From the NCBI RefSeq assembly GCF_003790525.1, contig NZ_CP033635.1: a stretch of DNA of 64,000 bases; one strand, 5' to 3'. The position numbers and the translations under genes are program-made. The notes under the pieces were generated by a model. It saw only the letters and a program-made list of their open reading frames with translations. It had not been told where the DNA came from and made no database searches. This DNA is from Escherichia coli (GTDB lineage: Bacteria > Pseudomonadota > Gammaproteobacteria > Enterobacterales > Enterobacteriaceae). Numbering within the stretch: the stretch's first letter is position 1; the number at the start of each line of letters is the position of its first letter. Positions 1 through 64,000 of this stretch are shown piece after piece.

Positions 1-683
1 CCTTCGCCAAACGGCACATTTTTGAAGACGCCTGGTTTGGTGTCTTTCACATGCACCGCGACGATATGCCCAATTCCGGCCTGCAATTCCATCTGCACGT
101 CGTTGTCCCACGCCGACAGGTTGCCGATATCCGGGTAGAGCTGGAACCACGGGTTGTTGAGATAGTGCGCATAGCCCAGCGCCTTGCTGATGGAGTTCAT
201 CAATGGATAATCCATGATCTCCATTGCCAGCGTCACCTGCGCGCGGCTTGCCATCTCAACGCTCTCTTTCAGGCCGTCACGGAAACGACGACGCGTTTCG
301 TTATTGGCTTCCTGATAGTAAACGTCATAGCCCGCCAGTTGGATTACGCGAATGCCAACGTCCTGGGCGAACTGGATAGCTTTACGCATAATCTCCAGCC
401 CCTGCGCCCGTACCGCGTCATCTTCGCTGCCCAGCGGGAAACGACGATGAGCAGAAAGGCACATGGACGGCACGCGCACGCCGGTTTCAACAATCGCATT
501 CACCAGCGCCAGACGCTGCTCGCGGCTCCAGTCGAGGCGCGACAGGCGATCGTCAGTTTCATCTACCGACATCTCGACAAAATCGAAGCCTAATTTTTTT
601 GCCAGTTGCAGCCGTTCCAGCCAGCACTCCCCGGCGGGGAGCGCTTTTTCATAGATGCCAAGCGGGATTTGTTTGGACAACAT
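1..683 (-). CDS. ulaE: L-ribulose-5-phosphate 3-epimerase UlaE (partial, C-terminal part lies beyond window start)
   Basis: Reverse-strand translation from ATG at 683 gives [15 protein letters not shown]...; continues to window edge ([19 protein letters not shown]); position directly downstream of ulaD. Confidence 0.85.
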
Positions 684-692
684 ATCCGCTCC

Positions 693-1343
693 TTAACCCC
701 ACAGTTCGGCGATGGAACGTTTGAACTGACGTGCGGCTTCCACCGGAGAAGCGGCATCACGGATACTACGGCCCGCGATAAAGACGTGAATCGGAATGCC
801 TTTGAACAGCGGCAGATCTTCCAGCGCCAGGCCACCAGTGACGGTCACTTTGAAGCCCATATCGGAAAGACGTTTGATCGCGGTAATGTCCGCTTCGCCC
901 CACGCTACGCCTGCGGCCTGTGCGTCACGGCTGCGGTGATAAACCACCTGCTGAATGCCTGCGTCGCGCCACTGCTGCGCCTGTTCCCAGGTCCAGTAAC
1001 CGGTCAGTTCGATCTGCACGTCGCCGTTAAACTCTTTTGCCACGTCCAGCGCACCTTTGGCAGTGTTGATATCCGCACAGCAAATCACGGTCACCCAGTC
1101 AGCGTTGGCTTCGAAGCACATGCGAGAAAGGATTTTGCCTGCATCGGCAATTTTGGCGTCAGCCAGTACGATTTTGTGCGGGTACAGCGCTTTCAGGTCA
1201 CGAACCGCACGCACGCCTTCGCCTACGCAAAGAATGGTGCCCACTTCGATAATGTCGACTTCTTCGGCAATCAGGCGAGTGGTTTCGTAGGCGCTATCCA
1301 TAGTCTGGTTGTCCAGCGCGACTTGCAACATCGGTAATGACAT
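693..1343 (-). CDS. ulaD: 3-keto-L-gulonate-6-phosphate decarboxylase UlaD
   Basis: ORF 693..1496 contains [20 protein letters not shown]...; start trimmed to internal ATG giving 216 aa. Confidence 0.92.
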
Positions 1344-1356
1344 TTTCAATTCCTTC

Positions 1357-1821
1357 TTAAGCTGCCGCGTTGGTGCGGTCAATGAGATCCAGTACTTCCT
1401 GCTCGGTACGGCAGGCACGTAAACGGTCGAAATTCTCTTCATCTTCAAACAGGTTAACGATCTGCATGATGCCCACTTCCTGGTGAGTGTTGGCATCGAC
1501 CGCCGCCATGGTGATGAGGATATCCACCGGATCGTTATCTTCGTGGTTGAACTCCAGCGGCTTTTTCAGCGTTACCAGAGAGAAACCGGTTTTCTTAACG
1601 CCCTCTTCCGGACGCCCGTGCGGCATTGCCAGTCCCGGTGCGATAACGAAATAAGGACCAAACTGTTCAACGCCATCCAGAATCGCCTGGTAGTAACGCG
1701 GCTCTACCACATCTGCCGCTACCAGCAGGTCAACACCGATTTTCACCGCTTCCTGCCAGGTATTTGCTTCGGCCTGCAGGCGGATAGATTTATTTTCAGC
1801 CAGCGAATCACGTAATTTCAT
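1357..1821 (-). CDS. ulaC: ascorbate-specific PTS EIIA component UlaC
   Basis: 154-aa [29 protein letters not shown]..., PTS EIIA-like, operon position. Confidence 0.92.
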
Positions 1822-1830
1822 GGCGCGTCC

Positions 1831-2136
1831 TTACTTCACATCCTGCGGGAAATGCGCTTTGATCACTTCCAGCAGTTTCGGGCCAAAGTCAGCAGGAGAG
1901 AGCATGTTGCGCACGCCAACCACATATTTGTTGCCGGTCACGGTGATTTCGCCCGCAATGTGCGTAGAAGCGATGATGATATCCGCGCCGCTCAACTCGC
2001 TTTTGTATTCGCCAACCGCGCAGCTGTTTACCGTGTGGTCAATGTTTGATTGGGTTAAAAACTGGTCCACTTTCATCTTCATGATCATGGAACTGCCTTG
2101 TCCGTTGCCACACACAGCCAGAATACGTACGGTCAT
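1831..2136 (-). CDS. ulaB: ascorbate-specific PTS EIIB component UlaB
   Basis: ORF 1831..2142; [16 protein letters not shown]... EIIB cysteine motif; 101 aa from second ATG. Confidence 0.9.
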
Positions 2137-2151
2137 AATCAAAACTCCTTA

Positions 2152-3903
<1,752 letters not shown>

Positions 3904-4968
3904 ATGAGTAAAGTGAAAAGTATCACCCGAGAATCCTGGATCCTGAGCACTTTCCCGGAGTGGGGTAGCTGGCTGAATGAAGAAATTGAACAAGAGCAGG
4001 TCGCCCCTGGCACATTTGCGATGTGGTGGCTAGGCTGCACCGGGATCTGGCTGAAATCAGAAGGTGGCACCAACGTTTGCGTTGATTTCTGGTGCGGCAC
4101 TGGCAAACAAAGTCACGGTAACCCGTTAATGAAACAGGGTCACCAGATGCAGCGCATGGCTGGCGTGAAAAAACTGCAGCCAAACCTGCGCACCACCCCG
4201 TTTGTTCTTGATCCGTTTGCGATTCGCCAGATCGACGCGGTACTGGCGACTCACGATCACAACGATCATATCGACGTTAACGTCGCTGCTGCCGTGATGC
4301 AGAACTGTGCTGATGACGTACCGTTCATTGGGCCGAAAACCTGCGTTGATTTGTGGATTGGCTGGGGCGTACCGAAAGAGCGTTGCATCGTCGTTAAACC
4401 GGGCGACGTAGTGAAGGTAAAAGACATTGAAATTCATGCACTTGATGCTTTCGACCGCACGGCACTGATCACCCTGCCTGCCGATCAAAAAGCAGCTGGC
4501 GTACTGCCGGACGGCATGGACGATCGCGCGGTAAACTACCTGTTCAAAACCCCAGGCGGTACCCTGTATCACAGCGGCGATTCCCACTACTCTAACTACT
4601 ATGCAAAACATGGTAATGAGCATCAGATCGACGTGGCTTTAGGTTCATACGGCGAAAACCCACGCGGTATTACCGACAAAATGACCAGTGCTGATATCTT
4701 GCGTATGGGCGAAGCGCTGAATGCGAAAGTGGTTATCCCGTTCCACCACGACATCTGGTCAAACTTCCAGGCCGATCCGCAAGAAATCCGCGTGCTGTGG
4801 GAGATGAAAAAAGATCGTCTGAAGTATGGCTTCAAGCCGTTTATCTGGCAGGTGGGCGGCAAATTTACCTGGCCGCTGGATAAAGACAACTTCGAGTACC
4901 ACTATCCGCGTGGTTTCGATGATTGCTTCACTATTGAACCGGATCTGCCGTTCAAGTCGTTCCTGTAA
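3904..4968 (+). CDS. ulaG: L-ascorbate-6-phosphate lactonase UlaG (metallo-beta-lactamase fold)
   Basis: [23 protein letters not shown]..., HDHNDH metal-binding motif, 354 aa. Confidence 0.93.
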
Positions 4969-5075
4969 TCTGTCGTTTATACCGGATAGCGTGGAGTAGT
5001 TCGCGCTATCCGGCGTAGTATTTCCTGGCTATTTCAAATATCATCTAAAAAAATCAAATTTTATCGGAATAGCTC

Positions 5076-5831
5076 ATGACTGAAGCACAAAGACATCAAA
5101 TCCTCCTGGAAATGCTCGCACAATTGGGCTTTGTGACCGTTGAGAAAGTCGTTGAGCGTCTGGGAATTTCGCCTGCCACTGCACGACGCGATATCAATAA
5201 ACTTGACGAAAGCGGCAAACTGAAAAAAGTGCGCAATGGCGCAGAAGCTATTACCCAGCAGCGCCCACGCTGGACGCCGATGAATCTGCATCAGGCGCAG
5301 AATCACGATGAAAAAGTACGTATTGCTAAAGCGGCCTCGCAGCTGGTTAATACGGGCGAAAGCGTAGTCATCAACTGCGGCTCCACCGCGTTTCTGCTTG
5401 GGCGGGAAATGTGTGGCAAGCCAGTGCAAATCATCACTAATTATCTACCGCTGGCAAATTACCTGATCGATCAGGAGCATGACAGCGTGATCATTATGGG
5501 CGGACAGTACAACAAAAGTCAGTCCATCACTTTAAGCCCGCAGGGCAGCGAAAACAGTCTCTATGCCGGGCACTGGATGTTTACCAGCGGCAAAGGGCTG
5601 ACAGCAGAAGGGTTGTATAAAACCGATATGTTGACGGCAATGGCAGAGCAGAAGATGCTGAGCGTGGTAGGGAAACTGGTGGTACTGGTTGATAGCAGTA
5701 AGATTGGCGAACGCGCGGGAATGCTTTTTAGCCGTGCCGATCAAATCGATATGCTGATCACCGGCAAAAATGCTAACCCGGAAATCCTGCAACAACTGGA
5801 AGCGCAAGGGGTCAGCATTCTGCGTGTTTAA
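5076..5831 (+). CDS. ulaR: DeoR-family transcriptional repressor UlaR
   Basis: [45 protein letters not shown]... N-terminal HTH, 251 aa. Confidence 0.93.
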
Positions 5832-6577
5832 AGATGCTGGCGGAAAAATGTCACGGCAGCATCTAACGCCTCAGGCGTAATGCGGTGACGCACGCCAGGC
5901 TGCCATGAACAGGTTAGCAGTTTATCCCGTCCCGTCTCGCTTAAGGCCTGCTGCAAACGTAGTGATTCGTCGGCAGGCACGACGTCATCGTCAAGGCCAT
6001 GCCACAGCAGTAGAGGTCTGTCACCAAGTTGTTCCAGGTGGTTTGTCGCTTCCCACTCTGCCAGCGGCGCGACAATGTTATTGAATTCATTCTGCTGTGC
6101 TGCCGTTTCAGGTATCAGCGGTGGAAACAGTGAACGGGCGAGCAATGTAAAATAGCCCGATCCCATCATGCTGGCGGTACATTTCACCGTGGGGTGGCGA
6201 GCGGTAATTCCCAGTGCCGTCATCGCGCCCATCGACGCGCCACCGACTGCCAGACGGTCATCAAGCAGCCAGTTTTCTTCGGCTATTGCCGCACGTAAAG
6301 TAGTGAATTCCTGCATACTTTGTAGCAAGATTTGCCAGAATTGATTTAACCGCCGCGCTGCGTCGCCACTAAAACGACTACCGTGATCGGGCGCATCCGG
6401 CATGATCACCCGCAAACCAGCCTGCGCCAGCGCAACGGCAAAATAGCTATACACCAGACTGGACGAAGTAAAGCCGTGATAAAAAATCGCGCACGGTAAC
6501 GGGGTATCTTTTTGCCCGACAGGATAAGCATGAAGAACGGGAATATCTGCCAGCTCGCGTGATTCTATTTCAATCAT
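5828..6577 (-). CDS. yjfP: esterase YjfP (alpha/beta hydrolase)
   Basis: 249-aa [25 protein letters not shown]..., GxSxG-type motif GGASMGAM; convergent 4-bp overlap with ulaR. Confidence 0.9.
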
Positions 6578-6758
6578 CTGTCTCTCCTTTTTGTCTGGTA
6601 TGACATGAAGAAATCCTTAGCACAAGTTTCTGCTGGCGGTATTAGTTCATAATGTTGAGATGTGGGTTACGCTTTCATCACGTTTTCATTCGAAAATCGC
6701 GTACCAGGTAACAATTCGGGAACATTCCCCCAAAGTTAAATTAATAAGGCACTACACT

Positions 6759-7088
6759 ATGGTTAGCAGGAAACGTAATAGCGTTATTTACCGGTTTGCC
6801 AGTTTATTATTGGTGTTGATGTTAAGTGCCTGTAGCGCACTGCAAGGTACGCCACAGCCAGCACCGCCAGTAACCGACCATCCGCAAGAGATTCGCCGCG
6901 ACCAGACGCAAGGGTTACAGCGAATAGGTAGCGTAAGCACGATGGTTCGGGGTTCTCCGGATGACGCATTAGCAGAAATCAGAGCGAAAGCTGTCGCTGC
7001 AAAAGCTGATTATTACGTTGTCGTCATGGTGGACGAAACCATCGTGACAGGACAGTGGTATTCACAAGCCATTTTGTACCGTAAATAA
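6759..7088 (+). CDS. bsmA: biofilm stress and motility lipoprotein BsmA (YjfO)
   Basis: ORF 6660..7088; start trimmed to MVSRKRNSVIYRFASLLLVLMLSAC (lipobox LSAC), ends ...QAILYRK. Confidence 0.85.
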   Translation: MVSRKRNSVIYRFASLLLVLMLSACSALQGTPQPAPPVTDHPQEIRRDQTQGLQRIGSVSTMVRGSPDDALAEIRAKAVAAKADYYVVVMVDETIVTGQWYSQAILYRK

Positions 7089-7236
7089 ATCAGACAACTT
7101 ACATAGTCAGCTTTACATTGCTTTGCGTCCCTATGCGTTTACCTGTGCACAATAAATTACCGGCTGGAAGCCTGGGCGTTTATTACCGCGATGGAATGCC
7201 CTGCAACATGTGGGGAAACGAAAAATGGAGCTGACG

Positions 7237-7512
7237 ATGAAACAATTACTTGCCTCACCCTCGCTGCAATTAGTGACTTATCCTGCGAGCGCCACGGCAC
7301 AGTCTGCAGAATTCGCCAGTGCTGACTGCGTGACGGGCCTGAATGAAATAGGTCAGATCTCAGTTAGCAATATTTCAGGGGATCCGCAGGACGTGGAACG
7401 TATCGTGGCGTTAAAGGCCGATGAACAAGGTGCGTCATGGTACCGCATTATTACCATGTACGAAGACCAGCAGCCTGATAACTGGCGCGTACAGGCGATC
7501 CTGTATGCGTGA
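7237..7512 (+). CDS. yjfN: DUF1471 periplasmic protein YjfN
   Basis: ORF 7210..7512; MKQLLASPSLQLVTYPASA signal peptide; paralogous C-terminus to BsmA (QAILYA). Confidence 0.85.
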   Translation: MKQLLASPSLQLVTYPASATAQSAEFASADCVTGLNEIGQISVSNISGDPQDVERIVALKADEQGASWYRIITMYEDQQPDNWRVQAILYA

Positions 7513-7537
7513 GTATCATCTACAGCAAATGAACAAT

Positions 7538-7572
7538 GCCGGATGCGGCGCGAGCGCCTTGTCCGGCCTACA
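7538..7572. repeat. REP (repetitive extragenic palindromic) element
   Basis: gccggatgcggcgcgagcgccttgtccggcctaca matches the REP consensus family. Confidence 0.75.
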
Positions 7573-7628
7573 ATTTTAAAATATTTCATTTAGTTAATCG
7601 AAACCAGCGTCGCATCCGTCGTATACGC

Positions 7629-9254
7629 TTACAAACACACTCCTCCCGTCGCCCGCAGCAATAAATCATTCTGGATCTGCTCTGACAACCGTACGCCGCC
7701 GCGCGTATCTAACATCACCTGACACCACGCCTGCGCCATTGGCGGAGAGGCATATTTCAACATTTGCGCACCGCAGCCCAGCAGGAATAGCTGATGAGTA
7801 ATCTCTCGCCCCAATTCTTCAGCTGGCTTACGCAGCTGCTGCTGTAAACGACGAACCGCGCGATCAAAATAGCGATCCTGCCCTTTCACTTCCACAAATG
7901 CTTCCGACAATAAGTCGTATACGCCCGCTTGCTTATTGAGAACGCGCAGCACATCCAGGCACATAATATTGCCGGAACCTTCCCAAATACTGTTTACCGG
8001 CATCTCCCGGTAAAGCCGCGGCAGCTCGCTCTCCTCGCAATAACCAATGCCGCCCAGCACCTCCATCGCTTCGGCCACAAACGGAATACCATGTTTGCAG
8101 ATCACAAATTTCGCCGCAGGCGTAAATAAACGCGCCCACAGAGCTTCTTTGGCATCGGCACGCCGGTCCCACGCTCGCGCAAGACGAAACAGCAACGCCG
8201 TTTGCCCTTCAAGCTGAAGCGCCATGCGACTTAAGACATGACGCATAAGGGGCTGTTGGATCAATGGATTACCAAAAACATGGCGTTGATGTGCATGATA
8301 AATCGCCAGCGAAAATGCACGGCGCATCATGGCATGGCTACCCAGGGCGCAATCAAAACGCGTCATCCCACCCATTTTCAGGATCAGACGAATTCCTTCC
8401 CCTTCCTGCCCCAACAACCAGCCAATGGCATCCTGAAACTCCACTTCGCAGCTGGCGTTAGAGCGATTACCCAGCTTATCTTTCAGCCGCTCGAGGCGAA
8501 TCGCGTTGCGTTGCCCGTCAGGCAAAAAGCGCGGCACAAAAAAGCAGGACAAACCGCCCGTAGTCTGCGCCAGCACCAGATGCGCATCGCTTTGCGGCAC
8601 CGAGAAAAACCATTTATGCCCCACCAGCCGATAAGAGCCATCTTCCAGGCGCTCTGCGCGGGTGGTGTTGCTCATGACATCGGAACCGCCCTGCTTTTCC
8701 GTCATTCCCATGCCAATCAACAAACCGCGTTTTTGCCCACCTGGCAATAAGTGAGAATCGTAGCGATCGCTCAACAGCGGCGTGGTCCAGTCCTGAAACG
8801 GCGCGGGTAACATCTGTAACAGCAATGGCGTGGCGGCAAAGGTCATCGTTATCGGACATAACGACCCAGCCTCAACCTGCGCATGTAACATAAAACGCGC
8901 CGCGCGCGCCACAAATGCGCCGGAGCGAGCGTCTTCTTCCCAGGCAAGATTGTGCACCCGATTGGTACATAGCGCCTGCATCAGCAGGTGCCAGGCGGGG
9001 TGAAAACGCACATCGTCCAGACGGCGTCCTTGCGCATCGTAGCGCAATAATTCAGGCGGATTCACATTCGCCAGCCGCCCCAGTTCAAGGGATTCAGCCG
9101 TCCCTAACTGCTGACCAATACTGGCTAGAAAATCGCTATCCCAGCCAGCACCTTCACGCGTTACCGCTTCGCAGAGCGCGCCATCAGACAGGTATAAATT
9201 GCTGTTATTTAATGGTATAGGTTGATTAAAAACGGTGTGAGTTTGCCAGTGCAC
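7629..9254 (-). CDS. aidB: isovaleryl-CoA dehydrogenase-like adaptive response protein AidB
   Basis: ORF 7629..9272, acyl-CoA dehydrogenase fold; probable GTG start giving 541 aa (VHWQTHTVFNQPIPL...). Confidence 0.9.
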   Translation of the reverse strand: MHWQTHTVFNQPIPLNNSNLYLSDGALCEAVTREGAGWDSDFLASIGQQLGTAESLELGRLANVNPPELLRYDAQGRRLDDVRFHPAWHLLMQALCTNRVHNLAWEEDARSGAFVARAARFMLHAQVEAGSLCPITMTFAATPLLLQMLPAPFQDWTTPLLSDRYDSHLLPGGQKRGLLIGMGMTEKQGGSDVMSNTTRAERLEDGSYRLVGHKWFFSVPQSDAHLVLAQTTGGLSCFFVPRFLPDGQRNAIRLERLKDKLGNRSNASCEVEFQDAIGWLLGQEGEGIRLILKMGGMTRFDCALGSHAMMRRAFSLAIYHAHQRHVFGNPLIQQPLMRHVLSRMALQLEGQTALLFRLARAWDRRADAKEALWARLFTPAAKFVICKHGIPFVAEAMEVLGGIGYCEESELPRLYREMPVNSIWEGSGNIMCLDVLRVLNKQAGVYDLLSEAFVEVKGQDRYFDRAVRRLQQQLRKPAEELGREITHQLFLLGCGAQMLKYASPPMAQAWCQVMLDTRGGVRLSEQIQNDLLLRATGGVCL

Positions 9255-9337
9255 TGTGTCTCCCTCCATCAATGGCAGTCACCATTAGTATGGTCACTGC
9301 CATGGATTCATGACAGAAAGAGATTGCTAAAACATTC

Positions 9338-10501
9338 TTATCCAGCAATGTAATGCGGAACGAAACGTGAGGTGTCTTTGGTGATCAACGTGTTATCTTC
9401 ACGGATCCCCATTCCGCACGCTTCATCATCGACAATCCAGCTACCGATGAGTGTGTAGCTATCGCCAAATCGCGGCAGAGGTTGAAACGCCTGGTAGATC
9501 ATCGGTTCATCGGCGTAATCACCATCAGCGTGGTCAACGACGTTATTCTGACCGTCGAAAATGGTGACGTTTCCGCCTTCGCGCGAGTAAATCGGTTTAC
9601 GCACATAGCTTTCGCCAGCGGCAATCTGCGGTTTTTCACCCTCAAACCAGGATGCAAGAAGGTTAGGATGACCAGGGAAGAAGCGCCAAAGCAGCGGCAT
9701 TAGCCCTTTATTACTCAAGATACTTTTCCATAACGGCTCCACCCATTGCTCACGACGCTTGCGCAGCAGCGGACCGTTATCGTCACGCATCATCCACTCC
9801 AGCGGATACAGCTTAAATGCACGCTGGATGACATTATCATCAAGATCGGTCAGTACTCCGCCGACGCCCAAACCGAGATCTTCAATGTAGATAAACCGCG
9901 ACTCCTGCCCTGCCTGCTGGGCGCAGTCCTGCAAGTACAGCACGGTACTCCTGTCTTCATCGGTGTCCTGACAGCAGCAAAAATAAAACGGTTCCCGACT
10001 GTAAAGCTCACTAAAGCGCGAAATCAGGCGTTCCTGAATGGCATTGTACTGATCGGCATCACGCGGAATAACGCCGCTGCGCCGGGCATCTTCCAGCCAC
10101 AACCACTGGAAATAAGCCGACTCGTACAATGAAGTTGGCGTATCGGCGTTGTACTCCAGCAACTTAACCGGTGCATTACCACACCAGGCAAAATCCATAC
10201 GGCCATACAACGAAGGATCGCGTGCGTGCCAGCTTTCGGCGATCACATCCCAGTACAACGGCGGGATCGCCAGTTGCGTCAGGATCTCTTCATCTTTAAC
10301 CGCACGATCCACCACCTCCAGGCACATCTGATGCAGTTCCGCAGTCGGTTTTTCGATCTGCTCTTCAATCTGGCGCAAAGTAAAGCGATAAGCCCGACTC
10401 TCATCCCAATAGATTTCATTGTCGATGATATGAAAGTCAAATCCGTTATCGGCGGCAATCCGGTCCAGATCCCGCCGCACAGGAACGTTGTGTCTCAGCA
10501 T
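9338..10501 (-). CDS. yjfC: glutathionylspermidine-synthase-like ATP-grasp protein YjfC
   Basis: ORF 9338..10516, trimmed to MLRHNVPVRRDLDRIAADNGFDFH... (387 aa). Confidence 0.88.
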   Translation of the reverse strand: MLRHNVPVRRDLDRIAADNGFDFHIIDNEIYWDESRAYRFTLRQIEEQIEKPTAELHQMCLEVVDRAVKDEEILTQLAIPPLYWDVIAESWHARDPSLYGRMDFAWCGNAPVKLLEYNADTPTSLYESAYFQWLWLEDARRSGVIPRDADQYNAIQERLISRFSELYSREPFYFCCCQDTDEDRSTVLYLQDCAQQAGQESRFIYIEDLGLGVGGVLTDLDDNVIQRAFKLYPLEWMMRDDNGPLLRKRREQWVEPLWKSILSNKGLMPLLWRFFPGHPNLLASWFEGEKPQIAAGESYVRKPIYSREGGNVTIFDGQNNVVDHADGDYADEPMIYQAFQPLPRFGDSYTLIGSWIVDDEACGMGIREDNTLITKDTSRFVPHYIAG

Positions 10502-10503
10502 GA

Positions 10504-11142
10504 TTAGCCTCCCCAATGCCCACGGGCGCTGGAAGAACGACCATAGCCGCCGCGAGAAACGGTTGACGCTTTTTTGGTGGTAAAGCCGCCCGAAGAGTAA
10601 GACTCTTTTTTGCCAGAACCGGAGCGCCAGGAGTAATCACCGGAAGTGTTGCGCCAGACGGGGCGGGAAGCAAATGAGGATCCGCCGCTGTTATAGACGA
10701 ACGGCTCATCGCGATCTTTACGAATAACCCGGCTTAACAAAAATCCAGAAACGACCGGGATCCAACTCTGTTCAACATTGTCGTAGTAACAATTTTCATA
10801 CTTAGACTGACAATTCTGCTGAGTCATATTCTTCGGAACATCGGCATAAAACGCCGCTTTGGCGTTGTTCCAGCCATGAGCACAGATATCTGAATTATTA
10901 CCGTCATCAATACAATCCTGCACAGTCGAGTAAAACGTTCCGTCGCCGTCGTTATCGACATCGCCACTATCGCCACAACCTTTCAATACGAAAAAAGCGG
11001 CACCGCCCATTAGCGCCAACGTTAAGTATTTTTGTGCGTAGCGATTGCGACGCGGTTCAAAAGGATTATTCGGTCTGCCAATGCGACTGATCGCTCCGTG
11101 ACCAATTTTACTGTTATTTCTTGATTTGCGTTTTCTGGCCAT
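10504..11142 (-). CDS. yjfM: DUF1190 protein YjfM
   Basis: 212-aa ORF, basic N-terminus, Gly/Ser-rich C-terminus; operon position. Confidence 0.85.
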   Translation of the reverse strand: MARKRKSRNNSKIGHGAISRIGRPNNPFEPRRNRYAQKYLTLALMGGAAFFVLKGCGDSGDVDNDGDGTFYSTVQDCIDDGNNSDICAHGWNNAKAAFYADVPKNMTQQNCQSKYENCYYDNVEQSWIPVVSGFLLSRVIRKDRDEPFVYNSGGSSFASRPVWRNTSGDYSWRSGSGKKESYSSGGFTTKKASTVSRGGYGRSSSARGHWGG

Positions 11143-11151
11143 GATCGTCCA

Positions 11152-11550
11152 TTACCATGTCATACAAGCTGCGTTAAAAATACCACCAGCCAGTGCGGCG
11201 GTTCCCATAAACATTCCTGCTGCGGTATTGTGATTAATAATTTTTTCGCTTAATGCGGGCATATAAAGTCTGACGCCAGCAAAAACGAGTAACTGAATCA
11301 CCAGTGCAATCCCGCCCCAGGCGAAATAATCCGGAATACTCACCGCATTGATTGCCGCACTGGATAAGGGGATCACGTAACCCAACAATGTACCGCTGAA
11401 TGCCAGTGACGCCGCGGTATTATTGTTTTTGATTAATTGCCATTCGTTGTGCGGTGTAATTTTGGAGTAGATAAACAGAAAAATAATCACCATAGCCACG
11501 CCAATAAAAAAATAGGCGCTAAAGGCAAGAAGTGAATCCAGTATATGCAT
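11152..11550 (-). CDS. yjfL: DUF350 inner membrane protein YjfL
   Basis: 132-aa hydrophobic ORF MHILDSLLAFSAYFFIGVAMVIIFLF... Confidence 0.85.
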   Translation of the reverse strand: MHILDSLLAFSAYFFIGVAMVIIFLFIYSKITPHNEWQLIKNNNTAASLAFSGTLLGYVIPLSSAAINAVSIPDYFAWGGIALVIQLLVFAGVRLYMPALSEKIINHNTAAGMFMGTAALAGGIFNAACMTW

Positions 11551-11567
11551 CGTAAACGTCCTTGTAA

Positions 11568-12227
11568 TTAACCAATAATATGAAGTGATGTCAGTGGGAT
11601 ATCAACACCCAGCGCGCGCGAAAATAACCACTCCGGCTCGCCGAGATCGTTAAAAGATTCCTCACCATTTAACAGTAAATATTCACAGGTATCTTCGGTC
11701 ACCTGCCGTTCATAGCCCATGGTAAAATTATGCACTTCCCATTTGGCGTGGTTTTGATTTTCAACTTTTTCCAGCATATAGACGGGTTCGATATTCCCCG
11801 GTTCTTCGCTGTTAAAAAATCGCTGCCAGCGTTTTTCCTGCCAGTTTAAGGTTATAGCCCCCATCGCTTTGGCGTTGATCGCCTCGCGCCAGTGACTCTC
11901 TTTACTGATACCGTAGCTCTCTTCATAGACAAAGAGCTTGATATCATCAATGTCATCAATATTTTCGCCGCCGGTGGTATTGATTTGCAGAAACTCATCG
12001 CCTGAAGTGTAGTAGCGGAAAATCTGGCTACCGCCGCCCAGATCGATGCGGCTGACGGCGGCTACCGTAAATTCCTCACCCGGCAGCGCAATCAGCAATT
12101 CATCTTCCAGCAAACGAAACGCTAACGTGTCGAGCGTAAAGCCACTATTGAGATGAAGTCCCAGCGGACCACGAGCGATAGCAGGCTTATTATCCTTGCC
12201 AAACAGACGCTGGAAAAAACCAGACAT
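11568..12227 (-). CDS. yjfK: DUF2491 protein YjfK
   Basis: 219-aa ORF MSGFFQRLFGKDNKPAIARGPLGLHL... Confidence 0.85.
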   Translation of the reverse strand: MSGFFQRLFGKDNKPAIARGPLGLHLNSGFTLDTLAFRLLEDELLIALPGEEFTVAAVSRIDLGGGSQIFRYYTSGDEFLQINTTGGENIDDIDDIKLFVYEESYGISKESHWREAINAKAMGAITLNWQEKRWQRFFNSEEPGNIEPVYMLEKVENQNHAKWEVHNFTMGYERQVTEDTCEYLLLNGEESFNDLGEPEWLFSRALGVDIPLTSLHIIG

Positions 12228-12276
12228 ATTTTATCCTTATAATAGTTGCCAGCCTTGCAGTGAGGCTGGCAAAAAA

Positions 12277-12975
12277 TTACTCGCCCTGTTGGCGTTGCAG
12301 TCTTGCTAATACATCCTGGGCGATACTTTTATTGCTACCGCCAATTCCGGCTTCCGCCAGCTTTTCATCGAGATCGCGACCGTCTGCGACTTTTTCCAAC
12401 TGTGCGGCAGCATCCAGGCGAGCCTGACGTTCGGCCTGACGCGTTTGCAGGCGTTTTAAGGATTCTGCCGCTGTCGAAACGCTGGAAGATGCGCCAACGG
12501 TAGAGGTCGTTACAGCCTGTTGTGCACGCTGCATGGCTTCAGTGGCTTTAACGACTTCCATTTGCTGCTCAAACTGAGCGATACGCTGCGCTGTCGCTGT
12601 AACTGCTTTTTCCACGCCATCACGAGAGACTTCCAGATTCGACAACACTTGCTCTTCAGCGGTAATGAGATTCTCAAGGCGCGCGATTTCTTCAGCAACT
12701 TCGTTAATCAACGACGGATTCACGTTCTTGCTTAACGCTTCCAGCGCACGAGCTTCCAGACTGGCTTTGCGCTCACGTAAATCTTTCAGCTTATCGTGAC
12801 TTAATTTCACTCGCGCCAGCAGATCAACGCGAGATTTTCCGGCTTTATCGAGTTCAGCTTTAGCGTCACGAATATGCTGTTCCAGCATGCGCACGCCCTG
12901 GGTTTCTTCAATGGACTCTTCCGCCTGGGAGATAAACGATTTCCCCAGCGTAAATAAACTTTTTAAAATCCCCAT
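12277..12975 (-). CDS. yjfJ: PspA/IM30-family protein YjfJ
   Basis: 232-aa coiled-coil ORF MGILKSLFTLGKSFISQAEESIEE... typical of PspA/Vipp1 family. Confidence 0.88.
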   Translation of the reverse strand: MGILKSLFTLGKSFISQAEESIEETQGVRMLEQHIRDAKAELDKAGKSRVDLLARVKLSHDKLKDLRERKASLEARALEALSKNVNPSLINEVAEEIARLENLITAEEQVLSNLEVSRDGVEKAVTATAQRIAQFEQQMEVVKATEAMQRAQQAVTTSTVGASSSVSTAAESLKRLQTRQAERQARLDAAAQLEKVADGRDLDEKLAEAGIGGSNKSIAQDVLARLQRQQGE

Positions 12976-12993
12976 AAATACCCGTCCTTGTAA

Positions 12994-13395
12994 TTAGTGT
13001 GAATATTCTTCTGTAATTTCAGCCAGATCCAATGCGTTATCTACCAGCGAGGTTATCTCAAGCAGAATATCTTCAAGAGAAGATTTAAGCGATAACGCAC
13101 CGAAAACAATGTAATACTCTTCCTGTTGCACGCTGGAGATCCCTACCGATGACAACGGCATCATCTTCTGATTTCTTAATAAGAAGGTATTAAATTCATC
13201 TGGATTGCTGATACTACTTACCGGACAAATAAAGGTTTCGATGATCATTTGGCGGGAAGTAAAAAGAATATTGATTTGCAAATCGCCATAATCATTCATT
13301 TTAATAATTAATGCGCTTTCGCTATTTGTTACATCAATATTTTGTTCAGGTACAGTTTGCAGCGCCGTCGCCAGCGCCAACGGATTCCATGTCAT
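12994..13395 (-). CDS. yjfI: DUF2170 protein YjfI
   Basis: 133-aa ORF MTWNPLALATALQTVPEQNIDV... Confidence 0.85.
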   Translation of the reverse strand: MTWNPLALATALQTVPEQNIDVTNSESALIIKMNDYGDLQINILFTSRQMIIETFICPVSSISNPDEFNTFLLRNQKMMPLSSVGISSVQQEEYYIVFGALSLKSSLEDILLEITSLVDNALDLAEITEEYSH

Positions 13396-13471
13396 ATATT
13401 ATTCCATATAGATTAAGTTTAAATATTAATAAAATGAATATTTACAGTACGTAATTATCTTACCAGCTATA

Positions 13472-13505
13472 GACAAAAAAAAACCATCCAAATCTGGATG
13501 GCTTT
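13472..13505 (-). terminator. intrinsic terminator downstream of rlmB
   Basis: Hairpin ccatcca-aatc-tggatgg flanked by an A-run and a T-run (bidirectional potential) 17 bp after the rlmB stop. Confidence 0.75.
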
Positions 13506-13521
13506 TCATAATTCAGAGGAA

Positions 13522-14253
13522 CTAGCTGCGCTGACGAACCGCTTCAAATAAGCAAATTCCGGTTGCAACCGAAACGTTCAGGGAAGAAACACTTCCTGCC
13601 ATTGGGATGCTGATCAACTCATCGCAATGTTCACGGGTCAGGCGACGCATACCTTCACCTTCCGCGCCCATCACCAGCGCCAGGCGTCCGGTCATTTTGC
13701 TCTGATAGAGTGTATGATCCGCCTCGCCTGCCGTACCGACGATCCAGATATTCTCTTCCTGCAACATACGCATGGTGCGCGCCAGATTAGTCACCCGAAT
13801 CAGCGGAACGCTTTCTGCCGCACCACAGGCCACTTTTTTCGCCGTGGCGTTGAGCTGTGCGGAGCGATCTTTCGGCACAATCACCGCATGAACACCAGCG
13901 GCGTCCGCGCTACGCAGGCACGCGCCGAGGTTGTGCGGATCGGTTACGCCGTCGAGGATCAGCAGGAACGGTTGATCGAGCGAAGCGATCAGATCCGGCA
14001 GATCGTTTTCCTGATACTGCCGTCCTGGCTTCACACGAGCGATAATGCCCTGATGCACGGCACCGTCGCTTTTCTCGTCGAGATATTGGCGGTTTGCCAG
14101 CTGGATAACCACGCCCTGGGACTCAAGGGCGTGAATCAGCGGCAACAGACGTTTATCTTCACGGCCTTTTAAAATAAAGACTTCCTGAAAACGTTCAGGG
14201 GCGCGCTCCAGCAGGGCCTGCACTGCGTGGATGCCGTAAATCATTTCGCTCAT
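13522..14253 (-). CDS. rlmB: 23S rRNA (guanosine2251-2'-O)-methyltransferase RlmB
   Basis: 243-aa [33 protein letters not shown]..., SpoU family. Confidence 0.93.
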
Positions 14254-14277
14254 TAATGTACTCGTTGTTTACGTTTT

Positions 14278-14376
14278 GCCTGATGCGCTACGCTTATCAG
14301 GCCTACATGATCCCTGCAATGTATTGAATTTGCGTGATTATGTAGGCCGGATAAGGCGTTCACGCCGCATCCGGCA
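14278..14376. repeat. pair of inverted REP elements (BIME-like) between rnr and rlmB
   Basis: gcctgatgcgctacgcttatcaggcctaca and tgtaggccggataaggcgttcacgccgcatccggca in opposite orientation. Confidence 0.75.
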
Positions 14377-14433
14377 TGAACAAAGCGCATTTTGTCAGCA
14401 ATCTAACCCTCTTCTGTTTGAAGAGGGTAATGA

Positions 14434-16875
14434 TCACTCTGCCACTTTTTTCTTCGCCGCACGCTTCGCTTTGGTCGCTGCGGCTATTTTCTGCGTTTTC
14501 GCCGATGGCTTTTTCGCTTTTCTCGCGTCTTTCTTCGCCGCTTTCGGCTTCGTTTTTTTCTCGCCGCGGAAAGCGCTGTCTGGCTCAAAGTTTACCTTTT
14601 TACCGACCTGACGACGCTTGCCGCCTTTTTTACCTGCATCGCCTTTTTTCGCTTTCTCGCGCGCCGTTTTACCGACGTTGCGCGGTGCGCGTTCGCTGGA
14701 GATCAGGCTAAAGTCGATTTTACGCTCGTCCATATTAACCGCTTCGACGCGAACTTCCACGCGATCGCCCAGGCGATAAGTCTGGCCGCTGGATTCACCC
14801 ATCAGGCGTTGCCCTACCTGGTCAAAGCGATAGTAGTCATTGTCCAGCGAAGAGACATGGACCAGACCATCAATGAACAAGTCGTCCAGACGGACGAAGA
14901 AGCCAAAGCCAGTGACGCTGGAAATTACGCCTTTAAAGACGTTACCTACCTGGTCGAGCATGAAGTCACACTTCAGCCAGTCAGCTACATCGCGTGTTGC
15001 TTCGTCGGCACGACGTTCCGCCATCGAACAGTGCTGACCCAGTTGCAGCATCTCTTCCATCGAATAATGGTAGCCGCCGGTTTCAGTGGTGTTGCCCTGA
15101 TGCCCCTGCTCTTTCGCCAGCAGATATTTAATGGCGCGGTGCAGCGTCAGGTCAGGATAACGACGAATCGGCGAAGTAAAGTGCGCATAGGACTGCAATG
15201 CCAGACCGAAGTGACCACGGTTTTCCGGATCGTAAATCGCCTGTTTCATCGAGCGCAGCAGCATAGTTTGCAGCATTTCTGCATCAGGACGATCGGCAAC
15301 CGATTCCAGTAACTCTGCATAGTCGCGCGGTTCCGGCTTGTTACCGCCCGGCAATTCCAGCCCCAGCTCCGCCAGCACTGAACGGAAAGAGGTAATCGCT
15401 TCGGTGCTCGGCTTGTCGTGAATACGGAACAGTGCCGGTTCTTTGGCTTTCTCAACGAAACGCGCCGCCGAGATATTCGCCAGAATCATGCACTCTTCAA
15501 TTAACTTGTGGGCGTCGTTACGCTGAGTCTGTTCGATACGTTCAATACGGCGTTCAGCGTTGAAAATGAACTTCGCTTCTTCGCTCTCAAATGAGATCCC
15601 ACCGCGTTCTTCACGGGCTTTATCCAGCACTTTATAGAGGTTATGCAACTCTTCGAGATGCTTAACCAGCGGGGCGTACTGCTCGCGCAGATCCTGATCG
15701 CCCTGCAGAATATGCCAGACTTTGGTGTAGGTCAGACGTGCGTGAGAGCTCATTACCGCTTCATAGAATTTGTAGCCAGTCAGGCGGCCTTTCGACGAAA
15801 CCGTCATCTCGCACACCATACACAGGCGGTCTACCTGCGGGTTGAGCGAGCACAGGCCGTTAGAGAGCACTTCCGGCAGCATCGGGATAACCTGCGAAGG
15901 GAAGTACACCGACGTACCACGGTTACGCGCTTCTCTGTCCAGCGGTGTTGGCGGACGCACATAGTAGCTGACGTCGGCAATCGCGACCCATAAACGCCAG
16001 CCGCCGCCGCGTTTTTTCTCACAGTAAACTGCATCGTCAAAGTCACGGGCGTCTTCGCCATCAATGGTGACCAGCGGTAAATCGCGCAAATCGACACGGC
16101 CCGCTTTTGCTTCTTCCGGCACTTCTTCTTTCAGCCCGGCAACTTGTTGCTCAACAGCCTGCGGCCAGATATACGGAATTTCATGGGTACGCAGAGCGAT
16201 ATCAACCGCCATGCCGGTGCCCATATTGTCGCCAAGTACTTCGACGATTTTACCCACCGCTTTGGTACGGCGAGTCGGGCGTTGGGTCAGTTCAACCACC
16301 ACCACAAAGCCCATCCGCGCGCCCATGATCTGATCGGGCGGGATTAAGATATCGAAGCTCAAACGACTGTCGTCAGGAACCACAAAGCCGACGCCCGCTT
16401 CGGTAAAGTAGCGACCAACAATCTGGCTGGTTTTTGGCACCAGTACGCGGACAATACGCGCTTCACGACGACCTTTACGGTCAGCGCCCAGCGGCTGCGC
16501 CAGCACCTGATCGCCATGAATGCAGGTTTTCATCTGCTCGCTGGAGAGATACAAATCATCTTTACGCCCTTCAACCCGCAGAAAGCCGTAGCCATCACGG
16601 TGGCCAATAACGGTACCTTTCACCAGGTCGAGGCGTTCCGGCAGCGCATAGCACTGACGACGAGTGAAGACCAGTTGACCATCGCGCTCCATCGCGCGCA
16701 GGCGGCGACGCAGGCCTTCAAGCTGCTCTTCGCCTTCAATGTGCAGTTCTACCGCCAGCTCATCACGGCTGGCCGGTTTTTCACGTTTGGTTAAATGTTC
16801 GAGGATAAATTCCCGACTAGGGATGGGATTCGCGTATTTTTCAGCTTCGCGTTCCTGGAAAGGATCTTGTGACAT
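14434..16875 (-). CDS. rnr: ribonuclease R (3'-5' exoribonuclease, RNB family)
   Basis: ORF 14434..16917 trimmed to [28 protein letters not shown] (813 aa); lysine-rich C-terminal tail. Confidence 0.95.
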
Positions 16876-16913
16876 CTCGGTTCCTCCGTTGTCATCTCTG
16901 ATGAAGATTTTCG

Positions 16914-17339
16914 TCACTCCACCAGCAATAATTTATAAAGCGGTTGATTCTCTTCAACCAAATCGGCAAGCGTGTAGTTATCCAGTTCCGTAAGAAAACT
17001 TTGCACGGCCTTAGAAAGTGCCTGTTTCAACCGACAGGCAGGTGTAATGTGGCAAAACTCACTGCTGCAATTCACCAGCGATAAGGGCTCCAGCTCGCGC
17101 ACCACATCACCAATACGTATCGCACTCGCCGGTTTACCCAGACGAATGCCGCCATTTTTTCCACGAACAGCAGTCACGTAGCCGGCACGACTAAGTTGAT
17201 TGATTATTTTGACCATATGATTACGGGAGACGCCGTAGACGTCAGTCACTTCAGAAATACTGGTCATCCGCCCTTCTGGCAATGACGCCATGTAGATCAG
17301 CGCACGTAATCCGTAATCAGTGAAACTCGTTAACTGCAC
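16914..17339 (-). CDS. nsrR: nitric-oxide-sensing Rrf2-family repressor NsrR
   Basis: 141-aa [35 protein letters not shown]..., three-Cys cluster motif. Confidence 0.95.
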
Positions 17340-17543
17340 ATCAACCTCAAAAGGGAAATCGGGAAAAAATACATTTATATTGATGATAAACCAGCCACAA
17401 GCTGTGTCGCTAATTTATTTCAGTTCGGGGAAGGAAAAAAGCGAGGATTTAACACTGTGTCGGATAGCGTAATGGCTTACCCGACACAGCAATGTATCAC
17501 ACTGTTAGCCCGGCAGGCAAAATATCTGCCAGGCGTACCAGAA

Positions 17544-18845
<1,302 letters not shown>

Positions 18846-18945
18846 TCAAAATCACCGTTTGCTTAAAAATGGATTCTACCATCGCTTTTTCAGAGTTACA
18901 GCACTTTTTGCACTCAAAAATGACCTCGATCAGTCTGTTTTTTGT

Positions 18946-19143
18946 TCAGCCAATCGTTTTCCTCAACATGTAGTAGACCACAACGCCCGCAACCACAAGT
19001 CCACCGCCAAAACGACGTAAAATATTATCGGGCAAATTGGTCATCGCAGAGATCATCTTCTTCCATGCCTTCGGGTAAAGCATCGGCCCTAAACCTTCCA
19101 GTACCAAAACCAGGGCAAGCGCCAGCCAGATTGTCGAATTCAT
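18946..19143 (-). CDS. yjeT: DUF2065 small membrane protein YjeT
   Basis: 65-aa hydrophobic ORF MNSTIWLALALVLVLEGLGPMLYPKAWKKMI... Confidence 0.85.
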   Translation of the reverse strand: MNSTIWLALALVLVLEGLGPMLYPKAWKKMISAMTNLPDNILRRFGGGLVVAGVVVYYMLRKTIG

Positions 19144-19224
19144 TCATTATCCTTATAGAAAAAGAAAACCACCGACATCCCTGAGGATGCGGTGGCTTTA
19201 TTGACCTGTACCGCAGTCGTTATA

Positions 19225-20229
19225 TTAACGCGTTGCGGAGGTCGGCGTCTTCATGTAGCGGAAGAAATCGCTGTCCGGGCTCATGACCATCACGTCCTGA
19301 TTGCCAGAGAAGCTGTTCTCATAAGCACGCAGGCTACGGATGAATGCGTAGAAGTCCGGATCTTTACTGAATGCATCAGCAAACAGTTTGGCTGCTTCGG
19401 CATCGCCTTCACCGCGCATGATGCGGCCCTGACGCTCAGCTTCTGCCAGCGTTCTGGTCACTTCATAGTCGGCAGTTGCACGCAGTTTTTCCGCTTCTTC
19501 CTGACCTTGTGAACGGTGACGACGCGCTACCGCTTCACGCTCGGCGCGCATACGGTTGTAGATCGCTTCAGACACTTCGGTCGGCAGGTTGATCTGCTTA
19601 ATTCGCACATCGACAACTTCAATACCCAGCGCCGCCATACTGTTCGGGTTGATGACCGGAACTTTGCCCTTCGTCTCAGCCGTTACGCGCTCTGCCGCTT
19701 CGGCAATGGCGTTATCTGCCGCCGGGGTAGTAACTTCATCTTCTGTACCCGCAGAACCGGAGTTCAGCGCGTCACGTACTTCGAGGGTCAGACGACCACG
19801 GGAATCGGTGACGATGTCTTTCACGTCCAGGCGACCAATTTCAGAACGCAGACGGTCAGAGAACTTACGTTTCAACAGCACTTCCGCTTGCGAAATGTCG
19901 CCACCGCCCGTTGCCAGGTAGTAACGGCTGAAATCGCTGATGCGCCATTTGATGTAAGAGTCGACGATCAGGTCTTTCTTCTCTTTGGTCACAAAGCGGT
20001 CGGCCTGGTTGTCCATGGTCTGAATACGTGCGTCGAGCATTTTCACCGTTTCAATGAACGGTATCTTGAAATGCAGACCCGGCTCATAAACCAGAGGTTT
20101 GTTGTCATCGTCACGCAGTACCTTACCAAAACGCAGCGTAATACCGCGCTCACCTTCTTTGACGACAAAGACAGACATGTAAAGCACTACCAGCACGATG
20201 ATGATAATCGCGATAACTGACTTACGCAT
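19225..20229 (-). CDS. hflC: FtsH modulator HflC (SPFH/band-7)
   Basis: 334-aa ORF MRKSVIAIIIIVLVVLYMSVFVVKEGERGITLRFGKV... Confidence 0.96.
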   Translation of the reverse strand: MRKSVIAIIIIVLVVLYMSVFVVKEGERGITLRFGKVLRDDDNKPLVYEPGLHFKIPFIETVKMLDARIQTMDNQADRFVTKEKKDLIVDSYIKWRISDFSRYYLATGGGDISQAEVLLKRKFSDRLRSEIGRLDVKDIVTDSRGRLTLEVRDALNSGSAGTEDEVTTPAADNAIAEAAERVTAETKGKVPVINPNSMAALGIEVVDVRIKQINLPTEVSEAIYNRMRAEREAVARRHRSQGQEEAEKLRATADYEVTRTLAEAERQGRIMRGEGDAEAAKLFADAFSKDPDFYAFIRSLRAYENSFSGNQDVMVMSPDSDFFRYMKTPTSATR

Positions 20230-20231
20230 CG

Positions 20232-21491
20232 TTATTCCCCCTGACGCTGGTAGTCGTTACGCTGCGCGTTGGCGCGGCGTTGGTCCATAATATCGCCCTG
20301 ACTGGTGGACGACGTGTTGCTTGCTCCACTGGTTGTGGAGGAAGAGGCTGGCGGCAGACGCAGCAGATTGCTGGCACCGTTATCGCTCTTCGCCGCAGGG
20401 GCGTTACCACCTTTCAGCATCTGGTCTAACGGCAGAACCATCAGGTTGCCACCTTTGTCGTTAACCAGCACTTTGCGGGTGTTGCCCAACACTTTTTCCA
20501 TCGTCTCGATATACAGACGCTCGCGAGTAATTTCCGGCGCAGCTTTATATTCCGGCAGAAGTTTAGCAAAGCGCGCCACTTCACCCTGAGCTTCCAGGAT
20601 GGTCTGGGCCTTGTACGCACGCGCCTCTTCGAGGATACGTTGCGCCTGACCGTTCGCACGCGGCTGAACTTCGTTGGTATACGCTTCTGCTTCACGAATG
20701 TATTGCTGTTCGTTTTCACGCGCGGCAATCGCATCGTCAAACGCCGCTTTTACTTCTTCCGGCGGACGAGCTGCCTGGAAGTTGACGTCCAGCAGAGTGA
20801 TACCCATATCATACGGACGAATCGTCTCTTCCAGTTCGCGCTGAGTATCGCTACGAATCACGGTACGACCTTCCGTCAGAATGCGGTCCATGGTGTATTT
20901 ACCGATAACCCCGCGCAGGGCGCTGTCGGTAGCCTGACGCAGACTGTCATCCGGGCTGGTCACGCTATACAGATATTTTTCCGGATCGGTGACGCGGTAC
21001 TGCACGTTCATCTCAACGCGCACTACGTTCTCGTCCGACGTCAGCATCACACCAGAAGCGGCCAGTTCACGCACGGCTTCCACGTTCACCGGTTTGACTT
21101 CGTCGATAAACGTCGGTTTCCAGTTCAGACCCGGCTCAACCAGATGGCTGAATTTACCAAAGCGTGTTACCACGCCGCGTTCGGCTTCTTTAATGGTATA
21201 GAAACCACTGGCCGCCCAGATAATGACAATCGCTGCCGCTGCGATGGTAACGACGCGACCGCCAAGCTGCGGGCGCGGGCCTTGCGATGAACTGCCACCG
21301 CCAGATCCGGTGCCTTTACCGCCGCCCAGACCACCGAGCTTTTTGCTCAGTTTGCGGAAGATATCATCTAAATCAGGTGGCCCTTGATCGCGACCGCCTT
21401 TGTTTCCATTTCCCTCAGAGTTGCCGCCAGGTTTGCTGCTTCCCCACGGGTCGCGGTCTTGTCCGTTATTACCGGGCTGATTCCACGCCAT
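20232..21491 (-). CDS. hflK: FtsH modulator HflK (SPFH/band-7)
   Basis: 419-aa ORF MAWNQPGNNGQDRDPWGSSKPGG..., Gly-rich N-terminus, 2-bp gap to hflC. Confidence 0.96.
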   Translation of the reverse strand: MAWNQPGNNGQDRDPWGSSKPGGNSEGNGNKGGRDQGPPDLDDIFRKLSKKLGGLGGGKGTGSGGGSSSQGPRPQLGGRVVTIAAAAIVIIWAASGFYTIKEAERGVVTRFGKFSHLVEPGLNWKPTFIDEVKPVNVEAVRELAASGVMLTSDENVVRVEMNVQYRVTDPEKYLYSVTSPDDSLRQATDSALRGVIGKYTMDRILTEGRTVIRSDTQRELEETIRPYDMGITLLDVNFQAARPPEEVKAAFDDAIAARENEQQYIREAEAYTNEVQPRANGQAQRILEEARAYKAQTILEAQGEVARFAKLLPEYKAAPEITRERLYIETMEKVLGNTRKVLVNDKGGNLMVLPLDQMLKGGNAPAAKSDNGASNLLRLPPASSSTTSGASNTSSTSQGDIMDQRRANAQRNDYQRQGE

Positions 21492-21576
21492 GTTTGTGCT
21501 CCATATTTGTTATGCGGTGATCCCTGTTGTCTTTCGACGCCAGAGGATATGACTCCACGCTTCAGACGCTACGCCG

Positions 21577-22857
21577 TTAGATCAGGTAATCGATCAACGC
21601 CGGTTCTTGTTTACAGAGGCGACGCCAGTCAACGATCGGCATACGAACTTGCAGACTTACGCTGCCGTCCTCCTCCATCCACTCTTTTTCTATTGCCTGA
21701 AGCTGATAAAAACGACTTCTCAGACGCCCTTCCTGCGGTGGCAGACGCAATGTATGCTGCGCCACCTCGCCGGAAAGCCGCTCCGTCAAAGCCTGAAAAA
21801 GCTGTGGTATCCCCGCTCCGGTCTGTGCGGAAAGCCAGACACGGATCGGTTTGTTCTCTTCGTCCCGATCAATACGCGGTTCGAAATCTTCCAGCATATC
21901 GATCTTGTTCATCACCAGCAGGGTTGGGATCTCGTGAGCGTCGATCTCTTCAAGAACCGTATTCACCGCTTCGATGTTTTCTTGTACACGTACATCCGCC
22001 GCATCAATGACGTGCAGCAGCAATGTGGCTTGCCGCGTCTCTTGTAACGTGGCTTTAAATGCCGCCACCAGATCGTGCGGCAGGTGGCGAATAAACCCTA
22101 CGGTATCTGCAAGTACGGTTTCACCGACATCTGCAACGTCAATACGCCGCAACGTCGGGTCGAGGGTGGCAAACAACTGGTCTGCCGCGTAGACCCGCGC
22201 TTCGGTGATGCGATTGAAAAGGGTAGATTTACCGGCGTTGGTATATCCCACCAGCGAAACAGTAGGAACGTCGGCTTTGATACGCGATTGCCGCCCCTGC
22301 TCACGCTGCTTTTCAACTCTTTCCAGGCGCGACTGTATCTGCACGATGCGATTACGCAACAAACGACGGTCGGTTTCGAGCTGGGTTTCACCCGGACCAC
22401 GCAAACCTATCCCGCCTTTCTGTCTTTCAAGGTGGGTCCAGCCACGCACCAGGCGCGTAGCCAGATGGCGCAACTGCGCCAGCTCAACCTGCAACTTACC
22501 CTCATGGGTACGCGCACGTTGGGCGAAAATATCTAAAATAAGGCCGGTGCGGTCGATGACACGACACTCGCACAAACGCTCCAGGTTACGCTCCTGCGCC
22601 GGGCTCAGGGCATGGTCAAAAAGAACGACCGAAGCTCCCGTCGCTTTTACGGCTTCCGCAATTTCAACTGCTTTACCTTCACCTACAAAATACTTTGGGT
22701 GCGGCGCTTTACGGCTACCGGTAATCACCTGCAATGCTTCGACACCGGCGGAAGAGACCAGAGATTCAAACTCCTGGAGGTCTTCCATATCTTTGTCTTG
22801 CGTAAAATAGATGTGTACCAGTACCGCCTGCTCACCAGCATCATAACGGTCAAACAA
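21577..22857 (-). CDS. hflX: ribosome-associated GTPase HflX
   Basis: 426-aa [26 protein letters not shown]..., G-domain GYTNAGKST. Confidence 0.96.
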
Positions 22858-22932
22858 GCGTATAACCCTCTAAATAGATCAGCGGGGAACGCAGGATCGC
22901 TGGCTCCCCGTGTAAAAAAACAGCCCGAAACC

Positions 22933-23253
<321 letters not shown>

Positions 23254-23326
23254 TTATATGCTTATTTGTACTTTGAACCTTTCGATTCTGAAAAAATTGC
23301 GCACGATACGTCTCAATTGTACACAT

Positions 23327-24277
23327 TCAGCCTGCGATAGCACCAACAACCTGTAATACTTCGTCACGCGCTTGTTCTGGTTTTTCACTGTCAAGCCAGT
23401 GAACCCCTTCCCAACCACGCAGCCAGGTTATCTGCCGCTTCGCCAACTGTCTCGTGGCGCAAACACCTCGATAAACCATTTCATCGTATGAGATTTCGCC
23501 TTCAAGGTAAGACCACATCTGGCGATAACCCACGCAACGAATGGAAGGCAAATCCGTATGCAAATCTCCTCGGGCAAAAAGCGCCCGGACTTCTGCTTCA
23601 AAACCTGAAGCCAACATCTGATGAAAACGCTGCTCAATTCGTTGATGGAGCAGTTCACGGCTCGCCGGGGCGATGGCGAACTGATGCACCTGATACGGTA
23701 GAGCGTCTCCTGACGTTTGCGTCAGTTCCGTTAAAGTTTTACCCGAAATGAAAAAAACTTCCAGTGCCCGGGAAAGCCTTTGTGGATCATTTGGATGAAT
23801 CCTTGCTGCCGCAACCGGATCGATCTCCTGAAGTTGACGATGCAATGACTCCCAACCTTGCTCTGCCGCCTGTTGCTCAATTCTGGCCCGCACTTCCGGG
23901 TCTGCCGACGGTAGCGGCGACAACCCTTCCAGCAATGCCTTGAAATACAACATCGTACCGCCCACTAACAGTGGGATCCGCCCCGCCGCGGTGATATCGG
24001 CCATTTCCGCCAGCGCATCGCGGCGAAAATCAGCAGCCGAGTAAGCCTGCGACGGATCGCGAATATCCAGCAATCGGTGCGGCGCGGCGAGTAACTCTTC
24101 AGCGTTCGGCTTCGCCGTCCCGATATCCATCCCTTTGTAAATAAGGGCAGAATCAACGCTTATCAACTCTACTGGTAAAATTTTACGCAGCTCAATGGCT
24201 AACGCCGTTTTACCGGAGGCCGTCGGCCCCATCAAAAAAATCGCCTTAGGCAGGCTCGCCTTACTGATATCACTCAT
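23327..24277 (-). CDS. miaA: tRNA dimethylallyltransferase MiaA
   Basis: 316-aa [35 protein letters not shown] (P-loop). Confidence 0.96.
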
Positions 24278-26117
24278 CTTTCAGGGCTTTTATCGCCGGA
24301 TGTAAATCAACAGATTGTAACAGACCACCCGGCGGCGTTTTCACAAGTTGCGGACATAACCGTTCCACGTCCGCCAGCAGGGTTATGGCCTGTGCCATTG
24401 ACCACTGCGCATGTTCGCTCATCAGATTTCGTGCAATCCACTGCGCAATATTGCCAGGTTCGAATACGGACTGCTTCGCCAGGTAGCCTATCAGTTCAGG
24501 AATCAAGATTTGTAAATTTTGTTGGCGTAAGGGTAAAGGCACGGCCCTGATGGTCACATGCTGCGCATCGGACTGGAAATCAATACCCAATTCCGCCAGG
24601 GCAGACTGCGCTTTTTCTAATGCCGATTTTTCTTCGCCAGAAACTTTTAGCCGCAACGGAATAAGCAGCGGTTGGGCGCAAACTGGCGCTTCACCCGGCG
24701 TCAGTTGCGCCTGACGCAGCCAACGTTCTGCCACTGGCAAGGCTAAAAGTGAAATGTTTCCGTCGCGCTCCAGCAAGGCACAGTCGGAATGGACGATAGT
24801 CAGTACCCGACCAAAACTCTGACTGTTCGCCGCAAGTGCAGGTTCCTGCGGTTCTGGCGCTTTTGGTTTTTGCATCGGCGCGGGCGTTTGCAAAAGCTGG
24901 CGATACACTTCACCTTGCTGTTTCTGGTAACCTGGCTGCGCATTCGGCCAGGGGGCAGCCGGACGACTGCCTGAGGCGGGCGCAGGAGTGTAACGCGGAG
25001 CTACTGGCTCACGAACTGCCGGTTCAGCAAAATGATTGCGCCCCGCCGCCACGCGGTTTTCCGGAATAGCACGCGGTGCAGGTTGGGGTTCATCGTCCAG
25101 CGGTAGCGGCGTTTCCAGTTGCTGTTGTAGCACGCTCAGCACGCCCTGATAGATAAAATCATGCACCAGACGCGACTGATGGAAACGCACTTCGTGTTTG
25201 GCAGGGTGCACGTTGACGTCCACCTGATGTGGGTCGATCTCCAGATACAACACAAATGCCGGTTGCTGATCGGCCCCCAGTTTGTCTTCACAGGCCTGGC
25301 GGATCGCGTGATTGATCAGGCGATCGCGCATCATGCGACCGTTCACGTAGCAATACTGAATTTCTGCCAGGGCGGGCGTGGTGTGATTCGGATCGGCCAC
25401 CCAGCCGCGCAGGGTGAGATCGCCGTGTTGCCATTCAATCGCCAGCGCTTGTTCGAGAAAAGCGGTGCCGCAAATCGCGCCTAAGCGCCGTTCTTTTTGC
25501 CCGCCTTCCGGCACTGCACGGTACTGACGCACAATTTTACCGTTATGCGACAGGTTGATCGTGACGTCGAAACGCGCCAGCGCAATGCGGCGAATAATTT
25601 CATCGATATGGTTAAATTCGGTTTTCTCGGTGCGCAGGAATTTGCGCCGCGCCGGGGTGTTGTAGAACAGATCCAGCACCTCCAGCGTCGTTCCCACCGG
25701 ATGCGCCGCCGGTTTAACCGTCACGTCCATATCGCGCCCTTCGGCATAGGCCTGCCAGGCTTCCTGCTGTTCTGCGGTGCGTGAAGTGAGCGTCAGGCGG
25801 GAAACCGAACTGATACTCGCCAGCGCCTCACCGCGAAAGCCCAGGCTGATAATGGCTTCGAGATCGTCCAGAGAGGCGATTTTACTGGTGGCATGACGAG
25901 CCAGCGCCAGCGCCAGCTCATCTTTTTTGATACCGCAGCCGTTATCACGAATGCGGATAAGTTTCGCCCCGCCACGTTCGATATCAATATCGATACGCGT
26001 CGCACCTGCATCGAGGCTGTTTTCCACCAGTTCTTTGACTACCGACGCAGGTCGCTCGACCACCTCACCTGCGGCAATCTGGTTCGCCAGTTGTGGCGGT
26101 AAGACCTGAATTGGCAT
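24270..26117 (-). CDS. mutL: DNA mismatch repair protein MutL
   Basis: ORF 24270..26120; [39 protein letters not shown] (GHKL ATPase); 8-bp overlap with miaA. Confidence 0.96.
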
Positions 26118-26126
26118 CAATCGTCC

Positions 26127-27464
26127 TTAGTTTGGCAGCGTACGATCTGGCGTCGTCACCGTACTGGCAGTTTGTGCCGTTGCACCCTGCGGCGCAGATT
26201 GCATCGGATGCGCAAGGAAATAATTGCGCAGACCTTTATAAATGGCTTCTGCCAGCTGTTGTTGGTAATCGTCGCTCGCCAGCAAACGTTCTTCGCTGTT
26301 GTTGCTGATAAAACCGGTTTCGACCAGTACTGATGGGATATCCGGCGAACGCAGAACGCCAAGGCTGGCGTGTTCTGGTCGACGTTTATGAATTTCGCCA
26401 ATGCGTTGCAACTGACTGATCATACTGGTCGCTACATCATACCCTACCCGCTGGGAATGACCGAACTGTAAATCCAGCACCGCCTGGCTCAAATAGGGGT
26501 CAGACTGACTGTTCGCCAGCACATCGCCCGCTCCGCCCAGTAGCTCCGACTGTTTCTCATGCTGTTCCAGCCAGCTTGCCATCTCGCTGTTTGCACGACG
26601 GTTAGAGAGCACCCATACGGAAGCGCCAGTCGCACTGCGGTTTGGTGCGGCATCAGCGTGAATCGACACGAGGAAATTGGCGTTTTGCTTACGTGCCACA
26701 TCGCTGCGCCCCATCACCGAAATAAAGTAATCCCCGTCACGGGTTAAAACGCCTTTAAACATTGGATCGTCATTGAGCAAAGTACGTAATTTACGTGCGA
26801 TGGCGATGGTGACATTTTTCTCCCGCGTACCACCGGGGCCGATAGCGCCAGGATCCTGACCGCCGTGTCCGGCATCAATAGCGATGATAATTTTATCGCC
26901 AGTGTTAGCCGTCGCGCGCGCTGCCGGACGCGTTACCGTATTACTGCTGATAACACCCGTAGTGCGGTTACTTTCCGTTTTAAACGGATTGCGCGCCGGT
27001 TCGCTGACGCGCGGTGCGCCAACCGCAGGCGTTTCAACGCGTTTCGCAACCACAGGCGGCGGAGGAGGCGGTGGCGGCGCATCGGCGTTAATCGTAAAGA
27101 CGACAGTGTAATTGCTGCCATTCTGCCGCTTCACCGCTTCGGTTTTACCATTTTCGGTAAGATCGACCACCAGCCGTAGCGTTTGTGCATCTTTAGGCGT
27201 TCCAGAGCGAATCGCCTTCACCAGATTATTGCCGCTGAACAACAACGGCAGTCCCTGAATCACGCCCGTTTGTTTGATATCGAGCGCCACGATGCGTTTG
27301 CTTTGATGGCTAAACGCATAATCAGGATCGCCAATAAAACTCAACGTTATCCGCGCCTGTTGGTTGCCGTTAGAAACCTGAATATCAGAGAGCGTCGCGG
27401 CACCCACCTGCGCGCACAGCAGCAGCAACGTCGCTACCAACCAATTTCTGATGCGATACATCAT
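26127..27464 (-). CDS. amiB: N-acetylmuramoyl-L-alanine amidase AmiB
   Basis: ORF 26127..27479 trimmed to [23 protein letters not shown] signal peptide; poly-Pro linker; amidase_3 domain. Confidence 0.93.
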
Positions 27465-27482
27465 CCCGCCACCTTTCAAAGG

Positions 27483-29461
<1,979 letters not shown>

Positions 29462-29463
<2 letters not shown>

Positions 29464-30601
29464 GTCAGAGCCCCTCGATCTCAATCAGTTAGCGCAAAAA
29501 ATTAAACAGTGGGGGCTGGAACTGGGCTTTCAGCAGGTAGGTATTACCGATACCGATCTCAGCGCGTCCGAGCCCAAACTGCAAGCATGGCTGGACAAAC
29601 AATACCACGGCGAAATGGACTGGATGGCGCGTCACGGTATGCTGCGTGCTCGTCCTCACGAATTATTGCCCGGTACGCTGCGCGTGATCAGCGTGCGGAT
29701 GAATTACCTTCCTGCTAACGCCGCATTTGCCAGCACGCTGAAAAACCCCAAACTCGGCTATGTTAGCCGTTATGCGCTGGGCCGTGACTATCACAAACTT
29801 CTGCGCAACCGACTCAAAAAGCTGGGCGAGATGATTCAGCAACATTGTGTTTCGCTGAATTTTAGACCGTTTGTCGATTCTGCGCCTATTCTTGAGCGCC
29901 CGTTAGCTGAAAAAGCTGGGCTCGGCTGGACAGGTAAGCACTCACTTATCCTCAATCGCGAGGCCGGCTCGTTCTTCTTTTTAGGCGAATTGCTGGTCGA
30001 TATTCCGCTACCCGTGGATCAACCAGTCGAGGAAGGATGCGGTAAATGCGTGGCCTGTATGACGATTTGCCCGACCGGTGCCATCGTCGAGCCATATACC
30101 GTCGATGCTCGCCGCTGTATCTCTTATCTCACCATCGAACTGGAAGGGGCGATCCCGGTAGAGTTGCGACCATTAATGGGAAACCGTATTTACGGTTGCG
30201 ATGACTGCCAGCTTATCTGCCCGTGGAATCGCTATTCGCAACTCACTACAGAAGACGATTTCAGCCCGCGTAAGCCGCTACACGCACCGGAACTCATTGA
30301 GTTATTCGCCTGGAGCGAAGAGAAGTTTTTAAAAGTCACGGAAGGTTCGGCGATTCGCCGTATAGGTCACCTGCGTTGGCTGCGTAATATCGCCGTAGCC
30401 TTAGGCAATGCCCCCTGGGATGAAACGATTTTGACAGCGCTGGAAAGTCGTAAAGGTGAGCACCCACTTCTTGATGAGCACATAGCGTGGGCGATTGCGC
30501 AGCAAATCGAGAGGCGAAATGCGTGCGTGGTCGAAGTGCAATTACCGAAAAAACAGCGTCTGGTTCGGGTGATTGAAAAAGGGTTACCGCGTGACGCCTG
30601 A
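29462..30601 (+). CDS. queG: epoxyqueuosine reductase QueG (YjeS)
   Basis: ORF 29354..30601 trimmed to MSEPLDLNQLAQKIKQWGLELGF (379 aa); 4Fe-4S ferredoxin Cys motifs CGKCVACMTICP, CDDCQLICP. Confidence 0.93.
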
Positions 30602-30870
30602 TTCATCCACAGCTTGTGAATAAAAATAAAAACGCATTGCAATTCAAGCCGGAAAAAATCGTCAAGTGATCGATACGACAAAACGAAATCTTAATTTTTA
30701 ACTTATCTATCAATAGGTTAAAAAAATACTATTCACCGTGCGAAGTTTCTTTGAAATTAAGATTACGGCCTGAGGCTGTGGATAACTCTGTTTACAAGAG
30801 TTTGTCAGAGACAACAAAAACCAGCAATAACGCATCGCGTCGCTGTGGATATTTTATTGAGAGAAGAATT

Positions 30871-30946
<76 letters not shown>

Positions 30947-30981
30947 TTGGGTGGTCTGTGCTTTACAGCACTTTCAAATTT

Positions 30982-31057
<76 letters not shown>

Positions 31058-31178
31058 TTAATCTTCGTCTTTCGAACTGCTACTACCTTGGCTGCCTTCA
31101 CTCACCTTAGTCACTTACTTTTGTAAGCTCCCAAGGATTCGTTCAGTTGCCGCCTTGTCGCAATTCGAAATACTGCGA
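31058..31178 (-). other. 121-bp extra spacer segment inside the tRNA-Gly array, with weak tRNA-Gly-like blocks (possible decayed tRNA copy or small insertion)
   Basis: Spacer between second and third tRNA-Gly is 157 nt versus 35 nt for the other; the conserved 36-nt trailer repeat is present at 31179..31214, so 31058..31178 is extra; contains GCCAAGGT and AGTTCGA in tRNA order. Confidence 0.4.
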
Positions 31179-31214
31179 TTGGGTGGTCTGTGCTTTGCAG
31201 CACTTTTCAAATTT

Positions 31215-31290
<76 letters not shown>

Positions 31291-31500
31291 GTACTACTTA
31301 ATTTTGCTTTCGTAATTTTCGCATTTCTGCGTCGTTACGGGAGGCGCATTATACGAGAAATCTTTCCCTCTGCAACCCCCCTAAAAAATTTTTTTTGAGT
31401 TTTTATCTCAAGTGCTGAAATTATCGGCAAGACGTTCAATTTAGCGTCAAAATCACGCCACCGCAAGTGGATTACGGCGCTTACGTGACCAGGAAAAAAT

Positions 31501-32046
31501 TTACAGCTTGATAAAATGCTCGCGGTAGTAAGCCAGCTCCGCCACCGATTCACGGATATCATCCATCGCCTGATGCGTCCCCTGCTTGGTAAAACCATCA
31601 AGAATTTCCGGCTTCCAGCGGCGCGCCAGCTCTTTCAGGGTGCTGACATCGAGATAACGGTAGTGGAAGTAGGCTTCCAGCTCCGGCATGTATTTAAACA
31701 GGAAGCGACGGTCCTGACCGATGCTGTTACCACAAATCGGCGATTTTCCCGCAGGCACCCACTGTTTTAAGAATTCGAGCGTTGCCAGTTCAGCTTCACG
31801 ATCGCCCATCGTGCTCGCTTTCACGCGCTCCACCAGCCCGCTGGCGGTATGGGTGCGCACGTTCCAGTCATCCATCAGCGCCAGCTGTTCATCGGACTGA
31901 TGTACTGCAATGGTCGGCCCTTCTGCCAGAATATTCAGGTTGGCATCGGTCACCAGCGTGGCAATCTCAATAATGCGATCGCGCTCGGGATCCAGACCGG
32001 TCATCTCAAGATCGATCCAAATCAGGTTGTTTTCATTGGCACTCAT
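31501..32046 (-). CDS. orn: oligoribonuclease Orn
   Basis: ORF 31501..32190 trimmed to [29 protein letters not shown] (DEDDh exonuclease, 181 aa). Confidence 0.95.
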
Positions 32047-32140
32047 GCTATTTTCCACCCATTCACAGTGACTATATTGATCCACAATTGCGTGTATCAT
32101 AGATGTTTTGCCCATCAGGGGCGACCAGGAGTCTGTACGA

Positions 32141-33193
32141 TTGAGTAAAAATAAACTCTCCAAAGGCCAGCAGCGCCGCGTGAACGCCAATCACCAGCGT
32201 CGTCTTAAAACGTCTAAGGAGAAGCCCGACTACGACGACAATCTGTTTGGCGAGCCTGATGAAGGTATCGTCATCAGCCGCTTTGGTATGCACGCTGATG
32301 TGGAATCCGCAGATGGCGACGTTCACCGCTGCAATATTCGCCGTACCATCCGTTCGCTGGTGACCGGCGACCGCGTAGTCTGGCGTCCGGGTAAACCGGC
32401 GGCGGAAGGCGTAAATGTCAAAGGGATCGTGGAAGCGGTGCATGAGCGCACTTCAGTGTTAACGCGCCCGGACTTCTACGATGGCGTGAAACCTATTGCC
32501 GCCAACATCGACCAGATTGTCATTGTCTCCGCCATTTTGCCGGAGCTGTCGCTCAATATTATCGACCGTTACCTGGTGGCCTGCGAAACCTTGCAGATTG
32601 AGCCGATTATTGTGCTCAACAAAATAGACCTGCTGGACGACGAAGGTATGAAGTTCGTCAACGAGCAGATGGACATCTACCGCAATATCGGTTATCGCGT
32701 ATTGATGGTTTCCAGTCATACACAGGATGGGCTGAAACCGCTGGAAGAGGCGTTGACCGGGCGCATCAGCATTTTTGCCGGGCAGTCTGGCGTTGGCAAA
32801 TCCAGCCTGCTGAACGCGTTGCTGGGGCTGCAAAAAGAGATCCTGACCAACGATGTCTCTGACAACTCGGGGCTTGGTCAGCACACCACGACCGCCGCTC
32901 GGCTGTATCACTTCCCGCACGGCGGTGATGTGATTGACTCCCCAGGAGTGCGTGAGTTCGGCCTCTGGCACCTGGAGCCGGAACAAATCACTCAGGGCTT
33001 TGTCGAATTCCATGACTATTTAGGTCTGTGTAAATATCGCGATTGCAAACACGATACCGATCCGGGCTGCGCTATCCGGGAAGCGGTTGAGGAAGGGAAA
33101 ATCGCGGAAACCCGTTTCGAAAACTATCACCGTATTCTGGAAAGCATGGCGCAGGTAAAAACGCGTAAAAACTTTTCTGATACGGATGACTGA
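32141..33193 (+). CDS. rsgA: small ribosomal subunit biogenesis GTPase RsgA (YjeQ)
   Basis: ORF 32108..33193; start assumed at in-frame TTG giving [21 protein letters not shown]; G-motifs [10 protein letters not shown]; Cys cluster at C-terminus. Confidence 0.9.
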
Positions 33194-33288
33194 CAATTAA
33201 GCTAACCGTCGTTAGAATCGTCCCCTTTTTTCAGGATCCGGCATGTAGGCCGGATCAGGAACGACAAAACAATGGCCTGGAGGCTACC

Positions 33289-34257
33289 TTGTTAAATTCA
33301 TTTAAACTTTCGCTACAGTACATTCTGCCGAAACTATGGCTTACTCGCCTGGCGGGTTGGGGCGCAAGCAAGCGGGCAGGATGGCTGACAAAACTGGTTA
33401 TCGATCTGTTCGTTAAATACTACAAGGTCGACATGAAAGAGGCGCAAAAGCCGGATACCGCCAGCTACCGCACCTTTAACGAATTCTTTGTCCGTCCGCT
33501 GCGTGACGAAGTACGCCCAATCGATACCGATCCGAATGTACTGGTTATGCCTGCCGATGGCGTTATCAGCCAGTTGGGTAAAATCGAAGAAGATAAAATC
33601 CTGCAAGCCAAAGGCCACAACTACAGCCTCGAAGCCCTGCTGGCAGGCAACTATCTGATGGCGGACCTGTTCCGCAACGGTACGTTTGTGACCACTTACC
33701 TCTCCCCGCGTGACTACCACCGCGTACACATGCCGTGCAACGGTATTCTGCGTGAGATGATCTACGTGCCGGGCGATCTCTTCTCCGTTAACCATCTCAC
33801 CGCTCAGAACGTGCCGAATCTGTTTGCCCGTAACGAACGCGTGATCTGCCTGTTCGATACCGAATTTGGCCCAATGGCGCAGATTCTGGTCGGGGCGACG
33901 ATTGTAGGCAGCATTGAGACGGTCTGGGCGGGCACCATTACGCCGCCGCGCGAAGGTATCATCAAGCGCTGGACCTGGCCTGCCGGGGAAAACGACGGTT
34001 CTGTGGCACTGCTGAAAGGCCAGGAAATGGGTCGCTTTAAACTCGGTTCCACCGTTATCAACCTGTTTGCACCGGGTAAAGTGAATCTGGTTGAGCAACT
34101 GGAAAGCCTGTCTGTCACGAAAATTGGCCAGCCGCTGGCAGTATCTACCGAAACCTTTGTTACGCCAGACGCTGAACCCGCCCCGCTTCCTGCTGAAGAG
34201 ATCGAAGCAGAACACGACGCCAGCCCATTGGTTGACGACAAAAAAGACCAGGTCTAA
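33289..34257 (+). CDS. psd: phosphatidylserine decarboxylase proenzyme Psd
   Basis: 322-aa [27 protein letters not shown]..., LGST autocleavage motif. Confidence 0.96.
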
Positions 34258-34278
34258 TCCATCAAAGGAAACGCTGAC

Positions 34279-37200
34279 GTGCGCCTGATTATCACTTTTC
34301 TGATGGCCTGGTGCCTCAGTTGGGGGGCGTACGCCGCGACGGCCCCCGATAGCAAACAAATCTCACAAGAACTGGAGCAGGCAAAAGCGGCGAAACCCGC
34401 GCAACCGGAAGTCGTAGAGGCGCTCCAGTCTGCCTTAAATGCGCTTGAGGAACGGAAAGGTTCCCTTGAGCGCATCAAGCAATATCAAGAAGTCATTGAT
34501 AATTATCCGAAACTCTCCGCTACTCTGCGCGCGCAATTAAACAACATGCGTGACGAGCCGCGCAGCGTGTCACCGGGAATGTCTACCGACGCGCTGAATC
34601 AGGAAATTCTCCAGGTCAGCAGCCAGTTGCTGGATAAAAGCCGTCAGGCCCAGCAAGAGCAGGAACGCGCCCGCGAGATTGCCGATTCGCTGAATCAACT
34701 GCCGCAACAGCAAACCGATGCCCGCCGTCAGTTAAATGAAATCGAGCGCCGCCTGGGGACGCTTACCGGCAATTCCCCGCTCAATCAGGCACAAAATTTC
34801 GCGTTGCAGTCTGACTCCGCACGCCTGAAAGCGCTCGTCGATGAACTGGAACTGGCGCAGCTGTCCGCCAATAACCGCCAGGAATTAGCGCGCTTACGCT
34901 CAGAGCTGGCGGAAAAAGAGAGCCAGCAACTGGATGCATATTTGCAGGCCTTACGTAATCAGTTGAACAGCCAACGTCAGCTTGAGGCGGAGCGGGCGCT
35001 GGAAAGTACCGAATTACTGGCAGAAAACAGTGCCGATTTGCCGAAAGATATCGTCGCGCAATTCAAAATTAACCGCGAACTATCGGCAGCGCTGAATCAA
35101 CAGGCGCAGCGGATGGATCTCGTTGCCTCGCAACAGCGTCAGGCTGCCAGCCAGACGTTACAGGTCCGGCAGGCGTTGAATACGCTGCGTGAACAGTCGC
35201 AATGGCTGGGCTCGTCCAACCTGCTCGGCGAAGCGTTGCGGGCGCAGGTGGCACGGCTGCCGGAAATGCCAAAACCACAACAGCTTGATACCGAAATGGC
35301 GCAGTTGCGTGTGCAACGGTTACGTTATGAGGATCTGCTTAATAAACAGCCGCAGCTAAGGCAAATTCATCAGGCCGACGGTCAGCCGCTGACCGCCGAG
35401 CAAAACCGTATTCTGGAAGCACAGCTACGCACTCAGCGTGAGTTGCTGAACTCATTGTTGCAGGGTGGCGACACGCTACTACTGGAACTGACCAAGCTGA
35501 AAGTCTCCAACGGGCAACTGGAGGATGCGCTGAAAGAGGTGAATGAAGCGACGCACCGCTATCTGTTCTGGACCTCTGACGTGCGCCCGATGACCATCGC
35601 CTGGCCGCTGGAAATCGCCCAGGATCTGCGTCGTCTCATTTCGCTGGACACCTTCAGTCAGTTGGGCAAAGCCAGTGTGATGATGCTGACCAGTAAAGAG
35701 ACAATTTTACCGCTGTTTGGCGCGTTGATTCTGGTCGGTTGCAGTATTTACTCACGCCGCTATTTCACCCGTTTTCTTGAACGTTCGGCGGCGAAAGTCG
35801 GCAAAGTGACTCAGGATCACTTCTGGCTGACGTTACGCACTCTTTTCTGGTCGATTCTCGTCGCGTCACCGCTACCGGTGCTGTGGATGACGCTGGGTTA
35901 CGGCTTGCGCGAGGCGTGGCCTTATCCGCTGGCGGTCGCGATTGGCGATGGTGTAACGGCCACCGTGCCGCTGCTGTGGGTAGTGATGATTTGCGCTACC
36001 TTTGCCCGCCCGAACGGCTTGTTTATCGCTCATTTTGGCTGGCCGCGCGAACGCGTTTCCCGTGGGATGCGCTACTACCTGATGAGCATCGGGCTTATTG
36101 TGCCACTGATTATGGCGCTGATGATGTTCGATAACCTCGACGACCGCGAATTTTCCGGTTCGCTGGGACGGCTTTGCTTTATCCTCATTTGCGGTGCGCT
36201 GGCGGTGGTCACCCTCAGCCTGAAAAAGGCCGGGATCCCGCTGTATCTCAACAAAGAAGGCAGCGGCGACAACATTACCAACCATATGCTGTGGAACATG
36301 ATGATTAGCGCACCGCTGGTCGCTATTCTGGCGTCGGCGGTGGGTTATCTGGCAACGGCGCAGGCACTGTTAGCGAGGCTTGAAACCTCGGTTGCCATCT
36401 GGTTCCTGCTACTGGTGGTTTATCACGTTATCCGCCGCTGGATGCTGATCCAGCGCCGCAGGCTGGCGTTTGACCGGGCGAAGCATCGCCGGGCAGAGAT
36501 GTTAGCGCAACGTGCGCGTGGCGAAGAGGAAGCGCATCATCACAGTAGCCCGGAAGGAGCAATTGAAGTCGATGAAAGCGAAGTCGATCTCGATGCCATC
36601 AGTGCGCAATCCTTGCGGCTGGTGCGCTCAATTTTGATGTTGATCGCCCTGCTTTCGGTCATTGTGCTGTGGTCAGAAATCCATTCCGCTTTCGGCTTCC
36701 TCGAAAATATTTCGCTGTGGGATGTCACTTCCACGGTACAGGGCGTAGAAAGCCTGGAGCCGATTACCCTCGGTGCGGTACTGATTGCCATTCTGGTGTT
36801 TATCATCACCACGCAGCTGGTGCGCAACCTGCCCGCGCTGCTGGAACTGGCGATTCTGCAGCACCTGGATTTAACGCCGGGTACGGGCTACGCCATCACC
36901 ACCATCACCAAATATCTGCTGATGCTGATTGGCGGGCTGGTCGGCTTCTCGATGATTGGTATTGAGTGGTCGAAATTGCAGTGGCTGGTCGCCGCGCTCG
37001 GTGTTGGTCTCGGTTTTGGTTTGCAGGAAATTTTCGCCAACTTTATCTCTGGCCTGATTATCCTGTTCGAAAAACCGATTCGCATTGGCGATACGGTAAC
37101 GATCCGCGATCTTACCGGTAGTGTGACGAAAATTAACACCCGCGCCACCACCATCAGCGACTGGGACCGCAAAGAAATTATCGTGCCGAACAAGGCGTTT

Positions 37201-37602
37201 ATTACCGAGCAGTTTATCAACTGGTCGCTCTCTGACTCGGTCACGCGCGTGGTGTTGACGATTCCGGCCCCTGCCGATGCCAACAGTGAAGAAGTGACGG
37301 AAATCCTGCTCACCGCAGCGCGTCGCTGCTCGCTGGTGATCGACAACCCGGCACCGGAAGTCTTCCTGGTGGATCTGCAACAGGGGATTCAGATTTTCGA
37401 GCTGCGTATTTACGCCGCAGAAATGGGTCACCGCATGCCGCTACGCCATGAGATTCACCAGCTAATTCTGGCAGGCTTCCATGCCCACGGTATCGATATG
37501 CCATTCCCGCCCTTCCAGATGCGTCTGGAAAGCCTGAATGGTAAACAAACGGGGAGAACATTAACTTCTGCGGGCAAAGGTCGTCAGGCGGGAAGTTTGT
37601 AA
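34279..37602 (+). CDS. mscM: miniconductance mechanosensitive channel MscM (YjeP)
   Basis: 1107-aa ORF, GTG start, signal peptide, long coiled-coil periplasmic domain, C-terminal MscS-like domain. Confidence 0.93.
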   Translation: MRLIITFLMAWCLSWGAYAATAPDSKQISQELEQAKAAKPAQPEVVEALQSALNALEERKGSLERIKQYQEVIDNYPKLSATLRAQLNNMRDEPRSVSPGMSTDALNQEILQVSSQLLDKSRQAQQEQERAREIADSLNQLPQQQTDARRQLNEIERRLGTLTGNSPLNQAQNFALQSDSARLKALVDELELAQLSANNRQELARLRSELAEKESQQLDAYLQALRNQLNSQRQLEAERALESTELLAENSADLPKDIVAQFKINRELSAALNQQAQRMDLVASQQRQAASQTLQVRQALNTLREQSQWLGSSNLLGEALRAQVARLPEMPKPQQLDTEMAQLRVQRLRYEDLLNKQPQLRQIHQADGQPLTAEQNRILEAQLRTQRELLNSLLQGGDTLLLELTKLKVSNGQLEDALKEVNEATHRYLFWTSDVRPMTIAWPLEIAQDLRRLISLDTFSQLGKASVMMLTSKETILPLFGALILVGCSIYSRRYFTRFLERSAAKVGKVTQDHFWLTLRTLFWSILVASPLPVLWMTLGYGLREAWPYPLAVAIGDGVTATVPLLWVVMICATFARPNGLFIAHFGWPRERVSRGMRYYLMSIGLIVPLIMALMMFDNLDDREFSGSLGRLCFILICGALAVVTLSLKKAGIPLYLNKEGSGDNITNHMLWNMMISAPLVAILASAVGYLATAQALLARLETSVAIWFLLLVVYHVIRRWMLIQRRRLAFDRAKHRRAEMLAQRARGEEEAHHHSSPEGAIEVDESEVDLDAISAQSLRLVRSILMLIALLSVIVLWSEIHSAFGFLENISLWDVTSTVQGVESLEPITLGAVLIAILVFIITTQLVRNLPALLELAILQHLDLTPGTGYAITTITKYLLMLIGGLVGFSMIGIEWSKLQWLVAALGVGLGFGLQEIFANFISGLIILFEKPIRIGDTVTIRDLTGSVTKINTRATTISDWDRKEIIVPNKAFITEQFINWSLSDSVTRVVLTIPAPADANSEEVTEILLTAARRCSLVIDNPAPEVFLVDLQQGIQIFELRIYAAEMGHRMPLRHEIHQLILAGFHAHGIDMPFPPFQMRLESLNGKQTGRTLTSAGKGRQAGSL

Positions 37603-37610
37603 GGTCTTTG

Positions 37611-37632
37611 TGGCCGGATGAACCCATCCGGC
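37611..37632. terminator. bidirectional hairpin between convergent mscM and yjeO
   Basis: gccggatg-aaccc-atccggc hairpin lying between the two convergent stop codons. Confidence 0.6.
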
Positions 37633-37947
37633 TTATAAGCAAAACTGATAGCGCAGAAAAAACTGCCACAGCCAATAGCCGAAAATAGCCAGCGCGGTGG
37701 CGTACATAAACCAGCCGCGTTTTTTTCGCCACAAAGCGAACCAGAGAAAAGGGAAAAAGAGCGGTAACGTCATTATCACACCGACATCACGGGTATCGTC
37801 ATCTTCGAGATACATCAGCACATCGCAGACGTTATTAATCCCGCGTCCATCAATCATCCACTCTTTGTCCAGCGCGGAAGTGATGGTTATCCAGAGGAAC
37901 GCCACAATAAACCAGATGCAGCACAAGATAAACATGCGCGCACTCAT
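37633..37947 (-). CDS. yjeO: inner membrane protein YjeO
   Basis: 104-aa hydrophobic ORF MSARMFILCCIWFIVAFLWITITSALDKEW... Confidence 0.85.
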   Translation of the reverse strand: MSARMFILCCIWFIVAFLWITITSALDKEWMIDGRGINNVCDVLMYLEDDDTRDVGVIMTLPLFFPFLWFALWRKKRGWFMYATALAIFGYWLWQFFLRYQFCL

Positions 37948-38258
37948 GAGATAATCGGTCGCTTAATTTCGCTATAGCGCATACGAAACAAATCGCCGTA
38001 TCCCACTAATTCTCCGCGAAAAACCAGACATCTAATAAGATAAGCGCAATAGATATCCGGCAGGTTTCCCCACCGCGGACCATCGCGCTCTTTGAGGGTA
38101 TTAATAGTGTTACCCACCACCATCGCTACTTTGCGGGTGTGGCGGGTATCGACAAAAGAGAGGACCGTTTGCTCTATTTCCGCCACATCCCCGGCAGAAA
38201 AGTGCAGCTCCCTGATTTCATCTTCGGTTATCACTGGATCCCGACTAGCGTCGTCCAT
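37944..38258 (-). CDS. yjeN: uncharacterised protein YjeN
   Basis: ORF 37944..38279; start placed at MDDASRDPVITEDEIRELHF (104 aa); 4-bp overlap with yjeO. Confidence 0.75.
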   Translation of the reverse strand: MDDASRDPVITEDEIRELHFSAGDVAEIEQTVLSFVDTRHTRKVAMVVGNTINTLKERDGPRWGNLPDIYCAYLIRCLVFRGELVGYGDLFRMRYSEIKRPIIS

Positions 38259-38320
38259 AACGTCTTCCTTTCCAGACAACTCATCGCCGGAGAGACGATG
38301 AGTTGCAGGATTTCATATGA

Positions 38321-39823
38321 TCAGTCGAGAGCTAACTCAGGTTTGTTCGCCATGCGACTGCAATAGTTCTGGTAAATCGCCATCGCTAACAGCGAGAAGA
38401 AGACAGGGCCGCCAATCATCCACAATGTGCTGTCCCAGTCTCCAGCTTCAACCACAGGTTGAATGATGGTGAAGACGTTCGCAAATGTCACCACCAGTAC
38501 GACAACCACTGTTGCAATCATTGCCGACATATGCGTTTTGAAAATCACAAACGGTCTGTCGAGATCCTGACGTGCTTTAAAAAATGGGAAAGCCAGCGCG
38601 AGGAACAGGTAAGGAAGCGTCATAGACACGTTCGCCATCAGCGTCAGCTTGTTAAAGAACGCCGATGCGGTACCGCCACCAAACGAAACCAGCAGAATGA
38701 AGATAGTAACCAACCCGCACTGCATCCACATGGCAATAGACGGCATCCCCATCGTATTCAGGCGCGTCATCGGTTCCGGCCACAATGCTTTCGGCGTTCC
38801 CTGGATGATGGCTTTCAGCGGTGAATAGCAAAGCGTAAAGAACGCACCGGTATAAGCGAGGAACATCGACAGTCCGGTAATACGCGCAAACCATACGCCC
38901 AGCGACAATGACGCTTCAGGTGAAAAATGCAGTGCGTTACCCAGCGTCACCCCGAGGCTCTTCATCAGCACATAGGTAATATTGCCGAGGTTAACGGAAC
39001 CATTACTTAATACCTGCTGCCAGTTTGTGCTGACGCCCCATAAAAATATTGCCAGCGAATAACCGATTGAAATAACAATAGCGGCAAAAACAATACCTTT
39101 GGCAAAGTTCTTTTCTGGATTTTCCGTTTTATCGACCAGACCACCCACCGCTTCAATTCCGCCATAGGCAAAAATAGCAAATACCACAAACGATAGCATT
39201 GCCAGACCGGACTGATAACCTGGGTTCGGTGATGCAAGGAAATTAATATCCTGCGCGAAATGCCCACCATTTAATAACAAAATAGTAATGCTTACTAACA
39301 GCAATACTAAATTCAGACACATTACTGCAATACCGCCCACCGCAGTAATGCGGGCAATTTTATTAATCCCCTTTGAAGCAACGACGGTGACCAGAATCAT
39401 CCATGCCACTGCCAGCAGACCAACCACCTGCGTAGGCTCCAGTCCGGCAATACGCCAGTGCTGGGTCATGTCGCTACCATAGAGGAATGTTGAGAACGGT
39501 ACCCAAACTTTCGCTGAGGTACTCACCATCCAGATGATATAAGAGGAAAACCACATAAATGTACCAATGAAGGCAAAACGTGGTCCGACACTATTATTCA
39601 TCCAGGAATAGATACCACCTTCTTCTTTGCGATAAGCCGCTCCCATTTCAGCCATCATTAAGGCGAATGGAATAAAGAATAACAATGCAGAAAATATATA
39701 AAAGGGAATCGCACTATAACCCATTAAGTAATAAGCCGATGGGCTATTGGCAAATCCAAATACGGAAGTAAAGATCATCAATATGAGTCCTATCAGACTC
39801 ATCTTTTTTATCGTGTGAGGCAT
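38321..39823 (-). CDS. yjeM: APC-superfamily amino acid transporter YjeM
   Basis: ORF 38321..39865 trimmed to MPHTIKKMSLIGLILMIFTSVFGF; polytopic membrane protein about 500 aa. Confidence 0.88.
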   Translation of the reverse strand: MPHTIKKMSLIGLILMIFTSVFGFANSPSAYYLMGYSAIPFYIFSALLFFIPFALMMAEMGAAYRKEEGGIYSWMNNSVGPRFAFIGTFMWFSSYIIWMVSTSAKVWVPFSTFLYGSDMTQHWRIAGLEPTQVVGLLAVAWMILVTVVASKGINKIARITAVGGIAVMCLNLVLLLVSITILLLNGGHFAQDINFLASPNPGYQSGLAMLSFVVFAIFAYGGIEAVGGLVDKTENPEKNFAKGIVFAAIVISIGYSLAIFLWGVSTNWQQVLSNGSVNLGNITYVLMKSLGVTLGNALHFSPEASLSLGVWFARITGLSMFLAYTGAFFTLCYSPLKAIIQGTPKALWPEPMTRLNTMGMPSIAMWMQCGLVTIFILLVSFGGGTASAFFNKLTLMANVSMTLPYLFLALAFPFFKARQDLDRPFVIFKTHMSAMIATVVVVLVVTFANVFTIIQPVVEAGDWDSTLWMIGGPVFFSLLAMAIYQNYCSRMANKPELALD

Positions 39824-40041
39824 GAAACCATCCTTCATTTCAGCGCGTGTATAAAACGCGCCCACTGAACTGCACTGCCCAACATTGAGCGGGCAGCGTA
39901 AAAACCAATACAGAATTGATACCTGGATGATATCAAATATCCAGTCTTAAATTGTGGCCTTTAGCGGAAAAATGAAAACATATGCTACAGAATGGCGCTT
40001 ATCACGCCATTCTTCGCGGTTAATTCAGTAATTTTTCAGAA

Positions 40042-41019
40042 TTATGCCCGGTCAACGCTAAAGGCGATGACTTCAGCCAGTGTCTCCGCGCCCAGCGCCA
40101 ACATCACCAGACGATCAACGCCTAATGCCACGCCGGAACAGTCAGGCATACCGACTTTCAAGGCTTCAATCAGATTCTGGTCAATGGGGTGCTGCGGCAA
40201 ACCGCGCGCCGCGCGCTTACGGTTATCTTGTTCAAAGCGTTGTTGCTGCTCACGGGCATCCGTCAATTCATGGAAACCATTCGCCAGCTCAATACCTTTA
40301 TAATAAACCTCAAAGCGTTCAGCGACCCGATGATCTTCGGTACTGATTTGCGCCAGTGATGCCTGGCTGGCTGGAAAGTGGTACACAAAGGTCGGTTTTT
40401 CTTTGCCAATATTTGGCTCTACGCCAAAGGTAAACAGCAATTGTAGCAACGTGTCGCGGTCTTCTTCGGTATCTGCAACGTTGCTCAAATCCAGTTTCGC
40501 TGCCACTTCCCGCAGTTGCGTTTTGTCGGCAGAGAGCGGGTCAATTTCCAGATAACGCAAGAAAGCTTGTTGATAAGAAAGGCTTTCTGCTGCCGGGCAG
40601 TCCAGCACTTGTTGTAAGAGATCGTCCACCTCGTTCATCAACCGGTACATATCATAGTGCGGTCGATACCACTCAAGCATAGTGAACTCAGGGTTGTGAT
40701 AACGCCCCATCTCTTCATTACGGAAGCTGCGGCACAGCTGGAATACCGGCCCACAACCAGCAACCAGCAGGCGTTTCATATGGTATTCAGGGCTGGTCAT
40801 TAACCAGAGATTCATCCCCTGCGAATGCCCGGGGCCAACGAAACGTGTCTCAAACGGGACCAAATGAATATCGGTTACCGTCGCCTGGCTCATACAAGGC
40901 GTCTCCACCTCCAGCACTCCACGATCGGCAAAGAAACGACGGATCTCCGCCATAATCGCCGCGCGTTTTAATAAGTTAGGAATGGATGCGCTCGGCTGCC
41001 AGGATGCCGTTTCGCTCAT
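40042..41019 (-). CDS. epmA: EF-P lysine-34 lysyltransferase EpmA (PoxA/YjeA, LysRS class II paralog)
   Basis: ORF 40042..41064 trimmed to [30 protein letters not shown] (325 aa). Confidence 0.93.
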
Positions 41020-41192
41020 AGTTAAATCTCCAGTTTTTGACAAGGGCACGAAGTCTACTCGCAACGCGACGGCGAGACAAATTTTACGCAGGAATCAAAC
41101 AACGGTGGGCAGTGACTAAAAAAAGCACGATCTGATGGTTTAGTAATTAAATTAATCATCTTCAGTGATAATTTAGCCCTCTTGCGCACTAA

Positions 41193-41214
41193 AAAAATCG
41201 ATCTCGTCAAATTT
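41193..41214 (+). promoter_or_regulatory. frdA promoter-proximal FNR-box-like site
   Basis: aaatcgatctcgtcaaattt about 130 bp upstream of the frdA start, resembling a TTGAT-N4-ATCAA half-site arrangement. Confidence 0.5.
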
Positions 41215-41343
41215 CAGACTTATCCATCAGACTATACTGTTGTACCTATAAAGGAGCAGTGGAATAGCGTTCGCAGACCGTAACTTTCAGGCACTTACCC
41301 TGAAGTACGGGGCTGTGGGATAAAAACAATCTGGAGGAATGTC

Positions 41344-43144
41344 GTGCAAACCTTTCAAGCCGATCTTGCCATTGTAGGCGCCGGTGGCGCGGGATTACGT
41401 GCTGCAATTGCTGCCGCGCAGGCAAATCCAAATGCAAAAATCGCACTAATCTCAAAAGTATACCCGATGCGTAGCCATACCGTTGCTGCAGAAGGGGGCT
41501 CCGCCGCTGTCGCGCAGGATCATGACAGCTTCGAATATCACTTTCACGATACAGTAGCGGGTGGCGACTGGTTGTGTGAGCAGGATGTCGTGGATTATTT
41601 CGTCCACCACTGCCCAACCGAAATGACCCAACTGGAACTGTGGGGATGCCCATGGAGCCGTCGCCCGGATGGTAGCGTCAACGTACGTCGCTTCGGCGGC
41701 ATGAAAATCGAGCGTACCTGGTTCGCCGCCGATAAGACCGGCTTCCATATGCTGCACACGCTGTTCCAGACCTCTCTGCAATTCCCGCAGATCCAGCGTT
41801 TTGACGAACATTTCGTGCTGGATATTCTGGTTGATGATGGTCATGTTCGCGGCCTGGTAGCAATGAACATGATGGAAGGCACGCTGGTGCAGATCCGTGC
41901 TAACGCGGTCGTTATGGCTACCGGCGGTGCGGGTCGCGTTTATCGTTACAACACCAACGGCGGCATCGTTACCGGTGACGGTATGGGTATGGCGCTAAGC
42001 CACGGCGTTCCGCTGCGTGACATGGAATTCGTTCAGTATCACCCAACCGGTCTACCAGGTTCCGGTATCCTGATGACCGAAGGCTGCCGCGGTGAAGGTG
42101 GTATTCTGGTCAACAAAAATGGCTACCGTTATCTGCAAGATTACGGCATGGGCCCGGAAACTCCGCTGGGCGAGCCGAAAAACAAATATATGGAACTGGG
42201 TCCACGCGACAAAGTTTCTCAGGCCTTCTGGCACGAATGGCGTAAAGGCAACACCATCTCCACGCCACGTGGCGATGTGGTTTATCTCGACCTGCGTCAC
42301 CTCGGCGAGAAAAAACTGCATGAACGTCTGCCGTTCATCTGCGAACTGGCGAAAGCGTACGTTGGCGTCGATCCGGTTAAAGAACCGATTCCGGTACGTC
42401 CGACCGCACACTACACCATGGGTGGTATCGAAACCGATCAGAACTGTGAAACCCGCATTAAAGGTCTGTTCGCCGTGGGTGAATGTTCCTCTGTTGGTCT
42501 GCACGGTGCGAACCGTCTGGGCTCCAACTCGCTGGCGGAACTGGTGGTCTTCGGTCGTCTGGCCGGTGAGCAAGCTATGGAACGCGCATCTACTGCCGGT
42601 AATGGCAACGATGCAGCAATCAATGCTCAGGTTGCTGGCGTTGAACAGCGCCTGAAAGATCTGGTTAACCAGGATGGCGGCGAAAACTGGGCTAAGATCC
42701 GCGACGAAATGGGCATGGCCATGGAAGAAGGCTGCGGTATCTACCGTACGCCAGAACTGATGCAGAAAACCATCGACAAGCTGGCAGAATTGCAGGAACG
42801 CTTCAAGCGCGTGCGCATCACCGACACTTCCAGCGTGTTCAACACCGACCTGCTCTACACCATTGAACTGGGTCACGGTCTGAACGTTGCTGAATGTATG
42901 GCGCACTCCGCAATGGCACGTAAAGAGTCTCGCGGCGCGCACCAGCGTCTGGACGAAGGTTGCACCGAGCGTGACGACGTCAACTTCCTCAAACACACCC
43001 TCGCCTTCCGCGATGCTGATGGCACGACTCGCCTGGAGTACAGCGACGTGAAGATTACTACGCTGCCGCCAGCTAAACGCGTTTACGGTGGCGAAGCGGA
43101 TGCAGCCGATAAGGCGGAAGCAGCCAATAAGAAGGAGAAGGCGA

Positions 43145-43152
<8 letters not shown>
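41344..43152 (+). CDS. frdA: fumarate reductase flavoprotein subunit FrdA
   Basis: 602-aa ORF, GTG start, [29 protein letters not shown]-binding fold. Confidence 0.97.
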
Positions 43153-44285
<1,133 letters not shown>

Positions 44286-44295
44286 GGAGCCTGAG

Positions 44296-45851
<1,556 letters not shown>

Positions 45852-45938
45852 AATTTCATCGGGTCCGAATTTTCGGACCTTTTCTCCGCTTTTCCTTGCT
45901 GTCATCTACACTTAGAAAAAACCAGTAAGGAAACATTT

Positions 45939-46472
45939 ATGCGCCTGCTCCCTCTCGTTGCCGCAGCGACAGCTGCATTTCTGGTCGTTGCCTGCAGTTC
46001 TCCTACGCCGCCGCGTGGCGTGACCGTAGTGAATAATTTCGACGCTAAACGCTATCTCGGCACCTGGTATGAGATTGCCCGTTTTGATCACCGCTTTGAA
46101 CGTGGACTGGAAAAAGTCACCGCAACATACAGCCTGCGGGATGACGGCGGCCTGAATGTCATTAATAAAGGCTATAACCCTGACAGAGGAATGTGGCAGC
46201 AGAGTGAAGGGAAAGCGTACTTTACCGGCGCACCAACTCGCGCTGCGCTGAAAGTGTCATTCTTTGGTCCTTTCTATGGCGGTTATAACGTTATTGCACT
46301 CGATCGGGAATACCGCCATGCGCTGGTTTGCGGCCCGGACCGCGACTACCTGTGGATACTCTCTCGCACGCCAACCATTTCTGACGAAGTGAAACAGGAG
46401 ATGCTGGCAGTCGCGACCCGGGAAGGGTTTGATGTCAGTAAGTTTATTTGGGTACAGCAGCCCGGTAGTTAG
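45939..46472 (+). CDS. blc: outer membrane lipocalin Blc
   Basis: 177-aa [24 protein letters not shown] lipobox. Confidence 0.94.
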
Positions 46473-46786
46473 TGAGTGCTGAGTTTCAGACCAATAATCC
46501 CCAATACGATTAACGCCAGACTCGCCAGGCGCATCGGGTTAGCGGACTCACCGAGCAGCACAATGCCGGTGATGGCCGCGCCGACTGCGCCAATACCCGT
46601 CCACACGGCATAAGCCGTCCCTACTGGTAACGATTTCATCGCCCAGGCAAGTAGCGCCATACTGACAATCATCGCCATCACGGTAATAACACTTGGCGTC
46701 AAACGACTAAAGCCGTGGGTATATTTCAGGCCAACGGCCCATACCACTTCCAGCAGACCAGCAATAACTAAGATAATCCAGGACAT
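46469..46786 (-). CDS. gdx: guanidinium exporter Gdx (SugE, SMR family)
   Basis: ORF 46469..46849 trimmed to [26 protein letters not shown] (105 aa). Confidence 0.93.
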
Positions 46787-46804
46787 ATCAGGCTCCGGAG
46801 AATT

Positions 46805-46850
46805 GGGGCCGTCCCCGGTGAAAAGAGGCGTTTGCAGGTCGTCCTGCAAA
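46805..46850 (-). ncRNA. guanidine-II (mini-ykkC) riboswitch in the gdx leader
   Basis: On the minus strand: two short hairpins with ACGR loops, gcagg-ACGA-cctgc and gggg-ACGG-cccc, about 20-65 nt upstream of the gdx ATG. Confidence 0.7.
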
Positions 46851-46960
46851 GCTGATGGTTGAACGGATATTTTGCCAGGTGGCAGGGGAATTTCAACTAT
46901 TACCTTTGTGACTATTGCAAAAAAACAAACGGCACGACATAACTGTCGTACCGTTATTGC

Positions 46961-47107
46961 TTACTGCTGCGCTTTCGTTGCTGCGCCAGAAATCGCGTTA
47001 CCGCCATCAGAAATGTCTTCACCAACGCCACGCGTGGTGTTGCAGGCAGTTAATACTGTTGAAAGCACCAGAACAGAAAAGATCGCTGCAATTGTCTTCT
47101 TCACCAT
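46961..47107 (-). CDS. ecnB: entericidin B lipoprotein
   Basis: Manual reverse-strand translation [48 protein letters not shown] (not in ORF track because under 60 aa). Confidence 0.9.
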
Positions 47108-47217
47108 AACGTCTTCCTTTTAGGTAATGTTATTTATGTTTGCCTATAGCAAATTAATAATAGACAACATCACCAAAAATGATGGAAATCTGATGATTTT
47201 TCGGAAGAGAAGAAAAA

Positions 47218-47343
47218 TTAGCTGGCAGCGCGGGAGATGGAATTACCGAGATGTTTAATGTCTTCACCAAAACCGCGAGCGGTGTTACAGCCCGTGAGCA
47301 GCGCACTGGCAAGCAAAACAAGAACGATAAGGCGTTTCATCAT
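47218..47343 (-). CDS. ecnA: entericidin A lipoprotein
   Basis: Manual reverse-strand translation MMKRLIVLVLLASALLTGCNTARGFGEDIKHLGNSISRAAS. Confidence 0.9.
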   Translation of the reverse strand: MMKRLIVLVLLASALLTGCNTARGFGEDIKHLGNSISRAAS

Positions 47344-47394
47344 CTCTGACCTGAATAAGTGATGGTGCAGCCTGCAGGCCGCACCACAACCGCA

Positions 47395-47961
47395 TTACTT
47401 CACGCGAGAGACGTATTCACCAGAGCGGGTATCCACTTTGATGACTTCGCCGATCTGCACGAACAGCGGAACTTTAACCACAGCGCCAGTAGACAGGGTA
47501 GCTGGTTTGCCGCCAGTACCTGCGGTATCACCTTTCAGGCCCGGATCGGTATCAACGATTTCCAGTTCAACGAAGTTCGGCGGAGTAACGGAGATCGGCT
47601 GACCATTCCACAGAGTTACGATACACTCTGCCTGATCAAGCAGCCATTTCGCGTTGTCGCCAATTGCTTTTGCGTCAGCAGACAGCTGCTCGAAAGTTTC
47701 GTTGTTCATGAAGTGCCAGAACTCACCGTCGTTGTACAGGTAAGTCAGGTTCATATCGACAACATCAGCGCCTTCAGCGGAATCAGTAGATTTGAAGGTT
47801 TTTTCTACGCGAGTACCGGTCAGCAGACGACGCAGTTTAACGCGAGCAAATGCCTGGCCTTTACCCGGTTTTACGAATTCACTCGCTTCAACCGCGTAAG
47901 GTTCGCCGTCTAACATGATTTTAAGACCAGCACGAAAATCGTTGCTATAGTACGTTGCCAT
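47395..47961 (-). CDS. efp: elongation factor P
   Basis: 188-aa [52 protein letters not shown]. Confidence 0.97.
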
Positions 47962-48002
47962 AAGGCCCTCTGAAATTTGTTAATTGGTAGCTAAGCCACA
48001 AA

Positions 48003-49031
48003 ATGGCGCATATTGTAACCCTAAATACCCCATCCAGAGAAGATTGGTTAACGCAACTTGCCGATGTTGTGACCGATCCTGATGAACTTCTGCGTCTTTT
48101 GAATATAGACGCGGACGAAAAACTGTTGGCCGGACGCAGCGCCAAAAAGCTGTTTGCCCTGCGTGTGCCCCGCTCATTTATCGATCGCATGGAGAAAGGC
48201 AATCCGAACGATCCGCTTTTGCGTCAGGTAATTACCTCGCAAGATGAGTTTGTCGTCGCGCCCGGATTCTCCACCGACCCGCTGGAAGAACAGCACAGCG
48301 TAGTGCCAGGTTTGTTGCATAAATACCACAACCGGGCGCTTTTGCTGGTCAAAGGCGGCTGCGCGGTAAATTGCCGCTATTGCTTCCGTCGCCACTTCCC
48401 CTATGCCGAAAATCAGGGCAACAAGCGTAACTGGCAGATTGCACTTGAGTATGTTGCTGCGCATCCGGAACTGGACGAGATGATTTTCTCCGGCGGCGAT
48501 CCGCTGATGGCGAAAGATCACGAGCTGGACTGGTTGCTCACACAACTGGAAGCCATCCCGCATATCAAACGTCTGCGGATTCACAGCCGTCTGCCGATTG
48601 TGATCCCGGCACGCATCACAGATGCGCTGGTTGAACGCTTTTCACATTCTACGCTGCAAATCTTGCTGGTGAATCACATCAACCATGCCAATGAGATAGA
48701 TGAAACATTCCGTCAGGCGATGGCTAAGTTGCGCCGGGTAGGCGTTACTTTGCTCAACCAGAGCGTTCTGTTACGTGATGTGAACGATAACGCACAAACG
48801 CTGGCAAACCTGAGTAATGCGTTGTTCGATGCCGGCGTGATGCCGTATTACCTGCATGTGCTCGATAAAGTACAGGGCGCGGCGCATTTTATGGTGAGTG
48901 ATGACGAAGCACGGCAGATTATGCGTGAGTTGCTGACACTGGTGTCGGGATATCTGGTGCCTAAACTGGCGCGAGAAATTGGCGGCGAACCCAGCAAAAC
49001 GCCGCTGGATCTCCAGCTACGCCAGCAGTAA
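48003..49031 (+). CDS. epmB: EF-P beta-lysylation lysine 2,3-aminomutase EpmB (YjeK)
   Basis: 342-aa ORF, radical-SAM motif CAVNCRYC. Confidence 0.95.
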   Translation: MAHIVTLNTPSREDWLTQLADVVTDPDELLRLLNIDADEKLLAGRSAKKLFALRVPRSFIDRMEKGNPNDPLLRQVITSQDEFVVAPGFSTDPLEEQHSVVPGLLHKYHNRALLLVKGGCAVNCRYCFRRHFPYAENQGNKRNWQIALEYVAAHPELDEMIFSGGDPLMAKDHELDWLLTQLEAIPHIKRLRIHSRLPIVIPARITDALVERFSHSTLQILLVNHINHANEIDETFRQAMAKLRRVGVTLLNQSVLLRDVNDNAQTLANLSNALFDAGVMPYYLHVLDKVQGAAHFMVSDDEARQIMRELLTLVSGYLVPKLAREIGGEPSKTPLDLQLRQQ

Positions 49032-49265
49032 CTGATTAAACAGGGAAGTTTAATCTTTGCCCGTTGCATAACCTTTAATTATTCATATACATTGCTGTTG
49101 TTACTCTTTATATAACCAACACCAATAATTAACCTTTCTTTTCTGTTTATATAGAGTGAGCACGGCTATTTATGTTATTTTAACAACTATTACTACCAAG
49201 CCCATTTATCTGGCTTATAAACTAAAATTAATTATTTAATTGAGAAATGGTTAGGGAGAACCTAC

Positions 49266-50135
49266 ATGGCCATAAGCATCAAGGGTGTTAATACCGGTGT
49301 TATTCGCAAGAGTAATAATTTCATTGCACTGGCGCTGAAAATTAAAGAGCCTCGCAATAAAGAATCGTTGTTCTTTCTGTCTGTCATGGAACTGCGCGAC
49401 CTTCTGATTGCGCTGGAAAGCCGTTTGCATCAAAAGCATAAACTGGATGCTGCTGCACGCCTTCAGTATGAGCAAGCTCGCGATAAAGTCATTAAGAAAA
49501 TGGCAGAAAATATCCCAGAAATTCTGGTTGATGAGCTTAAAAATGCCGATATTAATCGTCGGGTTAACACGCTGGAACTTACCGATAATCAGGGTGAAAA
49601 TCTTACCTTCGTATTAACGCTACATGACGGTAGCACATGTGAGTTAGTCATCAATGAATTGCAGATTGAAATGCTGGCGCGAGCAATCATTCATGCAATT
49701 AATAATGCGGAAATGCGTGAACTGGCATTACGTATTACCTCACTGTTAGATTTCCTGCCGTTATACGACGTTGACTGCCAGGACAATGGCAATCTGGAAT
49801 ATGACACCTATTCCCAACCGGAATGGAAACATAACTTGTTCAACCATTATCTGGCGGTGCTTTACCGCTTTAAAGATAAAAGTGGCAAAGAACAATTTAG
49901 CGGCGCAGTGGTGAAAACGCGTGAAGCAACGCCGGGTAAAGAAGTGGAGGCGATCACTCGCCGAATGCTTGATTTCAGCCCCCGACTGAAAAAACTCGCG
50001 GGTGTGCCATGTCAGGTCTATGTTCGCACCGTAGCGGCAAATAATGCCCAACCGCTAACCCAGGATCAATGCTTACGCGCGCTGCATCACTTACGTGTTC
50101 AATCCACCAGCAAAACTGCACCGCAGGCGAAATAA
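49266..50135 (+). CDS. yjeJ: uncharacterised protein YjeJ
   Basis: 289-aa ORF MAISIKGVNTGVIRKSNNFIALALKIKEPRNKESLFFLSVMELRDL; preceded by about 230 bp of very AT-rich DNA. Confidence 0.85.
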   Translation: MAISIKGVNTGVIRKSNNFIALALKIKEPRNKESLFFLSVMELRDLLIALESRLHQKHKLDAAARLQYEQARDKVIKKMAENIPEILVDELKNADINRRVNTLELTDNQGENLTFVLTLHDGSTCELVINELQIEMLARAIIHAINNAEMRELALRITSLLDFLPLYDVDCQDNGNLEYDTYSQPEWKHNLFNHYLAVLYRFKDKSGKEQFSGAVVKTREATPGKEVEAITRRMLDFSPRLKKLAGVPCQVYVRTVAANNAQPLTQDQCLRALHHLRVQSTSKTAPQAK

Positions 50136-50153
50136 TCCCATCTGTTTTACTAC

Positions 50154-50175
50154 GAGGCTGGAAGTATCCAGCCTC
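50154..50175. terminator. hairpin between convergent yjeJ and yjeI
   Basis: gaggctgga-agta-tccagcctc perfect 9-bp stem; no clear U-tract. Confidence 0.45.
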
Positions 50176-50184
50176 TGGATCCCA

Positions 50185-50538
50185 TCAGTTCGGGCACTTA
50201 TATACCTGGCCGATAATCTGGCTATCCGTCGGGACAAAACTGGACAACATTCCCTGCGACGGGCTGCTGATGCCATAAATCACGTTACCGCCCATTGCAG
50301 CCGCCTGGTTGCGCAGATCGTTTGCTGCGCCGCGCATAGAACCGCCTTCTTCACCGTGTTGCCCGGAAAGCCAGTTGCTTTGCTTACCTGTCGCAGTACC
50401 AATCAGCTGGCACTCTGCGCCTGGCTGCTCGTCCACAATGCGTACACTCTGACCGGCAGCACTCAATTCGTTGCTGGAGCCACAACCCGCCATCAGTAGC
50501 GCGGCACCGACAATCCCTGCTAAGTATTTTACGTGCAT
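50185..50538 (-). CDS. yjeI: DUF4156 lipoprotein YjeI
   Basis: ORF 50185..50571 trimmed to MHVKYLAGIVGAALLMAGCGSS lipobox (117 aa). Confidence 0.85.
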   Translation of the reverse strand: MHVKYLAGIVGAALLMAGCGSSNELSAAGQSVRIVDEQPGAECQLIGTATGKQSNWLSGQHGEEGGSMRGAANDLRNQAAAMGGNVIYGISSPSQGMLSSFVPTDSQIIGQVYKCPN

Positions 50539-50606
50539 GTTATTCCCCATAATCAATGAGCTGGACGCCACTCGCGTCTGTGTGTGAATCTTATACTAAA
50601 AAGATG

Positions 50607-50646
50607 ACTAAAAGAAAAACCCCCAGACATTTCTGCCCGGGGGTTT
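50607..50646 (-). terminator. groESL operon intrinsic terminator
   Basis: Minus strand: GC-rich hairpin cccccgggcag-aaat-gtctggggg followed by tttttctttt, about 25 nt after the groEL stop. Confidence 0.85.
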
Positions 50647-50672
50647 GTTTATTTCTGCGAGGTGCAGGGCAA

Positions 50673-52331
<1,659 letters not shown>

Positions 52332-52362
52332 TTAAATTCGTATGTTCAGTGTCGTGCGCGGA

Positions 52363-52707
<345 letters not shown>

Positions 52708-52735
52708 TTACGTGGTTTCCCGGCTGGTGACCAGA

Positions 52736-52765
52736 GAAATGGGGATGAGGCTTCGCCCCTTCAAG
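52736..52765 (-). promoter_or_regulatory. groE sigma-32 heat-shock promoter
   Basis: Minus strand reads CTTGAAGgggcgaagcctcatCCCCATTTC, matching the sigma-32 -35 CTTGAA and -10 CCCCATnT consensus. Confidence 0.8.
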
Positions 52766-52931
52766 GGGGAAAAAGAAAAAAAATTCTGATCAGCACAAAA
52801 TCGGGTGAAAACCCTGATTCACCTCACATTTCATCGCAATTTCTTCATCACCGTCATAAGCGAATCTGATTGTGCTACCATCGAAAATCTACGCAGTTGC
52901 CCATAATTTGGGCGCAATCGGACATCAACCC

Positions 52932-54188
52932 ATGAGTGGACTCAAACAAGAACTGGGGCTGGCCCAGGGCATTGGCCTGCTATCGACGTCATTATTAGGC
53001 ACTGGCGTGTTTGCCGTTCCTGCGTTAGCTGCGCTGGTAGCGGGCAATAACAGCCTGTGGGCGTGGCCCGTTTTGATTATCTTAGTGTTCCCGATTGCGA
53101 TTGTGTTTGCGATTCTGGGTCGCCACTATCCCAGCGCAGGCGGTGTCGCGCACTTCGTCGGTATGGCGTTTGGTTCGCGGCTTGAGCGAGTCACCGGCTG
53201 GTTGTTTTTATCGGTCATTCCCGTGGGTTTGCCTGCCGCGCTACAAATTGCCGCCGGGTTCGGCCAGGCAATGTTTGGCTGGCATAGCTGGCAACTGTTG
53301 TTGGCAGAACTCGGTACGCTGGCGCTGGTGTGGTATATCGGTACTCGCGGTGCCAGTTCCAGTGCTAATCTACAAACAGTTATTGCCGGACTTATCGTCG
53401 CGCTGATTGTCGCTATCTGGTGGGCGGGCGATATCAAACCTGCGAATATCCCCTTCCCTGCACCTGGTAATATCGAACTTACCGGGTTATTTGCTGCGTT
53501 ATCAGTGATGTTCTGGTGCTTTGTCGGTCTGGAGGCATTTGCCCATCTTGCCTCGGAATTTAAAAATCCAGAGCGTGATTTTCCTCGTGCTTTGATGATT
53601 GGTCTGCTGCTGGCAGGATTAGTCTACTGGGGCTGTACGGTAGTCGTCTTACACTTCGACGCCTATGGTGAACAAATGGCCGCGGCAGCATCGCTTCCAA
53701 AAATTGTAGTGCAACTGTTCGGTGTAGGAGCGTTATGGATTGCCTGCGTGATTGGCTATCTGGCCTGCTTTGCCAGTCTCAACATTTATATACAGAGCTT
53801 CGCCCGCCTGGTCTGGTCGCAGGCGCAACATAATCCTGACCACTACCTGGCACGCCTCTCTTCTCGTCATATCCCGAATAATGCCCTCAATGCGGTGCTC
53901 GGCTGCTGCGTGGTGAGCACGTTGGTGATTCATGCTTTAGAGATCAATCTGGACGCTCTTATTATTTATGCCAATGGCATCTTTATTATGATTTATCTGT
54001 TATGCATGCTGGCAGGTTGTAAATTATTGCAAGGACGTTATCGACTACTGGCGGTGGTTGGCGGGCTGTTATGCGTTCTGTTACTGGCAATGGTCGGCTG
54101 GAAAAGTCTCTATGCGCTGATCATGCTGGCGGGGTTATGGCTGTTTCTGCCAAAACGAAAAACGCCGGAAAATGGCATAACCACATAA
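52932..54188 (+). CDS. yjeH: APC-family amino acid exporter YjeH
   Basis: ORF 52872..54188 trimmed to MSGLKQELGLAQGIGLLSTSLLGTGVF (418 aa). Confidence 0.9.
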   Translation: MSGLKQELGLAQGIGLLSTSLLGTGVFAVPALAALVAGNNSLWAWPVLIILVFPIAIVFAILGRHYPSAGGVAHFVGMAFGSRLERVTGWLFLSVIPVGLPAALQIAAGFGQAMFGWHSWQLLLAELGTLALVWYIGTRGASSSANLQTVIAGLIVALIVAIWWAGDIKPANIPFPAPGNIELTGLFAALSVMFWCFVGLEAFAHLASEFKNPERDFPRALMIGLLLAGLVYWGCTVVVLHFDAYGEQMAAAASLPKIVVQLFGVGALWIACVIGYLACFASLNIYIQSFARLVWSQAQHNPDHYLARLSSRHIPNNALNAVLGCCVVSTLVIHALEINLDALIIYANGIFIMIYLLCMLAGCKLLQGRYRLLAVVGGLLCVLLLAMVGWKSLYALIMLAGLWLFLPKRKTPENGITT

Positions 54189-54203
54189 TCCGGCGTTTCG
54201 ACA

Positions 54204-54680
54204 TTAATCCTGGCGATCGTCTTTATGATCAAGGCGGTCGCGGTCATCATCCTTTCTCTGGTACTCACCATCAAAAGTATTACCGCCACCGGTCCCGGCG
54301 CTAAAACCGCCGCCTGGCATGCGAGAAAAGCGCAAATGTGGCATCAACTTCACTGTCAGATGCTTTTGCACCGGCGGCAATAAAAGTAGAAGACCGAGGA
54401 AGTCGGTAAAAAAGCCCGGTAATAAAAGCAGCAAACCGGCAATGATCAGCGAAACACTTTTAATCATCTCCGCCGCTGGGTTTTCACCCGCCGCCATTTT
54501 TTGCTGCATCAGCACGAAATTCTTAAAGCCCTGGTTGCGTACCAGTGACATACCGATAACTGACGTGAATATAACCAGCACGAGGGTCAGCAATACCCCC
54601 AATACATGGGCAACCTGAATAAAGATTGAAATCTCAATATAGACATAAAGGAAAATGGCAATAAAAGGTAACCAGCGCAA
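54204..54680 (-). CDS. fxsA: inner membrane protein FxsA
   Basis: 158-aa ORF MRWLPFIAIFLYVYIEISIFIQVAHVLGV ... acidic C-terminus. Confidence 0.92.
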   Translation of the reverse strand: MRWLPFIAIFLYVYIEISIFIQVAHVLGVLLTLVLVIFTSVIGMSLVRNQGFKNFVLMQQKMAAGENPAAEMIKSVSLIIAGLLLLLPGFFTDFLGLLLLLPPVQKHLTVKLMPHLRFSRMPGGGFSAGTGGGNTFDGEYQRKDDDRDRLDHKDDRQD

Positions 54681-55016
54681 AGGTTTCTCCTGTAATAGCA
54701 GCCGGTTAACCCCGGCTACCTGAATGGGTTGCGAATCGCGTTTAGCTTATATTGTGGTCATTAGCAAAATTTCAAGATGTTTGCGCAACTATTTTTGGTA
54801 GTAATCCCAAAGCGGTGATCTATTTCACAAATTAATAATTAAGGGGTAAAAACCGACACTTAAAGTGATCCAGATTACGGTAGAAATCCTCAAGCAGCAT
54901 ATGATCTCGGGTATTCGGTCGATGCAGGGGATAATCGTCGGTCGAAAAACATTCGAAACCACATATATTCTGTGTGTTTAAAGCAAATCATTGGCAGCTT
55001 GAAAAAGAAGGTTCAC

Positions 55017-56453
55017 ATGTCAAACAACATTCGTATCGAAGAAGATCTGTTGGGTACCAGGGAAGTTCCAGCTGATGCCTACTATGGTGTTCACACTCTG
55101 AGAGCGATTGAAAACTTCTATATCAGCAACAACAAAATCAGTGATATTCCTGAATTTGTTCGCGGTATGGTAATGGTTAAAAAAGCCGCAGCTATGGCAA
55201 ACAAAGAGCTGCAAACCATTCCTAAAAGTGTAGCGAATGCCATCATTGCCGCATGTGATGAAGTCCTGAACAACGGAAAATGCATGGATCAGTTCCCGGT
55301 AGACGTCTACCAGGGCGGCGCAGGTACTTCCGTAAACATGAACACCAACGAAGTGCTGGCCAATATCGGTCTGGAACTGATGGGTCACCAGAAAGGTGAA
55401 TATCAGTACCTGAACCCGAACGACCATGTTAACAAATGTCAGTCCACTAACGACGCCTACCCGACCGGTTTCCGTATCGCAGTTTACTCTTCCCTGATTA
55501 AGCTGGTAGATGCGATTAACCAACTGCGTGAAGGCTTTGAACGTAAAGCTGTCGAATTCCAGGACATCCTGAAAATGGGTCGTACACAGCTGCAGGACGC
55601 AGTACCGATGACCCTCGGCCAGGAATTCCGCGCTTTCAGCATCCTGCTGAAAGAAGAAGTTAAAAACATCCAACGTACCGCTGAACTGCTGCTGGAAGTT
55701 AACCTTGGCGCAACAGCAATCGGTACTGGTCTGAACACGCCGAAAGAGTACTCTCCGCTGGCAGTGAAAAAACTGGCTGAAGTCACTGGCTTCCCATGCG
55801 TACCGGCTGAAGACCTGATCGAAGCGACCTCTGACTGCGGCGCTTATGTTATGGTTCACGGCGCGCTGAAACGCCTGGCTGTGAAGATGTCCAAAATCTG
55901 TAACGACCTGCGCTTGCTCTCTTCTGGCCCACGTGCCGGCCTGAACGAGATCAACCTGCCGGAACTGCAGGCGGGCTCTTCCATCATGCCAGCTAAAGTA
56001 AACCCGGTTGTTCCGGAAGTGGTTAACCAGGTATGCTTCAAAGTCATCGGTAACGACACCACTGTTACCATGGCAGCAGAAGCAGGTCAGCTGCAGTTGA
56101 ACGTTATGGAGCCGGTCATTGGCCAGGCCATGTTTGAATCCGTTCACATTCTGACCAACGCTTGCTACAACCTGCTGGAAAAATGCATTAACGGCATCAC
56201 TGCTAACAAAGAAGTGTGCGAAGGTTACGTTTACAACTCTATCGGTATCGTTACTTACCTGAACCCGTTCATCGGTCACCACAACGGTGACATCGTGGGT
56301 AAAATCTGTGCCGAAACCGGTAAGAGTGTACGTGAAGTCGTTCTGGAACGCGGTCTGTTGACTGAAGCGGAACTTGACGATATTTTCTCCGTACAGAATC
56401 TGATGCACCCGGCTTACAAAGCAAAACGCTATACTGATGAAAGCGAACAGTAA
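55017..56453 (+). CDS. aspA: aspartate ammonia-lyase AspA
   Basis: ORF 54972..56453 trimmed to [30 protein letters not shown] (478 aa); [10 protein letters not shown] signature. Confidence 0.97.
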
Positions 56454-56467
56454 TCGTACAGGGTAGT

Positions 56468-56496
56468 ACAAATAAAGAAGGCACGTCAGATGACGT
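56468..56496 (+). terminator. aspA intrinsic terminator
   Basis: ggcacgtc-agat-gacgtgcc hairpin followed by tttttt. Confidence 0.85.
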
Positions 56497-56570
56497 GCCT
56501 TTTTTCTTGTGAGCAGTAACTTAAAAATAACAATCTAATATCAACTTGTTAAAAAACAAGGAAGGCTAAT

Positions 56571-57872
56571 ATGCTAGTTGTAGAACTCATCATAGTTTTG
56601 CTGGCGATCTTCTTGGGCGCCAGATTGGGGGGAATAGGTATTGGTTTTGCAGGCGGATTGGGGGTGCTGGTTCTTGCCGCTATTGGCGTTAAACCCGGTA
56701 ACATCCCGTTCGATGTCATTTCCATTATCATGGCGGTTATCGCCGCTATTTCTGCCATGCAGGTTGCTGGCGGTCTGGACTATCTGGTTCATCAGACAGA
56801 AAAGCTGCTGCGCCGTAACCCGAAATACATCACGATCCTCGCACCGATCGTGACCTATTTCCTGACTATCTTTGCTGGTACTGGCAACATCTCTCTGGCG
56901 ACACTGCCAGTTATCGCTGAAGTTGCGAAGGAACAAGGCGTTAAACCTTGCCGTCCGCTGTCTACTGCAGTGGTATCCGCGCAGATTGCGATCACCGCAT
57001 CGCCAATCTCAGCAGCAGTGGTTTACATGTCTTCCGTGATGGAAGGTCATGGCATCAGCTACCTCCATCTGCTCTCCGTGGTCATCCCGTCCACCCTGCT
57101 GGCGGTTCTGGTGATGTCCTTCCTGGTCACTATGCTGTTCAACTCCAAACTCTCTGACGATCCGATTTATCGCAAGCGTCTGGAAGAGGGCCTGGTTGAA
57201 CTGCGCGGTGAAAAGCAGATTGAAATCAAATCCGGTGCAAAAACGTCCGTCTGGCTGTTCCTGCTGGGCGTAGTTGGCGTGGTTATCTATGCAATCATCA
57301 ACAGCCCAAGCATGGGTCTGGTTGAAAAACCGCTGATGAACACCACCAACGCAATCCTGATCATCATGCTCAGCGTTGCAACTCTGACCACCGTTATCTG
57401 TAAAGTCGATACCGACAACATCCTCAACTCCAGCACCTTCAAAGCAGGTATGAGCGCCTGTATTTGTATCCTGGGTGTTGCGTGGCTGGGCGATACTTTC
57501 GTTTCCAACAACATCGACTGGATCAAAGATACCGCTGGTGAAGTGATTCAGGGTCATCCGTGGCTGCTGGCCGTCATCTTCTTCTTTGCTTCTGCTCTGC
57601 TGTACTCTCAGGCTGCAACCGCAAAAGCACTGATGCCGATGGCTCTGGCACTGAACGTTTCTCCGCTGACCGCTGTTGCTTCTTTCGCTGCGGTGTCTGG
57701 TCTGTTCATTCTGCCGACCTACCCGACGCTGGTTGCTGCGGTACAGATGGATGACACGGGTACTACCCGTATCGGTAAATTCGTCTTCAACCATCCGTTC
57801 TTCATCCCGGGTACTCTGGGTGTTGCCCTGGCCGTTTGCTTCGGCTTCGTGCTGGGTAGCTTCATGCTGTAA
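56571..57872 (+). CDS. dcuA: anaerobic C4-dicarboxylate transporter DcuA
   Basis: 433-aa polytopic ORF MLVVELIIVLLAIFLGARLGGIGIGFAGGLGVL. Confidence 0.96.
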   Translation: MLVVELIIVLLAIFLGARLGGIGIGFAGGLGVLVLAAIGVKPGNIPFDVISIIMAVIAAISAMQVAGGLDYLVHQTEKLLRRNPKYITILAPIVTYFLTIFAGTGNISLATLPVIAEVAKEQGVKPCRPLSTAVVSAQIAITASPISAAVVYMSSVMEGHGISYLHLLSVVIPSTLLAVLVMSFLVTMLFNSKLSDDPIYRKRLEEGLVELRGEKQIEIKSGAKTSVWLFLLGVVGVVIYAIINSPSMGLVEKPLMNTTNAILIIMLSVATLTTVICKVDTDNILNSSTFKAGMSACICILGVAWLGDTFVSNNIDWIKDTAGEVIQGHPWLLAVIFFFASALLYSQAATAKALMPMALALNVSPLTAVASFAAVSGLFILPTYPTLVAAVQMDDTGTTRIGKFVFNHPFFIPGTLGVALAVCFGFVLGSFML

Positions 57873-57881
57873 TGATCAATC

Positions 57882-57908
57882 GCGGGGCGTTCACGCCCCG
57901 CTTTCTTT
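57882..57908 (+). terminator. dcuA intrinsic terminator
   Basis: gcggggcg-ttca-cgccccgc hairpin followed by tttcttt. Confidence 0.8.
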
Positions 57909-57987
57909 CCCGCCGACTAACATCCTTCCCCCGTCCGTTGTATAGTGACCTCTCTCTTGCGGTTCCATCTGTTCTTGCGAGGTGTTT

Positions 57988-58326
57988 ATGCTTGATGAAA
58001 AAAGTTCGAATACCGCGTCTGTCGTGGTGCTATGTACCGCACCGGATGAAGCGACAGCCCAGGATTTAGCCGCCAAAGTGCTGGCGGAAAAACTGGCGGC
58101 CTGCGCGACCTTGATCCCCGGCGCTACCTCTCTCTATTACTGGGAAGGTAAGCTGGAGCAAGAATACGAAGTGCAGATGATTTTAAAAACTACCGTATCT
58201 CACCAGCAGGCACTGCTGGAATGCCTGAAGTCTCATCATCCATATCAAACCCCGGAACTTCTGGTTTTACCTGTTACACACGGAGACACAGATTACCTCT
58301 CATGGCTCAACGCATCTTTACGCTGA
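57988..58326 (+). CDS. cutA: divalent-cation tolerance protein CutA
   Basis: ORF 57982..58326; [45 protein letters not shown] (112 aa). Confidence 0.94.
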
Positions 58327-59999
58327 TCCTGCTACTTTGCAGCACTTCCGTTTTTGCCGGATTATTCGACGCGCCGGGACGTTCACAATTTGTCCCCGCG
58401 GATCAAGCCTTTGCTTTTGATTTTCAGCAAAAGCAACATGACCTTAATCTGACCTGGCAGATCAAAGACGGTTACTACCTCTACCGTAAACAGATCCGCA
58501 TTACGCCGGAACACGCGAAAATTGCCGACGTGCAGCTGCCACAAGGCGTCTGGCATGAAGATGAGTTTTACGGCAAAAGCGAGATTTACCGCGATCGGCT
58601 GACGCTTCCCGTAACCATCAACCAGGCGAGTGCGGGAGCGACGTTAACTGTCACCTACCAGGGCTGTGCTGATGCCGGTTTCTGTTATCCGCCAGAAACC
58701 AAAACCGTTCCGTTAAGCGAAGTGGTCGCCAACAACGCAGCGTCACAGCCTGTGTCTGTTCCGCAGCAAGAGCAGCACACCGCGCAATTGCCCTTTTCCG
58801 CGCTCTGGGCGTTGTTGATCGGTATTGGTATCGCCTTTACGCCATGCGTGCTGCCAATGTACCCTCTGATTTCTGGTATCGTGCTGGGCGGTAAACAGCG
58901 GCTCTCCACTGCCAGAGCATTGTTGCTGACCTTTATTTATGTGCAGGGGATGGCACTGACTTACACGGCGCTGGGTCTGGTAGTTGCCGCCGCAGGGTTA
59001 CAGTTCCAGGCGGCGCTACAGCACCCATACGTGCTCATTGGCCTCGCTATCGTCTTTACCTTGCTGGCGATGTCAATGTTTGGCTTGTTTACCCTGCAAC
59101 TCCCCTCTTCGCTGCAAACGCGCCTCACGCTGATGAGCAATCGCCAACAGGGCGGCTCACCTGGCGGTGTGTTTGTTATGGGAGCGATTGCCGGACTGAT
59201 CTGTTCACCATGCACCACCGCACCGCTTAGCGCGATTCTGTTGTATATCGCCCAAAGCGGGAACATGTGGCTGGGGGGCGGCACGCTTTATCTCTATGCG
59301 TTGGGCATGGGCCTGCCGCTGATGCTAATAACCGTCTTTGGTAACCGCCTGCTGCCGAAAAGCGGCCCGTGGATGGAACAAGTCAAAACCGCGTTTGGTT
59401 TTGTGATCCTCGCACTGCCGGTCTTCCTGCTGGAGCGAGTGATTGGTGATATATGGGGATTACGCTTGTGGTCGGCGCTTGGTGTCGCATTCTTTGGCTG
59501 GGCCTTTATCACCAGCCTACAGGCCAAACGCGGCTGGATGCGCGTGGTGCAAATAATCCTGCTGGCAGCGGCATTGGTTAGCGTGCGCCCACTTCAGGAT
59601 TGGGCATTTGGTGCGACGCATACCGTGCAAACTCAGACGCATCTCAACTTTACACAAATCAAAACGGTAGATGAGTTAAATCAGGCGCTCGTTGAAGCCA
59701 AAGGCAAACCAGTGATGTTAGATCTCTATGCCGACTGGTGCGTCGCCTGTAAAGAGTTTGAGAAATACACCTTCAGCGACCCGCAGGTGCAAAAAGCGTT
59801 AGCAGACACGGTCTTACTTCAGGCTAACGTCACTGCCAACGACGCCCAAGATGTGGCGCTGTTAAAGCATCTTAATGTCCTTGGCCTACCGACAATTCTC
59901 TTTTTTGACGGACAAGGCCAGGAGCATCCACAAGAACGCGTCACGGGCTTTATGGATGCTGAAACCTTCAGCGCACATTTGCGCGATCGCCAACCGTGA
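58302..59999 (+). CDS. dsbD: thiol:disulfide interchange protein DsbD
   Basis: ORF 58221..59999 trimmed to [20 protein letters not shown] (565 aa); C-terminal thioredoxin CVAC motif; 25-bp overlap with cutA. Confidence 0.95.
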
Positions 60000-60035
60000 A
60001 CGACACTTGCAGTGGGAAAGACGGAGGAAAATAGC

Positions 60036-60611
60036 GTGCAACGTGAAGATGTACTGGGAGAAGCCCTGAAATTATTAGAATTACAAGGGATTGCCAACAC
60101 CACGCTGGAGATGGTTGCTGAACGTGTGGATTATCCACTGGACGAGCTGCGCCGCTTCTGGCCAGACAAAGAGGCAATCCTCTACGATGCGCTGCGTTAT
60201 CTTAGCCAACAGATAGATGCCTGGCGTCGTCAGCTGATGCTGGACGAAACGCAAACCGCCGAACAAAAGTTGCTGGCACGTTATCAGGCGTTATCGGAGT
60301 GCGTTAAAAACAACCGCTATCCGGGCTGTCTGTTTATCGCTGCCTGTACGTTTTATCCCGATCCTGGCCACCCTATTCATCAACTAGCCGATCAGCAAAA
60401 AAGCGCGGCCTACGATTTCACCCACGAACTGTTAACCACGCTGGAAGTTGACGATCCGGCGATGGTAGCAAAGCAGATGGAACTGGTGCTGGAAGGCTGT
60501 TTAAGCCGAATGCTGGTGAATCGTAGCCAGGCGGATGTCGACACCGCACATCGGCTGGCGGAAGATATCCTGCGCTTCGCCCGCTGCCGCCAGGGTGGCG
60601 CACTGACCTGA
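60036..60611 (+). CDS. yjdC: TetR-family transcriptional regulator YjdC
   Basis: ORF 60012..60611; GTG start at 60036 gives 191 aa (V)[30 protein letters not shown]. Confidence 0.85.
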
Positions 60612-60678
60612 CAGAAACACAGAAAAGAAGCGATTTGCCGCAATCTTAAGCAGTTGAATCGCTTTTACTGAAATTAGG

Positions 60679-60707
60679 TTGACGAGATGTGCAGATTACG
60701 GTTTAAT
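60679..60707 (+). promoter_or_regulatory. pheU promoter
   Basis: TTGACG -35, 17-bp spacer, TTTAAT -10, ending 10 bp before the mature tRNA 5' end. Confidence 0.7.
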
Positions 60708-60717
60708 GCGCCCCGTT

Positions 60718-60793
60718 GCCCGGATAGCTCAGTCGGTAGAGCAGGGGATTGAAAATCCCCGTGTCCTTGGTTCGATTCCGAGTCCGGGCACCA
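60718..60793 (+). tRNA. pheU: tRNA-Phe (anticodon GAA)
   Basis: GCCCGGATAGCTCAGTCGGTAGAGCAGGGGATTGAAAATCCCCGTGTCCTTGGTTCGATTCCGAGTCCGGGCACCA; pheU rather than pheV because of the yjdC/dsbD context. Confidence 0.96.
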
Positions 60794-60868
60794 CTTTCAC
60801 TTCCAGATTCATCTCCCGAACTCCACGAAACTCAAGTATAATCACATCGTTACAAGCAATCTGAACAT

Positions 60869-60899
60869 CCTGAACTCCACCGAACTCTACTGAACTCTC
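60869..60899 (+). repeat. three tandem 10-bp direct repeats (tgaactccac / cgaactctac / tgaactctct) in the integrase leader
   Basis: Read directly; 10-bp periodicity; a fourth copy (gaactccac) at 60818; consensus TATAAT hexamer at 60837..60842. Confidence 0.6.
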
Positions 60900-60969
60900 T
60901 CTCAATCAAGCGTTCATTGGGGGCACCGGTGGGGGCTCATTGTGTTCAGTCAGTTTCAGGAGCCCCCAT

Positions 60970-62154
60970 ATGGCACTTACAGCCAGACAGGTCGAAACAG
61001 CCAGACCTAAAGAAAAAGACTATAAACTCTCTGACGAACGTGGTTTATATCTGCTGGTAAAAACCACGGGTGCCCGCTACTGGCGGCTTAAATACCGGAT
61101 AGCAGGAAAAGAGAAAAAACTGGCCCTCGGCGTCTATCCCGACGTCTCCCTTGCTGAAGCCAGAATCAAACGCGACGATGCCCGAAAAATTATCTCCGAA
61201 GGTGGCGACCCGGGCGAAAAGAAGCGAAAGGAAAAACTCACTCAGAAAATCTCTGCCACCAATACGTTCCATGCCCTTGCTACGGAATGGCATCAGCATA
61301 AATCTTTGTCATGGTCTGAAAGTTACGCCAGAAGCGTACTGGAGGCTCTGGATAAAGATATTTTCCCGTATCTGGGCAAACGAAGCGTTACTGATATCCT
61401 CCCGCTGGAAATGCTGGAAATTCTGCGCCGCATAGAAAAACGTGGCTCGCTGGAAAAACTTCGTAAGGTGCGTCAATACTGTAATCAGATTTTTCGTTAT
61501 GCCATCGCCACCGGACGAGCCACTGTCAATCCGGCATCTGAACTGACCAGTACGCTGGCGGCGCCAAAAGCTGCACATTTCCCCCACCTGAGAGCAGATG
61601 AGCTCCCTGTTTTTCTCCGGAAGCTCGCTGAATATCATGGCAGTCCTGTTACCCGCATGGCGACAAATCTGCTGCTTCTGACAGGCCTCAGAACGATTGA
61701 ACTACGGTCCGCTGAATGGTCAGAAATTGATTTTGATAATGCCCTGTGGACAATCCCTGAAAGCCGCATGAAAATGCGACGTAAACATGTCGTACCACTG
61801 TCACGACAGGCCACTGACATTCTGCTGCAGCTCAAAACTTTCTCCGGACAATACCGGCTGGTTTTCCCGGGACGTTGTGATATCAACAAGCCAATGAGCG
61901 AAGCCAGCATCAATATGGTGCTCAAACGTATCGGTTACGATGGCAGGGCAACCGGTCATGGTTTTCGTCACACCATGAGTACCATTCTGCACGAACAGGG
62001 CTTTAATTCTGCCTGGATTGAAATGCAGTTAGCTCATGTGGATAAAAATTCCATCAGGGGTACCTATAATCATGCCCTGTATCTCGATGGTCGCCGTGAA
62101 ATGATGCAATGGTACGCTGACTACATTGATTCACTTTCCATCCAGGAGAGTTAA
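60970..62154 (+). CDS. P4-type tyrosine integrase (phage/genomic-island integrase)
   Basis: ORF 60940..62154 trimmed to MALTARQVETARPKEKDYKLSDERGLYLLVKTTGARYWRLKYR; C-terminal catalytic region HGFRHT...LAHV...Y; directly 3' of a tRNA gene. Confidence 0.9.
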   Translation: MALTARQVETARPKEKDYKLSDERGLYLLVKTTGARYWRLKYRIAGKEKKLALGVYPDVSLAEARIKRDDARKIISEGGDPGEKKRKEKLTQKISATNTFHALATEWHQHKSLSWSESYARSVLEALDKDIFPYLGKRSVTDILPLEMLEILRRIEKRGSLEKLRKVRQYCNQIFRYAIATGRATVNPASELTSTLAAPKAAHFPHLRADELPVFLRKLAEYHGSPVTRMATNLLLLTGLRTIELRSAEWSEIDFDNALWTIPESRMKMRRKHVVPLSRQATDILLQLKTFSGQYRLVFPGRCDINKPMSEASINMVLKRIGYDGRATGHGFRHTMSTILHEQGFNSAWIEMQLAHVDKNSIRGTYNHALYLDGRREMMQWYADYIDSLSIQES

Positions 62155-62196
62155 TTACACTTTGTCCTGAAATTATTCTCACAATCAATAACCTTT

Positions 62197-62221
62197 CCCT
62201 CTGATCTGTAAGATCAGAGGG
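62197..62221. promoter_or_regulatory. perfect 10-bp inverted repeat (ccctctgatc-tgtaa-gatcagaggg) between integrase and regulator
   Basis: Read directly; no adjacent U-tract, so either a protein-binding palindrome or a non-canonical terminator. Confidence 0.5.
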
Positions 62222-62303
62222 ATTCCGTTAACTTACAATAAGTGATATTGGTTGTCTGGAGATTTAGGGGGACGGTCTACTATAATAATTAGCAGGAGAT
62301 AAT

Positions 62304-63314
62304 ATGTCACTTAAGGCGATTGCCACTGCACTCGGAGTTTCTGTCACCACTGTCAGTCGGGCTCTTGGAGGCTATGCAGATGTGTCAGCTTCCACCCGTG
62401 CACGGGTGGAAGCTGAAGCTCGTCGACGCGGTTACCGTCCTAATACTCAGGCAAGAAGACTCAAAACCGGTAAAACCGATGCTGTCGGTCTGGTTTATCC
62501 TGGACGTGATGTGCCATTTAACAGTGGTGTTTTTATGGATATGGTCAGTTGCATCAGCCGGGAACTTGCTCACCATGATATTGACTTACTACTGATAGCT
62601 GATGATGAGCATGCCGATTGCCACAGCTATATGCGGCTTGTTGAAAGTCGCAGGGTTGATGCTCTCATCATTGCACACACTCTGGATGACGATCCCCGTA
62701 TCACACACCTTCATAAAGCAGGTATTCCATTTCTGGCTCTTGGTCGGGTACCATCTGGTCTGCCCTGTGCGTGGTTTGACTTTGATAATCATGCCGGGAC
62801 TGGACAGGCAACCCAGAAACTGATTGCTTTGGGACATAAACGTATTGCATTGTTGAGTGAAGACACTTCACATAGCTATGTTGTTGCAAGACGTCAGGGA
62901 TGGCTTGATGCACTGAATGAGCATGAACTGGAAGATACATGGCTGCGGCTGGTTTCTCCCACACGGCGAGCAGGATATCAGGCCGTGATGGAGTTAATGT
63001 CACTACCGATACCACCAACAGCTATTATTACTGACAATGACCTGAGTGGAGATGGTGCTGCCATGGCACTGCAGTTGAGCGGTCGTCTTTCAGGAAAAGA
63101 TGCGGTATCTCTGGTTGTATATGATGGTTTGCCACAGGACAGTATTATTGAGCTGGATGTGGCTGCAGTTATTCAGTCAACACGAAGCCTCGTTGGTCGC
63201 CAGATTTCCGAGATGATATATCAGATAATTACTGATTCATCATCAAAACCACTACAGGTTGTCTGGAACCCGGTATTTTATCCGGGAAAGACGATTCATC
63301 CTCCTTGCTCCTGA
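62304..63314 (+). CDS. LacI-family transcriptional repressor (RafR-like)
   Basis: 336-aa ORF MSLKAIATALGVSVTTVSRALGGYADVSASTRARVEAEARRRGYRPNTQARRL, N-terminal HTH plus periplasmic-binding-protein-like fold. Confidence 0.85.
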   Translation: MSLKAIATALGVSVTTVSRALGGYADVSASTRARVEAEARRRGYRPNTQARRLKTGKTDAVGLVYPGRDVPFNSGVFMDMVSCISRELAHHDIDLLLIADDEHADCHSYMRLVESRRVDALIIAHTLDDDPRITHLHKAGIPFLALGRVPSGLPCAWFDFDNHAGTGQATQKLIALGHKRIALLSEDTSHSYVVARRQGWLDALNEHELEDTWLRLVSPTRRAGYQAVMELMSLPIPPTAIITDNDLSGDGAAMALQLSGRLSGKDAVSLVVYDGLPQDSIIELDVAAVIQSTRSLVGRQISEMIYQIITDSSSKPLQVVWNPVFYPGKTIHPPCS

Positions 63315-63337
63315 TTTTTTTATCCAGCTCACATATC

Positions 63338-63372
63338 CGAAACGTTTTGGTTGATACCCGAAACGTTTCGGA
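63338..63372 (+). promoter_or_regulatory. twin palindromic operators flanking a TTGATA -35-like hexamer
   Basis: ccgaaacgttttgg (63338..63351) and perfect palindrome ccgaaacgtttcgg (63359..63372), centres 21 bp apart, with ttgata between them. Confidence 0.75.
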
Positions 63373-63409
63373 TCAACAGTAAGGCATCCCTGAGAAAGGA
63401 GAATGTCTT

Positions 63410-64000
63410 ATGGTTTCAAAGTACTGCAGACTGAGCAGTCCTCGCTCTGATTTAATTATTAAAACCCGTCCACATGCAGAAATTATCTGGTGGGGCTCTG
63501 CACTGAAACATTTCTCACCGGATGACTGTGCCAGCCTGGAAAGACCGGTTGCGAATGGTCGTCTGGATATTGATACGCCACTAACACTGATGGCTGAAAA
63601 TGCCCTGGGACTTTTTAGCTCTCCGGGACTGGAAGGACACAGGAATGGGCTGGATGCATCTCCTGTTTTTTATACAGTTGACGTGGAACATACCGAAAAC
63701 ACTCTGAGACTTACCAGTGAAGATTCGGTAGCCGGCCTGCGTCTGGTCAGCGAGCTGGTGATGACGCCATCAGGAATTCTGAAAGTTCGTCATGCACTGA
63801 CCAACCTCAGAGAGGGGGACTGGCAGATAAATCGTTTCGCCATCACTTTACCTTTAGCGGAACGTGCGGAAGAAGTCATGGCTTTTCACGGACGCTGGAC
63901 TCGTGAATTTCAGCCGCACAGGGTACGTCTCACTCATGATGCTTTTGTTCTGGAAAATCGCAGAGGGCGGACATCTCATGAGCATTTTCCGGCGCTGATT
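63410..64000 (+). CDS. GH36 alpha-galactosidase (RafA-like), N-terminal 197 codons; continues beyond window end
   Basis: Manual translation MVSKYCRLSSPRSDLIIKTRPHAEIIWWGSALKHF...ENRRGRTSHEHFPALI, open to window edge; not in ORF track because it has no stop. Confidence 0.7.
   Translation, partial: MVSKYCRLSSPRSDLIIKTRPHAEIIWWGSALKHFSPDDCASLERPVANGRLDIDTPLTLMAENALGLFSSPGLEGHRNGLDASPVFYTVDVEHTENTLRLTSEDSVAGLRLVSELVMTPSGILKVRHALTNLREGDWQINRFAITLPLAERAEEVMAFHGRWTREFQPHRVRLTHDAFVLENRRGRTSHEHFPALI

Follow-up and report, generated by a model that had tools for sequence, protein, structure and literature searches.

The pheU–int locus

Within the window, by which we mean the whole 64-kb stretch of E. 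coli DNA analyzed here, a tRNA-Phe(GAA) gene, pheU (60718–60793, + strand; ARAGORN; Rfam tRNA, 68 bits), is followed by int (60970–62154, + strand), which encodes a 394-aa tyrosine integrase of the P4 family. Pfam places an N-terminal arm-DNA-binding domain (Arm-DNA-bind_3, PF13356; 1.7e-26) at residues 3–88 of the product, followed by Phage_int_M (PF22022; residues 100–193) and Phage_integrase (PF00589; residues 207–370), and the protein is 46% identical to KplE1 IntS and 40.6% identical to P4 Int. [quoted passage not shown] The gap between pheU and the int ATG at 60970 is 176 nt long and holds all of the elements listed in the initial annotation of this region, every one of which is present, with coordinates right to within 1 nt.

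The window takes in only 3 kb of the island, whose far end lies beyond it. A LacI-type regulator is found at 62304–63314, as in the island of strain W2-5, where int comes first and is followed by a raffinose-utilization operon. The island is of the raffinose-utilization type found at pheU/pheV. Among complete E. coli genomes, 531 of 5426 have its leader, which sits at pheU or pheV or follows other islands in tandem arrays.

Probable arm-type sites in the int leader

The G and C runs of the leader resolve into three copies of one site. Two direct copies, P'1 (D1; TGGGGGCAC, 60918–60926, + strand) and P'2 (D2; TGGGGGCTC, 60930–60938, + strand), lie 12 nt apart from start to start, and an inverted copy, P'3 (I; GAGCCCCCA, the reverse complement of TGGGGGCTC, 60960–60968, − strand), sits in the spacer between the Shine-Dalgarno sequence and the start codon, ending 1 nt before the ATG. 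Counted from the start codon, the positions are −52 for D1, −40 for D2, and −1 for I. P'2 and P'3 form a perfect 9-nt inverted repeat (60930–60938 with 60960–60968), to whose 3' arm TGGGGGCACC (60918–60927) is an alternative partner with a 90% match. The Shine-Dalgarno sequence, AGGAG (60958–60962), precedes the ATG by 7 nt and shares 3 nt with the 3' arm. This triple of two direct copies and one inverted copy appears in 0 of 100 dinucleotide shuffles of the window leader, and P'1 is invariant in 18 leaders of the Phe clade. That the G-runs at 60918 and 60930 (TGGGGGC) are a single site repeated directly at 12-nt spacing is absent from the initial annotation.

When compared to phage P4, the correspondence is close. 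The P4 genome record (X51522) annotates a 12-bp "attP arm sequence repeat" five times: the P arm has two direct copies, and the P' arm has three, two direct and one inverted, which lie immediately 5' of the int start and across it. The P4 repeats read TTGGGGGCATAA, TTGGGGGCATCT, and, as the reverse complement, ATGTGCCCCCAA, and the triple reads ...cattGGGGGCATAATTGGGGGCATc...atgTGCCCCCAaATG; P'1 of the window is homologous to TTGGGGGCATAA and P'3 to ATGTGCCCCCAA. The TGGGGGC motif, the copy number, the orientation, the 12-nt spacing, and the position relative to the int ATG are all as in the window, the integrases belong to the same family, and in both cases int is directly 3' of a tRNA-derived core. 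P4 differs in its target (tRNA-Leu rather than tRNA-Phe) and in its upstream phased repeats, which are of a GTCC type, whereas those of the window are GAACTC.

The attL of the KplE1 (CPS-53)/Sf6/HK620 group at argW shares the order of elements with the window: core, RDF block, second RDF block, −35, direct arm sites, inverted site or sites, ATG. In KplE1/Sf6, the sequence runs TTGACA...GGGTAAAAa gtGGATAAAAt aaTTTTACCC accggatTTTTACCC ATG, that is, GGGTAAAA, GGATAAAA, and then two copies of TTTTACCC, the second of which abuts the ATG in the position of P'3, to which it is homologous. The TAAA-core sites were defined experimentally as the arm-type P' sites of IntS, with an overlap between P'1 and the −10 (Panis et al. 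2010, PMC2951348). The same study mapped the intS transcription start site (TSS) about 30 nt before the ATG, which by our own count falls inside D2, and found intS to be repressed by IntS and by the excisionase TorI. KplE1 differs from the window in its arm motif (GGGTAAAA rather than TGGGGGC) and in having two inverted copies directly after D2, where the window has a 21-nt spacer. The P' arm of lambda attP (H', P'1–P'3), with the Xis sites, is a further parallel: there, too, a heterobivalent integrase uses arm-type sites, the RDF sites are phased, and IHF bends the DNA between the core and the arm sites (PMC2951348). The lambda integrase is of another subfamily with another arm domain, all three P' sites are direct, and int is not adjacent to attL with a promoter inside the arm.

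Based on the homology with the annotated P4 arm repeats and the KplE1 P' sites, we read the TGGGGGC(Y) copies as putative arm-type integrase sites, which would be bound by the N-terminal Arm-DNA-bind_3 domain; the pairing of each protein with its sites is our inference. The initial annotation had proposed a binding array in this leader, which appears right in kind, with the roles exchanged: the G/C runs would be the integrase sites, and the 10-bp repeats are the likely excisionase sites. Its statement that the arrangement could not be assigned to a described element was mistaken, as this is the arrangement of the P' arm in the attL of P4 and KplE1.

Conservation across the integrase family

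A scan of one genome per species yielded 80 loci whose integrases are 43–81% identical to that of the window and adjoin varied tRNA genes (Phe, Asn, Arg, Thr, SeC, Gly, Ser, Leu, and Ala). In most of these relatives, about 160–177 nt separate the tRNA end from the int ATG. The architecture consists of two direct copies 11–13 nt apart, at about −52 and −40, followed by one to three inverted copies, the last of which ends 0–3 nt before the ATG in most loci. The motif itself changes by clade, with TGGGGGC/GCCCCCA, TGTATAG/CTATACA, TGCGGGCA/TGCCCACA, ACGGTAT/ATACCGT, and GATGGTA/TACCATC as well as GGGTAAAA, and it is identical across all copies within one element. An automatic search with 8-mers, allowing at most one mismatch, recovers the triple in 60 of 82 leaders, compared to 0.6 expected from dinucleotide shuffles.

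Within the core of 41 non-redundant loci, identity is nearly the same for every pair of copies: 302/328 for D1 and D2, 311/328 for D1 and the reverse complement of I, and 303/328 for D2 and the reverse complement of I, with contiguous matching runs of 7.9, 8.3, and 8.0 nt, respectively. Because the identity between D1 and D2 equals the complementarity between the direct and inverted copies, and because the mismatches show no G·U excess, the conserved unit is an 8–9-bp site in several copies rather than a particular helix.

The P arm on the attR side

If the G-runs are DNA sites of the intasome, further copies are predicted in the P arm, and the island of strain W2-5, whose leader is 100% identical to that of the window, carries them. 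There, the attR marked by the tRNA 3'-end copy is ~70 kb away, and TGGGGGCCTC and TGGTGGCCTC, 12 nt apart, begin 77 nt from the attR core on its 5' side, the same distance at which P4 has its P-arm copies. As the W2-5 island is a composite of ~70 kb, this attR could derive from a different, related element. Where the island of the window follows another one, the P arm before it holds a pair of its own at 12-nt spacing, GATGGTACA/GTTGGTACA in one instance and GAGGGTACA twice in a second. In the excised form, the P'-arm copies together with the two direct P-arm copies, 77 nt beyond the core, would build the intasome.

Taken together, the sequence architecture, the homology to P4 and KplE1, the family-wide conservation, and the P-arm copies lead us to regard the 176-nt stretch between pheU and int as very probably the P' arm of attL in a P4-family genomic island.

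Phased repeats upstream of the arm sites

Upstream of P'1, we observe two blocks of 10-nt phased units. Block 1 (60816–60845, + strand) consists of three units, CCGAACTCCA, CGAAACTCAA, and GTATAATCAC, and contains putative RDF and/or IHF sites; block 2 (60860–60909, + strand) consists of five, TCTGAACATC, CTGAACTCCA, CCGAACTCTA, CTGAACTCTC, and TCTCAATCAA, which are putative RDF sites. TRF reports a period of 10 with 2.9 copies at 60870–60898 (score 44), and a related further copy lies at 60814–60833. The extension of the phasing to three units in the first block and five in the second goes beyond the initial annotation. GAACTC has 22 matches on both strands of the 64-kb window, four of which are clustered within 80 nt here. 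The third unit of block 1, GTATAATCAC, holds both TATAAT and the IHF-like AATCACatcgTTA, and the last unit of block 2 (AATCAAG) aligns with the −35 region of P4 Pint.

Conservation follows the same period. In alignment A1, block 1 has conserved TC..A columns 10 nt apart (29/30, 38–40, and 49/50), and block 2 has invariant columns at T83–A86, T93–A96, T103/C104, and T113–A116, such that the TC..A periodicity is kept across genera.

In KplE1, five TorI sites fall into two blocks (I1;2 and I3;4;5), the second consisting of three 10-nt-phased sites that abut the −35 (PMC2951348); in sequence, these are GTTCG, GTTCG, and GATCG, next to TTGACA. Block 1 of the window occupies the position of I1;2, and block 2 that of I3;4;5, while the repeat sequences differ, with GAACTC in the window and GTTCG in KplE1. 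By this analogy of position, the two blocks of (C)YGAACTCYA units are most likely a cooperative binding array for the excisionase (RDF) of the island, of the TorI/Vis/AlpA kind, and the TATAATCAC unit may include an IHF-like site. Two inverted half-copies of the CTGAAC unit, GTTCAG (60944) and TTTCAG (60954), were absent from the initial annotation and lie between P'2 and P'3 (60944–60959, − strand). In the Phe clade, the GTTCA found there does not vary (alignment A1, columns G151–A155), and these half-copies could possibly serve as a further RDF site. No cognate RDF gene is visible in the 3 kb of island within the window; in the W2-5 island, a 78-aa HTH protein scores 20.7 bits against the TIGR01764 excisionase model, below the cutoff of 28.8.

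The TATAAT box and the int promoter

A perfect TATAAT is located at 60837–60842. The initial annotation had taken it as a −10 element, and the hexamer is indeed there, but it has no −35 partner: a scan of 60600–61100 for sigma-70 promoters with two hexamers and for intrinsic terminators returned neither. In P4, the int −10 (CATAAT) is the D1–D2 spacer (X05947; Pierson & Kahn 1987) and the −35 is TTGAAA, whereas the equivalent positions of the window read CACCGG and TCTCAA. The E. coli variants of this spacer are CCCCGG, CACCGA, and CACCTG, and we find no int −10 inside the D1–D2 region of the window. KplE1, for its part, has a clear TTGACA/TAAAAA promoter with a mapped TSS, and a promoter of the P4/KplE1 type is not recognizable in the window. 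Canonical −10 and −35 hexamers near the conserved GTGTTCAAT, which lies between D2 and I, were also considered and were rejected by eye for poor spacing and poor hexamers.

One possibility, which we hold only tentatively and consider on the whole doubtful, is that the TATAAT at 60837–60842 has become the int −10 in this clade, replacing the lost P4-type promoter and giving a leader of ~120 nt with all three arm sites. The hexamer is a perfect consensus, a similar box is kept in 13 of the 18 Phe-clade leaders and is recognizable in other clades, and the D1–D2 spacer of this clade offers no −10 of its own. However, the best candidate for a −35 is TCCCGA, which matches at 2 of 6 positions, and the box also occurs in P4 (TTAAAAT) and KplE1 (GAATAT), whose promoters lie downstream of it. 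The box is furthermore in 10-nt phase with the two preceding units and coincides with a match to the IHF-like pattern WATCAR-N4-TTR. The phasing and this match mean that the conservation of TATAAT is explicable by intasome protein binding, and the box is more likely an element of that kind than the int promoter. Primers reported for PAI I536 (PMC7286903) were considered for placing its IHF site relative to TATAAT and were uninformative, as that island has a different leader type with an insertion of ~130 nt.

The binding of Int, and of the RDF, would repress int through sites that overlie the int promoter and leader. Such repression is expected because the arm and RDF sites occupy these positions, as shown for P4 and KplE1. 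Negative autoregulation was demonstrated for KplE1 IntS and predicted for tRNA-then-int arrangements generally (PMC2951348); it has been reported for P4 Int, KplE1 IntS, other tRNA-adjacent integrases, and IntI of PAI I536 (PMC2951348; PMC7286903). As the canonical −10 is missing from the D1–D2 spacer, the repression step is uncertain in the lineage of the window, where autorepression by promoter occlusion may not apply; we infer this regulatory consequence from the leader sequence. The missing −10 in such a widespread type of E. coli island hints that the integrase is poorly expressed, which would bear on the stability of the island.

Pairing in the leader RNA

The initial annotation had also proposed that, in the leader RNA, GGGGGCUC (60931–60938) pairs with GAGCCCCC (60960–60967) and hides the Shine-Dalgarno region, with the first G-run competing for the same strand, so that the structure gates int translation. 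The isolated hairpin is stable (−18.4 kcal/mol), D2:I pairing is present in both the MFE and the centroid structure of an 86-nt fold, and most relatives, too, have the inverted copy directly before the start codon. In addition, PMC2951348 cites reports that P4 int is controlled post-transcriptionally and that Vis binds RNA. We nevertheless find such gating improbable, given a weak fold z-score, the lack of covariation and of G·U bias, and the loss of the hairpin in longer transcripts.

The initial annotation had suggested folding and covariation analysis as ways to examine this proposal. The folding energies lie within the range of shuffled sequences: the 86-nt fold (60900–60985) has a z-score of −1.52, with 15/200 shuffles as good, and a 143-nt fold (60848–60990) has a z-score of −2.14, with 7/200 as good. 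In the 143-nt fold, the partners of the G-runs are the CU-rich repeats farther upstream, and for the same reason the CCCCC spacer is 97% unpaired in transcripts that begin at the tRNA end. Among the 18 Phe-clade leaders, the core pairs are invariant and two outer pairs break without compensation; the D2:I covariation of 0.078 in this clade is not above that of shuffles, 470/500 of which are as high. Pairing of D1 with I is at least equal to that of D2 with I (93.8% versus 91.4% paired). Across clades, the complementarity between direct and inverted copies ends at the same ~8 nt as the identity between D1 and D2, and the core mismatches between them in the 41 loci are mostly transversions, with 1–4 of the G·U type versus 3–9 of the A·C type. 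An excess of T>C in the flanks is explained by the T-rich spacer facing the purine-rich Shine-Dalgarno sequence. In an Rfam scan of 60600–61100 (E ≤ 1), nothing but the tRNA matched. The P-arm copies of the motif are of no use to an int leader and cannot belong to the hairpin. Finally, the mapped TSS of KplE1 lies inside D2, so its native mRNA lacks the 5' arm.

The arm sites could conceivably double as an RNA fold-back insulator against outside transcripts, such as read-through from the strongly expressed tRNA gene, and keep int untranslated; we offer this unlikely idea as speculation rather than as something to which the data point. The native int transcript of P4 and KplE1 begins inside D2, whereas one that enters from outside would include both direct copies, which could pair back with the inverted site abutting the start codon; in the Enterobacterales leaders, the tRNA gene has no terminator before int. 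If true, int would be nearly silent in the lineage of the window, where the internal −10 has been lost. IS10 offers a parallel: according to work ascribed to Davis, Simons, and Kleckner in 1985, fold-back reportedly inhibits translation of its transposase from read-through transcripts. The likeness lies in the 5' arm of the hairpin, which in P4 and KplE1 is upstream of the native TSS, such that only outside transcripts would sequester the start; the difference is that we see no sign of selection on RNA pairing here, and the comparison is one of analogy only.

That the repeats and the inverted repeat reflect chance or the composition of an A/C-rich intergenic region, a reading favored only by the shortness of each element, has a negligible probability and is refuted by the shuffle counts given above, both for the window leader and for its relatives, and by the cross-genus alignment, in which the core columns are invariant.

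Implications for P4-family islands

One real difference of the window from P4 and KplE1 is its D1–D2 spacer, CACCGG, which has no −10 box. Our reading of the locus leaves the current understanding of site-specific recombination unchanged. For annotation, it means that the 176-nt spacer between pheU/pheV and int is better described as an attL with P'1–P'3 and putative RDF sites than as a "structured leader." For P4-family islands as a group, it suggests a rule in which direct sites 12 nt apart lie at about −52 and −40, an inverted site lies at the ATG, and the motif is specific to the clade. This rule could help to find arm sites and, where islands stand in tandem, to assign an orphan attR end to the integrase it belongs with.

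Spacing and transcriptional context of the leader

[quoted passage not shown] A clear terminator, consisting of a hairpin and a T-run, lies directly 3′ of the tRNA or core in distant relatives (loci L055, L069, L070, L072-L074 and L078), and likewise at the second integrase of strain W2-5 (L090 8790-8830). The Enterobacterales leaders, including that of the window, have no such terminator after the tRNA or core, and it is thus possible that transcription from the tRNA gene runs into int in these leaders.

Variation in the arm sites and leader

Among the Phe-clade leaders, the pheU copy of E. coli 142 (L095) provides one natural variant of the inverted arm site, which reads GCCTCCA rather than GCCCCCA at alignment column 172. 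In several strains, the second direct site, D2, is TGGGGGCCC in place of TGGGGGCTC, with no corresponding change in the inverted copy. Within the 200 nt upstream of int, the PAI I536-like group (L021-L028, L034, L038 and L080) carries a cluster of two direct sites and one inverted site, tgggggtacattagggggtg...gcaccccca, and 3′ of this cluster a vestigial ATG opens an ORF of 4 codons; the start codon that int now has comes only after ~130 extra nt. Primers MC124 and MC125 (PMC7286903) match this insertion in sequence, and it therefore contains the published IHF site of PAI I536 (PMC7286903).

Genomic settings of the integrase

Beside int in the window is a LacI-family regulator (62304-63314) of a raffinose-type operon that continues beyond this gene; the operon, also found at L087 21511-29102, encodes this regulator, an alpha-galactosidase, an MFS transporter, a GH32 hydrolase and a porin. 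Elsewhere this int has different cargo: some strains carry genes for a TPR protein and a phosphoethanolamine transferase immediately after it, and IS1 marks the junction. E. coli F11 has a copy of the leader and int (78% identity; L002 2982-3160) directly 3′ of ynjA, where the tRNA gene is absent and the core position is occupied by ttcttaaggagggtacta, which bears only a loose resemblance to the tRNA-Phe 3′ end (about 11/18, counted by eye). This copy looks like a secondary-site integration.

Islands are also arrayed in tandem at pheU/pheV (L001 11800-12180; L093 40-430; L090 8600-9140), and in these arrays the window-type int and leader often come after the preceding island, whose closing boundary is a degenerate copy of the tRNA 3′ end. 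The P arm of each preceding island has its own direct pair with 12-nt spacing, GATGGTACA, GAGGGTACA or TGGGGGCCTC, and the arm motifs could therefore serve for pairing attR ends with their cognate integrases in such arrays.

Follow-up and report, generated by a model that had tools for sequence, protein, structure and literature searches.

The palindrome between the integrase and rafR genes of an Escherichia coli raffinose island is probably the stem-loop of a degenerate integrase terminator

We analysed a 64,000-nt stretch of an Escherichia coli genome (contig NZ_CP033635.1; hereafter the window) in which an integrative island lies beside a tRNA gene. The genes of this region run in the order cutA, dsbD, dicD (yjdC), tRNA-Phe and a P4-type tyrosine integrase (int), followed by genes for a LacI-family protein, an alpha-galactosidase, an MFS permease, a GH32 hydrolase and a porin, which correspond to rafR-rafA-rafB-rafD-rafY of the pRSD2 raffinose operon (Table 1). 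The initial annotation had located a palindrome between an integrase and a repressor gene. The integrase is of the P4 type and sits by tRNA-Phe; since the genes downstream are those of a raffinose operon, the repressor is a sugar repressor, RafR, and not a phage or island immunity repressor. The palindrome lies on the int coding strand, 41 nt past the int stop codon and 81 nt ahead of rafR.

Table 1. Features of the int-rafR region, in window coordinates.
Feature	Position	Strand	Remarks
tRNA-Phe, pheU copy	60718..60793	+	Downstream of dicD/yjdC; integration site of the island
P4-type tyrosine integrase (int)	60970..62154	+	394 aa, identical to WP_001218742.1; Pfam Arm-DNA-bind_3, Phage_int_M, Phage_integrase
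Last five int codons, stop codon (62152-62154) and 3' untranslated leader to the hairpin	62139..62195	+	Diverged homologue of related int flanks
Perfect palindrome, probable stem-loop derived from the int 3' terminator	62196..62222	+	Sequence, uniqueness, energy, folds, kept pairing
Residual tail, TTCCGTTA	62223..62230	+	Aligns with the start of the U-tract of relatives, TTTTGTTT; last 8 nt before the IS2-derived sequence
Solo IS2 left end	62231..62279	-	49 bp, IS2 positions 1 to ~49; tip at 62279, facing rafR
Candidate hybrid rafR promoter	62257..62286	+	-35 TGGAGA in the IS2 end, 18-nt spacer, perfect -10 TATAAT (62281..62286); 10/12 matches
rafR	62304..63314	+	LacI-family repressor of the raffinose operon

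The raf island is found with an identical integrase protein at pheV (loci L007, L008, L015, L016 and L018) and at pheU (the window, L001 and L017), and the CP121189.1 genome (L020/L021) carries copies at both. At one locus (L024, 1-3000), parA-like and dnaB-like genes stand upstream of the integrase in place of dicD or yqgA, which suggests a tandem insertion beside another integrative element. The raf locus is also present on plasmids, 148 of which carry this version in PLSDB. In plasmid loci L002, L009 and L010 a full IS2 truncates the same int gene, of which the last 759 bp remain, and the palindrome and solo IS2 end are likewise present; it seems that the plasmid raf region was either captured from a tRNA-Phe island or is of common origin with one. 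In plasmid LC744468.1 (H72) the int-rafR interval matches in two pieces over 1353 bp, compared to 601 bp, implying that some 750 bp have been inserted within it or close by.

The sequence at 62197..62221 is exactly the perfect repeat first described, CCCTCTGATC-TGTAA-GATCAGAGGG. This 10-bp repeat grows by one pair outward and one inward, so that its true extent is a 27-nt perfect dyad, TCCCTCTGATCT-GTA-AGATCAGAGGGA, with 12-bp arms and a 3-nt centre; the first description was real and slightly understated. Two GATC sites (62203-62206 and 62212-62215) lie within the palindrome, 9 bp apart. The hairpin has a predicted free energy of -19.3 kcal/mol as RNA and -11.7 kcal/mol as DNA, and is present in both the MFE and the centroid folds predicted for either strand.

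Within the window, the palindrome is the sole match to itself at up to three mismatches, and none of 100 shuffles matched. Just four loci harbour a perfect inverted repeat whose length is 10 bp or more and whose spacer does not exceed 8; the real window gives 11 hits (counted per arm/spacer combination) against a mean of 0.43 in mononucleotide shuffles. One of the others (62385-62416) is a perfect 32-bp palindrome without spacer, TCAGCTTCCACCCGTG/CACGGGTGGAAGCTGA, that exceeds ours in length; it lies within the rafR coding region and spans the codons for SASTRARVEAEA of the RafR DNA-binding domain. The remaining two are found at 12246-12272 and 56478-56501, the latter being a canonical terminator (a stem followed by TTTTCTTG) just past a 493-aa ORF (aspA) that ends at 56453. 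Of the three other perfect inverted repeats of this size in the window, one or more is thus a plain terminator. Rfam 15 gave no relevant match at a permissive threshold, only a spurious microRNA (21 bits against a gathering score of 80; E 0.63). A search of 100,044 species genomes for the exact stems with any 5-nt centre returned four unrelated taxa only (Microbacterium, Companilactobacillus, a Lachnospiraceae MAG and a Planctomycetota MAG), which we treated as chance matches. We also rejected a dispersed palindromic repeat of the REP/BIME or MITE kind: the palindrome is single copy in the window and never exceeds two copies per genome, with two only where a genome carries two islands.

Comparison with other integrase genes gave the most informative evidence on the origin of the palindrome. 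Integrases of the P4-type family are conserved up to YADYIDSL, with variable tails beyond. The E. coli integrase of locus L034 has a tail (SEQVS) resembling that of the window integrase (SIQES), and its 3' flank aligns with the window flank. Used as a query, the L034 flank led to further flanks of one family, located downstream of P4-type int genes at selC and tRNA-Phe (pheV and pheU islands); a gene for a TPR protein follows about 430 bp further on. The 92 bp at 62139..62230 align with the flanks of L034-L042, nine E. coli loci of several sequence types, at about 55-66% identity. At the position of the palindrome these relatives carry TCCTCCGGCCTCCAGGTCCGGAGGA and then AATTTTGTTTTTATGCTTTATTTTT, a hairpin directly trailed by TTTTGTTTTTAT, i.e. 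an intrinsic terminator; in L035 this hairpin was flagged as terminator-like by our scan, with 0.0 expected from shuffles. The window palindrome aligns without gaps to these terminators of hairpin plus U-tract.

We ran a covariation analysis on the ungapped alignment (A4), in which the window stem occupies columns 11-22 and 26-37. Three stem pairs (UA/CG, CG/UA and GC/AU) differ in both members yet remain complementary, all of them on the single branch that separates the raf-lineage flank from the rest. A C/T mismatch of the relatives corresponds to a U-A pair in the window stem, and two relatives show single-sided G-U changes. Paired cells amount to 88%, against 22-70% when the partner column is slid, and the covariation score of 0.255 (0.160 in shuffles) was reached by one of 500 shuffles. 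RNAalifold predicts the same helix from the alignment. Both GATC sites are absent from the homologous flanks and are specific to the raf lineage. As far as the aligned flanks go, it is the structure of the palindrome that is conserved, and not its sequence. Among raf-lineage copies this region hardly varies, too little to give a test of constraint any power.

Hairpins are also found behind more distant integrases: each carries an unrelated strong hairpin about 5-35 nt past its stop codon, in a second E. coli lineage (89% identity), in Lelliottia (81%), in Salmonella (71%) and at selC of O157 (62%), that of Lelliottia being a canonical terminator. A 3' hairpin is therefore a regular feature of this gene family. 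Homology of the window integrase to other int genes breaks sharply at 62138/62139. For instance, the L037 integrase is 99.2% identical to that of the window, but identity falls to about 66% from the last five codons on; an L037-type flank also stands behind selC integrases with 62% identity to the window's. A near-identical integrase with a divergent flank marks the break at 62138 as a recombination junction between the int body and a more divergent terminator module.

The initial annotation had noted the lack of a flanking U-tract, and rightly so: the residual tail has four T in 8 nt and the site is absent from the list produced by our terminator scan, which demands at least five T in the 8 nt directly 3' of the stem. 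Among the features of intrinsic terminators, the site presents a stable G+C-containing stem-loop on the coding strand shortly past a stop codon, and orthology to canonical terminators in related loci; what it lacks is the U-rich tract 3' of the stem. We also computed a score modelled on that reportedly introduced by d'Aubenton-Carafa et al. in 1990: the window site obtains -10, the lowest value, with comparators between about 0 and +21. With its U-tract missing and the lowest score, efficient intrinsic termination is unlikely at this site, and its present-day function may be nil. Two kinds of change removed the U-tract: two T-to-C changes, and a deletion by which the tail was fused to IS2 position 49.

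From these data we consider it probable that the palindrome descends, as a stem-loop, from the intrinsic (Rho-independent) terminator of the int family and is now deprived of a proper U-tract. The initial annotation had listed a non-canonical terminator among its options; the relationship to a terminator stands, as the hairpin aligns with the stem-loop of canonical int terminators, while the U-tract that makes those canonical has been lost here. This degenerate int terminator hairpin is at best, we infer, a weak terminator or a 3'-end stabiliser. According to this model, a 12-bp hairpin would fold in the int RNA past the stop codon. Where related islands carry this hairpin, with a long U-tract behind it, int transcripts should terminate there; in the raf lineage the stem would have turned perfect and longer while the tail degraded, the IS2-tied part of this decay leaving behind the 49 bp of IS2. 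The present hairpin would act at most as a weak terminator, a pause site or a protector of the int mRNA 3' end, and part of the transcripts would be expected to run on into the IS2 scar and rafR. In the DNA itself, perfect arms would permit template switching, by which the centre could flip while the arms stay identical.

We sought the palindrome in homologous islands, a comparison that the initial annotation had proposed, with absence from otherwise identical islands as a refutation of its reading. Searching 62100..62400 against 5,426 complete E. coli genomes returned 455 records spanning the whole interval, along with many integrase-only matches that stop at 62138 and more than 1000 short matches to 62231..62288. 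All 456 E. coli records with the flank contain the palindrome, which thus passed this comparison. A 9-bp stem in plasmid locus L009 was taken as a sequencing error because the same assembly shows other homopolymer frameshifts. The 98 bp at 62139..62236 are confined to the 456 records that also bear this int tail. An E. coli pheV island (L027, 4185-7185) carries an identical integrase, the palindrome with a TAC centre and the IS2 end, while its cargo past the IS2 tip is unrelated to raf and comprises a transposase fragment of the IS3 family, a DeoR regulator and PTS genes of the sorbose type. It is therefore int and the IS2 scar, and not raf, that the palindrome accompanies.

The centre of the palindrome exists in two orientations, GTA as in the window (149 of the 456 records) and its exact reverse complement, TAC (307). 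Among 17 chromosomal copies compared over 3.3 kb there are about 26 variable sites, of which the flip is one; so few differences point to a recent spread of the island. The flip is common to the two main integrase haplotypes and to the pheU and pheV sites, and of the eight possible combinations (int haplotype, insertion site, centre orientation) seven were seen. Such a pattern calls for two or more flips, or for a single flip combined with one recombination event between int and the hairpin. No site downstream of the hairpin is informative, and recurrent flipping is therefore a candidate beside the second scenario. An exact inversion of the spacer with intact arms is a known product of template switching (PMC8604942), and both spacer inversion and concerted correction of the arms by template switching between them are documented (PMC5941160). 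The GTA and TAC centres fit a spacer inversion of this kind, for which we infer both mechanism and rate. Because template switching can copy changes from one arm to the other, the seemingly compensatory changes of the stem need not reflect selection on RNA structure.

An alternative is that the palindrome is a neutral legacy: a terminator descendant that is now functionless and is kept by the youth of the island and by template switching. The loss of the U-tract, the scarcity of differences among chromosomal copies, the repeat dynamics evidenced at the DNA level by the centre flip and the precedent for concerted arm correction all argue for such a relic. Against it, the stem has become stronger in the raf lineage than in its relatives (a perfect 12 bp, compared to 8 pairs and a mismatch; -19.3 against -14 to -17 kcal/mol). 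Besides, it is established for stems of this kind (12 bp, GC-containing) that, once transcribed, they block 3' exonucleases and can make RNA polymerase pause, as this hairpin may still do. We regard a complete lack of function as possible but unlikely. Less likely again, and to be seen as speculative, is that the hairpin is an actively flipping element, with high-frequency inversion of the centre and arms rebuilt after the loss of the U-tract, or else a leaky terminator coupling int transcription to rafR dosage. If it were actively flipping, it would be a natural and trackable reporter of inverted-repeat dynamics in wild E. coli.

A further part of the interval derives from IS2. The IS2 end starts 8 bases past the palindrome stem, and the IS2 body is missing, as is its own promoter. 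Over 1000 IS2 copies match 62231-62288 of the window, these short matches sitting just outside the start of the IS2 transposase gene. The left repeat of IS2 is 42 bp long, positions 39-48 bind OrfA, and the promoter P(IRL), with an extended -10, is found at positions 48-56 (PMC3299598). P(IRL) lies beyond the retained 49 bp, and the own promoter of IS2 has therefore not been kept; for the same reason, we rejected antisense transcription from the solo IS2 end into the hairpin. Hybrid promoters at the ends of IS3-family elements have been reviewed (PMC12095673), and here the IS2 end plausibly supplies the -35 box of a hybrid rafR promoter (Table 1). Plasmid copies (L002, 8132-8190) have 8 extra bases, CCAGTCTA, at the IS2 tip, giving an exact IS2 end; in chromosomal copies, which lack CCAGTCTA, TGGAGA is placed at 18-nt spacing from TATAAT. 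The plasmid and chromosomal versions may express rafR differently.

The initial annotation had also contemplated a binding site for a dimeric protein. An operator of this sort, including a Dam/SeqA-sensitive site, would account for the perfect dyad symmetry, for the two GATC sites 9 bp apart and for an intergenic location 35 bp upstream of the candidate promoter. Yet the homologous flanks keep the pairing and not the sequence, with several arm positions differing and neither GATC present. The palindrome bears no likeness to the RafR operators, CCGAAACGTTT(C/T)GG, none of which is found within 3 mismatches in the interval; there are no extra half-sites near int, attL or rafR, and no other regulator gene is adjacent. 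We deem this option very improbable. Autoregulation of RafR through the palindrome was rejected too: the CCGAAACGTTTCGG-type dyad, with a central CG, is absent from 62155-62303 at up to 3 mismatches and has good matches only at 63337 and 63358. The region between rafR and rafA (63335-63373) contains two AACGTT-centred dyads of the LacI type, ATCCGAAACGTTTTGG and CCGAAACGTTTCGGAT, which are the expected RafR operators; these drew spurious microRNA hits from Rfam on both strands.

Two further readings have next to no probability. The palindrome could be an internal leader hairpin of a truncated IS2-like element on the minus strand, between its left repeat and the start of its transposase gene: it is 8 bp into a genuine left end of IS2, an element with a small dyad about equally far from its own tip, and a TTG-initiated 44-aa ORF is found just beyond the palindrome on the minus strand. 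IS2 similarity, however, stops at about position 49, and the remaining segment (98 nt, with the palindrome) aligns to IS2 no better than 148 of 500 shuffles do; the segment is clearly homologous to IS2-free integrase 3' flanks, and searches of 5,426 E. coli genomes, 72,556 plasmids and 100,044 species genomes yielded no complete element bearing 62139-62230. A recombination-related site, the remaining option of the initial annotation, is equally hard to credit, whether as a core or arm site of the integrase or as an inversion site accounting for the flipped centre. The palindrome does adjoin a tyrosine recombinase gene, its centre exists in both orientations, and a 9+7+9 reading of the dyad presumably recalls the geometry of core sites. 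But the island integrates at the 3' end of tRNA-Phe (60793), 1.4 kb away, at pheU and pheV alike, and the palindrome is single copy, with no partner and no further copy of the half-site AGATCAGAGGGA near int or attL at up to 2 mismatches. Moreover, inverting a 3-nt spacer between 12-bp arms needs no recombinase, being the known outcome of template switching (PMC8604942, PMC5941160).

Returning to the terminator-derived hairpin, its main value is for annotation. In the widespread raffinose island of E. coli (456 complete records, in chromosomes and plasmids) the int-rafR interval can be read as three parts: the probable remnant of an integrase terminator, a 49-bp IS2 scar and a probable IS-derived rafR promoter. 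The locus also offers clean natural examples of compensatory or concerted evolution of a terminator stem, and of an exact inversion of a hairpin centre that segregates in a population. Neither process, stem co-evolution or centre inversion, is new, and no open question becomes newly testable.

The palindrome can be set against several known systems. RafR operators O1 and O2 are dyad-symmetric as well and belong to the same island, but they are AACGTT-centred and of the LacI type, and the palindrome shares no sequence with them. As in solo IS2 ends and hybrid promoters of the IS3 family, the adjoining 49 bp are the left inverted repeat of IS2, to which plasmid copies are identical over about 43 bp; the palindrome itself is not IS2 sequence, and here P(IRL) was not kept. 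With template-switch inversions it has in common that the sole change in the repeat, across hundreds of near-identical copies, is a reverse-complemented centre between perfect arms; it differs in that its four-gamete pattern fits repeated independent flips as well as one flip and one recombination event. Compared to the int terminators of selC, pheV and pheU islands, the window U-tract is cut off by IS2 after 8 nt and the site falls short of the usual definition of a terminator, whereas position, strand, homologous flank, orthologous stem and a tail starting TT..GTT are shared.

Follow-up and report, generated by a model that had tools for sequence, protein, structure and literature searches.

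Probable twin operators of the raf operon between rafR and rafA on an Escherichia coli chromosomal island, and their conservation across raf loci

According to papers of the Schmitt laboratory from 1990 and 1994, RafR, the repressor of the raf operon, reportedly binds two 18-bp operators that flank the −35 box, with melibiose said to be the inducer and CRP the activator. At operators of the LacI/GalR family in general, hinge helices of the repressor insert at a central CpG. Among the plasmids that carry raf genes is pIP1206, whose GenBank entry we take to be AM886293.1. It is from AM886293.1 that RafR was taken in a study of LacI/GalR engineering (PMC13056197), with melibiose as its reported ligand; titles in the reference list of that paper state that the raf repressor binds two adjacent raf operators, and the primary raf references listed there are Aslanidis and Schmitt 1990 (J Bacteriol 172:2178), Aslanidis, Muiznieks and Schmitt 1990 (Mol Gen Genet 223:297) and Muiznieks and Schmitt 1994 (Mol Gen Genet 242:90). 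In the passages of Ravcheev et al. 2014 (PMC4052901) drawn on here, RafR of Enterobacteriales is described with only double sites, at 21–22 bp, and these double sites are taken as obligatory cooperative binding. The twin-operator system and the principle of 21-bp spacing are thus already published. A full-text literature search for the operator sequences themselves returned unrelated primers only.

The locus compared here with these systems lies in a 64,000-nucleotide stretch of Escherichia coli DNA (the window), in which a gap of 95 bp is flanked by a LacI-family repressor gene (62304–63314) and the ATG of an alpha-galactosidase gene (63410). With the raf operon of pRSD2 it shares the gene order rafR followed by rafA-rafB-rafD(-rafY), and a pair of adjacent near-identical palindromes that in pRSD2 are bound by a LacI-family repressor. 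However, pRSD2 is a plasmid, whereas the raf operon analyzed here is part of a chromosomal island, and sequence identity is established with the raf plasmid pIP1206 only. The features of the region are as follows.

62304..63314, plus strand: rafR, gene of a LacI/GalR-family repressor of 336 aa (from its ORF, Pfam, structure alignment and plasmid identity).
63318..63333, no strand assigned, centre 63325.5: putative CRP site TTTTA-N6-TCACA (from sequence and conservation).
63335..63352, no strand assigned: O1, 18-bp window with the 14-bp core CCGAAACGTTTTGG at 63337–63350 (direct reading, repeat search and pattern search).
63351..63356, plus strand: −35-like hexamer TTGATA (direct reading; putative role).
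63356..63373, no strand assigned: O2, 18-bp window with the 14-bp core CCGAAACGTTTCGG at 63358–63371 (direct reading, repeat search and pattern search).
63372..63387, plus strand: conserved block ATCAACAGTAAGGCAT after O2 (from conservation, 1.31 bits per column).
63396..63401, plus strand: Shine-Dalgarno sequence AAGGAG of rafA (direct reading).
63410..64000, plus strand: rafA, alpha-galactosidase (GH36), 5' part only, running off the window (start as in RefSeq for identical loci).

The genes on either side are raf genes. The protein cluster of RafR matches Pfam families PF00356, PF00532 and PF13377; the protein aligns to the structures of LacI, PurR and CcpA from the helix-turn-helix through the end of the sugar-binding core, carries the recognition helix SVTTVSRAL and the hinge YRPNTQARR, and is 98.8% identical in tblastn to the regulator encoded by pIP1206 and some 145 further raf plasmids, such that ~1.2% of its residues differ from the common plasmid allele. 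An NCBIfam search with the N-terminal 196 aa of RafA gave no match; rafA orthologs carry Glyco_hydro_36N, Melibiase and Glyco_hydro_36C. Downstream of rafA, identical and near-identical loci encode an MFS (LacY-type) permease, a GH32 hydrolase and a carbohydrate porin, and the order rafR-rafA-rafB-rafD-rafY (gene names as used in PMC4809568) is shared by chromosomal loci that are 100% and 99.8% identical and by pIP1206. The 1.8 kb from 62200 to 64000 is 100% identical in several E. coli chromosomes, 99.8% identical in strain E24377A and 98.7% identical to about 170 plasmids, most of them conjugative; the rafR–rafA intergenic region itself does not differ at a single base between the window, pIP1206 and E24377A.

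Between the two genes the sequence reads TTTTTTTATCCAGCTCACATAT-CCGAAACGTTTTGG-TTGATAC-CCGAAACGTTTCGG-ATCAACAGTAAGGCATCCCTGAGAAAGGAGAATGTCTT-ATG. The half-site sequence is CCGAAAC, and the central CG falls at 63343/63344 in O1 and at 63364/63365 in O2. A repeat search recovers O1 and O2 both as an 18-nt direct repeat with a spacing of 21 nt and as 16-nt inverted arms that are 94% complementary. In an earlier note on this DNA two palindromes had been described with their centres exactly 21 bp apart, the first with one mismatch and the second perfect, and with a TTGATA hexamer between them; direct reading bears out each of these points, as the centres fall at 63343.5 and 63364.5, the core of O1 has a single non-complementary pair (G3/T12), that of O2 is a perfect 14-bp palindrome, and the 7-bp gap between them contains TTGATA (63351–63356). 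The range given there, 63331–63409, does contain the operators but is slightly generous, as the operators proper occupy 63335–63373 and the remainder is promoter-proximal leader.

The palindromes resemble other operators of the family: those of PurR and GalR, the cre sites of CcpA and the symmetric lac operator share with them a 14–18-bp palindrome and a AAACGTTT-type core around CpG, and PurR/GalR/CcpA/LacI-type systems have a TVSR-type recognition helix and a YxPNxxAR hinge in common with RafR (PMC2978694, in which the TVSR group, RafR included, is discussed). The CGAAAC half-site around a central CG, together with the invariant TVSR helix, fits the LacI/GalR pattern as far as sequence can tell, while among the LacI/GalR operators compared the outer half-site bases CCG/CGG are specific to RafR. 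The arrangement of the sites is also different, as the raf sites are adjacent, 21 bp apart and bracket the putative −35, whereas lac and gal sites lie ~90–400 bp apart and are looped. The alignment of RafR (336 aa) to LacI ends near residue 310, and RafR appears to have no counterpart of the C-terminal tetramerisation helix of LacI.

To follow the sites through evolution, diverged raf loci were collected in two sets. The first came from tblastn on plasmids (RafR 65–89% identity; L006–L010) and the second from a protein search plus exact-protein look-ups (RafR 55–77% identity; L011–L020), the sources of the second set being an Enterovibrio-labelled MAG, Cronobacter, Lelliottia, Pluralibacter, Pantoea, Providencia, Serratia, Dickeya, a Yersiniaceae MAG and Kluyvera. 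The 14 further distinct rafR-rafA-rafB loci that were compared come from these sources and from Escherichia plasmids and Klebsiella. Searching the RafR protein against genome contigs yielded only distant LacI paralogs (27–31% identity; Caulobacter, actinomycetes), and these were left out. All diverged loci retain rafR, rafA (GH36) and rafB (LacY-type), and the DNA of rafR is 58–89% identical across the 14 further loci (58–64% to the window in the more distant ones). Both sites are nevertheless present in 13 of the 14, and 12 have the 21-bp spacing, in agreement with the double sites at 21–22 bp in the part of the RafR regulog of Ravcheev et al. (PMC4052901) considered here. Counting the window, 16 of 17 loci are two-site, 15 of those with exactly 21 bp from start to start.

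With the alignment anchored on O2, information content within the intergenic region peaks in O2 itself, at 1.89 bits per column, followed by O1 at 1.67 (14 loci), GATCACA at 1.52, the 16 nt after O2 at 1.31, the 7-bp spacer at 1.06, the sequence further upstream at 0.95 and the leader at 0.68. The TCAC of GATCACA lies exactly 8 nt before the start of O1 in all 16 two-site loci, and in the one locus that has no O1 (L019) it keeps an unchanged register relative to O2. From the end of O2 to the ATG there are 36–39 nt in all loci except L019. No ortholog departs from SVTTVSRAL in the recognition helix. Judged from the sequences compared, both sites and their 21-bp spacing, as well as the TCACA and post-O2 blocks, are under strong evolutionary constraint, a pattern that fits a protein-binding promoter architecture under purifying selection.

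The elements of a promoter can be placed around the palindromes. The TTG that begins the −35-like hexamer is kept in most orthologs (TTGGCA, TTGCCA, TTGCTA, TTGGTA, TTGTTA), and the ATCAACAGTAAG block downstream of O2 is likewise conserved; transcription probably starts within 63372..63387. A candidate weak −10, AACAGT at 63375–63380, matches the consensus in three of six positions and stands at an 18-bp spacer from TTGATA. A scan with the sigma-70 consensus called no promoter at the position of the rafA operators, because this −10 candidate is weak; a weak −10 is the usual signature of an activator-dependent promoter. A class I CRP site has the form TGTGA-N6-TCACA and is centred near −61.5. 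The putative CRP site here reads TTTTA-TCCAGC-TCACA, with a perfect right half and three of five matches in the left, and its centre lies ~61–62 bp upstream of the start inferred from AACAGT. Across the 17 loci the CRP-like right half is present at a fixed distance in every one (as TCACG in two), and the left half is weak, variable and poorly conserved; the GATCACA block is probably half a CRP site.

Nearly all orthologs have the GGAG of the Shine-Dalgarno sequence equally far from the ATG, the Serratia version being GGAA. One nt after this GGAG, and 7 nt before the ATG of rafA, an out-of-frame ATG occurs at 63403 (63403–63412 in the window), and the motif GGAG(A)ATGYCY.ATG recurs in most orthologs. 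This ATG is unlikely to serve as a start codon, because it is too near the Shine-Dalgarno sequence, and conservation of the motif may reflect only the constraints on a translation-initiation region.

Taken with the literature, these data make it very probable that the palindromes are O1 and O2 of the raf operon, repressed by RafR, released by melibiose and aided by CRP. The suggestion in the earlier note that the arrangement matches the raf operon and marks a repressor-controlled promoter gains support from the flanking raf genes, the gap identical to that of pIP1206, the conserved twin sites and the double sites in the regulog passages of PMC4052901; the raf regulatory region found here is real and in all likelihood functional. 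The exact −10, the transcription start, CRP dependence, RafR binding and melibiose induction we infer or take from the literature, and the following mechanism is proposed on that footing. Without inducer, two RafR dimers would occupy the region, one on each palindrome. O1 abuts the upstream edge of the −35 TTGATA, and O2 would fill the 17–18-bp spacer to the weak −10, so that the two bound dimers would occlude RNA polymerase from the rafA promoter. Melibiose, formed from raffinose or imported with it, would release RafR; the promoter would then fire, helped by CRP on the TCACA half-site that immediately precedes O1, ~61 bp upstream of the start.

Other explanations of the palindromes were weighed. 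It is very improbable that they act mainly at the RNA level, with O1 and O2 pairing in read-through transcripts of rafR as a 16-bp hairpin, by which the rafR message would be terminated or stabilised, and protein binding being secondary. RNA of 63300–63400 does fold with O1 paired to O2 (−32.2 kcal/mol, z = −4.4), no other terminator is predicted after rafR on the plus strand, and in two plasmid alleles (L008 and L009) the substitutions O1 A6>T and O2 T9>A preserve the complementarity of O1 with O2 while breaking each palindrome. However, since any two copies of one palindrome can pair, the fold is to be expected as a by-product; the stem is not followed by a T run (GGATCAACAG), and the terminator scan found none here. 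The complementarity is moreover broken in L011 (O2 A6>T), L010 (O2 C2>A) and L015 (O1 G14>A), L019 has lost O1 and keeps O2 exactly, and it is the sequence itself that is conserved, beyond pairing, as expected for a protein site. A search of Rfam over the palindromes on both strands returned only sub-threshold look-alikes of miRNA hairpins (31 bits against a gathering score of 81), which were rejected as inverted-repeat artefacts.

Binding by a regulator other than the adjacent RafR, whether a different LacI/GalR paralog of the host or a global regulator, is likewise highly unlikely. The AAACGTTT core is common to many LacI-family operators, and NCBIfam, which holds no RafR-specific model, gives for RafR only matches to models of other family members that fall below their cut-offs; yet sites and regulator gene are found together in about ten genera, be it on plasmids, islands or chromosomes, the recognition helix remaining invariant, and work whose titles are listed in PMC13056197 assigns the sites to the raf repressor. 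Furthermore, the window and the 17.8-kb locus of E24377A contain no other strong site, as expected for a local regulator; L002 has two sites with 3 mismatches, located in its integrase and porin genes respectively, which were treated as chance.

That the palindromes arose by chance and have no function can practically be dismissed, as this explanation has no support other than that AT-rich intergenic DNA contains short palindromes, while the sites are near-invariant where flanking coding DNA is ~60% identical, and two of the matches to the operator pattern, at ≤1 mismatch, lie 21 bp apart where 0.28 matches are expected in all at ≤2 mismatches. The pattern search of the 64-kb window at ≤2 mismatches found 3 matches, a number reached in none of 100 shuffles; the third (13569, 2 mismatches) overlaps a minus-strand ORF of 243 aa and is probably a chance match.

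With O1 and O2 read as RafR operators, the imperfection of O1 deserves comment. The O1 core CCGAAACGTTTTGG with T12 is kept in Escherichia, Klebsiella, Cronobacter, Lelliottia, Pluralibacter, Providencia and Kluyvera, and O2 stays perfect. Because at least seven genera share it, the imperfection (T for C at core position 12) probably did not arise by random decay, as far as the compared sequences indicate. A bolder reading, which we consider doubtful, is that the imperfection has been selected and, taken with the near-obligate spacing of 21 bp, that the two RafR dimers form a single asymmetric unit aligned on one face, in which the upstream site is deliberately the weaker, as opposed to two independent operators. 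If this were so, the weaker O1 would tune the threshold of induction or the access of CRP, and the mirror-image changes of L008 and L009 described below would reflect the two-fold symmetry of the unit.

Several loci depart from the common arrangement. In Serratia (L017, 3997–4093) the spacing is 20 bp and both sites read CCAAAACGTTTTGG; the hinge of this RafR is YQPNALARR instead of YRPNT.ARR, and its recognition helix is unchanged. In the Yersiniaceae MAG (L019, 4006–4157) unrelated sequence replaces O1, and GATCACA and a perfect O2 remain in register. Together the 20-bp locus and the O2-only locus imply that neither strict helical phasing nor the presence of two sites is absolutely required; both the Serratia spacing and the one-site promoter go unmentioned in the passages of PMC4052901 used for comparison. 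In the two plasmid alleles of 80% identity (L008 and L009, locus 4012–4104) O1 is CCGAATCGTTTCGG (starting with TCG in L009) and O2 is CCGAAACGATTCGG. In L008 the two are exact reverse complements of each other, and in both alleles the A>T change is restricted to the two outer half-sites and is mirror-symmetric about the −35-like hexamer. These mirror changes could stem from homogenisation of the inverted repeat by template switching, or could reflect a two-fold symmetric repressor assembly; the pattern is anecdotal, because it represents a single evolutionary event.

The operon is part of an island, the far end of which lies beyond the window. Upstream in the window (57982–62154) are cutA, dsbD and yjdC/dicD, then a tRNA-Phe gene (60718–60793), a P4-type tyrosine integrase (60940–62154) and rafR; the tRNA gene presumably occupies the pheU position of the K-12 map. 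In strain 23CRST029 the same integrase-rafRABDY block is found beside the other tRNA-Phe gene, after yqgA (pheV position), and in E24377A the block stands beside an integrase within a larger SPI-7-type island. The location of the block beside different tRNA-Phe genes in two strains implies that the island uses either tRNA-Phe gene.

Just upstream of rafR, at ~62231–62283 (best match 62239–62271), is a dispersed repeat of 40–50 nt that occurs in 3995 of 5426 E. coli genomes, at a median of 3 places and at most 41. Both pIP1206 and L009 have a copy immediately next to an IS2/IS3-family transposase gene, on the side of its start codon, which makes it probable that the repeat upstream of rafR is a solo terminal repeat from an IS2-like element. 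Of the promoter-like matches for rafR the best is TGGAGA-18-TATAAT (62257–62286), whose −35 hexamer (62257–62262) falls within this repeat. Between the integrase stop and rafR, at 62197–62221, there is also a hairpin with a perfect 10-bp stem, CCCTCTGATC-TGTAA-GATCAGAGGG, which has no T run; pIP1206 and E24377A carry the same inverted repeat of 27 nt.

What the comparison adds to the published system is the conserved imperfection of O1, the 20-bp variant, the single-operator variant and the mirror substitutions of L008 and L009, and the comparative table forms a compact data set on the evolution of adjacent LacI-family operators. Beyond annotation the significance is small. For the organism, the presence of a complete and apparently intact raf regulatory region on a chromosomal island means that use of raffinose and melibiose should be inducible and catabolite-controlled.
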